Positions 1 through 64,000 of a stretch of DNA of 64,000 bases are shown piece by piece. Under the pieces are notes generated by a model. It was not told the DNA's origin. It saw only the letters and a program-made list of their open reading frames with translations, and did not search any database. Source of the stretch: Syncephalis fuscata S228 (taxonomy: Eukaryota > Fungi > Zoopagomycota); the NCBI GenBank assembly GCA_025786725.1, contig JAHLTZ010000010.1, forward strand, positions 1 through 64,000. The letters run 5' to 3'. Numbering within the stretch: position 1 is the stretch's first letter; the number at the start of each line of letters is the position of its first letter. The position numbers were made by a program, and so were the translations under genes.

Positions 1-3000
1 CTAAAGGTAAAGCTAACGTTACAACAGTATTGGTATTGGTATTAGTAGTTAAATCATATTAATACTAATAATGATATGAAATAATAGAATTTGATCCTAA
101 ACCATTTATCCGTACTTTTGAATCGGTTATTGATCAGTTGGTGCAACTACGTGACGGTGTAGAAAATCATATTGTCAATCTTGAACAAGAGGAGAGAAAG
201 GCCAGTCGACGTCATGGCGAACGTATGAATGATTTGAAGGCGGTTTTTAATGTAGGTTTAGAACAAATTATATTATATTGCATAATGCTAACTTATACTA
301 GGATGTCCATGTGGTATTTGAAAATCTTGAAGCACGTATTTCAGAAGTAGGCAATACGGCCATTCAAATTGGTGAACGGCTAGATACGGTGGAAAAACAG
401 CGCAATCGGGCTATTGAAGCGCGTGAATTAATTGAATATTATTTGGAATTTGCTGATCAACGTGTCGACCGTCTTGAAGATTTACGCATGTCAGGGCCAG
501 ATGATCAGTTGAAAGTAGGTTCTATTAGCTAATTGATAAGTAACTATATACATACATACACATATATATACACTATAATTAGGCGGCGGTAATTGCTCGT
601 CGTATTAATACAATTGCCAAAGATGTAACTACTGAAGGATCGGAAAAGGTATAGAGGCAATTTGGTTATAATAATAGATAGTAAATACTAATAGTTGTAT
701 TTATTAGACAAAACGAGCTATTGAACGTTACTGTGAAGTATTGGAGAATGGTTTACTGGAAAACTTTGAAGAAGCAATGCAACACAACGATATTCGAGTT
801 ATGGAAGTAAGTAGTGACTGAGGACTATGTAATAGCATAACTGACCATGATTATTCGTATATTTAGGCATCGGCACGTATCCTATACGAATTCAACGGTG
901 GTCATTCGTGTGTCCAACGTTACTTGAATCAGCGAGAATTCTTTTTGGGCTCAGTTGAATTAAGTCCACCTGAAGAGGCTATTTCTCCGTAAGCAATAGT
1001 GATTCAGTATGTCTAGCATAATAATAGAACATCTATATATATTATTAGTGAGGCAGGAGAATGGCCACACCCACCACCTGGCTGTGATCCATTATTGGAT
1101 GATTTGTTCCTTCAATTGGAACAACAGCTAAAGCCGGAATGGTCTAATATTTCGAGTATATTTCCAAATGCCGCTGAAGTAATGCAAATATTTGTACAAA
1201 GAGCCTTTACATTCTCAGTAAGTTATACAGAAGTGGTTGTTATAATGGCACGTGCTAATAACTATAATGAATTGCTTATAGATTCAAAATTATATGGTTA
1301 AGTTATTGAATCGAGCAGAAACTTTATCAGGCCTGGCTTTTCTTCGTGTACTTGCTGCGTGTCATGCTCGAGCAATGATGACAGTCCGAGAAATCCGTCG
1401 CTTTGATGATATGGTTGTACGCCCCTCTATTAAAGGATCTGCCGAGCAAGCACATGCGGAAGGTGTATCCAGTTCTGATGCTCTTTTCCGACCAAGTATG
1501 AATAAGAACTCAGCCTCGGCTACACTATCGGCCTGCGTCGATCGTTGTATGGAAGATCTATTTGCACCCTACACCGAAAACAATCGCTATCTCAATAGAG
1601 AACGACAGGCTCTATCCGAAGTATTCACGCGTATTCTAAAGCCGTTTATGGATTACCAGGCAGAACGACGTCAAGTAATGAAGAATAAAAATGCTTTAAT
1701 GCGTAAACTTAAAGATGCAGCTGGCGCTAACGTTGAGAATATTCAAATGACGCTGCCCGAGGAGAATGGCCGATTGCGTAAAAGCACAGTAGTACGTATG
1801 CTACTTGTACATGCTGAGGCTATGGGAAGATGCGCCGAGCTGTCTACGCCACAAGAATTGTAAGTACAAACATAGTATTTATTTAATTATATATATATAT
1901 ATAATAAACGGCTAAACTAACAGCTATTAATTATCTAGGCCAAAATATAGCGATCAACTGTATCGCATGCTGATAGAACAGCTTAATGCTAACTATATTG
2001 ATGCTGGTCTAGATGCGTAAGTATAATAATTGTATACAAAATATATAGATTGATTCAGCACTAATGGTAATTATATACTAGTGCATTGGAAGACTTGGAA
2101 TTAAACGATCTAAAGACAGAGCCCACTTTAAAAGAGTTGGCCGTTGTACGCTCGGCAAATAGAGCTGCATTGCTTGAACAGACACATTTTAAACAAGCAA
2201 TTGTAAGTGGTACGATCAGGCAATTAGCAGTCATTTAATTAATATTATTTAGATACCTATATTGTCACGTATGAGTGTTGGTACACGTGAAATCTTACTT
2301 GTCCAACGCTCCACCATGAGTGCACTGAAGACAAAGCAAATCGAGTAATGAACAAGGCAATTGATGGTAAATTACTATAGTATTTTACTAAATGATGATA
2401 ACTTAAACGTTTGTGTAAATAATAGTTATTATTAGTTGGCTGGAATTATCTTTAGACAAACAAAAGAAAAAAGACTTTCAGCCGCGTGATCAAGATTTGG
2501 ACTTGATGAGTTTAGCAACACCGGTAAGTAATTACAAATGACATTTGTAAAATGAAAGTAACTAATTTATTTATATTATTAACTACTGTTTTGTTGCTGT
2601 TGATTTAGGCTTGCAATTCATGTTTGGAATATTTGCGTAAAGTCCAAGAAGTATCGAGCGATTACCTGGACCCAATCAATCGAGAAACGTTCTTAGTTGA
2701 ATTAGGCATTACATTCCATGGGTGAGTTTTGGCGAGTAATATTGATTAGTCGTAAATAATAATCTATTTTTTATTATTTTATGATCAGAGTATTATTAGA
2801 TCGCTTTAAAAAGTTTACCATTAGTGCTACGGGCGGTCTAGTACTGTCAAAGTAAGTGTTTGCGAAAATGTCTTTGCATTAATCTAAATACTGACATTAC
2901 ACCATCACGCTATTAGGGATATTGCCAAATACCAGGAAGCAATTGATCGGTTCAAGGTTCAAGGATTAACGGAACGATTTGAAATGCTACGTGAATTGGG

Positions 3001-3259
3001 CAATATATTCTTGGTTAAGCCAGAAATTCTACGCTCTCTACTGTCGGAAGGTTATCTGGCTAAGATTGACCATCGTAGTTTGCTGCCATTTTTGAAGATG
3101 CGCGAGGACTGGAGTAGTGCCAAGATTGCCCAGCTACTTCGTGGCTACGCTACCGATAAGGATCTAGCCGCTACAGAAGAAAAAATATCTTCGTCCGATC
3201 TACTGAAATCAAAGATAAAAGTCGTAGCAAATGCCAGTCGTGTGTTTTCAAAGACGTAA
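1..3259 (+). CDS. SEC10: Exocyst complex component Sec10 (multi-exon, 5' end outside the window)
   Basis: Spliced exons give N-terminal FDPKPFIRTFE and IQIGERLDTVEKQRNRAIEARELIEYY, and C-terminal KQKKKDFQP, GGLVLSKDIAKYQ and ERFEMLRELGNIFLVKPE. Short GT-AG introns. One apparent 1-nt deletion near 2325. Confidence 0.93.
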
Positions 3260-4151
3260 CCTCGTATATTGTAATAAACGAACTAATTTATTAGTAACAT
3301 ATCGATCACAATGTTATATTTGCTTGGCTAAAGAACACTAAAAATGTAGGCTACATAGTTATAAATGTATAGGAGGTGGTATTTAAAATGCATAAATGAA
3401 AGAATAAATTGCTACTTTACAAAAGAATGGTAATAACTACAATTAGCTAATGTTACTAATTAAAAGAATTAATCAAAATGAGCTAAAAGTACTAGCATTT
3501 CTACTGGTTAATGACTACTGATTGCTGACTGCAAATAGACGTAGATATAAATGTAATGTCTTAATCAAATATAACTAATATGGTGCCATGTATTTATTAA
3601 TACAAGGTTGCGCAACTGAATAGGTACAACTAAGTGCAGACCTGTATTGTTATAATAATAAATTATTTAATTTAGTTATTAAAAAAGTATTGCAAATGTC
3701 TAGTATATCTGTTATGTCATCACTTTATTATTTTTGGTATATCTTTATTTCTAAAGCTTGTGGTTCCTTGTTATTTATTTAAAATGTATTAGTTACATAA
3801 CATATTACGTTTCATTTACCATTATTATATAATTTGTATCTAGGTACAATTTATTTAAACTAATAAACACATAATAGTAATTCACGCTATTTTAAAAATA
3901 AACATTAGCAACACAGCACCGCCAATAAAATATGCCGAATTGCTAATAGTACGAAAGTGTATAAGGTAGAAATTAAAAACATTAAGCAGCTACAGTCTTA
4001 TATCTTATGTTAGATTTGCAACAAATTGCCATCATAGACCAATCAAAACATTTAACATTTTTTTGATTTAATAATAAAGAATTCTAAATAAAATGTTTAT
4101 ATTTTATTGATTTATATAAGCCGGCTTTGAATCAACTATATAGATATTTAG

Positions 4152-6174
4152 CTAATGTATGGCCATAGCAGGTGCTTTTTGTCGTTTGTCGTCGTCACTT
4201 TGCTGCTGTGGCAGAACTTTGACAAACGCAAATGCAATAGCCGCAATTCCGGCAACTGGAATAAGTACGTAGTATTGCATACGTAAAGCATCAGCATGTG
4301 CTTGTATAGTAAGGCTTTTGATGGGTTCTGTAAGATCACGAATTTTTTCAACGGACTGTATAGCATCTTTAGTCAAATCGCCTGACGAAATGTACGTTTC
4401 AAGCAACGATGCCAATTTGTTGTTGAAAATGGCGCCCTCGATTGCAAGGCCGACCACTCCACCAATAATCTGAAAAAATGCCATAAGCGCTGTGGCAATG
4501 GCTATGTTTTCTGGTGTCACCGATGCCTGAGCCGCCAGTATAGGTGTCTGGATAGCACCACCAAATCCTAAGCCGAGAACAAACATGGAACCAATCTCTA
4601 GTGCTCTCGTTGAGTTTACATCAAAAAGAGTAATTAATCCAAAGCCAACCATGGCTATCGCCATGCCAATTGGCATAAATAGTCTATAAGATCGCTCTCC
4701 AACACGTGCAGAAATAATGCCAGATACTACTACTATAATGGAAACAGGCAATACAAACGGAAGTAAGACTAGGCCTGACTGTGTAGCACTGTAACCATGA
4801 ATTACCTAGTAAAGTTAATATAATATTAGTATGCTGTTTTAAATGGTGCTTACAGCAATTTATCCATTGTATTTGCTCAGTAATCACTTACTTGGAAGAA
4901 TATTGGAAGATAATAAATCGGACTAATGAACCCCCAGCCAACTAGAAAAATGCCAACACCAAGCAAACAAATAGATTTTGAGCGGAAAAGCTGTAATGGT
5001 ACTATTGGCTCAGTCGCCATACGAAACTCAGCCCATAGCAAACCTGCCAGAATAATAATGGCTACACAAAATAGCGAGATAACGACCGGTGAGGCCCATG
5101 GATACATGGAGCCACCCCAGTTGATAGGCAATAGCAATGCAACGCAAAATAAAAGGACAAGCAGTGTACCTAAGTAATCAACGCGTTTCATTTTCTCGCG
5201 TACTGATCCAACGGGTGTTTTGAGTTTTAGCAAAAAGCCTACAATGGGAACGACAATACCACCAACTGGCAAATTGATGTAAAAAGCCCAACGCCACGAG
5301 AGATGATCAGTAAACAGTCCTCCCAATAGTGGTCCAATGACGCTACTGAAAGTAAATACAGCACCAACGATGCCGGCATATTGTCCACGCTGATGGGGTG
5401 GAGCAATGTCTAATTGCAGTGATATACTTTATTGTTAGTGAACAAAAAACATACGGGCTATTCAGCAGCTTACCAGCAATAATGATCATTACTAGCGGAA
5501 TAAAACCGCCGCCTCCAATGCCGGCAACGCCCCGCATAATAATCAGCATGATGATGCTATTAGCTGCACCACACCCTAATGAGCCAGCTAGAAATATAGT
5601 GGTAGCAATAAGAAACATAATCTTGCGACCAAAAATATCAGAAAATCGGCCATAAAGTGGCTGTGCTGCTGTCGACGTTAGCAAATAGGCAATACTAATC
5701 CACGCAACCTGATCTAGCGCATCAAAATCCGAGGCAATTTGTGGAATAGCTGTGGATACGATTGTTTGATCAAGTGAAGCAAGAAACACTGTTAAAGCCA
5801 GCCTATAATGTTACATTAGTTAACTAAACAATACTTTAAATTGTGCCTACTTACCCTATGAATACAATTATACGACGACGCAACGACAATTCCTCCATTG
5901 TATTTGTGTCTTTTTGAAAGCATTGGTTGTTGTCATTGGTGCCACTACTATATAGACTAAAATTAGAAGTATTCTGTACTTCTCTTGCTTCGTCAAAACT
6001 ATTGGCATCGCTTGTTTTTGCTTCGTTGGCTGTGCATTTTTTGTCAGGTGTCATCGTACAGGTGTCTTTGTTAAAATGCTGTTCAGTGGCTTTCATTATT
6101 GTAATTGGTTCGCTTTCAGCATCCAGAGAGTGAATTATTTTGCCATTCGCTTCCATCATAGATTGATTAACCAT
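4152..6174 (-). CDS. MFS drug:H+ antiporter, DHA2 (14-TMS) family, 4 exons
   Basis: LASLDQTIVSTAIP (motif D1), YGRFSDIFGRK (motif A), WRWAFYINLPVG and many hydrophobic helices. Introns near 5803-5853, 5410-5473 and 4806-4890. Confidence 0.92.
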
Positions 6175-7921
6175 TTTGATGCTTTAAATCTAATTTGGTT
6201 GACTTTTGCTAAGACCAAAAAATTAGCTAGATAAATGGCTTGGCAACAAATTAAAAATGAATTTTCAAAACAACGACAAGCGTGTAACACGCTTAATGCA
6301 ATTGTAAAATACAACAACAGCTTTTAACGATTATTCACTATAGAATATATAGAGAAATGAAATATTGCAGGTTAATCAGTACTTTTATTATTTACAACAA
6401 ATGTATTTTTATAGCGTTTGATTACTATCAAATAGATGGTGAAAAAACAGCTAGCATGGATACAATGTTAGTCAGATCTAATAATTATTAGTCACAGAAA
6501 GCCGGAAATGTGTAACATTAGTAGTAGATTTGGTGTTGGCAATTGAATGTACGTAGAAAAGAAAATGAGCAATACATAAATGGTTTGTTTAGAATAACTG
6601 CAAGTTTTCTGTTTCAACAGTTTAAAATAGGCCTTGTGCTATATTATGCTAGGATTTGAGTAAATCGCAATAAATGTTATTATTGTAAAAATCAATACTT
6701 TATTAAACAATAAGCAATCAGGTGTATGTCTACTGTTGACGCATGCTACTCGCGTATTCCGAATGTGACAATATTGTATATCTTTTAAGGCCCAGTGACC
6801 GGTCGAGCTTTTAATCCAACGCAGCAATGCTATCTATCAAGATGTACATTGCATGGGTGTTTTTCATTCTTAACGTATACTCCTAATACGGCATTTTACC
6901 GAACGGTGTAATAAAAAGATGCATTTGCACACTGCTCCTCTTACTCCAATCCACGCATGTAAAAAAATGACACATTAAATGTCATGTGTTTAATTGTTCC
7001 CCTTTTTATTTCATGATACGACTATAACAACTTTTTAGCTAACAATGCATGCTATTAAAAATGGCGTTGCTACAGTCATTAACACTGTTACCAAATTCAC
7101 ATTTTAGTAGTTTTCTAATCAATTTGTAAAAATAATTTAGATAATTAACCGATTCGTGTACACATGTACCAGTCGACATTCACCCGCGAAGGTATAATGA
7201 TATATACTTGTTAATACAGTATTATTGATATGTTGACTAAATAATAATAAAGGTTAATTTGCTTTTATTACATATTTTATTGACAATTTTCAGAATTATT
7301 TCAATTACAATACACTGCATTAATATACTGATAGCAGTTATATTCAAACTAAACTCATGTCCTACATTTATTTATTGTTGTTTTTACTTGGATAATTGTA
7401 TATCAAATTACTATTTTGCTTAATCGCTTCATTGCAACGTCATCAGAAAAGTGTAGCAGCCTATTTATATTGAAAATAAATAAGTAAATTATATGGAAGA
7501 CGGTGCTCAGTTAAGTATTAGTGGCAACTAAGTACCTATTCATGTGATTTAGTTAATAAAGATCAGTTTATTTATACGTTAATTTATTTGTTAGTATAAT
7601 AATAATGTTATTGATGCCAGTGCTTTAGTTGGTGCCAAGTATTGAAATTGTTACTATCGACAATACATATCTTTGTAATTATAAACTTTAAACGATAACT
7701 CCATAACCCATACAATGGTCGTTGCAACGTCATTCAATAAATCTAGTTTAATCAATACCAGCGTATGTTTATTTACCACGTAACAAAACTACCATGCTAT
7801 GACACTTCAATATTGAAAAATTCACCACACAGTACTCCAAATTGCTCCAGTATCAAAAAACTGCATCCACCAGCCGTCTAGTTTGCAAAATAAACAAAAT
7901 AAATCCAGCGCGCTGGCTGGC

Positions 7922-7926
7922 AAAAA
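7922..7926 (-). terminator. Pol III terminator (T5) downstream of tRNA-Ile
   Basis: The minus strand reads ...GAGCA ACC TTTTT G, so the T5 starts 3 nt after the discriminator base. Confidence 0.8.
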
Positions 7927-7929
7927 GGT

Positions 7930-8004
7930 TGCTCACTACAGGGATCGAACCTGTGACCTTGGCGTTATTAGCACCACGCTCTAAACCAACTGAGCTAAGC
8001 GAGC
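7930..8004 (-). tRNA. tRNA-Ile (anticodon AAT), intronless
   Basis: Cloverleaf: acceptor GCTCGCT/AGTGAGC, D stem GCTC/GAGC, anticodon stem TGGTG/CGCCA with loop CT-AAT-AA, T stem ACAGG/CCTGT with TTCGATC loop, discriminator A. Confidence 0.97.
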
Positions 8005-8010
8005 TGATAG

Positions 8011-8129
8011 AAACTACATTACTTCTCATTCCCGCGTGGTCCCCCACCGCAGTACTACAGAAGCGCGGCCTAACTTAACTTCGGAGATCGGACGGGATCC
8101 GGTGCTTTCTAGGCGCAATGAACGTAGTT
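8011..8129 (-). rRNA. 5S rRNA (119 nt), dispersed copy
   Basis: The minus strand reads AACTACGTTCAT...GAAAGCACCGGATCCCGTCCGATCTCCGAAGTTAAG...TAGTACTGCGGTGGGGGACCACGCGGGAA...AATGTAGTTT. Helix I (AACTACGTT/AATGTAGTT) pairs, and box A, intermediate element and box C-like segments are present. Confidence 0.96.
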
Positions 8130-8939
8130 GAAGTGGAAGCAGTTTTTTGCAGCTCGTTCGTAATTTCTTTTACGTAAAAGCCTACCATTATCATGGCATT
8201 TGGCTACACATACGTCATAGGATTGCATCGTATACAAAAGCAAATGCATACACGCAATAATAGCAACAATTATAAACATAGTGCTATCGATAAGCATATA
8301 TATAATAATGATGACAGTATATGCATGTAATCTATTAGTATAGTTATTCTATCATCAGCATAATACAATAAACAAACCATATCAATGAATAACAACAAGA
8401 GCATTTATGAGTAGTACGGTGCAATGTATTGCAGTTATAAAATACGATTACTATTCAATAGTAAAAGTATATATACACATATATTGTGCATATATGCGTA
8501 CTGCTATTCAATAGCTATAGCAGATGACAAGGTAATACAGTGCATTAAACGATAAGCATAAGCAACAATAAGAATGCATATAGAGTAGATGACTAGCATA
8601 CATACAGGCTGTGTACTATAGTCAATAGCAACAAAGCAAACACGATAATACGAAAGAAAGATAATAGACTTAGACGTGACGTGCATATAGTATGCCTACT
8701 TACCATCATAATTACCTGTGAAAGTGATGAACAAAGAATACAGATGGCAAGTACAGTAAGGAATAGAAAGAAAGAGCGCGATAGGTGACGTGATGGAAAG
8801 GAATAAGTGTGATGCATATAGGCTGTGCTAAATGGTGTGTGACTATTGTAAAATAATAAAACGAATAAGTAATAGGAAAAGTATGAATGGTAATGCCGAA
8901 GCTATAGTGCATATAGTCTGATGAGCGACATAGGTTAAA

Positions 8940-9405
8940 TGAGTCGAGTGTTATTAGTAGTCGAACTAGCGTTAGACAAATAGCAGTTCTGAATAGCGTG
9001 TAGCCATTGTAGAACAAAGCGATATATAAAAGAATGAATATAGAGTGAAAGGAGTCTGAATAGCGATGTTAAAGTTATAGTGCATACAATGCAATGAAGA
9101 GAATGACTGAAGTATACTGATACATGTAAGTAACAGAATGTGTCTAATATAGCATAGATGGTATATATAGTGTAAAATGAAGTAGAAACGATATATGTGG
9201 ATAGAATTATATACATACTGGATAATAAATCTACAATGCTAAGTATTTGATGACTAATGTCACTCACCACTCATTCTCATGTTCAATTAATCCAAATATT
9301 ATTAAATTTAGCCATTTAACCATTAAATCACATTAAATGGTTAATAGTTAATAGTTGTTTATAAAACAAATTGTACAGTAAGGTTAAATGATACACAATA
9401 TTTCA
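8940..9405. repeat. Dispersed repeat family A, copy 1
   Basis: 8950-9320 aligns by eye, inverted, with ~39530-39900. 9240-9400 matches 32530-32670 and 40450-40530 (GATGTCACTCA..CATGTTCAAT..; AGTAAGGTTAAATGATACACAAT shared with the 32.6 kb copy). Confidence 0.8.
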
Positions 9406-9833
9406 TATGATTAACAATATGTTAATTCTTGTATTGCCTCTTTAAACAACCGATTATGATTATAATATATTTTCCATCTCGTTGTCCTCTGTACTTTCCC
9501 TTGTAAACACTTATGTGAATACTGTATGGCCATCACTTCCGCTATCTGAATATATGTATAAACAATTAATGGCGCTGGTGCCAATCATGCAACATAGAGT
9601 TTATAAACTGTTAGCGCTATATTCTAAAACTCAAAATCAAGTAAAGGCTGTATGGGGCTTGGTTTAGCGGAGTACTGGCCACAATAAGCCAATTGACGTT
9701 TGAAAACACATTCTAAACCTCCTTAACAAGAAGCAAGTGCCTTAAAAGGGGATGGTTTTAAAACTTGGTCGATTTGTTCTTTGTTCCCGCATCTCTCACT
9801 GCAATTCAATCTTTATCTTTTCTACTTTAAACA

Positions 9834-10155
9834 ATGGTAGGTACCCTCATTGTCTGGTACGTGTCGCCACTACAGCCGAACTAACAATGGTGCTATTGAA
9901 TTCTCCAATAGGTTGCTACTCAGCAAACAATGAAGGCACGCAATGCTGCCTACGCCAAAAACGTTCTTAAACGTGGCCAAGTTGCGCCTCAAGAAGAAGA
10001 TAGCAAGACAGCGACAAGCCGAAGCGCGCTCTTGTTCTTGCTTTTCATCGTAGTTGGTAGTGGTAAGTAGCATACAAATGCAAATAGCTGCTTATGCACT
10101 TTAACTAACATACTATAAACTACTAGCAATCTTCCAGCTGTTCAATCTGCTTTAG
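9834..10155 (+). CDS. SERP1: SERP1/RAMP4 (Ysy6) translocon-associated tail-anchored protein, 3 exons
   Basis: Exons 9834-9836, 9912-10062 and 10127-10155 give MVATQQTMKARNAAYAKNVLKRGQVAPQEEDSKTATSRSALLFLLFIVVGSAIFQLFNLL, matching the RAMP4 pattern (KN..KRG.V; F.VVGSAIFQ). Not in the ORF track. Confidence 0.9.
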
Positions 10156-11676
10156 ATTGTTTCATTACTTTCGTTTCAACATTATATTCACTATCAATAA
10201 AACGCATACATTACTAGATAGTTCATTGCACTAGTGTGGGTAACGCAAAGATGTTATGAAATGTGTTTAAAACATGGTTAAAATGGTGTACTAAAGATTT
10301 GTACTTGTTCTGAAGGAATTGCTAGTCATTTGGCCACGTCAAATAGAGTGATAGCGAGTTTGTACAATATAGTCTACATAGATGACAGTTAATACATTAT
10401 TACTACATGCCATATTGTTTTGATTGCAACTTGTAAATATAATCATTATAACGTGGACACTAAGCTCGTAATCTCAAATAATTAAACTGAATTTTTAATT
10501 GTAATTGTGATGTATCATAAATTCAAAAGTTTTATGCTAGACATGTGCGCAATTTATTTTGCTTTGTCTGCGTTGTCCTTTGAGTTTGAGTGGTGTTAAA
10601 TAAGTAATAAAGGCTGTGCTAGAGTGGGTATATAGTTTTAGCTGATTCTCATAGTGTGTCGCATAAATATCTTTTAAGTCATAATTACATACTGTATACA
10701 ACGATAGCTATGGCATGTATAGTTATAGGTAGGCCAGTATAGTTGGTATGGCGTATATTTTACTTTATTGCAGTCAATCTATGTACTGGTGGTTTGATAG
10801 CCATCGGCTTTGTTTCAGTATTTTAAAATTGATTAAACCTATACAAATAAATAGTTTGATTACATTAATGGCAGTACGCGTGTTTTTAATTTGCGTAAAT
10901 TACATATGGTCGACTAAACAGTGTATGATTAATTATTTTACACAACAGCAATAATGCCACTAGCAGATTGTGTTTATCATGCTGGTTATTAACGTGCACG
11001 GTTGCATTTATAAGTATTACAGCGTTGGCATGTTACATTCAATTTATGCGATAGTTTTAATAGACTGGGGATTGATTGCACATAAATAGGTGACAGTCAA
11101 TAGATAAGGATGTGAGGTGTAGTATATATTTATTTTAATACAATTGAATGGTACAGCAGTATTTGCTATGTGTTCATACTGTTATTGTCAATTGTGTAAT
11201 TGTTTTTGCCTGATTTGATATGTTCAACAGCTTAATACAATTGAAATCAGCTATTAAAAATATTTGTAACCCTTAAATAAATAAAGCTATTACTTTTTGG
11301 ATTATTTATATTATATTTACAATCGGTTAAACTAGCATGCTGATAAAAGTTAGTTGTACCATAAAATAAAGATTGATATGACTATTAAGCCAGAAACTAC
11401 ACGGTCAATTAATGATATCAAAATTCAGAAAATAAAAATATAACAGAATAGGCATAACTGTTGTGTTTCTGGTATAACGTTGCACTTTGTACAATCCATG
11501 ACAATCATTATAGTTTAACTTATGTGGTTGATTCTAGTTTAAAACCGGACTAGATCTTGGTACAAAACGTAACACCAAGCGTACAATGCTAGCACAATAG
11601 AAGCCTATCACTTCTAGTAGAATTTACCATTAGTTTTTTTGTGCATTTGTGTTTACAGTAAGTGCTTAATGAAAAC

Positions 11677-11710
11677 ACATATGCAAGCACATATGCAAGC
11701 ACATATGCAA
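11677..11710. repeat. 12-bp tandem repeat (CACATATGCAAG) x ~3
   Basis: Direct reading of the sequence. Confidence 0.85.
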
Positions 11711-14700
11711 CGAAAAGGAACATCAATAGCGGCGACATCAGGGGTAATGAGGCTTTGGATGATTTAAACCGTTGATCATTATTATGACACGGAGGAAGGC
11801 TGGGCAAGATGACCGTCACAAACAACAAGGCGGCAACCAAGCCTCGATTTTCTTGATCTACTTTGCTTGCCATGATTTAATTATTGGTTCACTGCGGCAC
11901 GTGTAGTGTTCATTCAAAATTCTCCTGCATGCACCTGAGCATCTTATCAGTAAGATCAGCTGGTTTAATCGGTTTGCTGCAATGAATAGCGTCGATTACA
12001 AACACCTGAAATTTCAATGATACGCATGTGTGTGGAGAACACAATTTGTACCTTTATGGTAATGATGTCACCCATTGCCAAATCTAACCGTGTGCAAATG
12101 GCCTCTCGGCATAGGCAAGAGAAATAGCCAAATAAAATATAGGCAATGAGGGCCAAGGCGTTCTGTTTGCCACGTTTTTTGTAGGTTCCGCCTATATTTC
12201 TGTACAATATTAGACGTCAAAAGACTTTCCTAATCGTCTATTGACCATATGCTTACACAGCCCCTCTCTTGGACATCGCTAATTTTTTTTAATTTATGCA
12301 AGGCCAAGTTTATTGAGAACACTGCGAGTTACAAACGTTCTGAAAATAAACAAACCGTCTCAGCTCAGAGATAATGTTTCAATTCTTTTCACTACTTTTG
12401 CTAGTGTGCTGACAGTCCTTACAAGTTCATTAATTTGCGCGAAACATGTTTACATCAGGGCTTAATCAATGGCATTTCCAGGTAGAGTTGTTGAGCGCAT
12501 CGTTTGAATGCGATGTCTATTTGTCTACCGCATAAGGAGTGTTGGGACCGATAATTATCGGACATCCTACACATGTTTTCGCATATCCTTATTAGCCAAA
12601 TGTCAACGCCAGTAACAATAACTACAACTAGTCAAGGAACTTGTTAAACAGGCATTAACTGGCTGCATGCAACTGGTTAGTAGAGCTAGCACTACAGGTA
12701 CTATTATTAAAACTGAATCAATGTAAGAGAATTGTTGCGGTAAAGGCACTGTGTCTATCAAATCAAAGCATGTGCTTGGGCATTAATTGGTTAAATGTTG
12801 TTATCGGTGACAAAGGATACCTGCAAGGTATATTCAGCATTAGCAGCAGCAGCACCAGCAGCAGCAATAGCAGGAGCGGCATGAACGCAGCAGCCGAAAC
12901 AATGACAGTGGGAATAGCTGCCACTCTGTTCCAGGCCTTTATCCGCGATTATTATCGTACAATAATAGTAATAGTTGTAATAAACATCTGTTTAATTTCC
13001 ATAACTTGTAACTACTCTTTGTAAAAATAGTTATTAAATTTTTCTTCACTTTGAATGGAAACTACGTGTAACCTAGTCACATTTCAATGGAACGTTCGTA
13101 TCAAACATTCGGAGGATTATAGCCTATGAGCGGAGTGATATGTGGCTGTGAATCCAATAGAGCGATGTAGTGCTGTCGTGAGAATGATGCTAATCAATTC
13201 GACAATACTGATGTTATTAGACAAAAAAGCAGGATAATCCATTATTAAAACAAGCAAGCCTACTGGACGATGGCATAGATATGGACAGTGAGTAAATTAG
13301 GAGGATGCATAGCATACGCGTGCCATATCAGTGTCTTGGGCATGGCGTGTGGTGGACCAGGAGGCACAACGGCGGAGGAGGCAACAGCAGCAGCAACATC
13401 AATTACAGCAGCATCAACAGACGATTGAGGCGTCCATGCGTTCGTGTGTACACATGTCCAAACCTCCCTTTTGCCCTTCGTCGTTGTCTCACACACACAA
13501 CTCGGACACACACACAGAGTTATGCCTAATACTCTCAGTTAGTTACAGCAAGGACACATGTGCCTAAAATCGGGGTAACCTTTCCTATCATCCCTCCTTC
13601 CAAACCGATAGCAGTGAAGGATGGGCGTGTAATAGTCAAGACGAGTAATAACCAGATATGGTTTAAAAGGCTCAAGTTAGTTGAGCAATTGATACTGTTT
13701 CCTATCCTTTTTAATACCACAATCAATAGGACAATTACCATTCTACTTACCATACTCAGTCTATTTACTATCCCCCACTACTACTACCCCCATCTGTTCA
13801 GCCACAGCACTAAGCGATTTTACCACAGGCCTGACTCGCAGTGCACTTTCTTTATTAACTATACTAGTATCAGTATTGTATTGCATTGTTTACGAGCGCG
13901 CGTAATATTCAGTAGTCGTTTGTATGTCCGGCAGGATAGTCGCTTATTGAGCGTTGCAAGATAAAATAAATACAAGTGGCATTCTTGGCCAATACAAGAC
14001 TTTATTTTCGCACAAGCGCGATTAATTAAGACTGTATTCTAATCGGTGTTGCGTGCATCTACAATATATTAAATACACATATATATATTTGGCGTAGCCA
14101 ACCAGATATAGAACATTGGTTTATATTGCTGGTTTTTACAAGAAAGAACATATTGTTGAAGGTAAGAATGAGTGATATGCAATCGGTGGGCGCACAAAGC
14201 GCGTTAGGATCACGCGTACAGCATGGCTAACGTCATTGTCCAAATGCCATAGTGCGTTTGCTCTGTTTGATACATTTAATTCATTAGCCGTGCCAAATTA
14301 ACATTAATATTATAGTGTTATTGATCTATTAGTTAATTACGCAGCACATTCTAAAAACCACTGCTGTTTTATCACATTACCTACTGCATTGCGCGTATAC
14401 CGGTAGTCTGCGTGCCAGTTCATAAGGTATGTAATGCAATGCTCGTGTGTTATATGTATCGACATTTGAATTGGCTACGGATGGTGCTGTTATTTCTTTG
14501 ATATGCAGATATGAGCGAACAACGTGTTGCTAGAGCAAATGACATTGATGGTAAAGTCATCACAGAATCAGTTTGCAGAATGCACTAAGCCTTATGACTT
14601 GCCTTGGGACCAACCATTATCAGGCTATTGAATCCCTGAATGCACCAGTGTTTCGTCTGGCACGAATTTCTCATTTCTGGTCTGTTGGGTGTGCCGCGCA

Positions 14701-16075
14701 CGCCCAAACGTCTGCCAGCCCTTAATCCACATTTCAATGTGCGCTTTTTCACTGTAGCGTCCATTATTTGGCTGTGAGCGTGTCATTGGTGCCATGAGCA
14801 TGGCCAATGAATCATGACTGCTGGTGTGTTAACTCGTTTTTGCTAATGGTTGCCCATTGTTGCTGTGATGGCAAAACGACGTCATCGCCACTCCATCCCC
14901 CTCGACTGCATACGCTGTGTGTACCGCGCTCGCCCATGCCATATCGTTCGTTGTTATCAGTTTTGCCGTGTATCATTCCACCTACCGTTCTTAATCGGGC
15001 ACTGGGTCTTTACACAGGCTTTTGATTGCAGCTGCCTTTTCCTCAAGTAATTTCATGCTTATTCCTGTTTTACTAAACACATACGGAGATTTCTTTTACT
15101 TTGTCGTTTCATTTTTATTTTTCCCATGTGGACTGGTGTCTACTGCATTCGGCGGATGGCCTAGTGAAAATGGTTAAATCTCCGCTTTTCTGTGTTTTAT
15201 TTTTTCAATAACATCTCACTATATTTATTCCTCAATCCTCAGTATCATTATTACTATCATCAGCAAACACACACACGCGTACTTGACTTTATCATTGCTT
15301 TAAATCTTGTCTGTCATTTATTACTTTATTGCTTTGGTCTTATTAGCCACATCTCAATATTCGATTTACTCCGGTATTTTTCTGTTGTTTATAAATACTC
15401 AGCTGTGCCACTTCTAGTCTTTGATTATCGATAACTGTGCTTTTTATTGCATGGATTTTTGCCAGCTCTTTATTTGGAAGAATTAGCTTCTTTTGGTGCA
15501 ACTCAGCATCATTAACAACAACCTTTACTCTCCGAGTGTCTCGTGGTTAATTGATCACATCGCAACAGAGTTTCAAAACAGCATCGCTGTTTGTGTCTAA
15601 ACGTGAAGGTTGCACTAGACAGTAATTACCATTGTCGTCATCACGCCCCTTCTCCTGTATATTTTTTCTTATCAAAGCGCTTGGCGAAGCTGAGTTGTTT
15701 TTGTTTAGACACGCTGCATCAGTAAATTCTCTCCCCTCTACTATTGCTATTGCTACTTAAAACAGCCAATTTCTCATCACTCGTAGAGATCCATCAAGTT
15801 GTTTTCTCCACCATTCAGCCGTATAGTCTTGTAGCCAATACTGGCTTACAACCAGTTATTTTCCCGCGTGGTTTTTATAACCGGGCTGTGTGTATTGGTT
15901 AAGCAGCTTACGATTGTTGGCCGTTGTTGATTATTTTGTGCGCCGGCCCGTACTCTACATCGTTTGCTTGTTCTTGCTTAACGACGGGGACGTTTCTTTA
16001 CCAACATTCGTTTATTCATTCCTAAAAAATTATTTTTATTAACGCCGGTCGCCCACATTTGCGCTTTACTTTAGA

Positions 16076-16852
16076 ATGCAATATTGCACACGTCGCTATC
16101 CTCACTCTACTAAAGTAGCCATGATGGTAATGGTTACTGCAACCAGGCCACGGCACATCAACAGCAGTGCAATCTGCCAAGGCTCCTGCCTTCGCAAATT
16201 GGCTGCACCGTGCCACCAGCGATCAAACGCTTCTCACTACTCGCTGCGTTTGCGTGGCCGTCATCTATTTGGTGTAACAAGCCACCAGCCAACCTGGCCA
16301 AACAGCACAAGCGACAATAGCTCAGCACATAACAACGAGGCGGTGGCTATTAAACCAACCATCACCGCCGCTATTGAGACGCAAATCATCCCAAGTCATG
16401 TCTCGGCGCCGGCGCCAGCGCGCATCGATGGTGTATTAAAACCAAAAAAAACTGTACGGTTTAGCCGATTTGAGCGTGTTTTCGAGGCTCACTCTCCAAG
16501 CGACTACGATCGCTCCTCAATCGCCCCACGCTATGAAGCATTGCTTACCTGGCGTCGTATATCTAATATGACGCGAATAAACGGTGGCAGCTGCCCTACA
16601 CCTCAATTAATCTCACCTTTGGTGGGACAGCCTATTGTAGTTGTTGATAGTAGTGCAGATATTAAAATGGCACCAGTTATTGGACATGGTGCTGATTTAC
16701 ACATGCTAACTGAGAAGACTACTGTGTATTCTTCTCATACACCTTTGCCATTAAACGAGCCATCGGCTGCCGTTTGGCCTTACAGCAACATAAATGTCAC
16801 CACACCCACTACAACTACTACCCATGTACGTTCAGCTGTTATGCAGCGCTAA
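16076..16852 (+). CDS. Intronless, mostly disordered protein with a PP1-docking motif (Bni4/spinophilin-type RVxF..DYDR)
   Basis: 258-codon GC-richer ORF in AT-rich surroundings. Contains LKPKKTVRFSRFERVFEAHSPSDYDRS. Start codon uncertain. Confidence 0.6.
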   Translation: MQYCTRRYPHSTKVAMMVMVTATRPRHINSSAICQGSCLRKLAAPCHQRSNASHYSLRLRGRHLFGVTSHQPTWPNSTSDNSSAHNNEAVAIKPTITAAIETQIIPSHVSAPAPARIDGVLKPKKTVRFSRFERVFEAHSPSDYDRSSIAPRYEALLTWRRISNMTRINGGSCPTPQLISPLVGQPIVVVDSSADIKMAPVIGHGADLHMLTEKTTVYSSHTPLPLNEPSAAVWPYSNINVTTPTTTTTHVRSAVMQR

Positions 16853-17711
16853 ATCCTACATGGCTACAATCCAATGGACGCCACCGTGATCCATTCTTTC
16901 AATTTACGACCCATTCCTTACGCCAATATTTTCACTCCTTAGATTAACTGGAGTATTTTTGCTTTTTATTGTACCATCCTTCAATTGTTGTTGAGTAATA
17001 TTGCCTATCTGTTGCATTATTTTCCTATTCCCCTTTTATTGTATTGCTGCAAGCTTCGCGCTTGAATGGTACTTGTTGCCATCACGGTAGAACCGAGCAA
17101 TGCCGGCTCACTTTTTTGCCCCGACATTGCTTGGATCTACTCCAGGTCTTTTTACCTTTATTTTATTTAGACTACTATCGGTGTTAATCGATGACCAACC
17201 CTTTTGCTGCTGATCGATCGAACGGGACATCGGCCAATGCAACGAATAATTTTTCAGTGCTCGGCCTCTCTGCACAAGTCGGTCACTTTGACCATTCGCT
17301 TCTACGTGACTTACGATCATCAATGTCAAACTATTTTTTAGTTTTTCTTATACGCACACGTGTTCTCATATTTACTAATTGGCTGCTTTTTGCTGGCCCT
17401 TTAGTAACCATAATGTTTCAACGATTTGTGTTCGGTATGCAATAAATCTAGACGATTTAAAATAATTTTATTTATTTATTAATATATAATAACTTGTATG
17501 TAAAACAGTATTATAAGCACATTTAACTGATTAATTAATAATGTCAACTTGTATTAATAAAGCTGTGTATATTGTTAATCATTTGGTGCTACATATTATG
17601 TGGTTATTTACAGGACAAAATAAATTAGCGATTAGTCTGTGCTAGATTTATAAATATTAATTATTATTGTTTTGAAGCCATTGTACTTTGATTTCCACAC
17701 CTTTTTTAATA

Positions 17712-18320
17712 CTTTTAGACACAATTAAACATTCATTCATTCCTATAACATGTAAACATTACATCCAACATTAACTAACTCATGTGTAATTATGAATACA
17801 GTAATGTAATTAGTTAGCTATCTTTGTTATGGTTTTAATATATATATATATATTGTCATTATGATATTAATTGTTCAAATGGCATTTATTTAGTTAGATT
17901 GACTATAAGAAGATGACTGTTTAATAAACAACATCTATACTAATTATATTAATATTGATCTTACATCATAAATATGCCCAAAATGCAATAATAAAATATT
18001 AGAAAATAAAAAAGGCTATTTAAATGCAATAATCCATGCTGTACATAGATGCAATAACAATCAATGTGGAATGACATGGAATTGCAATTATATGGCTTCT
18101 ATTAATATTCAATCAATCTTTCTACACGTGGCCAACAACAATAATGATCAGCCTCAAATGCTCCAAAGAAATCAAATAGTATGTTACATTATTTATTTAA
18201 ATTAATTTATTAACAATATTTTAATAGGAAGTAGTATAATTGTGATGTATATAACAGCATAACTTCCATTGAAACAAATTTTGCTTTGGGATTCAACATG
18301 TGAGAGTCAAAGTACGATTC
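17712..18320. repeat. Dispersed repeat family B, copy 1
   Basis: 17712-18202 is a close inverted match of 44344-44830. 18100-18320 is a direct, more diverged match of 32865-33085. Confidence 0.9.
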
Positions 18321-19326
18321 TGCCATTTTGATTATGAGTATTGCTAAATAAAATTATATTAATAGATCTAGCAAGGAAAACGCATATTTATCAATCATTG
18401 TCTAAACGCTTTATTTAACAGTAAGCAAATACGATAAATGCAAAAACATTGCTATTATTACTAATATATATATATCATAATTTGAGCAAAGTTGAAAATA
18501 GATTATAAACAAGCCGCCAAGTATAAACATCACAAAATTATAATTAAAGCGGTTATACTAAATTAATATTTAGAATTGATATTAAATTAAAAATTAATTA
18601 CGTAAATCCAATAAATAATTTAACTAAAAGCATGTTCAAACGTAAATTTAATATTACAACAATTAATCGAACCTTTTAAATTCTAAACAACCATAATTTA
18701 AATATCAATTTAAGATTTTAAAGCAAATCCAATGATCATGGCGACTTATATTCAATTTTAACTCACTTGTAATAATAATATTATAAATACTGAAATTGGA
18801 GCCGTTTGAACAGCTATTTCAAGTTACCAAAATTTGAGCCATGCATGGTAGCATCGTAATAATTGAAAAATACAAACTGCTGAGCTTGAATATTTGCTTT
18901 TTGGTTGGTCAAGAAAATTGCTTACGTCAGAATGTTCAGGTTGCAATCAAGATTGGTTACAAACAACAAAAATGTAAATTAAATATTGCCGTATTCACTA
19001 AGCGCTAAATCTGCTCTACAATAGTGCCTAAATGCAACGTAAACTATAAATTGTTAATACTGCTTATATTATTTAAAATAATATATCTATGATGGCGATT
19101 TGAAATAGTAACTACGATGATGTTCATTAAAACTATCTATGGTTAGTTTATCGACAGGAAGGCCTGATGTAAAGTTAATGGCTTAAAGTGCACCTATAAA
19201 GCATGAAGCTTACTCATTAAGTAATAAAATCAAGAAAACAAATTAAAAACGGTTTAAAAGCTTGAGAATCAATGTAAAAAGTTCTAAGAATAGAATATAC
19301 AAAAAGTAAGTATATATATGCTGGCA

Positions 19327-20283
19327 TTATAGCCAATCAATCACTTGCACAGCTGACGTTACGGAAACGCCGGTGCCTTCATCCGGCTCTGTAGCATATC
19401 TAGAAATGCTAAGATCCCGCTCAATTAGCATGACAAAGCGACGAAACCGCTTTCGTGCACCCATGATGCCATCCGACATATCGATGGACATGCTAAGTCG
19501 ACGGCAAAGTTCACCATTTCCGTCACTGGCCAGCGTGATTTGAACGGGTTTACCTGCAAGATTATATTGTTCACTCCATGCATTCATCACAAAAATATCC
19601 TCTGTAGCAACGCCAACAATCTTATTAATTCCGCGCTCCTTTAGAAGTGGAACAGCACGAATAAATGAATCCATATGATCGTTACAATCGGGCGAAAAAG
19701 GACATGGCACGCCAAAAAGCAACGTGCGCTGGCCGGCCAATTCACGATGTAATGGACGGATAGAAACGGCTAAAAGCTCGGACATTGAGTTCCAAGGAAT
19801 ATTTGGATTGGGAGGCACTAGAAATCGCAAGGTGATATCTGGTAGCCGCGGCCTATTTTCAAGTATAGGAATGGCAGCAGAACCATTTCCTTCAAGTACT
19901 AGTATCTCTTCTGGTTTACTGATTGATGGTTTAAACGAAACACGTCGATGAGGGGATAATAAAGGGCTGCCACCCTCTCCTGTTCCCGGCGCTGGTTTGC
20001 GTATATGTATCGAAAGCGGCCGTAAAACTCTTGGAGGAGGAGGAGGCGGCATTCGTTTGGCATTGGGAGATCGCGGAGGCCCGCTGTAACTTTCGGGACG
20101 ACGACTTGATTTACCATCTGAACGATGACTTGATTTACCATCTGGACGATGACTTGATTTACTATCTGAACGATGGTGTGGTTTATCACGGCTACTATGA
20201 CTACTACGATGGCTAGCACGATGAGAAGAATGGCGCCTGCTTTCTTTGTCAACCGCAATGGTATGGCGTCTTGCACTAGACAT
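19327..20283 (-). CDS. Divergent intronless Prx5/Ahp1-like peroxiredoxin with a long basic N-terminal extension
   Basis: The C-terminal half has FGVPCPFSPDC (canonical PGAFTPTC), DIFVMNAW, LASDGNGE and RFRRFVMLIE. Likely start is MSSARRHT at 20283. Confidence 0.82.
   Translation of the reverse strand: MSSARRHTIAVDKESRRHSSHRASHRSSHSSRDKPHHRSDSKSSHRPDGKSSHRSDGKSSRRPESYSGPPRSPNAKRMPPPPPPRVLRPLSIHIRKPAPGTGEGGSPLLSPHRRVSFKPSISKPEEILVLEGNGSAAIPILENRPRLPDITLRFLVPPNPNIPWNSMSELLAVSIRPLHRELAGQRTLLFGVPCPFSPDCNDHMDSFIRAVPLLKERGINKIVGVATEDIFVMNAWSEQYNLAGKPVQITLASDGNGELCRRLSMSIDMSDGIMGARKRFRRFVMLIERDLSISRYATEPDEGTGVSVTSAVQVIDWL
20098..20175. repeat. 24-bp coding tandem repeat x3 (HR[SP]D[GS]KSS)
   Basis: Unit GATGACTTGATTTACCATCTG(A/G)AC repeated in the N-terminal extension of the Prx paralog. 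Confidence 0.85.
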
Positions 20284-22205
20284 CTTGTTACTGGGTTTAA
20301 CAACCAGTCCAACTAGATTTAAATGTGGATTTACACTATATAAAACACAAAATAATTGATAAATAATGTTAGTTTGCGCATTGGTTGAGTTATTATAAAT
20401 TAACACAGTCTATAAGGGGTATTTTACAAAAGCTTATTTACTAGTTTTAGCATGCCGACAGCACTGCCCGTGCTCATAACCGGTTGCACTTTTTACTTTT
20501 TAATAGTATTTATAATTTAATTTATGGCGCAAACAAACTAGATAGCTGTTTAAAGTTACCTACATAATTGCTAAGTATCGGATTATGTTCCTAGGGACTA
20601 AAAAATAAAGCAACCAACCACAGCTTTAGAGCCGCAGAGGGTGTATAATAAAGTATTTTTAAGCAAAAAACACCGGCCTTTAAAGCATTAGTAGCTCTAT
20701 ATACGTAGTTTAGAAAATACAGAGAAGCACAAAATATAAGATAAGTACCGCTCAACGATAGTGGTAGAAGAGAGAAAAGGGAAAAGTTGCGGAAAGTGCG
20801 TATGCGTCGATGCATTACGTTCGGTGGCTATTATGTTCGACAACCGGGATTATTCAACAAGGGCCTAATTGCAACGTGACAATGAATTATGTCGATGGTG
20901 GCTAAGAACAAAACGCGCGGATGGTTCATGATTCAGGTGCCTGCCATAATGGTATCTTTCTGCATTTTTTATTTAGGTTAAAGCCGTAGAAAATGATAGG
21001 AGAAATAGGACTTATTTAGGCGTAATTTTATAGTAACGCAAAGTTGGAATAAACAATGGCTAGATAACACTGTAAATTCTAGAGCAGTTTTATATTATTA
21101 CTAATAACAACATTATAAATTAAACAGCTACTAGTTAATGTAGCTATAATGTGATTCAGCTGAATTATTCAGATAATGTTGAAAATGATTTGGGAAGCAT
21201 AGTCCTGCACATAGGCATGGCCGCACACACAGTACACAGTACATACAGCCCAGATAACATACATATACATCGTTCATATGGCTGCACGCCTATATACACA
21301 CGCGCATTCGTGTTTTGCGCTCGCACAAACGAATAGCCGGCCGGCATATTGATGAATCGCGCAATGAAATATATTGTTGTGCGCGTGATCAATAAGATAT
21401 TGTTGCCGCAGAGTGTTGTTAATCTGCAAGTAGCAGCATGCACGGTCGGTTGTAGATGTCAACGGCAATGTGAGCTGAAATGCGGAACCAAAGTTATACA
21501 ACATCACGAGCAAGCAGATACTTTATTGGTAGAAGTCAGGCGTGAAGCGCAACCTAGGAACATGCAGCGAACAACAAAGGCATCGTAGAATTGCACCATG
21601 AGGGTCATAGCCACCTCATTTGAACAGTAGCAACTGCATTAAAATGTAGTGAAACAGAGGGGACCAACATGCGTGTGCATATACAACTCGTTACTAGAAG
21701 GAGCCGGCAAATCGGACGTGCCCACGCGGTCTAAATAACATGTTCTTGTCAGGACAATTCACTGTGCGACACATTAATTCATTATGATTTTGATATTTTG
21801 ATTATACGCCGGAATCAGATTTGGTACCGCTGTAAATCGGGTAGTACAGTTCTTATGGTGACTTTAAGCAATAACGCCATCCGCGTGTTGTGTAAAAATA
21901 TTTTTCACGCTATGGACATTACTACACGACGAGCCCGGGTAACGACTGTACCGTACCGCATGCGTGTACAAACATATTGCCCAATAAAGTGCTACGTAAA
22001 TCAAATTGAAACTGTTTAATTCCAAATCAGAAATGGAGTGCTGATGACGTATTTATCAAATTATACGCTCGGCCTTTTATTACCGCGCCTCTCCTTATCT
22101 GTCCACACTTTAAAGCTTACTGTTTATTTTTCCTTCACTGCTGTCTACTGCTACTACTAGCACTTATACCAATCTTTTGTTTTTCAACAACAACAACAGT
22201 TTACG

Positions 22206-23135
22206 ATGGTATATATATATAATAAAATGGTTTATTAATAGCGCTTTTTATTAACAGTTTATATAGGTTATCAAGGTAGGCGACTCATTGCCAAGTGCTA
22301 CACTCAAGTACGCCAAGTACGACAGCGAGAATCCCACAGCATGCAGCATGCCATTATCTCTCGAGACAACAGAGTGTAAGCTGTTATATACAACATATAA
22401 GAGTTGAAGATAATTATACTAATATTTATTATTTATACAGTCTTTAAGGGAAAAAAGGCGGTGATTTTTGCCGTGCCTGGTGAGTTGATTAAATAGTCAC
22501 AGATTGGATTACTAATCTCTGTTGTATTAATAGGTGCTTTCACGCCTACATGCAGTGTAAACCATCTGCCAGGCTTTCTAGAGCACTACCATGAGCTCAA
22601 GGATAAGAACATCGATGTCATTGCTTGCCTAGCTACCAAGTAAGTTGTACAAATCATACATCATGTAGTGAAACATGTTCTAACTGATTTGTTTAATAGT
22701 GATGTGTTGTAAGTGGCAGGTTAAACAAGAAAAATAAAGTTTATAATAAATATTACACATTTAGTGTCATGGATGCTTGGGGCAAGAACCAAAAGGTGGA
22801 CGATAAGATTGTAAGTGAATTGTAACCTGGTTATGTTTAGCTATGACTAATAAAACATATTTATTTTATAGCTAATGCTTAGCGATGGTAATGGCCAATT
22901 CTGCGAAGAACTCGGACTTAACCAAGGTACATTTACACAAAAGGCTAGTTTAATATTTTACACTGACCACTGGTTCATTACACACATTCTAGATCTTACT
23001 CGTGCTGCTATGGGAGCCCATCGTGCCCAGCGCTTTGCCTTGATTGTCGATGACTTGAAAGTAACCTACGTGGGCGTCGAGGCCGGCCCTGGTGTCAGCG
23101 TGAGCGGTGCCGAAGCTGTATTAGCTCATTTGTAG
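22206..23135 (+). CDS. AHP1: Prx5-type peroxiredoxin (Ahp1/Pmp20), 8 exons, PTS1 -AHL
   Basis: MVIKVGDSLP...ACSMP...FAVPGAFTPTCSVNHLPG...NDVFVMDAW...LSDGNG...RAQRFALIVDD...VLAHL*. ATG-only first coding exon and a 9-nt microexon at 22700-22708. Confidence 0.93.
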
Positions 23136-23216
23136 GATGAATTGCTTGAATGATGCGCAATACTGGACTTTGGTCTTAATAAACGGTGATTTTTCATTGA
23201 TTTACGAATTTGTTTA

Positions 23217-25024
23217 TTATAAAGACCAAATTAACATACGACCACTGGCCGTGCCTCCTACAACTGCATGCATAGAAGGATGAGCTACTGCTACAGCAGG
23301 CACGGCTGTCAGTATTAATGGAGCCGTCAAACTCCAAACAAGCTCGCCAGTTATGCCTGAAAACATATCGATCGAACGACGCATGTTGCCAATAAGAAAT
23401 GAAGGATGATCTCGTTCATGTTGAATCCAATTAGCTCGTAGCATAGTGACCCATCTATACATATACATATAATCTTAATTTACAATACTTATTATATGCA
23501 AATAGCTCACCTTCCTGTCTGACAGTTATGCCTTATTTTAATCGGCGATTTAAGCGATGGCGTTGATTTAGTTTTAGTATCGAATATCCGTAATGTATCA
23601 TCGTAGCTTGAGGAAACAAGTTGGCTACCGTCGGCTGACCAGTAAGCCGATGTTACACTTTTACCATGAGCAAATTCCGATACAGCTTCTATCGATGTGG
23701 TATCCAATAGTTTCCGCGTATCCCATATGCGTAGCGTACGATCTAATGATGCAGTTGAAATATAGTGTGTTTTGTCTGCACCTGGATTCATACTAATACA
23801 GCCAATCTTCTTTTCTAATAGTGGATACATAGCCGTACTTGAATTGCTTCTCATTCGTGTATCGCAACGACCAACACGTCCATCGTTTGTGCTGAACCAT
23901 ATAATGTTTGCGTTAACAGGATCAATGTCTACGCTGCCAATTAATAATTCGCGTGGATCTTCCGAATTTGGCGTGGGCTCATAGCGATAAGCTTCAAGAA
24001 ATCGTTGGGCCGCCATATCCAAATAACGAATGGTGCCATCGTAACTTGATGTAAATAAACGCGAACCATCTGGTGTGTATTTCATCGCAGGCAATGTGCC
24101 GGCATGTGCCGTATACGTATAGACTGGATCAGGCCGGTCTTCCGTCTCTTCTGTGGCTGCATCGCCATCATCATCAATGGATTTTTCAACTAATTATTAT
24201 TAAATTGATTATTAATACCGGTTATAATTATTAATAGCAGCATTACCTTTAACATTTCGTTTATGGCCTCTTGAATGTAACGAACCTGGCCTGCTTTTAG
24301 CTGCAGAGTTGTGCAATAATTTATCATTTTCCTTATCATTATTTTCTTCCTTTTTAGCTGTAATAAAATTGCTTTGCTGTTGACCGGCATTACTAAGTGT
24401 TGCACCAGCATCCCAAAAGCCTAATGTACCAGATTTATCGCCAGCTGCAACCAATAGTTGGCGACTAGGATGGAATGCCGCACAGTATATCCGCTCTGGT
24501 GTTACTTTAACTGTGCCTTCGTCGTCATGATGGACACGTAGTTGCGAGAAAGTTTCACGCAGTTGTGCTACATCGTGCGCTGTTGCTTTGTCGACCTTTC
24601 CCTGTGGTCCTAAACCGGCCTCAACAATACTTTCTAGTAGTTGGGCAAAGTGCGCCTGTCCACCTCGGCCCGAAACGTCGGCCGCCTCAACTAGTGCGAT
24701 ATTATCCTCAATACGTTCGCGGTGACGAGCGCTAAATCTCTCCGGTGCAGGCGAAGGCTCTGGTGAGCCCATTGCAAGCATTTCCTTGGTTAGCTTTGGT
24801 GTTTCGCCACGTAGTCGAGCTGATTTCCTAATAGGTGGTTTATCTTCGGTTCGTGTCTTTCTCTTTACTGTGGGCGACCGTTGTGATGCAGCTGGTTTGC
24901 GTTTTTCCACTAGAGGAGGCGCGGCCACTGACGGAATATTTAACGATGCCAACACCTCTTGATTACGACGAATATTCTCAAGACGTGCCAGCTCATACTC
25001 GCTAAGACTGTTGTTAGTCGCCAT
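23217..25024 (-). CDS. CMR1: WD40 DNA-damage-binding protein Cmr1/WDR76, 3 exons
   Basis: SEYELARLENIRRN, RKSARLRG, VKVTPERIY...AGDKSGTLGFWD and HNCQTGRWVT. Introns 24190-24246 and 23455-23510. Confidence 0.93.
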
Positions 25025-25278
25025 GGCAGTAATACGACGTAATAATACAATATTTTAAAATATTAAAAAGCTAAAATGTTGTAAAATTGTAAAAAAACTA
25101 AATAAAATAAAAAAATTAATTGACACTAAGTTAATATTATAAAATATTTTATGGCATTTGTTATTATACATTTTTTAGTTTACAAGTGTAGTATTACTGT
25201 TATGTCATCAACTAATAATAAACAGTGAATTTCTTAAAATGATGTATTTATTTACGTAAAAAACGATAATCAATAATA

Positions 25279-27128
25279 TTAACCTCGAAGTGGCACAGCA
25301 TTGCGCGCTTCAAGAGCATTGCTACTATTGATCATCACTTCCTTCAAAATGGCATCGTGTGGACTAATCGCCTTTAATTGTGCATCGGACCAGATGGGCT
25401 TAACTAAGCCTTGCTCTTGGCCAACACCAGCACGACCGCCCACTTTAATCCAGTCCGATACGCGCATTAGATTAAGTTCGCGCCAAACTGATTCCAACGC
25501 ATCCACCAGTTGATCCATCATAGAGCCGTTATGACCCGGTGTAGGCGTAATACGAAGGCGTTCTTCACCGCGTGGTACAGTTGGATAGTTAATACTTTGC
25601 ACGTAGATGCCATGGCGTGTTAGTAACAAATCACTTGCTGCTTTAGATAGTGCAGCATCGCCCACTAAAACTGGAACAATATGTGATGGGTTTGGTACAA
25701 CAGGAATATCCAAAGCAGCTAAACGCATCTTTAGTTGGCGGGTATTCACCTGTTGGCCAAATCGCTCCCGTTGAGATGAACGCAGGTAGCGGACACTCGC
25801 CAATGCACCAGCCACTACGACAGGTGGCAATGAGGTAGTAAAGATAAACCCAGGTGCGTAGCTGCGCAGCATATCAACTAGAGCTGCAGAACCGGCTACA
25901 TAGCCGCCTACTACGCCAAATGCTTTGCCAAGTGTACCAGTTACCATATCAACTTCTGCTACGGCCGAGCGAGCAACAGGATTATCGGTAGCCGCGTTTG
26001 CTTCAAATTCCAAATGTTCTGCAACACCTGCACCATGTGGTCCATACATACCAACTGCATGTACTTCATCAAGAAAGGTAATGGCCCCGTATTTCTTGGC
26101 AGTTTGCAGATCTCATGAATTGGCGCAACCGAACCACTCATTGAATAGACACTTTCAAACGCAATAATCTTTGGCGTATTGGCCGGTGCTTCAGCCAATA
26201 GCAGCTCAAGATGTTCCAGGTCATTATGGCGGAAAATGCGCTTTTGAGCACCTGAATGACGAATACCTTGAATCATAGAGGCATGATTTAAAGCATCCGA
26301 GTAAATAATACAGCCCGGTAATTTCGAAGCCAGTGTACTTAATGTAGCATCATTCGCTACATAACAAGAGCTAAATAGTAAAGCAGCAGGCTTGCGATGT
26401 AAACGCGCTAATTCTTGTTCAAGAGCGAGATGCAAAGCCGCATTGCCTGCAATATTTCGTGTACCGCCGGCACCGGCACCATAGCGATCTAGCGTTTGTC
26501 TAAAGTAATTTATATTAATACAATTATCGCATGTATGTAGTTAATTAACTAACTTACTTCATAGTATCAACAACCTTTGGATGTCGGCCCATGCCCAGAT
26601 AGTCGTTACTGCACCAAACGGTCACTTCATCGTTGGCATTGGCAGTGTGTGCACGTGGAAAACGTTGAGCCAAACGATTAATATTGTTAAAATAACGATA
26701 GCTTTTATCTTGATGTTTTTTATCAAGTTCGTGTTGATAAAGTCCCTCATAATCAAATGTATCTTTGGGTGATGTAGCTAAATGATTATACGTTAGTTAA
26801 TTAGTTAATATTCATCTAGTTTATATAGTTCATAATACTTACCATTGACGGGTGGTGTAGTAGTATTGCTAGCTGTATTTCTGTGATCTGACGTTGTGGC
26901 CAGCGAGCGACGAGCTGTCTTTTGAACAGCCACCTTTGTAGCTGATCGCTCAACTACAGCATCGCGCATGACTGGGCATTCGGCAGCCTTCGCTAGCAAA
27001 GCATTACCGCCAGTACGAGTAGTGCCTGCAGCGGAAGGCATTGTTGATAGTTGACGCAATGCACGCGCCGGTGTCCGATGCAGGAATGGACAGACGCGTG
27101 TAGCATGACGCAACAAAGCTTGATCCAT
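25279..27128 (-). CDS. HEM1: 5-aminolevulinate synthase, mitochondrial
   Basis: N-terminal CP heme-regulatory motifs (VCPFL, ECPVM), [37 protein letters not shown] and GTLGKAFG (PLP lysine). Two introns. Apparent 1-nt deletion near 26100. Confidence 0.96.
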
Positions 27129-29015
27129 AGTGACAAGAACTAAAGACAATGTGTTGTTATACGCGTTAGCAAACAATTATTACTACTTAATAAAAGGCGC
27201 GATAATAATAATAATAAACCTACATTTGATAACAACACTTTAATAAAGTAGCAGAAATAGCGAAAAGTAGCAAGAGATGGTTTAAATGGATTTTTGATGG
27301 GCACAATAGGCTTAGCTGCCTTTTAAGAGACTATCCAGGAGTAGTAAAGGAAGGAGAGGGAGAGAGAAGCAACAAGGGGAACTGCGGAAACGGAATATCC
27401 CGATGGCGATGTTAGTTTGCTAAAGTGAAGGTCAGTTACGACTTGACACATTGTCTATTTGCAAACAATTGAAATGTGGAAGGATTGACTGATGGGTAAA
27501 TCCACCAATAGCCAGTCTACAAATGGCAACACAGGAAATCTGGACCCGTGAGACGATTGGTAGTTTTTAGTAATAAGTTATGCATGTATTTTTAATTTAG
27601 TAGTTATTGGTGTTTACCACACAAATGAAGCAATGATGTTCGGTAAATGAATAACTAGTATCCAGTATTTTGGAATAACTGTCAATTAGTGTAAAAAAGT
27701 TTAGTTATTTGTATTTTGTAATAGATGTAAATGACAATAATGACATTAAAAAGAGAAAGTGGCAAAAAACAAAAAAAGCTTATAAATCATGTGAATTTAA
27801 CGCTTGAGGTGTTGATTTTATTAATATTTTATGTTGTATAAATATCTATGAACGCGTATTTTGGTATTTTATTGCGCTGAAAAGAGTCATTGTCTTGTCT
27901 ATTAAATGTATTATTAAATAGTTATCGTTATTAATAAATTCAATATGGTGGTAGCCATAATAATCTATTTAGGAGTATTGGCACTTGTTCATGCCGCCGT
28001 GGCTGGGGGCGTTCGGAGTTGTGCAAATGAACGAATGAATGAGTGAATAACGGGGACTAGATAATCATAACAATAATAAAACGTGATATGACATGTGTTA
28101 TCGTTATCGCTTGGCTTTCAAGGCAGCCATGCTTTTAAATATGATAATAATAGTAGTAGCAGTATTAGAAGCATTTAATGCTGGCGCACGTTTTTTACAT
28201 TCAAGGATTTCTAGTTTTAAACGGGCCGACATACTTTATTTATTTATTTATATTCTTTGTTTTTCATATATCGCCTCTCATCTATACCTTTTCATTTCCA
28301 TTCCGTATACATTACTCTAATCTTTTCTCGTGTAACAGGTAAGACTCTGACAAATGACTGGGTAAAATAAGAGGGCAGCGTTTGTTTATGTTCTTTCATA
28401 TGCAACAAGCTATTTAACAAATGGCTACTTTATATTTATTAATACTGTCTCTATATCTAATGGTATATTGTGTCAAGTCTATGCTGTTTCACGTTGTTGG
28501 TTTCGTCGACGTGATGACCTTGAGCCTTTAGGCAAGACAGTGGTTTAAAATTGTATTATGTATATAGTGTGTGGAGGTGTGTGCGTGTGTGAGTGTGAGG
28601 TTGTGTGAGTGTGTGGGTGGATGGTTCTATAGTGTGCATAGCTGCGTATCTAGTTATGTTTGTGTGTAATATTAAGTGTTTGAGGCCGGTTTAAGCTGAT
28701 TAACTCTTTCTTCTAATTCGTTTTACTAAAACGTGGCCATCTTCCTTCTGCATTTGCAGCCTGTTCTACGCTATTGACCTGCATTGCTCTACTTATTATT
28801 ATCATTATTATTATTCTACTGTAGTGACCAAGCGAGTTTTGATGTGGGTATTTGCGAATGTGATAGCGGTAGATTACAGCGATGGCTTCTTAGTAGGCAG
28901 CTGAAGCAATGACTACGTACATCTACGACAAATATGATACTAATGCCGAAAATGTTTATTATATTAGCATAGGTGCAACTATCGACTAAAGCTACCTTTT
29001 ACTATATAGAATAAA

Positions 29016-31199
29016 ATGTCTGCGCCACAACCTGCAGCTACTGCGGAGCATCATGCTCTACCACCAATACCACCTATGAAGAAAACGCCTACTGATAAAA
29101 ATGGCCGTACAGCCGGTGATTTATTTTACGACGACTCGAGAGATAGTAATAATGGCACTCCTCCACTACCACCACCACCCCAAGGCGGCTCACATCAAAG
29201 TTATAGCCATGATGGTAATAACGGCAACGTATATGATCAATATGGCCCACCAGCCACTCATCAAGGCTACGGACACCCAGGTTCAGAACAACACCAGCAC
29301 CCATCTTATTATGATAAACAGCCTGTAAATGCACATTCGTCACAAGGCTATAACTATGGCTATGATGGATATGAACAGGCACCACCACACGGCAGCGGAT
29401 ATCCACAGCATGGACAATATTATCCTAATAACAATCAAGGTAGCCAGTCACCACATGAAGGTGGCTATCCAGCTTATCATAATAACGGTGGACATCCATT
29501 AGGTTATTCTCAACCACCGTATAGTGGCAGTGAACGCGGTGCACCACCCAATCCAGCATATGAGCATCAAAGCGGTAACGCTGATAGAGACTATGGACAG
29601 CCACCGTATGGACAGCCGGCTTATGATGATCCTCGTTATCAACGCGGTAACGAAGATGCCTATGCACCACACCCACCACCAGTAGAAGGGGGCGGCGACA
29701 GCCACTATGGAGGAGGACAGTATGATCAACGGGATTATCACCAGCAGAACTATCAAGATCCATACTATAATCAATATCCAGGTAATCAGCCACACCAGCC
29801 ACACCCACCTCATGGCTATGCAGAAGGTGGACCGGGTAATAGCTACTATGAGCCACATCCACCTCCATCAGGTTATGGCCCTGAAGATGGACCACCAGGG
29901 GCGGCTATGCTCAGCCTCAATACGGCCCAGGTCCTTCAGCGGGTGGACATCAAGGTTACGGCCCTACAGAGCCATTAGAGCCGTATCCAAATGCTGGTCC
30001 ACCATCCGCACCAGCTGAAGCTAATAGTGCTATTTTACCTGGTACCGAAGGAATGCCTTTGGAGCAACGTATTGATCTTTACAGACAGAATGCTAAACGC
30101 AGTACCGATCCCAAGGTACAGCTAGACTTTGCCAAGTATTTGATAGATGTTGTGCCTGAGGCTGCTGAACGTAATCCAGATCCAAAGGCTTCGCAACGTG
30201 CAAAGGAGGCGCTGCATTCGGAGGCATTGAAGTGGGTTAAACGACTTTCTTCGCAAGGTATGGGACTAGGACGGTCAGCCTATCCTGAAGCGCAATTCTT
30301 TTTGGCCAATTGCTATGGTAATGGTAGCTTGGGCCTTGCTTGCGATATGGACAAAGCATTTGGTCTATATGTACAGGCCAGTAAACAGAACCATGCTGCA
30401 GCAACTTATCGTACAGCAGTATGTTACGAATTGGGTGCTGGCACCAAACGTGATCCAGCACGATCTGTACAGTTCTATCGGAAGGCCGCGGCACTAGGCG
30501 AAAAGGCAGCTATGTACAAGCTAGGTGTCATTCAGCTAAATGGACTACTGAATCAACAAAAGAATCCACGTGAGGCTATTACATGGCTAAAACGTGCAGC
30601 AGCAGTGGCCGATGAGGAGAATCCACATGCATTGCACGAACTTGGTCTTTGCTACGAAAAGAATACAATTCCAGCGATTATTCCTGATGAATCGTATTCG
30701 CGTGAATTATTTACTAAAGCTGCTCAACTTGGCTATGCACCATCGCAGTTTAAACTTGGTTGCTGCTATGAATACGGTACGTTAACCTGTCCTGTTGATC
30801 CACGACGTTCAATTGCTTGGTATACACGCGCTGCCGAACAAGGCGATGCTGAAGCAGAACTGGCACTGAGCGGTTGGTATCTAACCGGTAGCGATAATGT
30901 ACTTAAACAAAGCGATACCGAGGCGTATTTGTGGGCACGTAAAGCGGCGATAAAGGTTTGGCTAAGGCTGAATACGCTGTCGGCTATTACTCGGAAGTGG
31001 GCATTGGCGTTAAACAGGACCTTGAAGAGGCCCGTCGATGGTATTTACGTGCATCGGCTCAAGGCAATAAACGAGCCATGCACGCCTTACAGAATTGAAG
31101 AAACTAGGCGCTGGTGGTGTTCATCGACGTCCCGGCGGTCCTACCAAACCGACACGCGGCGCTGGTGGTCCCAAAGATGATAATTGTTGTATTTCGTAA
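29016..31199 (+). CDS. SKT5: Chitin synthase activator Skt5/Chs4 (SEL1 repeats) with C-terminal CaaX
   Basis: SEL1 repeats (AQFFLANCYG, AMYKLG, SQFKLGCCYEYG, RSIAWYTRAAEQG, ELALSGWYLTG). After correcting apparent 1-nt deletions near 29897, 29933, 30948 and 31080 the protein ends ...KDDNCCIS*. The N-terminus is Q/G/Y/P/H-rich. Confidence 0.88.
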
Positions 31200-31999
31200 T
31201 TTGTCACTCATCGTTAAATTTATGGATGGAATATTGTTAGCACCACCACCACCACCACCACTACTACTACTACTACTATTTCCTTTACTTAAACAACTAA
31301 CTTTGTTATGGCATTTCTCATTATACACGCCTTTTACCTTTACTTAAATAGTATTATTTTTATTACCCAATGTCTCTATCTCTACTATGTTATAATCCTT
31401 CTCCAATCGCTTAATGAATACTATGCTGTGTATTTGTGCATATGTATACACGCTATGAATTGATCTGTTCATCTGCACTGTTTTTTTCTTATATTGCATT
31501 TCATTATAGATTGTTTCTTAGGGAATAGCTTTAGTTATGTGTGTTTTTTTGTTATCAATGAATAATACAATAAGAAATAAAAAACATTTATATCAATTAA
31601 TTTATACTACAGCTAGTTCACAAACAAATAATACATGCTACCACAATTTTGATATTATAATATTATTTGTAAGTATAATGACCAAGAAATAATATTTAGT
31701 AATTAAATGGCTTTTATTGTATTCTGTTTGATTATTTTATTATACTTGCTATTATACCGATCAACATGTTCTATAATAATGAGTAGTTTTGATGTCCAAT
31801 GATGTTAGTATTCTAATTTGCAAATACTAACAACATACAATCTACGTCACTACACTTTCCCTTCTCTTTCTTCATACTTGATAGCATATATCCATTGCAT
31901 ACACTTTTAAATTTCATATATGTTACTTAAATAGTATCAGTAATTGAATGACTATTAGTTAGGTGCCAACACTATTTACACTACTCTCTTGCATTGCTT

Positions 32000-32680
32000 T
32001 TTTGTAATCTGACCTTTTTACAATCACCTTTATCACTCCAATCATTGGTATTGGCATCTTTATTGACATAGTAAGTGTATTTATGGCCTGTTTTTATGTT
32101 ATGTTGAGCATATGCTGTGAAATCGTGTTGTATGTTTTGTTTTTTTGCTATTGATTTTAATATTGCCACTGTTGTATATACATAACTGCCAGCACAACGA
32201 ATGTAACAGTTATATACCACCAAGGTTACTGTATACTTTGATTTGCTATATATCGCCACTATAAATTGTTTTGGTAGCAGCATATATAATAACAACAGTA
32301 ATAGATCGCACTGTATGGCATTAAATACTTGTTCAATGGCCATACTAAAGGTGTGACTTACTGTTTTTAAGACTATTTGCACTGGCGATTTATAATAAAT
32401 CAGAATATGTAGCGAATTTGGCAGTCTAAATTCATAACAGCATATAATTATAATGATTAGATAAATATACGATAGTAATAAATAAATGGTGATTCACATT
32501 ACTGTTGCTGTAAAGTATTTAAAGCATTATAATTGATGTCACTCATTATCCACCATCATGTTCAATAGATTGAGTATTATTAAATATAGCCATTCCAACC
32601 ACAAATCACACTAAATGATTAATAAATTTAATTAAATTGTATAGTAAGGTTAAATGATACACAATGTTTATACAATGATA
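32000..32680. repeat. Dispersed repeat family A, copy 2
   Basis: The core at 32530-32670 matches 9250-9400. 32400-32570 is an inverted, diverged match of ~38940-39140. The left boundary is approximate. Confidence 0.7.
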
Positions 32681-32864
32681 CAGTATATTTAACTCAATTA
32701 ACAAGTGTCAAATTAAATGTTAAAAATGAAATGATACATAGCATGTATATATTACTGCAACAATACTAGCACAATAAAATAGAGCAATTAGCTAAATAAT
32801 TATTGATATTATTGCTAAAATAGCTAACATGGTTGTAATTGTAGTGAATGTAACTTATTGTAAT

Positions 32865-33085
32865 ATGTTAATATTCGATCAATCTTTCTACACATGACTA
32901 ACAACAGCAATGATCCACCTTGAATGTTTCGATGAAATCAAATAGTATGTTACATTCTTCATTTAAATCAATTTATTAACAGCATTTTAATAGAAAGTAA
33001 TGTAATTGTGATGTGCATAACCACACGACTTCAATTGGAATAAATTTACTTTGTGGACTCAAAATAGAAGGTGCAAAGTAAATGT
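32865..33085. repeat. Dispersed repeat family B, partial copy
   Basis: ATCAATCTTTCTACAC..GAAATCAAATAGTATGTTACATT..AATTTATTAAC..TTTTAATAG shared with 18100-18320. Confidence 0.85.
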
Positions 33086-33146
33086 CGATCCAGCTTTGAA
33101 ACGTAATAAAATTTTATTTAATTTAAAAAGATTTTTGGTTATATAA

Positions 33147-35892
33147 TTAACGTCCTTTGTCGGACCATCGCATAACATTGTAAAGGCCGTAGACAAGTTC
33201 AGCTTGTTTACGTGCCACGCTGACCAGCAGATTGACGTGGCATTTCTCTTCGGCGCGGAGAACAAAGCCAAAGTGTACAAAGTCGCGTGCATCCAGCTCT
33301 TCTGGATAGCAAGCGACCTTCTTTACGTATTGTTTTAAACGACGATTAAGAAAGCGATTAACTTGTGCATAATCGTAATCGTCGTGCGATAGACCGGCTA
33401 GACGAAGTACGTAATACCAAATAGCCTGTCGAAGTGGCCAGGTATCAAGTAAGGCGGCTTGTGTAGAAAATGAAAAATCAGTAATGGTTAAAGCTTCTTT
33501 AAATTCCTCGTCAAGTAAATCGCCTACGCCTCGCAAGAACTGATCAACAAGCTCGACGCCATGATCTTCCCAGCAGTAGTCTTGCAAGCGAAATACCGAA
33601 TACTCATCGCTTTTCACGTCAAAGTCAACGTGACGCAGTTCAGTTGGTGGATGTAAAAATCGTGACATATCGTCAATGACCGGATTAAGGCGAATACTAC
33701 ACATTGACATATAGGTCAGTGTACTGCCTGTACCAGTTGGACTAGGTGGTGGCAAAGAAGAGGCCGTGTTCGATGCAGACATGGCATGTTCATCATCTGA
33801 AGCCATAAGTGGATCAGTTGATTTAAATGCTATTATCGTTATTAAGATTAGTATTTTGTTGTTGATTAGCTTTATTTAAAACACTTACTTTCAACTGCTG
33901 CGCATCTTTCAAATGCATCCATTATGCTTGGTGGTTTATCTTCAGTATCATCTTCTATCGTCTCGTCTGTTGTTTCACCTTGGTTGGATTCAGGTTCATC
34001 GTCTTGAGCGATTTGTAGACGTGATAGCAGTTCTACAGTATGCGATTCAAGCTCTTGCTGTTCATTAGGAGCCAGACTTACGCCAAGACCTTCAACACCT
34101 TCGTCATAGTCTTGTAACACTTCACCAGTATGGGCGTAGTCATTAGTATCGGCCTCCTGTGTTGTTAGGTCAGTATTATCATTCTCGGTCGCTGTTGGTA
34201 TAATGATATCATCTAACTCTTCAGTACCACCCAGTGTATCAAGTTCAGGCACTAGACCGCAACTAAGTGCAAATGAAGCAAGCCCGTGATATGTTGCCAT
34301 AATTACAATCGCATGCACTATCTCGCCCATTGTCCAATTCTCACTGGCTGGTGAATTATTACCGTTGGCCGAGTTGGTATTGGCCATGGATGGAAATGTA
34401 TCTTCGTCAGCATCTGCCCTTACTAATGCGCCAATATGGGCAGGTGTTAAACGCCAAGGCTGGTGGGCTAATATGGTATTCAATGTCACTAGTCGACGCA
34501 GCTTTCCTGGTGCATGGTCGATACCATTAATCCAGGTAGGATCACCACCCGCCTGTAGAAACTCTAGTCTTAAAAGCGAGACCAAATATTGGCATGAATG
34601 CTGTGCCGCTGCCTAATTAACAAATAAAGCCAATAACAGTTAATACCGTCATTATTCTAGTGCTAGTTATATAACTTACCATAATACCAATGTAATAGCG
34701 CCATGATCGTGGCAATGGCCACTAGGATTGCGAACAATTGTGCTATATGCTTTATGGAATCGTTCCATATATCCTGGAAAAAAGGTTAGAACACGGAACG
34801 AGTGGCTAAAACGTCCATAAGTCATGAATGTATCGACAATAAGACGTCGAATATGTGCATTAACGCCGGATGAGCTTCTATTCCGTTTTAATTGTGTTGG
34901 TGCTGAAGTATCCCTTTCGGTTGAAGTGGATACAGCAGCTCTTGAAGAGCCGTAGTTAGCCTCATCATCATCGGCATCGTCAAAAAAGTATGGCGTTTGC
35001 GATGTTGTAATAAAAAGTGATGGCAAACGACGGACCGGTGTATAGACGGGCATTCCAGTCGTCTAATTTAATAGACTGTTAGTATGAATATAGTCGTTGG
35101 TTTGTATATCATTATCACCTTAAGCTTTTCAAGTAATTCAGTAAAGTTACGTCGTACATCTTCGAATGGACAATCAACTGAAAATTGTATTACTGTAAGT
35201 AGTAGTTGTTTGTAAAGACTACGCGCTTCACCCGATTCAGTTGGATTGTATGCCACTGTATCTTCTTCGGTGTTGGCTTCTTCAGCCGGTAGTTGGACCA
35301 TACGCCGTAGAATATCCTCGTCATCCAGTAATGGCGACATGGGCACAGTCCAGCTTTCATGTCGAGAATGTGTGCGTGGACGTGTTCTAATTGGAATATC
35401 TGTGGCATCAGATGGTATAGTACCGGCTTCTAGTGAAGTTGACAGCTCTGCTTCCTGAGCAAAGTCTGGAGATTGTGCCACGTCATCTCCCAACGGTGAT
35501 GAACTTGAGTTTGTATTAACTTGTGCTGCATCGTTTACCGATGACACAGAGGAACGATGCGATGAAAGCATGGTCGGCGTGTCTGCAGGATACGCAACAC
35601 GTGCAGTGTTTTTACAAATCGACCAATGGATCGCAATGCTTGTCGACGTTGTTCAATGTCACGCGTAAGCAACGGGTTGAACAGTGCAGTGCGCATTCGT
35701 AAACCAGCAATACGTCGTGCATCCACCTGTGGATCTGACGACACTAAGCAAATGAGAAATAATCGCCGATAATTGTGTGTTAAATATTAGCAATAATATT
35801 GGTGGCATTGGCAATATGTTTTACTTACCAGATCGTGTGGATAATCCATCAGATAGCATCCCAGATGCCATCATATTTATTTCTTCGGCCAT
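33147..35892 (-). CDS. SESN: Sestrin (PA26 family), multi-exon
   Basis: CPFEDVR, WRYYIGIMAAAQHSCQYLV, LNTILAHQPW, WTMGEIVHAIVIMATYHGLASF, DYCWEDHG, HDDYDYAQVN and EEKCHVNLL. Apparent 1-nt deletions near 35610 and 34720. Confidence 0.93.
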
Positions 35893-37295
35893 GTTGCATA
35901 TAATTACAAAAAATGGCCGTGCCAAATTATTAAAGTAGTAATCTGATTCAAAGTAAAATGATTGTACGACTATTCACAGCAATTGTTATTGTATTTGTTT
36001 TTGTATTTGTTGTTGCCGTTTGACGTCACTAATAGTAATTTATTGTCAAATGCAACTGCTGCTAATAATCGCTTTAGCTAGCGTTTAGTCGTTGCCGACT
36101 ATAGGTAAACTATATGTTGTACGCTTGATTTGCACCTTCTTGTTAGATTCAGTCAATAGTTGAGTTGAGTCGGGGAATCAATGACGGTTGTTGTAGTGAC
36201 GCCGTGGAGTTAACAGTAGCGTTAGACTAAGTTCTGTTGGTTAAACTTGCGTTGAATGCTTTGCTTGATCGGTCCACGTACTATTTTGGCGACTGGAGAA
36301 TGGATAAAGCAGCTAGCAGTACCGTTGCTGGTTGGTCAATAGCACAGATTGAAGTATAGAAAACAACAGAATAAAAATAATAATGATTGATACTGATAAT
36401 GTAAGCAAGCGAGCAGAAAGACCAATTAACGGCGTCTTTGCACAGCATAAAGTAGGAAATAACGCGTCAATCAGAAAAAGGCGGTTATATGCGATGACGA
36501 TTGTGCGAGTGTACGTGTATGTAAAGAAAAGAATAGTGTGAAACCGCTGGTCAGCTTTCAATATGTAATATGCTAAAAAGAATATTCACGCTAAGTGCAA
36601 CCACCACGGCCGCTCGCCTCTTTTTCGCGGCTGCGTGTAACCAGTGCCCGAGTGGCAATCAATGCCGCTGTAAAGTCGAGGCTAGTCAATAATTATTGCA
36701 GCGTATCGCTGCCTATTGTTCAATGGCTTAATGGTAGCAGTGATTAGAAAACAGTAGTAGAAACAATAGGAAAGTCTGGGGCAGGAAAATAATTACTTGA
36801 TTCAATAAATGGGAAGGCGGACACTGAAAAAAACCAAAGTTTCGGTGTATTTCGTCATTTTTATTCTTTACACAGATACACACACACACGCGCATCTGTG
36901 TTCGTACACGATATACACATATACAGCGTGTGAGAGGGTGAGAAAGGGACATACATACGCTGTGTAGCCATTAAACACAAGCTTACTAGTTGGTTGGTTG
37001 TAATGTGCTGCTATTCTTCCCTGTATGTTTTATGCACGCGCGCGTGTAACTGTCAGTCAGTCGAATTATCGGAAGACGGAATATAGGTTGTAGCGTATAA
37101 CCTTGCCTGTTTATCGCGGACTATGGCGCCATCAGCATAGCCTCATTTAGGTATATAGTTAGTATGGGCAAAAAGGCCAGAGACAAAAGCGGTTTATTTA
37201 ATCATTGCGACAAAGGTATTTGATGCATTGTTAACGTGCGCAATGACATTGTCTATTTGTGTAGCCATTCAAAAAAGCCAGTGACGTCATTACAA

Positions 37296-38405
37296 CTAAG
37301 TAAAAGTTGCTAATCGATGCAAATCATGTTCAGAGTGTTTACTAACGGCTCCGCCTTCTTCTAGACTACTATTACTAGCACGATATTTGACCAAAGGGCC
37401 ATTCTCGGACTGGCCGTTATCGTTAGAGTTGTGCCCAATATCCAGTACACCTAGAGGACGGTCAATTGGTGGATATGGAATACCACTATCGGAATGAGAC
37501 AGCGATGGAAAGTACATTCGATAAGCAAAGTAGGCAAGCAGTAAGCCTATGCAGATTGTAGCACGGTGAGTGATTAGTTAGCATAGAACTGAAACTTACC
37601 GCCTGCTCCTCCTACAGTAACATCCTCCCAGTGGTGACGATAATTGCATACGCGTGAGACTGCCACAAGCACTGCGCCAAGTAGCGGTATTAGAGCAATC
37701 AATGGCTTATAAACAAAGCCACGTTCGTCAAATACCCTTAGTTTACCGGCTAAATAAAAGGTTATGAATCCAAGGCCTGCAAATGAATCTAATAGCAATA
37801 TTATTAAATAAAGCAATAAATATATACATTTATACTTGCAGGCTGAGTGTCCAGATGGAAAGCTTTTCATACCATCATATAGAATCTTCATATCAGTCTG
37901 CGTACATAAACCAATGGTTGATAGTTGCATAAATGGATCTGTCGCACCTGATGGAGGCTGACAACGGGCAAGAAAATCCGGGCGAGGTCGGCCAATAAAG
38001 TTTTTAAATATGTGCACAAATAATACACTGCTAGATAGTGCCATTCCAAGGCCAAGATAGGCTTGGTGCATATCGTAGGAATTACGACGAATACCCAAAG
38101 CTACTGCCGTTACTAACACGATTGGTACTATTGTGCTAATAACCTATAATAGTTACTATAACGGTCAGGTATGCATTATGGCAAAATCCATCTGGTTATA
38201 CTTACTATCAACTGGTTCGATGATACAGTGCCATGTTTTGCCATTGGAATTGGATTGTTGGGTCGGCAAGTGAGAAGCGACGGTGAAATGCAGGCGCCAA
38301 GTCCAAGAGAAAGGCGACGCCAAACATAATGACCACCATAAGCCAGTCGACCATACGGAGCCATACTAGGCGACGGTAAGGGCGTAGCTGGCGCGGTAGA
38401 AGCAT
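37296..38405 (-). CDS. PAP2-family lipid phosphate phosphatase (Dpp1/Lpp1-like)
   Basis: Catalytic motifs C1 KNFIGRPRPDF, C2 SFPSGH and C3 SRVCNYRHHWEDV. Three introns, one GC-AG at 37789-37839. Apparent 1-nt deletion near 38245. Confidence 0.92.
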
Positions 38406-38700
38406 GCTAATGGTTATTGCAATTGCGTAGAGGTCAAAGGGGAATAAAATAAAAGGAAGCGATGGAGTTTGGCATAGCAATAATAGCGATGGCCATAACA
38501 GCAAATATTACTTGAAACAGTTTGTAAAACAAAAAACATGCCTTTGCAGAATATAAACCCAGATAGCAATCAAAAGCGCTGACGATTTAGTTTAGCAACA
38601 ATGGCATGCTTTAGTATATACAAATGCCAATTAACTAATAAACAGCATTTGTATTAGTGAATAAAGCATGGAGTAGCTACTAGATTAATATACTAGTATT
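38254..38700. repeat. 447-bp direct duplication, copy 1 (PAP2 5' end and promoter)
   Basis: Matches 41334-41780 at offset 3080, with 3 substitutions seen. Confidence 0.95.
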
Positions 38701-38799
38701 AAATATAGATATAGATAGTTTGAAAATGAAATATTCTAATAACCAATTATGATAATAAATAGTATATTTTAGTAAATAAAATAGCATTCTTATTCAGCT

Positions 38800-41080
38800 T
38801 ATTAAACTGGGCATTCGTTCTATTGAATATGGAGACGGTGGTAAGTTTTGTTAATGATCAAATTATCACATTATATTATAATTTAATGATTAAATGACTA
38901 TATTGAATACCATCTATTTTATTGAACTAAATATTTGCTCCATTGAACATGGAGCTGGGTGGTGAATGATGCTAATGATCAAAATATAATAACTTGAATA
39001 CTTTACAGCAACAACAACTATATGGATTAACATAATTATTAATACCATTTATTTATATATTGCTTATACTATTACAATAAACTATAGTATTTATTAATCT
39101 AATATTATTTACCGCCTGTTATGATTATATATGTATTAGCACATATACTAGCATATAGCATACAATGTCATAACTTTTTGGTCTGTCGTACAGCATACAG
39201 CATACAATGTCATAACTTTTTGACAGTTTTTAATTTAGTACTGCATATAGCCTATATGCTGCTTAAAGCTTTTTTGGCAGTTCTTAATTTTAGTATTGCA
39301 TATAGCATACAATGTCATAACTTTTTAGTTTGCCGTACAGTCTATATAATGTCATAAATGCTACAATAATTATGATTTATTAATCATTTAATGTCATTTA
39401 GGGGTCAAATGACTATATTGATAACATTCGCGCAATTGCACTGCACATTCACTCTATTGAACATGGGGACAAGTGGTGAGTTTTATTTAATCATCACATT
39501 ATCACATTGTTTGTTTGTTTGGGGGACAAATGACTAATATTTAATGACGCCCAATCTATTGAACATGATGATGGGTGGTGAGTGACATCACTCATCAAAT
39601 ACTCATCATCATAGATTCGTTATCTAGTATGCATATATCCACCATTTACCTATATCATTCCATTCTATTACATACTACTATATACTATTCTATAATATAC
39701 TAAACACATTCTATTTATTATATGTTTTAATATACTTTACTCCTTCCCCTCATTGCATTATATGCACTATAACTTCAACATTGCTTTATGTGCTTTCTTA
39801 CCGTACATTCATCATTTTATATACCATTCTATACTCGCATAGCTTTCCTCTACCCAAAACTACTTTTATTTTTGTCCTAGCATCATTATTAACAAATGTC
39901 GACTAATTCCGCTCATTGATCATGTATATATACGCAATAACTTCAACGGGGCTAATATTCATTTCATACAATATATTATTTATATTGTATATTGTTTTAT
40001 TGTCTAGTAACTATGCGCTAGCTATTGCAGTTGCTCTTCTTGTTCTAGCTTTATTATTAACAAATGTCGACTATTTTCGCTCATTGATCATGCATATATG
40101 CTCATTAATTTTAACATTGCTAATCTTGCTCAATATTGTGTATTTAGTATAATGTTTATCATTTTATTATATATTGGCTATACGCTGTCTATAGCCGTTG
40201 TCGGTATGGTTCCAACTCTTTTATTAATAAAAATTGACTTATTGCACTTAGTTTGTTTACTGAGTTGTATTGATAGAACAAATGATATGAATAGAAACGG
40301 AGTTATGTTTTATTAAGATTATTTATAAATAAACTAGATCATGCTAATTAGTTATGGCTTAATGTCAATCAAGCAAAGTAATGGATATATATATAGCAAT
40401 AACACATACTGTGATGATATATGTATACTGGATAACGAATCTATAATAATGAGTATTTGATGACTGATGTCACTCACCGCCCATCATCATGTTCAATAGA
40501 TTGGGTGTTATTAAAAATAGTCATTTGACCACCAAAAAAGCAATAAGTGTGATGATGTGCTGATTAAATAAAACTCACCACTTGTCCCCATGTTCAGTAG
40601 ATTGAATGTGTAGTTTAACTGCGTAAATATTAGCAAGTTTAGTCATTTGATCCCAAATCACATTAAATGGCTAATAAATTGTTTAATGTACAAAAATGAC
40701 TATTTTATTTAATTAATAAATAAAGTTATATATGCAACATGATAATACAAGTCATAAATCGAACAACATTGTACATATAAATATTATAAACAAACTGAAA
40801 TACAGATGAGGGAATTATTCAAGTGATGGAATAAAAGAAAGAATAAAGATTAATTGCATAAAAGCAAATATGACTATAGAGCAGTGTCAACAGTAAAACA
40901 ATGAGTGTAATAGGAATGACAAGCAACAAACAGTAAAGATAAGTAGGTCCATAGAACAATGTCATCAGTAAAGCAATGATTGTAATAAAAATAGTAAATG
41001 GCAAACAATAAACTACGTTAAATCATAGAATATGTCATCAGCAAAGTAATGACAGCAGTGATAAAAAGGATATTTTGAAT
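38800..41080. mobile_element. Composite non-coding repeat (family A) with 265-bp inverted arms (39375-39639 / 40416-40680) and internal tandem repeats; putative non-autonomous element
   Basis: The arms are reverse complements with scattered mismatches. The core (T)CTATTGAACATG recurs at ~38820, 38940, 39453 and 39556 and inverted at ~40489 and 40589. Tandem units lie at 39150-39360 and 40880-41070. No transposase ORF. Confidence 0.6.
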
Positions 41081-41333
41081 GGATTACTATTTAGAAAGTA
41101 TTATTGCATAGTACTTTTAAGGCAGCATACGTAAAATATGACACATTGTACATTCAGAAGTCAAACGATGGCTTACTGGTTATATAAATAAAATGTATTT
41201 ATTTTTACAAGTCTGAATTTATTACAATTGTGCGCGCAACTTGACTGAAGAAACAATCTACAATTTATTTGTATATTATATTTTTTATTTTTAAAAAGTA
41301 GGAGGCTCAAAGTAAAATAACTTCGAAAATTAA

Positions 41334-41780
41334 ATTGTTGGATCGGCAAGTGAGAAGCGACGGTGAAATGCAGGCGCCAGGTCCAAGAGAAAGGCGACGC
41401 CAAACATAATGACCACCATAAACCAGTCGACCATACGGAGCCATACTAGGCGACGGTAAGGGCGTAGCTGGCGCGGTAGAAGCATGCTAATGGTTATTGC
41501 AATTGCGTAGAGGTCAAAGGGGAATAAAATAAAAGGAAGCGATGGAGTTTGGCATAGCAATAATAGCGATGGCCATAACAGCAAATATTACTTGAAACAG
41601 TTTGTAAAACAAAAAACATGCCTTTGCAGAATATAAACCCAGATAGCAATCAAAAGCGCTGACGATTTAGTTTAGCAACAATGGCATGCTTTAGTATATA
41701 CAAATGCCAATTAACTAATAAACAGCATTTGTATTAGTGAATAAAGCATGGAGTAGCTACTAGATTAATATACTAGTATT
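41334..41780 (-). pseudogene. Truncated duplicate of the PAP2 5' end (promoter plus first 51 codons)
   Basis: Near-identical to 38254-38700. The ORF from ATG 41485 ends ...LADPTI* at 41330. Confidence 0.85.
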
Positions 41781-42411
41781 ACACTTTTAGTAAATAAAAA
41801 TGAAGCTATTGTGCTTTGATTTTCATACAATTTCTTCTTATCATCAAATGCTTTTTACAACATTTTAAAAAGCGTTTGGCGGTAAGAAAAAATTGTACAA
41901 AAGTTAAAGTATCATTCAGCCATAAAGATTTGTCAATATCAATACTATTATTAAAAATTAATTAATAATTAATAATAAAATGTAAAAATAATATCATAAA
42001 ATATTTATTGTGGTGTAGTTTATTGAATTAAAAAATAAATAGTCATAGTTATGTTTAATGATTATTATTATTTTGTCAATTAACATGGAAATTAATAGTC
42101 TATTAATAAGTTTTAGTGCTAGTAAATAATAAATTTGTTGTTTATCATTATATGGTATATTTGATATGCTATTAGCATTATTTAAAATAGTCATCATTAC
42201 TATTTTATGTGTAGTATATAACTTGGAAGTAAATAATTGTTGTCGTGTGTATTGGCACTATTTTTATTGATAAATGATAAATTGCCGAATAAAAAGTATT
42301 AAAATGTGTAACACAAAATCGCAAAGGCTGAAATGCATAATCGTTTAAATTTGTAGTATTGCTGTTGCTGTATTTTAAACGACTTTTTAACCTTTGACTT
42401 TGGGACCGATT

Positions 42412-43929
42412 ATGACTACGACTATCGATTTGAAAACATCATTTTTTAACAAAGTCTCCTGTGAAATTTACTGGAGACTTGCAAAGTTTATGAACACATC
42501 AGAGGTTGTCAGTTTCTCAGCCACATGCCAACAAGCATTTCAATCCTTGTCAAATGAACCAAAACGACGAAAGCTACACTATTTAAAGCGATTTTCTTTA
42601 AATGATCAAAGTGAACTGGATTGGATCCGTGCTTATGTTGGAGGTAATCAGCTCAGATGCAATAGAGGCATTCATTGGGAGCAAGCGTACAATTTCCGAC
42701 TACAAATTGAAGAGAACATAAAGAAAAAACGTTATACAGAATGCGATATTAAACTGGATGAACAGCTGACAAATTCCAGTGTTGTATATTCAGATACACG
42801 ACTGGCATTAATATTTTGCTTACCAAAGCAAATCCTTGGATTTGTGCGTTATTTATACGATAGCAAGCCAGACGCTCAATTTCCCCAATGTTCTCATTTA
42901 CATATTCGCATACTACGCATTCCTACCGACTCTTGGCTGAATCATGGTGGCGTTTTCCAAAGAAATGACCATTATTTTACTGTTTACAGCCAAGGACATC
43001 ATTTTGTTTATCCAATTCAGCGTGGTTTATCATTTGAAATCAATTTAAAAGATTATAGTAACGCCATTGCTAACAATACTAGCCGAACACTAATGGAACA
43101 ATTTCAACAGAAAACTGAATGGTTTTTATGGGACATAAAAAGGCCTTGGTGTCTTTTATTACACAATATTTGTCGACAAAGAAATGCAAAGAATTTCAGC
43201 TTCTACAATATAAATCAGCGGCGTTGGTATCCATATAACATTGTAATTACACAAAGCAATGTAGAGGTGTTGCTTTTTGATACAAGCACCGATTATGCTA
43301 TTTGTGCCACTGCTTTTACAGATGAACACGATAGCAAACTAGCCATTCAGCTATGGCAAATATGTAGCGGTAGTGACATGGTTAAGTGTATTTATCATGC
43401 TACCATGCCAATTCCTGCTGGAAAAAACAACTACAGGGTCATGCTAAATAATCTAAACGACCATCGCCTACTTGTTAAAGTACAAATGGGGCTAGATTAT
43501 ATAATCATGTTGATAAAGCCCAATTATCTGGAAAACACGTCCAGTACAATTGTAGATTTAGCTAATCATGGTTTAGTATGGCAACGTTTATTTACTGAAC
43601 ATCCGCACCAGCTATTCTCAGTGTTACGCGATAATCGCCATGTATTACAATTTGTTGAACAAGGGATGTATAATATATACGATATTAATACAGGCACTTA
43701 TTTAAATAACATGAAAATAAACCTAGAATGCATGCCTGTCCATTTAATTGGCAATCTGTACATGGTACGCATCAATTCAGAAAAACATTTTGTTACCGAT
43801 GGCATCGGCGGCATTCCTACATCTGATCACGTAATTCTTTGGAATGAAGGGCTAAATCTACGTCGTTGGGTATTTGTAAAACTGGATATATCTCGACAAT
43901 TTCTAACTGTTCGCCATTATCTTTCATAA
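42412..43929 (+). CDS. Intronless F-box-like protein with a putative beta-rich C-terminal domain
   Basis: 505-codon open frame. N-terminal degenerate F-box (FNKVSCEIYWRLAKFM...VVSFSATCQQAF) followed by WEQAYNFRLQIEEN, resembling the helix that links F-boxes to propellers. Confidence 0.65.
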   Translation: MTTTIDLKTSFFNKVSCEIYWRLAKFMNTSEVVSFSATCQQAFQSLSNEPKRRKLHYLKRFSLNDQSELDWIRAYVGGNQLRCNRGIHWEQAYNFRLQIEENIKKKRYTECDIKLDEQLTNSSVVYSDTRLALIFCLPKQILGFVRYLYDSKPDAQFPQCSHLHIRILRIPTDSWLNHGGVFQRNDHYFTVYSQGHHFVYPIQRGLSFEINLKDYSNAIANNTSRTLMEQFQQKTEWFLWDIKRPWCLLLHNICRQRNAKNFSFYNINQRRWYPYNIVITQSNVEVLLFDTSTDYAICATAFTDEHDSKLAIQLWQICSGSDMVKCIYHATMPIPAGKNNYRVMLNNLNDHRLLVKVQMGLDYIIMLIKPNYLENTSSTIVDLANHGLVWQRLFTEHPHQLFSVLRDNRHVLQFVEQGMYNIYDINTGTYLNNMKINLECMPVHLIGNLYMVRINSEKHFVTDGIGGIPTSDHVILWNEGLNLRRWVFVKLDISRQFLTVRHYLS

Positions 43930-44343
43930 ATTCATCGTGTAATGACATTACAAACAATAGATATAAGTGTGTATACTTAGTGAAAAGTAATAGCAACTAT
44001 AACTAAATCATACATATAAATTAGATTGAAATTGACCATTAATATTAACAATACAGTTAAACTAAAGAAGTTTAAATGGCCAGTAATACAAATCATTATC
44101 ATTATAAATAAAACAACAAATAAAGCGCTAATTATAAAATTATAATACACCATTTGGTTGATATTTACTTTAACCCCCTAAAGCAGCAAATATTTTTATG
44201 CAATCGATTGTAATGAATTGATTAGATTAAATTGTGCTTAAATCATCATTTACAATAAATATTAATGTAATATAACAACATTATCATTTCTATAGAATAG
44301 AATTAATTGTAACAGAACATTGTATCAGTAATAATATTAAACA

Positions 44344-44830
44344 TTTAAATAAACAATGTAACATACTATTTGATTTCTTTGGAGCATTTGAGGCTGATCA
44401 TTGTTGTTGTTGGCCATGTGTAGAAAGATTGATCAATATTAATAGAAGCCATATGATTGCAATTCCATGTCATTCCACATTGATTGTTGTTGCATCTATG
44501 TACAACATGGATTATTGCATCTAAATGGTCTCTTTTATTTTCTAATATTCTACTATTGCATTATGGGCATATTTATGATGTAAGATCAATATTAATATAA
44601 TTAGTATAGATGTGTTTATTAAACAGTCATCTTCTTATAGTCAATCTGACTAAATAAATGCCATTTGAACAATTAATATCATAATGACAATATATATATA
44701 TATTAAAACATAACAAAGATAGCTAACTAATTACATTATTGTATTGAAAATTACACATGAATTAGTCAATGCTGGATGTAATATTATACATGTTATTGTG
44801 ATGAGTGAATGTTTAATCGTATTTAAAAGT
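44344..44830. repeat. Dispersed repeat family B, inverted copy
   Basis: Reverse complement of 17712-18202 at high identity by eye. Confidence 0.9.
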
Positions 44831-45540
44831 AAAGGGGTGAAAGGAGCAAATAAAAGATGTGGGAGTCAAGATACAGTAAAACATTAAAGCCATTTAATAC
44901 TAAAAGCCATTGTTATAGAGCATACTACCAATAAATTACTGAATGTAATAGGAAATACAATCAAGTCAATGTTTTTAAAAAAAGTGTAGTCATAGAAGTG
45001 TTATTATTAAAATAATAAATATATCATATTCTAGAGATGAAGCAATAGACCAATAAATTAAATGAATGAATGAATAGTGCGATGTTAATGCCAGCAGAAA
45101 CATGCAAGTATATTCAGTACAATGGCTAGTGATGAATCAAGGCTTCTGATTTTTACCACCTACTATTATAAAAAGTCAAACTGACACTGTGCATCAACAT
45201 TATAATCAATGTAATATTTTATTGTAAGTAACATGAAATACTATTTAATATCTGTTTTAATATTGAAAATAGTGCAGATTAATTAAGACTCCAATCGATT
45301 CAATCGGGGTTGATATGGCACTGCTTCAATAAACCACTTCTCAGTAGTAAAACTGATCGACGATTTATCATTCGAGTTATTGATCTTTTTATCCTAGTTT
45401 AAGAATAGAAACTTAAAGGAAGTAGCTCCTTTTTATCAATACCTTCGGTTATTACAACTCATAGTAAACAAATCCTTTCTATCCTAAATTACACTTACTA
45501 CACGTACTTTCCTTTACGCTTTACTTGCTCTGGTCACAGC

Positions 45541-48500
45541 ATGGAGGGGAAAGTATGTAAACTATGGGTTCATAATGAACGCTTCTCTTCCAAGGAAGTG
45601 GTCATTCATCCAGATCTTCTACCTTGTCTTCAACCGGCCAGCTACTAGAGATTCGGCCAGTGGAAAATACTCGACAACCCGTAGCCATTCCACAGCCTGG
45701 CGGAGAGACGCGTCTTTTTGAACGTCGCATTATTGTAGTGTATGAGCCGCCTGATCCCGAGATTACACGTAAACAGCCACAGCTTCAAGTAATACTGCTA
45801 AACAATAACATAAAATGAACTAAATTAATTACTGATACGTGTACAGATATCATTAACCAATCATATGACCACAACATTTGGTCTACCCAACTGGTCCGAT
45901 GTTACTGTTTTACCTGTAAGTGCTAGTTGTATATAATATATATATATAATATATAGTAATAATAATAATAATAATACAATATTAGGTGGAATCAGATGCA
46001 GCCACTGCCGAATTTGTTCTACTTACGTTCCGTGACCAATATCTTGGACGCAATGATATGTGGCGTTTACGACTAAGCTTAATCGGCAAATCAGTATATA
46101 TAAGCCAACGTGTTTTATTTGCCGGATGTATACGAGCACAAGTCAGCGATATCTATATTAATGGTCGACCAGTAAGTAATGGCAGTATAACACAGGCTAT
46201 AACTAACTAATATAATCCAGGCGGCCAGTGCACTTATTGGCGAAAGTACACGTGTCATATTCCGTTCAGAATCAGCTAAATTCTTTATTCTTATTCAAAT
46301 GAGCAAAGAAATGTGGGAGTTTGATGATGATGGACAATTATTCTACGAAAAAGTAACACACCAATTTTTGCCAGAACTGTTCAAACGTTGGAAGTCAATA
46401 TCGGCCAATCATGTTGTTTGTATTGTATTATTTACACGTATCTACTATGACTTTATGGAACCCGATTTTACACCATGTACAGCCTGTGATCACAACCTCG
46501 CTGGTATAAAGACTATTATAAAGTATTAGTCGATTGGGAGACGCGTAATGACTGGTCTCAAGTATTGCCGACATTGAAAAGAGAACAAACAGAATTTAAA
46601 CGAGCCGTATTAACCCGTGATACATCGTCGTATACTGCAGCTATTGGTACCATTTCTACAGCTAGAGATGGCAATATACTAGAAGCTATTGGACTAGCCT
46701 TAAATACCTTTGATCGGCATTATGTTGATCGTGATCTACTTCGAACTGGTCAAGCTATTATGGTACTTACACCAGGTGCTGGCTATTTTGAAGTGGACAA
46801 AAAGTTACTACGATTAACTGCTGAACGTATGTTTGACAGCGGTATTGCCTTAGATCTTGTATGTTTGGATCAAATACCTCTTCATGCTGCACCGTTATTC
46901 AAATTCAAATCAGGCAAACCAATATCCAATCTTGGCAATATTAAAGATGGATCAGTAATGCATAGTAAAATAGGAGCTTATTCAATGTCTGTACGAGGCC
47001 AACCACCACCGGCTACCAATCTATACCACCTTCACGCTCCAATGCATTTACATATATAGAAATGGATCCATTACAATACGATGAAATGACCTCAGACAAC
47101 ACTAAACAAATTTATTATGCCTGGCCTCATTGGATTGTTGTAAGCTTTTATGGAAGAAAGCGACCAAAATTACAGACATCTCGATTAAAAGCACTTAAAT
47201 ACAGCAATCGATTTATGCCTACTTGTCGTATTCCAGGGGCACAAACATTTAATTTACTGGCGAGTGATATTATACTTGGTGCACCACGCTATTTAACCGA
47301 TAGCGAAGAGGAGGAGGAGGAGGAGGAGGAGGGAAGAAGAGGAGGAAGAGGAGGAGGAAGACAAAGTAAAGCTAGAAGAAGAGTCAAAAAACAACAGCTA
47401 GCCAATGATGGTCGTAATACTGATACAGCATCCATTGTAACAGCTAATACTAAAGTTAAATCTAAAAGAAAAAGACATCTAAAGGCAATCAAGTAGAGTT
47501 AGCATTAAAGATGGATAAAGCCGATCAATATGACAAAAATGTATTTAAATCAATTCAACGTGTTAGACTTGTATTTCCCTCTTCTTGGTATACCGGTCGT
47601 CGACGAGGCAGTCAAGCCTTACCACAAAACTCACATCCACGATTTAAATATGAAGCATCGTTATCAGGTCATCAAACTAGTGAAGATATCACATCGAGGA
47701 TACGTAGTCCATTATCGAGAAGTGCACCTCGTATTGGATGGGCCGATCTAACAAGGCCTAGACGTCCTTCGAGTCCACGGGCTTACCATCGTAGTGATGA
47801 CGGTCCAGGCCTATTAAATACTGGCACTGCCACATCAGCCACCGCTATACCTACTATCAATACTGATATAGCACCTATCAACCCAACTAATAGCACCACA
47901 GCAGCTATTATGATGACCCGACCACGCCGCATATCCACAGAAGATGATATTCATACCAGTCATTTAGACGTATCTGATGGTAAGCAATAATAGAATTATT
48001 ATTAATAGCAATAGTACTAATAGCATTTATATTTAGAAAGATGATGGTTTATTTCCTAGTTCTAGTACAGTTCAGCCTATTCAAATCAATCCGGAATCAA
48101 CATTAACACATCACCGATTCCGTTCAAATGTTACTACCAATCATCGACATCGACATGGATCACCACAAACAAGTCTATCCAATTCGCCCTCACGTTTATC
48201 TCGATCGGTTGAAATTAATCAACAACAGCAGCAACAACAAACATCACAACAACAGCAATCTCAACAATCACAGCAACAGCAATCGCAACAGTCATCTCAA
48301 CAACAGCCACCACTACCGCATCAACATCATCGATCTTCACCTAATCGACCATATTCTCAACTAGTTAAGCAAACACTATTGAATCCATCTCGTGCTCTTC
48401 ATGGCAGTATACGCCAAAATGATCATTTACGGCGATGGGAACACATATATCCAGTAGTACGTCCATTAACGCTTGATATGGATTGGACATCATTATGTAC

Positions 48501-51061
48501 ACCGGCTTGTTTACCTATTGGCACGGATGTATTTCCCACTCCAGCTGAACTGGCTGAACAGTACAAGAACATGTTTATACCGTATCGCCTAACGATGAAC
48601 TGGTAGAGAGAACATTTTCAATTCATCAGGATATTGGACAATTTACTGAAACGCTAATTAAAGAGTGATAGCTCAGCGGCTATCACAAGGATTTCAATTA
48701 ATAGATGCAGGATTAATGAAACAGCCACAGCATCGATCATCAGGAGCATTTCTAGCCTCTAATATCAATGATGCCATGAAAACATCATTATTGCACGGTG
48801 GATTGACTAGCTATACAGAAGCGCGTACTTCACCTTTATTGCCATCGCTGCCTTTAGCCTCTTCGTCCTCATCGCTTATATCGGCACAGCCATCAGCGAC
48901 AACTACAACCACCACCAATACCTCTACCTCTAATCATTGGCGATTACCATTCGAACTAGGTCGTAAGGCACATGAATTATATAAAACACCTACTGCCACA
49001 AGTACTGCCAATACGGTGAATAGTACAACGACTTCAATTAATAGTGCGACTAATTCGGCAATCACCTCGAATGCATTGTCGTCATTTGCTGCAACGGCTC
49101 ATTATCTTAGTATGGGTCACCATATTCATCGATTGGTCTATGATCCGGTCAATAGAAATGTTGAAGTTAAACGATATGTACGTAAACTTGATTACTCACC
49201 TGATCCAATCACCTATCGATTTGCCGTATGGCCTAAAGCACAAGATGGATTTGAATCTAAATCGGTTAAATTCAATTATCCACAAGTATCACTGTATAAT
49301 TGGAACTATCTCGATCATTTAGTGGCTGGCTATCAAGAAGAAATGACCGAATCATTACGCTTTTGGCGTACCCGATTTATTCTTATTCCAATGGAGACCG
49401 TAGTGACGAATACACATACGCTTACGAGTACCACAACATCAGATGACAATTTAAATGAAGAAGAAATGCGATTAAATGGATTTACTCGATTCTTGGAACA
49501 ATTTGAACGAGTTCGATGGTCATCTACTCGTGTACAAGCGCCGAATAGTGATAAACGGACTCGCCGACAGCCTATTAACAGTTTGGGTATTTCATTAACT
49601 ACATTTAGTACAACATCGTATTTAGAGAATGAAGCTCGTACACGTTCTAATCACCAATCAGAAACAGCACAGCAACACCAACACCAATCCTATAGTCGCC
49701 GTGCATCATTATTAGCCACTGATACATTATCAAAAGATGCTAAATTAACCTCTATTGCCGTAGCTATTAAAGATCCGGCCTCTGGTGTACGTATGCAGGA
49801 TCGATGGTGGCATTTACGTCTATTTCAAGATGTTTTTTTGGGCAATGAATTGGTCGATTGGTTATTACGCGTATTTGATCAAATTGATACAAGAGCAGAA
49901 GCAGTAGAGTTTGGTAATCAACTAATGGATGCCGGTCTATTTGAGCATTGTACGCATCGACATCGATTATTAGATGGTCACTATTTCTATCGATTACAGG
50001 ATGATTATGCGCCACCACCCTCGAACAGCACACGAGGATGGCTACAGAGAGCAATGCGTATATTACCGAGTGAAACGATACCGGAGACGGCATCAATAGC
50101 TAATTCACTACATTCCACAAATAGTCATAATAATAGTGGCGGCAATAGTGCTTTTAATAGTGTGGCCTCGTCGTTCAAAGGCCCATATCCCGTCGAGTTA
50201 TCCCGTCGTATGATGATTAATCTGGATACACAACAATGGAGTGATCGACAAGAAACGGCCATTCTTCATTATGATGTGGTGCATAATCCACGTAATTGTT
50301 ATCATTTCCAATTAAATTGGTTAGGCTGTACTGCTCATTTAATTGAAGATTTATTACAATCATGGGCTAGAACCGCGGAAAAGTGTGGACTACGATTAGT
50401 GGAGGCGCCGGTGGATCAAGAGAGACCCGACGCCGATGACAATCCATTCCAGTCACCGGTAGAGATTAACTTGGCCATAGCACCACCATCTACGATTGAA
50501 TTAAAGAAACGATTACCCGTGTCGGTAGCAGTACCGGATACATTCTTTGAAGTTGAATTAGCTAAACATTTTGGATTTATTTTAGATGTTGAAGCAGACA
50601 CATCAATTCCATCAGATATTCAAGTTATTTACTCATATCATCATAATCCATACAGATATGCGCAATATGTTCATCAATCAGGCGTGGCCTTTATTATGGT
50701 GTGTAAAGAGCCACATAGTTATTTATGGGTCAACAATCGACTCTATACATCCCATGTATATCATCAACAACAACAGCAGCAGCAACAGCAACATCAACAT
50801 TTGTCTGGATCACTATTAAGCGGATCTTCACGTATATCATCTTCGTCATCGATGGCCTATCCAGATCCGGATAAACTTCGACAGGAATTTGTAGCCTTTT
50901 GTCAAAACAAACAGAGATTACAAGAGTTTTGGAATCATACTATTGATACGCTATTGGCCACTTCAGATGTTGAAGCTATTACTACCGATGGACCTGAACG
51001 TATTCAAGCACCTGATATACTCGATTCACGCGATGTAGTACTAGCCAGAACCAAGGAATAA
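45541..51061 (+). CDS. IML1: GATOR1/SEACIT subunit Iml1/DEPDC5
   Basis: FRDQYLGRNDMWR, IFRSESAKFFILIQMSKEMWEFD, GNILEAI...NTFDRHYVDRDLLRTGQ, WTSLCTPACLP, QRLSQGFQL and a DEP domain (FLGNELVDWL...LDGHYFYRL). Several introns and apparent indels. Confidence 0.95.
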
Positions 51062-51192
51062 TATCCATAGTGTTAATATTTGTATTTCATTTATACCCAT
51101 AAGTGGGATGTTTATAATTGTATTGTCGTATTAATGAGTATTAATAAACAATTAAATATAAATGTAATCATGATTTATTTATCAATTAAGAT

Positions 51193-51907
51193 CTAAGCAG
51201 TAGCAGAAGTAGAAGTAGTAGAGGTAGATGTTGGCATACGATAATGACCTAGATCAACAAGATCAAAACGGCGTTTACGTGGCAATGTTGGATCCACGGG
51301 GAATTTATCTTCTCTCTCTAATGCAATGCCTACGTATTTTCTTTTTGGATATTTAGGATTGTATAGAATTTGACATAGCCATCAATAAGGGCGTATAATG
51401 TATGATCACGTCCCATACCAACCTATAATATATAATATATAATATATAATATATAGTATTAGTATATATATATGTATGTATGTATTGGATATGTAATTAT
51501 TGATTACTACTTACATTGACACCAGGGTGGAATTGTGTACCGCGTTGACGTATAATAATATTACCAGGAATGACTGGATGATCTATTGATAACATAATAA
51601 ATATTTGTATTAAAGTGTCTATATTTCTATTACCTTGATGTTTCTTAACACCTAGTCGACGACCTGCCGAATCACGACCATTTCTTGAAGAACCACCGCT
51701 ACGTTTGGTAGCCCAACGAATCTGTTGTACACCTAGTATTTATATACTACAGATCAGTACTGAATCACGTATTTATTTACTACTTATTGATTATGGCATT
51801 TACTTACTGTGAATCACAGCCAGACAAGGAAGTGTAGCCCGAACAATTACGTTAGAGGCAAGTCCCGTAACCGTTGGTGATTGACGGAAAATGGCCGGTA
51901 GTAGCAT
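51193..51907 (-). CDS. MRP7: Mitochondrial ribosomal protein bL27m, 4 exons
   Basis: Spliced: [27 protein letters not shown]...[36 protein letters not shown]. Not in the ORF track. Confidence 0.92.
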
Positions 51908-52251
51908 GACGTTGAATATTCGAGTAATCAAACAAGAAAGAAAAAAGTGCTGAATTACAAGTAAATATTTATAAATACTAATTAAATTAAATTAATATTA
52001 TTTAATTATAATAAAATGGATGTATTAGTGATTTCCTATACTTTTATCTCTCTCTTCTTTAACACCAACAACAGTAGTGAATATACGTGTAGAAACAGAA
52101 GGACACTAGGCTTAGCTAGTTTACTATTATAAATAAGCTTTGCTTTCTATTTGTTGTGCTGCTTATTAGCAAATAAGACATTATTTTTACTCTTCATCTT
52201 GACTGATTCAATCTATCTATCTATCTATCTAAATTGATTACTACATACAAT

Positions 52252-53215
52252 ATGACTACTGAAGTTGCTTTTCTCGAGGTAAATAGACTAATAAATAGAC
52301 TAATAAATGGCTTTAATAAATGGCTTTAATAATAATAAACAATATCTATTAACTAATGCGATGGTACTAACGTAACAACCATATAGGAATTCTACAGTTT
52401 ACTAGCACCCCGTGCCAAAGTGGACCGTCCATGGCAGATACGCACCTCTCCGCATTTGCTATCTGTGGTAAATATAGATTGACTGAAAACAAAACCTGTT
52501 ACTTACCAAACAACAACCAGTATGAACTACCCAGTAGTGGAGATACAAACGCCAAAGGTGTGGATGCCAGGTCGGCAACGGGTACAACAGAAGGTAAGTA
52601 CTATCCAGATACTATAGTATATTTAGCAATATGAAACGAATACAGTTACTGCTTTGCTCGTTTATTATATTACAATGACTAATATGGCTAACACAAACAG
52701 ACGCCAAGAAATCAATTGAGGTATGCGTGAAACTGTTAAAACCACCCGCGGCCCATCGAATGCTCCTTGAACCAGAGGATACGGTAACATCGATTTTAGA
52801 CAAGCTTGTAAGCCGTGGTGTGGCCCCAGAAAAGTCGGCCATTCGACTAATTCTTAAAGGCAAAGTGCTCATATCATCTCGGACCATTCGCGACTGTGGT
52901 ATAACCAATGGTGCAGTAATTCATGCAACAGTTAAATCGGCACCTACTGAACAACAACAACCACAGCCATCATCGTCATCAATTTCGGAATCAGATCAAA
53001 TTGATAAGAATTGTTTGAGCGAGAATAATGATCATTCGATACCGTCGATTGGTGCTAGTACGACCTTAGTTGCATCTACGCTTAACGCCGAGGATTTCTG
53101 GATTTCACTCGCAGCATATTTGCGTGGTCAGTTCTCTAGTGAAGCGGAGACCCTTACTGCACTACAACTGTTTCGTGATGCCTGGCGTTCGGCAAACGCT
53201 CGAACAAACGAATAG
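52252..53215 (+). CDS. GET5: Get5/Mdy2-like ubiquitin-like protein
   Basis: N-terminal EVAFLEEFLQLL, a UBL domain (TVTSILDKL...IRLILKGKVL...TIRDCGI) and a C-terminal Get5-like dimerisation helix FWISLAAYL...FRDAW. Confidence 0.72.
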
Positions 53216-53905
53216 CATGATAGATCGAATAAAAATGCACGTTTATGTATGATGTATACTTGTATGTGCCTATTTTACTATATATATATATGTATGTATG
53301 TGTGTGTGTGTTCCTATCAGTGTGTGTATTTGTGTGTGTATTTGTGTGTGTGTGGATGTGGTTTGGACTGAGACCGGAATCCAGCCTAAATAAAAATCTA
53401 TAGAATATTCTAAATAGAATACAATGTTCTTTCTATTCACATTCTATCCTATACACACGCACCTTGGAAAACTCTACCCGTTACTTCTTTATATGTATGA
53501 GCGCCCAAGCATTGTAGCGCACACACACACATCTACCGCTATATTTACTTATTGTTGTTGCATACGCTTTTTTCTTTGAATTGGAACTGATTGACTTGTT
53601 TTATCCTTTCATTACTGCGAATATTGGCGCATTTCATTTCTTCACTGTAAACAACCAGTACTTTGCCAGTTTTCTTTCTAATAGCAAGCACAATAGCAGT
53701 AGACACTTTTACTACTACTATTACTACTACTACTACCACGATAACAATAAGAGCAAACGCAATAGTACGTTATTCTTTTCATAGCAGTACTTTTCACTTG
53801 TCTCTACTCTTTTTTATTTGACTTGTTTCTGTTGTCGGCCACTAGTCCATGCTGTGCACTGGTCTTTACACACCTTATTCCTTTTAACAATCTACTGTTT
53901 CTCTC

Positions 53906-55624
53906 ATGCAACACGATCTGACGTCTACCAATAGTCACTATAGTACGATTGGTGCTGAAAGTATTATAACTATGGACAAGCGCTTTAGTCTTGATTTGTC
54001 GGCGTCGTCGCTTTTGTCGTTACCACTTCAATCGAGACTTTCACCTGGAACGAACAATGGCACACAGTAACATCACCGACCACAGCAACAACAGCAACAA
54101 CAATAACAGGTCTTGAACAACACATCAATATTGGCCATGGTGGACATCAACGCTCACATAGCTTTTCTGCATCTCCTTCGCCGTCACTATCGGCACCTTC
54201 TTCTTCATCGCGTTCTCCATCTCCGTCAAGTCCCACTGGAACAAACAAGAATGGAAATAGTCCAACATTTGTGCACAAATTACACACGTAAGTAGCATGT
54301 AGGCATATATCCAGCGAATATACACCTACATAATTGCTATATATAATATATAATATATACTAATATTTTATTTTATTTCTTATTAATAGCATGGTAACTG
54401 ATAAAAAGCACCAGCATCTTATTTCATGGAATTTCTCGGGTACATCATTTGTTGTTAATAATATTACCGAGTTTGCACGCAGTGTATTACCAGAACATTT
54501 TAAGCATAGTAATTTCTCAAGTTTTGTTCGACAACTTAATATGTAAGTTTTGATACAGATGGTGGTTAATTAATCATCGCCTAGTTGCTATAGTAGTAAT
54601 AGCACGTGTCTGCCTAGACAGTGAATTTAAAATGACGAAATAGATTGCTAATTCCCGTTCTATTAGGTATGGGTTTCACAAAGTAAACAAATCTCCACGC
54701 GGCCACCGCACCACCGCAGAAAGCCAAGTCTGGGAATTTTCCCATTCCAAATTTATTCGTGGCCAACCCGAACTGCTAGATGACATTAAGCGGAAATCGT
54801 TGGAATCGGAGTCTCTTCGCAGGGAAACCGGCGATTTACAATCACAAGTAGCAGTCATGCAAGTAACGCAATCGGATATGATACAACAAATATCGCATTT
54901 ACAAGAAAATTTTACCGAAGTAGTACGTGAATTGGCGGAGACGAAACGACGTCAAAGTGTACAGCAGCATTTATTGAAATCAGTTTTGGATTATTTACAA
55001 AGTCAAAATACACCACGTAAGTAATAATAGATGAGTAATATTGATGTTGTTAATATTTATTAATTGGTTTACTATTGGATTAACATATTTGCTTGTTATT
55101 TATTTACTAATACAGTTTTTCCCGCCGGTTTTGATCTTGACAAAATGGAGGCAAAGACTGAACCGGAACGACCATCGATTTACATTACAAATGCAGATGC
55201 TGCACATTCGAACTTTTTCGGACAACACGCAGCACACGGGCATAACGCACGCGTTCTTACTGTGCAGACAACACATCTTGACAATGGGGCAGCCGTAGCC
55301 GCAGCCGCAGCAGCCTCGGGCAATCTATCCGCTGCTGCATCGCCGACCTACCGTGAGGCATCACCTATCATTACACAACAGCAGTTCCAGGCACAGTCGT
55401 ATCTCAATGCCCATGCTAATGCGGCTATGCAAGCATCGCTAGCCAGTGGCCAATTGGCGGCTTATAATCAAGCTATTGGTACGCCATTACCGCCATCGCC
55501 CGTACCTAGCTCACCTATGGGCGCACCGCTATCGGACGATGATAGCCGCCGACAAACCACTATATTATATCCTGCTTCACCAGGCATCCATCCTGATATG
55601 GCAAGTCCTTTTTACCAAATGTAA
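53906..55624 (+). CDS. HSF-family DNA-binding transcription factor, 4 exons
   Basis: PTFVHKL|MV.D...LISW...SFVV...[30 protein letters not shown]...WEFSHSKF, then a coiled coil. Apparent indel near 54065. Start uncertain. Confidence 0.9.
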
Positions 55625-56037
55625 TTCGTGTATCTTTTCTGTTGCCAATTTTAACTCTGGGATTTATTAATAACTCGTTTATAAAATGATAATTATACCA
55701 ATAAATATTAACATGATTAACATTGTTATAATTATTATTGATGTTATTGCTATTAAAAGCATTAAAAGTGTAATAAACACGATTAATATTACAATTAGCA
55801 TATTACAATTATATGCGGAATAACAATTAGCTACTAATGAAAGAAATAGGCAAAATTCCTTTTCTTCCCACGGCCTGTGCCTTACTTGTCTCCTTCTTAT
55901 GTGGTGATGATCCCCACTTATAATCCACCACCTCATTTTTATTATTGTTACTACACGAACTGTGTCGTCTTTAGTTGCTTTTACACCTTTTTACTCTTGG
56001 TTTTACTGACGTGTCGGTTACATTAAAGCAACGAACT

Positions 56038-57742
56038 ATGCGTGTTCCATTAAATATGCTATTATCGCGTACTACGCGCATTACTACGACTGCAAATAAA
56101 TGTAGACACGTATTGCGTTATTCTAAGCCGCTTTCTATTGTACCGTCGTCCAGTCTATCCGGTCTATCCAGTCGGTCTTATTTAACAGCACGTCGACCAA
56201 TAAGCTTGACAGTGTCGAATGTTCGGCATTTTCATGCTACGCCACTGATGAATAAAGCATACCTACTGGCTGATATCGGAGAAGGTATTACAGAGTGTGA
56301 GATAATTCAATGGTAAGCTGTAGCTATTCCTGATAATAATGTGTTATTACTAACTTTCTATGTTAATATAAACTGCACTGTGTTGTATTAAAGGTTTGTT
56401 AAACCAGGTTCAGTAATTGCGCAATTCGACAAAATATGTGAAGTTCAATCGGATAAAGCCACCGTTGAGATTACGTCACGTTATGACGGTACAGTAAAAA
56501 CGCTACACTATAAGGTTGGAGAGATGGCACAAGTGGGCCAGCCATTAATTGAAATCACCACCAGCGATGAAGATGCGGATACAAGTAGTGCTGCTACTCC
56601 CACGCCGACCGCACCTGAGACGACGCCGTCAAGTAAGAGTGAGTTGGCGGCACAGCCAGCAGTATCGAGTAGTGCAGCCGGTACTGGTACCGCTTCACAG
56701 GCTCATTTAGCAACACCGGCTGTACGTCGAGTAGCCCGCGAAAATAGCATTGATTTAGCCACTGTTCAAGGCACTGGTAAAGGAGGTCGAGTGCTTAAAG
56801 AAGATGTACTTCGACATATGTCTGGAGAAAAGCCAATTGCAACATCTACGACAGCTACACCATCGAGTAAGTATTATTTATTAATATACTATAGTACAAC
56901 TATTAATGACACGATTAATATTATTAGCACCAATAGCGCCACAAAGATCAGTTCCTATTACTACACCAATGATGAAACAAGTAGCAGGCAATGCAGCTCA
57001 ATCATTAACACCTATACAACGATCAATGTTTAAAGCAATGTCACGTTCATTGCAAATTCCACACTTTGGTTATTCAGATGAAATATCAATGGAAGCGTGT
57101 AACGAGTTACGTACAAGTATTAATCGAGAATTGGCTCTAAAGACCACTGGCTCTGAACTGCAAAGGATATCGTATATGCCAATTCTTATTAAAGCACTTT
57201 CAACAGCTCTACGCGACTATCCCATTCTTAATGCCTGTATTATCGATGGACACGATCCAGCTCAGGCCAAGATACAGTATCGTGAAGCGCATAACGTTGG
57301 CATTGCCATGGATACACCGGCCGGTCTTGTAGTTCCGAATATTAAACGAGTACAGGATAAATCGATCTTGGAGATTGCTGCCGAACTAAAACGGCTACAA
57401 GAAGCCGGTCAAAAGAATGGCCTACAGCCCAGTGACTTTGCCGATGGTACAATTTCTTTCTCGAATATTGGAGTCATTGGTGGCACGTATCTATCACCAG
57501 TGCTTGTATCGAGTGAAGTGTGTATTGGTGCTATTGGCAAGATCCAACGTCTACCACGCTTCAAATCAATTGTCGATCCAGTGACAGGTGAAGTGACGGA
57601 ACGAGTCATTGCCCAACATATTATGAATATCAGTTGGTCGGCAGATCATCGAGTTATTGATGGAGCGACAGTTGCTCGTTTCAGTGAAACTTGGCGAAGT
57701 CTTGTTGAAAATCCATCGATGTTTTTGGCGAATATGAAATAA
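56038..57742 (+). CDS. DBT: Branched-chain alpha-keto acid dehydrogenase E2 (dihydrolipoyl transacylase)
   Basis: [16 protein letters not shown]|FVKPG...[17 protein letters not shown] (lipoyl domain), LATPAVRR...[21 protein letters not shown] and [10 protein letters not shown]. Confidence 0.95.
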
Positions 57743-57879
57743 ATAAGCCCGTTGAAAGGTGTTTATATTAATTTAGGGGAAAGTGTTCAAATGGCGTGTT
57801 GTTAATTAACTATTTTATTTTATTAATATTATTCTTTATTGTGCATCTTTTACACTTTTCCTTTACTATTCATAACAAG

Positions 57880-58679
57880 ATGCGTACCGACGAAGATTTC
57901 TACGTCCGTTATTAGTAAGTTACTAATATCAACTATAATTGAATTCATCTACTGATGAATGATCAATACACTATATAGTACTGGTCATACGGGAAAGCAT
58001 GGCCATGAATTTCTTGAATTTGAATTTCGTGGTGATGGTCGTTGCCGTTATGCCAACAACTCCAACTATCGTAATGAATCGTTGATCCGCAAGGAAGGTT
58101 AGTTGGCATATAAGATCGCTTATTGTATTTACTGAATAAACGATTAGTTACGGTTAGCCCATTGATGATCAAGGAATTAAAGCGTATTATCAAAGAGAGC
58201 GAGATTCTAAAGTAAGTAACTGTAGTAGTATTACGTATAAATAACCATATCATTAATACAATATTTACTGTCAATGCAATAATCTATAGGGAAGATGATA
58301 AGTTTGGCCACGTAAGAATGTTGTTGGTCGACAAGAATTAGAAATTCGCTTTGGTAATGAGCATATTTCATTTGAAGTAAGTTATACGCGTATTAATAGC
58401 AATACTGTATATAGTAGACATCAATATATATATATATATATATACTAATGCGATTTACTTTGTAATATAGACGGCAAAGATCGGTGCATTGGCCGATGTA
58501 CAAGACAGTAAAGATCCAGAAGGTCTTCGTGTTTTCTACTATCTAGTTCAAGATTTGAAATGTTTAGTATTTTCATTAATCTCGCTTCATTTCAAGGTAG
58601 GTTATTGATATATATATACATAATATATGATGTAGTGTAATAATACTAACATGAATTTATTTAGATTAAACCCATTTAA
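57880..58679 (+). CDS. MAGOH: Mago nashi (exon junction complex), 6 exons
   Basis: [23 protein letters not shown]...[10 protein letters not shown]...GRQELEI...[32 protein letters not shown]. Not in the ORF track. Confidence 0.95.
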
Positions 58680-59068
58680 AATGACCTTTAATAAATAAGA
58701 ATGCTACTATTAATATTGTAAATGTATTTATTCTATCTTTGTATATACAATATGAATTACGTCACAATTCTATAGAAAATAGTCATACAAATCATAGACT
58801 GATAAACGAATATAAATGATGTGGGTGATCAAATGACCACGATAGTGTGATCACACACACACACACACACACATCCACATATCCACATATTATATCTATC
58901 TATTTATTACGACAGATATTGCTGTCGTCATCTTCTTCTTACTATTCATCTCTAGGATCTTCGTTTTCTTTGATTCTTTCATTCTTTAACCGCAACAACC
59001 AGGCCTATTTCTAAAAGGCTTTATATTTTTTGTCCAGTGTATCTGTTTTACTAGTTGAGGTGTTTAAA

Positions 59069-60172
59069 ATGTCGAGTTCTCATCCTCTCAATGATTCGGA
59101 AGTAGATGCGGAAATGGATAAGCTGGCAAGTATTGCTATTGTTGTTTATGAGCTATTTAATAACCGCCTACTTGTCTATTATGCTTATAGATTGGTTTCA
59201 TTAAGAAAGATGCCAAGGATAAGGCTCAGGAAATTAAGGACAAGGTAAGCTGACGAGACTTCAGTAGCTTTGTATTAATAATAGTGATAGGCCGATGAAG
59301 AATTCCAAATTAGTATGGTAAATAAATCCATGTAGTAGTTCACATTTAGTGATACTAATCATTAATGGTTTATAGGCCAAAATTGTGATGCAAGAATCAT
59401 TGCAAATCGATGCTACGGCCCAGCGAAAGATGAAACAGGCTGAAGTACAAAAGAAAATGTAAGTAAATCGATGGTGAATTATAGTAAATAATAATGACCA
59501 TACTATGTTTAAATAAAATACACAGTGCCCAGTCTACATTGATCAATAAGGCACGTTTACAAACACTGGCTGAACGCGAGAATCTACTCAATGAACTATT
59601 TGAGTCAGTTCGTAACGAGTTGAGACTTATTCCTACTGGCAATGAAGCATCCTATCGCACACTAGTGAAAGATCTACTTTTACAGGTAGGTTATAGTAGC
59701 TTAATTGACTATTTAATATACTTATATAAAAATAGAGCTTTTTCCAATTGATGGAAAAGGAAATCAGTGTTACTTGCCGCGAGGAAGATGTTAGCCTGGT
59801 TGAAGCAGCTATGAGCGAGGCCAAACAAGAATACGAGAATACGGCGCGTCAAATCATCGAGCCGGTCATTGATCACGACAACTATTTGCCCAAAACAAGG
59901 TAAGCCAATGGAATTTATGGTAAACACCACTGATAACAATATAATTGATAATAGTGCGGGTGGGTCATTGTGTCTGCATTAGATGGCCGTATTAAATGTT
60001 CTAATACACTTGAAAGTCGATTGGATTTGTTATCTGAGCAGGTAATTACTAATATGATATTGCTATTATTGTGGAACTATCATTTTAAACTGTATTTATA
60101 TTTATTTAGATGTTGCCCGATATTCGTATTCTATTATTTGGTCCATCTCCTTCACGTCGATTCTACAACTAG
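59069..60172 (+). CDS. VMA4: V-ATPase V1 subunit E, multi-exon
   Basis: LNDSEVDAEMDKL|IGFIKKDAKDKAQEIKDK|ADEEF...STLINKARL...GRIKCSNTLESRL...MLPDIRILLFGPSPSRRFYN*. The first intron is GC-AG (59126-59190). Confidence 0.94.
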
Positions 60173-60332
60173 GTGCGCTACTCATTCTGTTGCTATGGGG
60201 CATTGGCTAGTTTCTTTACAAAGAACCGAGATCATTTATGCTGTGATGCCATTTGATGATCCATGGACATTGATGGTGACTTTTGCTATTAAATGATGAT
60301 GTTGAGTTTATTTAAAATGAATAAATTCTCGT

Positions 60333-63300
60333 TCATATCTCCGATTCAGATGGCCTTTTATTGAAGTAGACATTGATGTCCGATTTTGTTTGTTGATTCG
60401 ATGAACGTACAAAACGTATCTTGGCACATATATGTTGTAGTAAATCTTTGGCCTAATTTTAATGAAGAATAAGCAAATAACGAATGCACTGTAGATTAAG
60501 TTGAAAGTTACCTTGCTTCTATCCATAGACATCGAAGGATGCTCCACTAATAATAGGATGAGTATAAGATGTGTTTAATAATAGCAATATACGATAATTA
60601 CCTATACTGCCGTGTAAATGGTTTAATCGCTGTACAAGAGCTATCATTGTCGTCTAAAGGAAGCATTGTGTATACTATTAGACATGGAGGGTATATTAGA
60701 TGACAGCTTACTTGATCGGTATCTCTAATTGCTTTATGATCTAATACATAGTCGATTAACTTTAATTTCAATCCAACATGGCTGAAATCATCATTATCTA
60801 ATGACGATACTGCTGATGATGACACGTTAATTAAGCGTTGATCAATAGCGGTGACGATATCAGTAACAGGCATTATCTATGGATACAATGAATGAATATA
60901 TATATATTGTAAACCAAATAACTTACTTGAACAGTTGTAGCGAATAGCGTGGTGTCATCAGCTGCTTGTGCCAATTGTTTAGACAAAAAGTAGCCGGCTA
61001 AATGGCTCTGAAACGAGCAAGTTTTGATGGAGCAATTGGAAAGTTACTTAGGAAATTAAGTAGCATGGGTGACCATTCATGTAGAGTAACGAGTTCATCG
61101 AGTAGTACTTGTACCTATATTGATAATAATGATTTAATACTACTATGAGCCGAGTATATAGGCTTACCTCCTTATCATTGCCATTTTCATACAATATATT
61201 AAATAGTTCTATCATACAGCTGTGAATAATGGGTTGTAAATGAACGACGCGAGCATCAAGGGCAATGCGAAGTAGCAGTGAAAAATGATATCGAATTACT
61301 GTAGATGCTCTAATAATCAATATTAGTCGCTATACTAATATACACGATATATACGTATATATACATATATATAGTACTTACTGATGGCGTAATAGAGTGG
61401 GAAATGCTCTTAATAAATAGATAATACCCGGTGGTAATGAATCTATATATTAAGTATATATGAGTATGTTATAATAGCATAGTTGTAATAATTACCCGTT
61501 GACTTGTTACGAGTTAAATTTCTGTAGTAAGTCTAAATTCTTTTTGTAAATAAGATTGAGGTGCACCATTAATTGATAATATATTTTGTATAATATCATT
61601 AGGCATCCAATTGATCGATTCCTATCATATATATATATATATATATAAGTAATTGTTTATATTTGATTTATCATTTTCCTACATAATGAACGCTTATTTG
61701 TCGGAATAATGTCCAAGCATTAAAGGCCAAATGGGCATTTGAATGGCAACACACTAATAAATAAAATAGATATTTAATTTATAGTACAGTTATTTATACA
61801 ATACTATCCACTTACTTGTATATAAAAGCCATGGTAATAACTTTTCAGGTAATACATGGCCGGCCATTGTTAACTGTTCCAATAGATTCTCCATTATAAC
61901 TTTTTCTAATTGGTCTATTATAGTTATATTATTTTTAGATATTATGCTATATATCTAAATGGCTAACCTTTATCAGTTAAGGCAAGGTCAAAATCCAATG
62001 ATAGTAATTCAATTGCATATTCTGTCTCGATTCGATATGCTTTATCATCTAGCTGTAATAAAATTAGTACAAATAGAAAGTATCATACAAGAGGAATGTG
62101 TTATACTAAGGCTTACATTATTGCATTGATAAAAAAGGCAAATAACCAATCTTGTGCCATATTATTATCTTTTTCAATTAACTAAACAAACAAATTGGAT
62201 TAAATTAATTAATTAATAACATAATATAATACCTTAGCCACTCGAGGATCTCTCATTGTTGTTTTCAGTTCAGTATCTTCTTCTTCACTAAGAATTGAAG
62301 TACCATCCTGTTGAGAAGACATTAAATCATCTGCAAGATCTTCTTTACGTATTTTGGACCGGGATTGTTTATCGTCTAGCAAACGGCTAAGTGAGAAATC
62401 ATAACTTGTAGTCTCACTACTATCTGAATCGGATAAGTTCATTCTGATTTTATAGGATTTGGCTTTTGTTGACGCAGTCTTTGTGGCCTTGTTGGACTAT
62501 TGTATCAATATTATATTAGTATCAATATTATATTAATATTAATATATAAATTATAATGGTTATGATAAACTTACCTATTAGGCGGTGATTGATTTGACGT
62601 TGACATCGTTGTTATTTTAGTAGGTGTAGCTTTTGGAGTTACTCTTAGAAATTCTAATCCATCATCTGACTCTTCATCACTACTTAATTCCTATTAATCA
62701 TTAATCATTAATTATTAGTACATCTACTGGTATTTGATCATTTAATCACATTAATAGCTTACCAAAGGAATTGAACTATCTATTTGATCTTCATCTCTCT
62801 CAAGATCAATTAATATAACATTACGTCGACTGGGGTGGTTGGTGTCTATTAATTGTTAATACACTATACTAATTACATACTACAACTTACTTTAGTTGGA
62901 TCTGACATCATCGGGCTATTACTTGTCTCTTCTGACATATTCATTTGATATTCAACTGAATGTATATTGGTAGTAGATATATCTTGTATAAATGTTAAAT
63001 TGGTATATAGCTGTTTATCTACTGTTACCTACCATCATCCACTGTCCAATCAATACGCGACCGTTTTGTGGCTACATCTGGACTACAACGCGATATTCAT
63101 TATTAATAGCGATATTAGTATTAAATACATATCTATTTACCTGCTTTCAGCACTGGGTCGCTTAAAAAAGTCTGTAATACGAGCAGGCCTACTTATTATT
63201 AATAAACCATTAATAATAATATTATCGACATTGATATTTACTAACTACTTACTTGATCTCACCACCAGGCCGCTTGAAATAGTCTGTAATACGAGTGGCC

Positions 63301-63389
63301 CTATTCATATACACGGCAATAGTTATCAAGTGGTGGTTCGCTTGCTTTACTCGTCTATCCTACCTTGACGGTGTATTTCTTGGATTCAT
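60333..63389 (-). CDS. Highly spliced gene, probably SLF2/Nse6-like (SMC5/6 loader)
   Basis: Many short GT-AG exons. N-terminal RITD[YF]FKR motifs, SIM-like VILIDLE, FSLSRLLDDK, LLPWL and C-terminal DRSKAKDLLQHICAKI resemble my recollection of SLF2 (IIDFFK; DRTKVKDLV). The assignment is unverified. Confidence 0.55.
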
Positions 63390-63551
63390 AGATGAACTTG
63401 ACAAGAGACAGTTCAATACTAGTGACCATAAAGAAAGGAAAATAGAGGTGAACACTTTCTTTCAAATTCACCACGGTTACAACTACAGTTGTTGCTACTG
63501 CAATCTCTTTTACTTCTTTGTTTATTACACGGCTCTCATCTTGAATATATT

Positions 63552-64000
63552 ATGGCGGAGTCTTCTGCTAATGTGGCTGAAGAGCAGCCACAGCAACTTT
63601 CATTGCGCGTAATGCGCTTGTCAAAGCCGTCGTTGGCCGGGTCATCGACCATCGTGGAGCCAGGAGAACGGCTCGGAGAAGCGCTACGTCAACTAGACCT
63701 TGAAGACCCCAACACGCCAGCACTTCCTGATCCCGATGAACTGCTTATGTTGCCAGCGGCATTTGGCAGCATCTATTTAGGCGAAGTATTCTCGGGCTAT
63801 CTGTGCGTAAGTAACGATAGCGCAACGATGGAGGCACGCGAGGTAGCCATCAAGCCGAATTGCAAACCTCGTCACAGCGAATTGCACTCGTTGACACAAG
63901 TAGCGAGCCTATTAAAGTGCTGGCCGCATCACAGACAAGTGAACATGTCGTGGTGCATGAAATTAAAGAACTAGGCATTCATATTCTTGTATGTTCTGTG
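63552..64000 (+). CDS. TRAPPC13: TRAPP complex subunit TRAPPC13, 3' partial
   Basis: LSLRVMRLSKPSL, LMLPAAFGSIYLGEVF and, after an apparent 1-nt deletion near 63853, ELQTSSQR...HEIKELGIHILVCSV. Confidence 0.9.

Follow-up and report, generated by a model that had tools for sequence, protein, structure and literature searches.

How are 5S rRNA and a tRNA produced when the 5S gene carries no terminator of its own and runs within a few bases into a tRNA gene? This question was raised by a locus in a 64,000-nucleotide stretch (the window) of Syncephalis fuscata S228 (Fungi; Zoopagomycota; GCA_025786725.1, contig JAHLTZ010000010.1, positions 1 to 64,000, forward strand). A sequence-only reading of window 7922-8129 had proposed that 5S and tRNA-Ile form a dicistronic Pol III unit with one shared terminator, from which RNase P would release the 5S, and had named competing internal promoters as an alternative. 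Our analysis confirmed the observation and its interpretation was supported by the genomic evidence, although in the absence of RNA evidence the single transcript remains an inference. Eukaryotic Pol III genes are textbook single units and dicistronic cases are rare.

Anatomy of the unit

Covariance model searches placed a full-length 5S rRNA gene (RF00001, 106.2 bits against a threshold of 38, model positions 1-120) at 8011-8129 on the minus strand and a tRNA gene (RF00005, 63.6 bits) at 7930-8004 on the same strand. ARAGORN called the tRNA as Ile with anticodon AAT, and it has canonical A and B boxes. The 119-nt 5S gene ends with GTAGTTT, followed by the 6-nt spacer CTATCA (8005-8010, minus strand), which would be the 3' trailer of the 5S and the 5' leader of the tRNA, then by the tRNA, and then by the tRNA trailer ACC and T5 (7922-7929, minus strand; T5 at 7926-7922) followed by GCC. 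The longest T-run anywhere in 5S, spacer and tRNA is 3, and the T5 is the first and only Pol III terminator of the unit. No other known RNA was found in window 7300-9800 at E up to 1.

Genome-wide distribution

The 29.4-Mb assembly (371 contigs) contained 22 5S genes, both by covariance model and by blastn, in which all 22 candidates were scored. In all 22, a same-strand tRNA begins 5-7 nt after the 5S, a layout far beyond chance. The partners were Gly-GCC (7), Asp-GUC (5), Ile-AAU (4), Glu-CUC (3) and Lys-CUU (3). The units are 194-200 nt long, their longest internal T-run is 2 or 3 (in seven of them the 5S ends in only T2), and the first T4-T6 starts 0-4 nt after the tRNA and is followed by G(C). 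The scenario which would have refuted the sequence-only reading, a single silent copy while the other 5S genes carry terminators, is therefore excluded. However, copy numbers in this draft assembly should be read with care. Six pairs of contigs (C336/C339, C2/C58, C100/C235, C80/C317, C120/C223 and C350/C142) carry near-identical regions around 5S units that align over their whole 3.1 kb and are probably duplicated or allelic, and on C336 and C339 a neighbouring tRNA-Gln sits at the same distance. The assembly therefore holds haplotigs or recent segmental duplications, and about 16 loci are independent.

The dependence appears to be reciprocal. In blastn searches with each partner tRNA, every copy found of Ile-AAU (4), Gly-GCC (7), Asp-GUC (5) and Glu-CUC (3) was 5S-linked, whereas Lys-CUU had three linked copies and one identical stand-alone copy. 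These units are therefore the only detected source of 5S RNA and of four essential tRNA species, though a blastn search with a 72-75-nt query could miss a very divergent isodecoder. It could be argued that the units are pseudogenes or an assembly chimera and that the real 5S genes lie elsewhere, since the assembly is a draft and the rDNA contigs (C187 and C202), which carry no 5S, may have incomplete intergenic spacers. However, this is very unlikely: the 5S scores 106 bits and is conserved while its flanks have diverged to about 70% identity, the units hold all detected copies of essential tRNAs such as Asp-GUC, and some 16 loci with distinct flanks cannot be one chimera.

Terminator and promoter signals

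To learn which signals are used by Pol III in this organism, we examined 12 distinct stand-alone tRNA genes. Eleven of the 12 have a T4-T6 run followed by GC within 15 nt of their 3' end, and five use only T4, indicating that T4 is a working terminator here; the T5 of the unit at 7926-7922, followed by GC, has the same form. These results bear on the possibility that 5S and tRNA are two fully independent genes that merely abut, in which case the 5S would terminate at a non-canonical signal near its T2-T3 end and the tRNA would use only its own promoter. Non-canonical Pol III termination is documented in human cells (PMC3141230), most of the 5S copies end in T3, and T3 in most units could cause some early termination. 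However, seven of the 22 units have only T2 at this position, canonical signals are evidently used by the stand-alone genes, and a 22 of 22 association with a fixed 5-7-nt spacing has no explanation under independence. We consider this reading improbable.

The upstream 50 nt of the stand-alone tRNA genes were A+T-rich (mean 76%, range 64-88%) with TATA-like runs. The linked tRNA instead has the 3' half of the 5S in front of it, at 50% A+T. This also bears on a second alternative, in which the dicistronic transcript exists but the tRNA is transcribed on its own as well: TFIIIC bound to the A and B boxes would place TFIIIB over the 3' half of the 5S gene, and type 1 and type 2 promoters would compete or alternate. 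In its favour, the linked tRNAs keep canonical A and B boxes (62-68 bits), and an identical tRNA-Lys-CUU works as a stand-alone gene with its own flank. However, the TFIIIB site would lie in the 50% A+T sequence of the 5S, TFIIIB assembly over a GC-rich upstream gene is disfavoured, and in dimeric tRNA genes only the upstream promoter is used in vivo (PMC2566860). Dual use is thus possible but unlikely.

The 5S genes have an upstream, promoter-like module of their own. An alignment of 17 units showed about 75 nt of conserved sequence (8130-8205, minus strand, in the window) with CCAAAT at about -75, TTTTACGTAAA at about -52, GAAATTACGAA at about -35 and GCAAAAAACTGC at about -18. It is shared by units with different tRNAs and different distal flanks. 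A bipartite pattern from this module occurred 14 times in the genome, 12 of them upstream of a 5S, and one orphan copy (TTACGT..AAATTACGAA..AAAACTGC; contig C57, 390345-390366; L096:1501-1560) has no 5S and no other Rfam RNA downstream; it may be a relic or the promoter of an unknown RNA. A role of the module as a general Pol III element was not supported, because it is absent upstream of the stand-alone tRNAs, and the single U6 snRNA gene (contig C112, 803029-803150) has a TATA-like box near -30, only a distant TTTACGTA element near -105, and a T7 terminator. An inverted copy of the promoter-proximal motif (CAAAAAACTGCATCCAC; 7854-7870, plus strand) lies about 60 nt beyond the terminator and is 94% complementary to 8133-8149. 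Two 5S-tRNA-Gly units (L007, contig C4:7698, and L010, contig C113:60391) keep only traces of the module, yet have an intact 5S, and may be an older or differently promoted subclass.

Internal promoter and a TFIIIA-like gene

In the Rfam alignment the conserved 5S regions around positions 49-63, 72-78 and 80-101 are intact; by analogy with Xenopus and yeast 5S genes these would hold the internal control region (A box, intermediate element and C box). A Pfam zinc-finger scan of the genome led to a TFIIIA-like gene on contig C317 (about 562300-563650, plus strand; L080:1303-2650), with nine tandem C2H2 fingers, the eighth split by an intron, plus a tenth separated finger (the gene, with about five short introns, spans 562300-563870; L080:1303-2869). 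All Cys and His ligands are present. A tenth finger is also noted for the Yarrowia protein (PMC2566860). When exons were searched separately against solved structures, without the joined protein, one piece had Xenopus TFIIIA fingers 4-5 as its top hit (3.3e-19, seven orders better than the next hit), another had yeast TFIIIA as its top hit (2.1e-14), and a third aligned collinearly to fingers 2-3, whereas two control multi-finger genes hit generic zinc-finger proteins first. TFIIIA thus appears to be retained, which fits a 5S-first unit that cannot borrow a tRNA promoter for its start site.

Proposed transcription and processing

Taken together, these units are best read as obligate 5S-first dicistronic Pol III units, a reading to which we assign a probability of about 0.8. 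In the inferred mechanism, Pol III starts at 5S +1, directed by the internal control region together with the upstream module, meets no T4+ run in the 5S or the spacer, reads through the tRNA and stops at the T4-T6 run 0-4 nt after it. RNase P cleavage at the tRNA 5' end would then release the 5S with a 5-7-nt trailer, which a Rex1-type 3' exonuclease would trim, while the tRNA would be finished by normal 3' processing and CCA addition. The 208-nt RNA was predicted to fold into a separate 5S three-way junction and a tRNA cloverleaf with the spacer unpaired, which would make it a normal RNase P substrate with a long leader. Furthermore, 3'-extended 5S is tolerated, and Rex1 trims such ends in yeast (PMC2566860). 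If so, 5S 3'-end formation would depend on a tRNA-processing enzyme, four essential tRNA species would depend on the 5S promoter, and ribosome and tRNA supply would be coupled transcriptionally. Transcripts could not be shown: a search of sequencing runs gave six RNA runs, each with only about 6% of the sampled words (environmental samples), while the one run of this organism guessed to be RNA behaved as DNA (unique flank depth 18.6, 5S 259) and consisted of assembled contigs, in which no starts, ends or junction reads could be seen.

Comparison with other systems

The order found here is the reverse of that in Yarrowia, in which dispersed 5S genes are fused to tRNA genes with 4-7 nt between them, no terminator in between and a single T-run after the second gene (2008, PMC2566860). 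In Yarrowia the tRNA comes first, its promoter drives the unit and makes TFIIIA dispensable, and only 48 of 108 5S genes are fused. In our genome 22 of 22 are fused, the 5S is upstream in every unit, no tRNA lies upstream of any 5S within 1.5 kb, and it is the tRNAs that depend on the 5S units. Strikingly, the Yarrowia partners are Gly-GCC, Asp-GUC, Glu-CUC and a Lys-CUU-Glu-CUC pair, the same families as here. In Trichomonascus vanleenenianus, a budding yeast distant from this genome, all 5S genes are in tandem with tRNA genes with spacers of 1-3 bp and a TFIIIA gene is still present; the authors presented this as the Yarrowia-type fusion and argued from it that TFIIIA may be dispensable, without stating a 5S-first order (PMC13130702, 2026). 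Dimeric tRNA genes and tRNA-snoRNA dicistrons likewise give two Pol III products from one transcript driven by the upstream gene's promoter and separated by tRNA processing enzymes, but there the upstream gene is a tRNA with a type 2 promoter (cited in PMC2566860). In bacterial rrn operons distal tRNA genes follow the 5S and RNase P helps to release the upstream RNA (PMC5179076). However, those are 16S-23S-5S operons of a bacterial RNA polymerase, whereas here the 5S copies are dispersed singly in a genome with U6 snRNA, 5.8S rRNA and intron-containing genes.

Full-text searches found no natural eukaryotic 5S-first case. However, the order is workable in fungi: synthetic 5S rRNA-tRNA promoters drive guide-RNA expression in Rhodotorula toruloides, Issatchenkia orientalis and Humicola insolens, showing that a Pol III transcript started at a 5S gene can read through a tRNA and be processed, though these are engineered constructs with a guide RNA as cargo. 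A metagenome scan for a 5S C-box followed by a tRNA B-box gave 12 contigs and no close relatives. Three of them come from unknown eukaryotes with dense tRNA arrays, and the GC-rich remainder are chance hits. In L090 (PVBE010777074.1, 1894-2110) the 5S is followed after 11 nt by tRNA-Asn without an intervening T-run, so the layout may exist elsewhere, while in L092 and L089 the 5S has its own T5 or T7. Environmental contigs of this kind (L090; also L089, L092, L086 and L091) are packed with Pol III genes: L089, L090 and L092 hold 105 tRNA genes in 12.8 kb, plus 5S, and L092 also carries U6 and tRNA-Sec. A run of a second organism (organism B) contains a 5S about 91% identical on a contig that ends at the 5S borders, which is compatible with variable flanks there too but proves nothing about tRNAs.

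The upstream homology block

Unexpectedly, the 5S is also the 3' end of a non-coding homology block of about 0.7-1.3 kb. A profile of positions -1300 to -1 matched full-length in 20 of 22 units; the Gly units L007 and L010 lack the long block. The window's copy was 93-98% identical over 1.0-1.2 kb to two units that carry Asp and Lys tRNAs instead of Ile, and the similarity stopped exactly at the 5S 3' end, where the different tRNAs begin. Genome blastn divided the block into two parts. The proximal part of about 630-700 nt (8206-8830, minus strand, in the window) occurs only next to 5S genes, at 68-76% identity between distinct loci. The distal part (9020-9330) is a dispersed repeat of about 300 bp with 64 matches from 40 scored candidates (791 candidates in all), often found as inverted pairs 300-600 nt apart; it resembles a foldback or MITE-type transposon, and a copy lies at the distal end of most 5S units. 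Protein-coding content of the block was rejected, because its two longest ORFs had no Pfam match, its ORFs were short and not frame-consistent, and there was no period-3 signal.

By contrast with its flank, which has diverged by a quarter or more, the 5S is identical or nearly so in all copies: 12 of the 22 are identical over the full 119 nt and 7 more differ only at the last base. This argues for selection or concerted evolution acting on the 5S. The spacers (CTATCR/CTATAA in all four Ile units) and the last 5S base are specific to the tRNA type, and the junction therefore lies at the 5S end. It is tempting, though doubtful on present evidence, to propose that a module of about 0.8-1.3 kb (non-coding block, promoter and 5S) has been joined repeatedly to the transcription start sites of different highly used tRNA genes, by 5S-anchored recombination or by targeted insertion. 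In such an obligate system the tRNA would supply the terminator, RNase P would make the 5S 3' end, the nascent 5S would never carry the oligo-U tail that La normally binds, and output of 5S and of five major tRNAs would be coupled, convergent with Yarrowia in partner choice but opposite in logic. On the other side of the unit, a multi-exon major-facilitator (MFS) transporter gene (4152-6174, minus strand) lies about 1.8 kb beyond the tRNA terminator.
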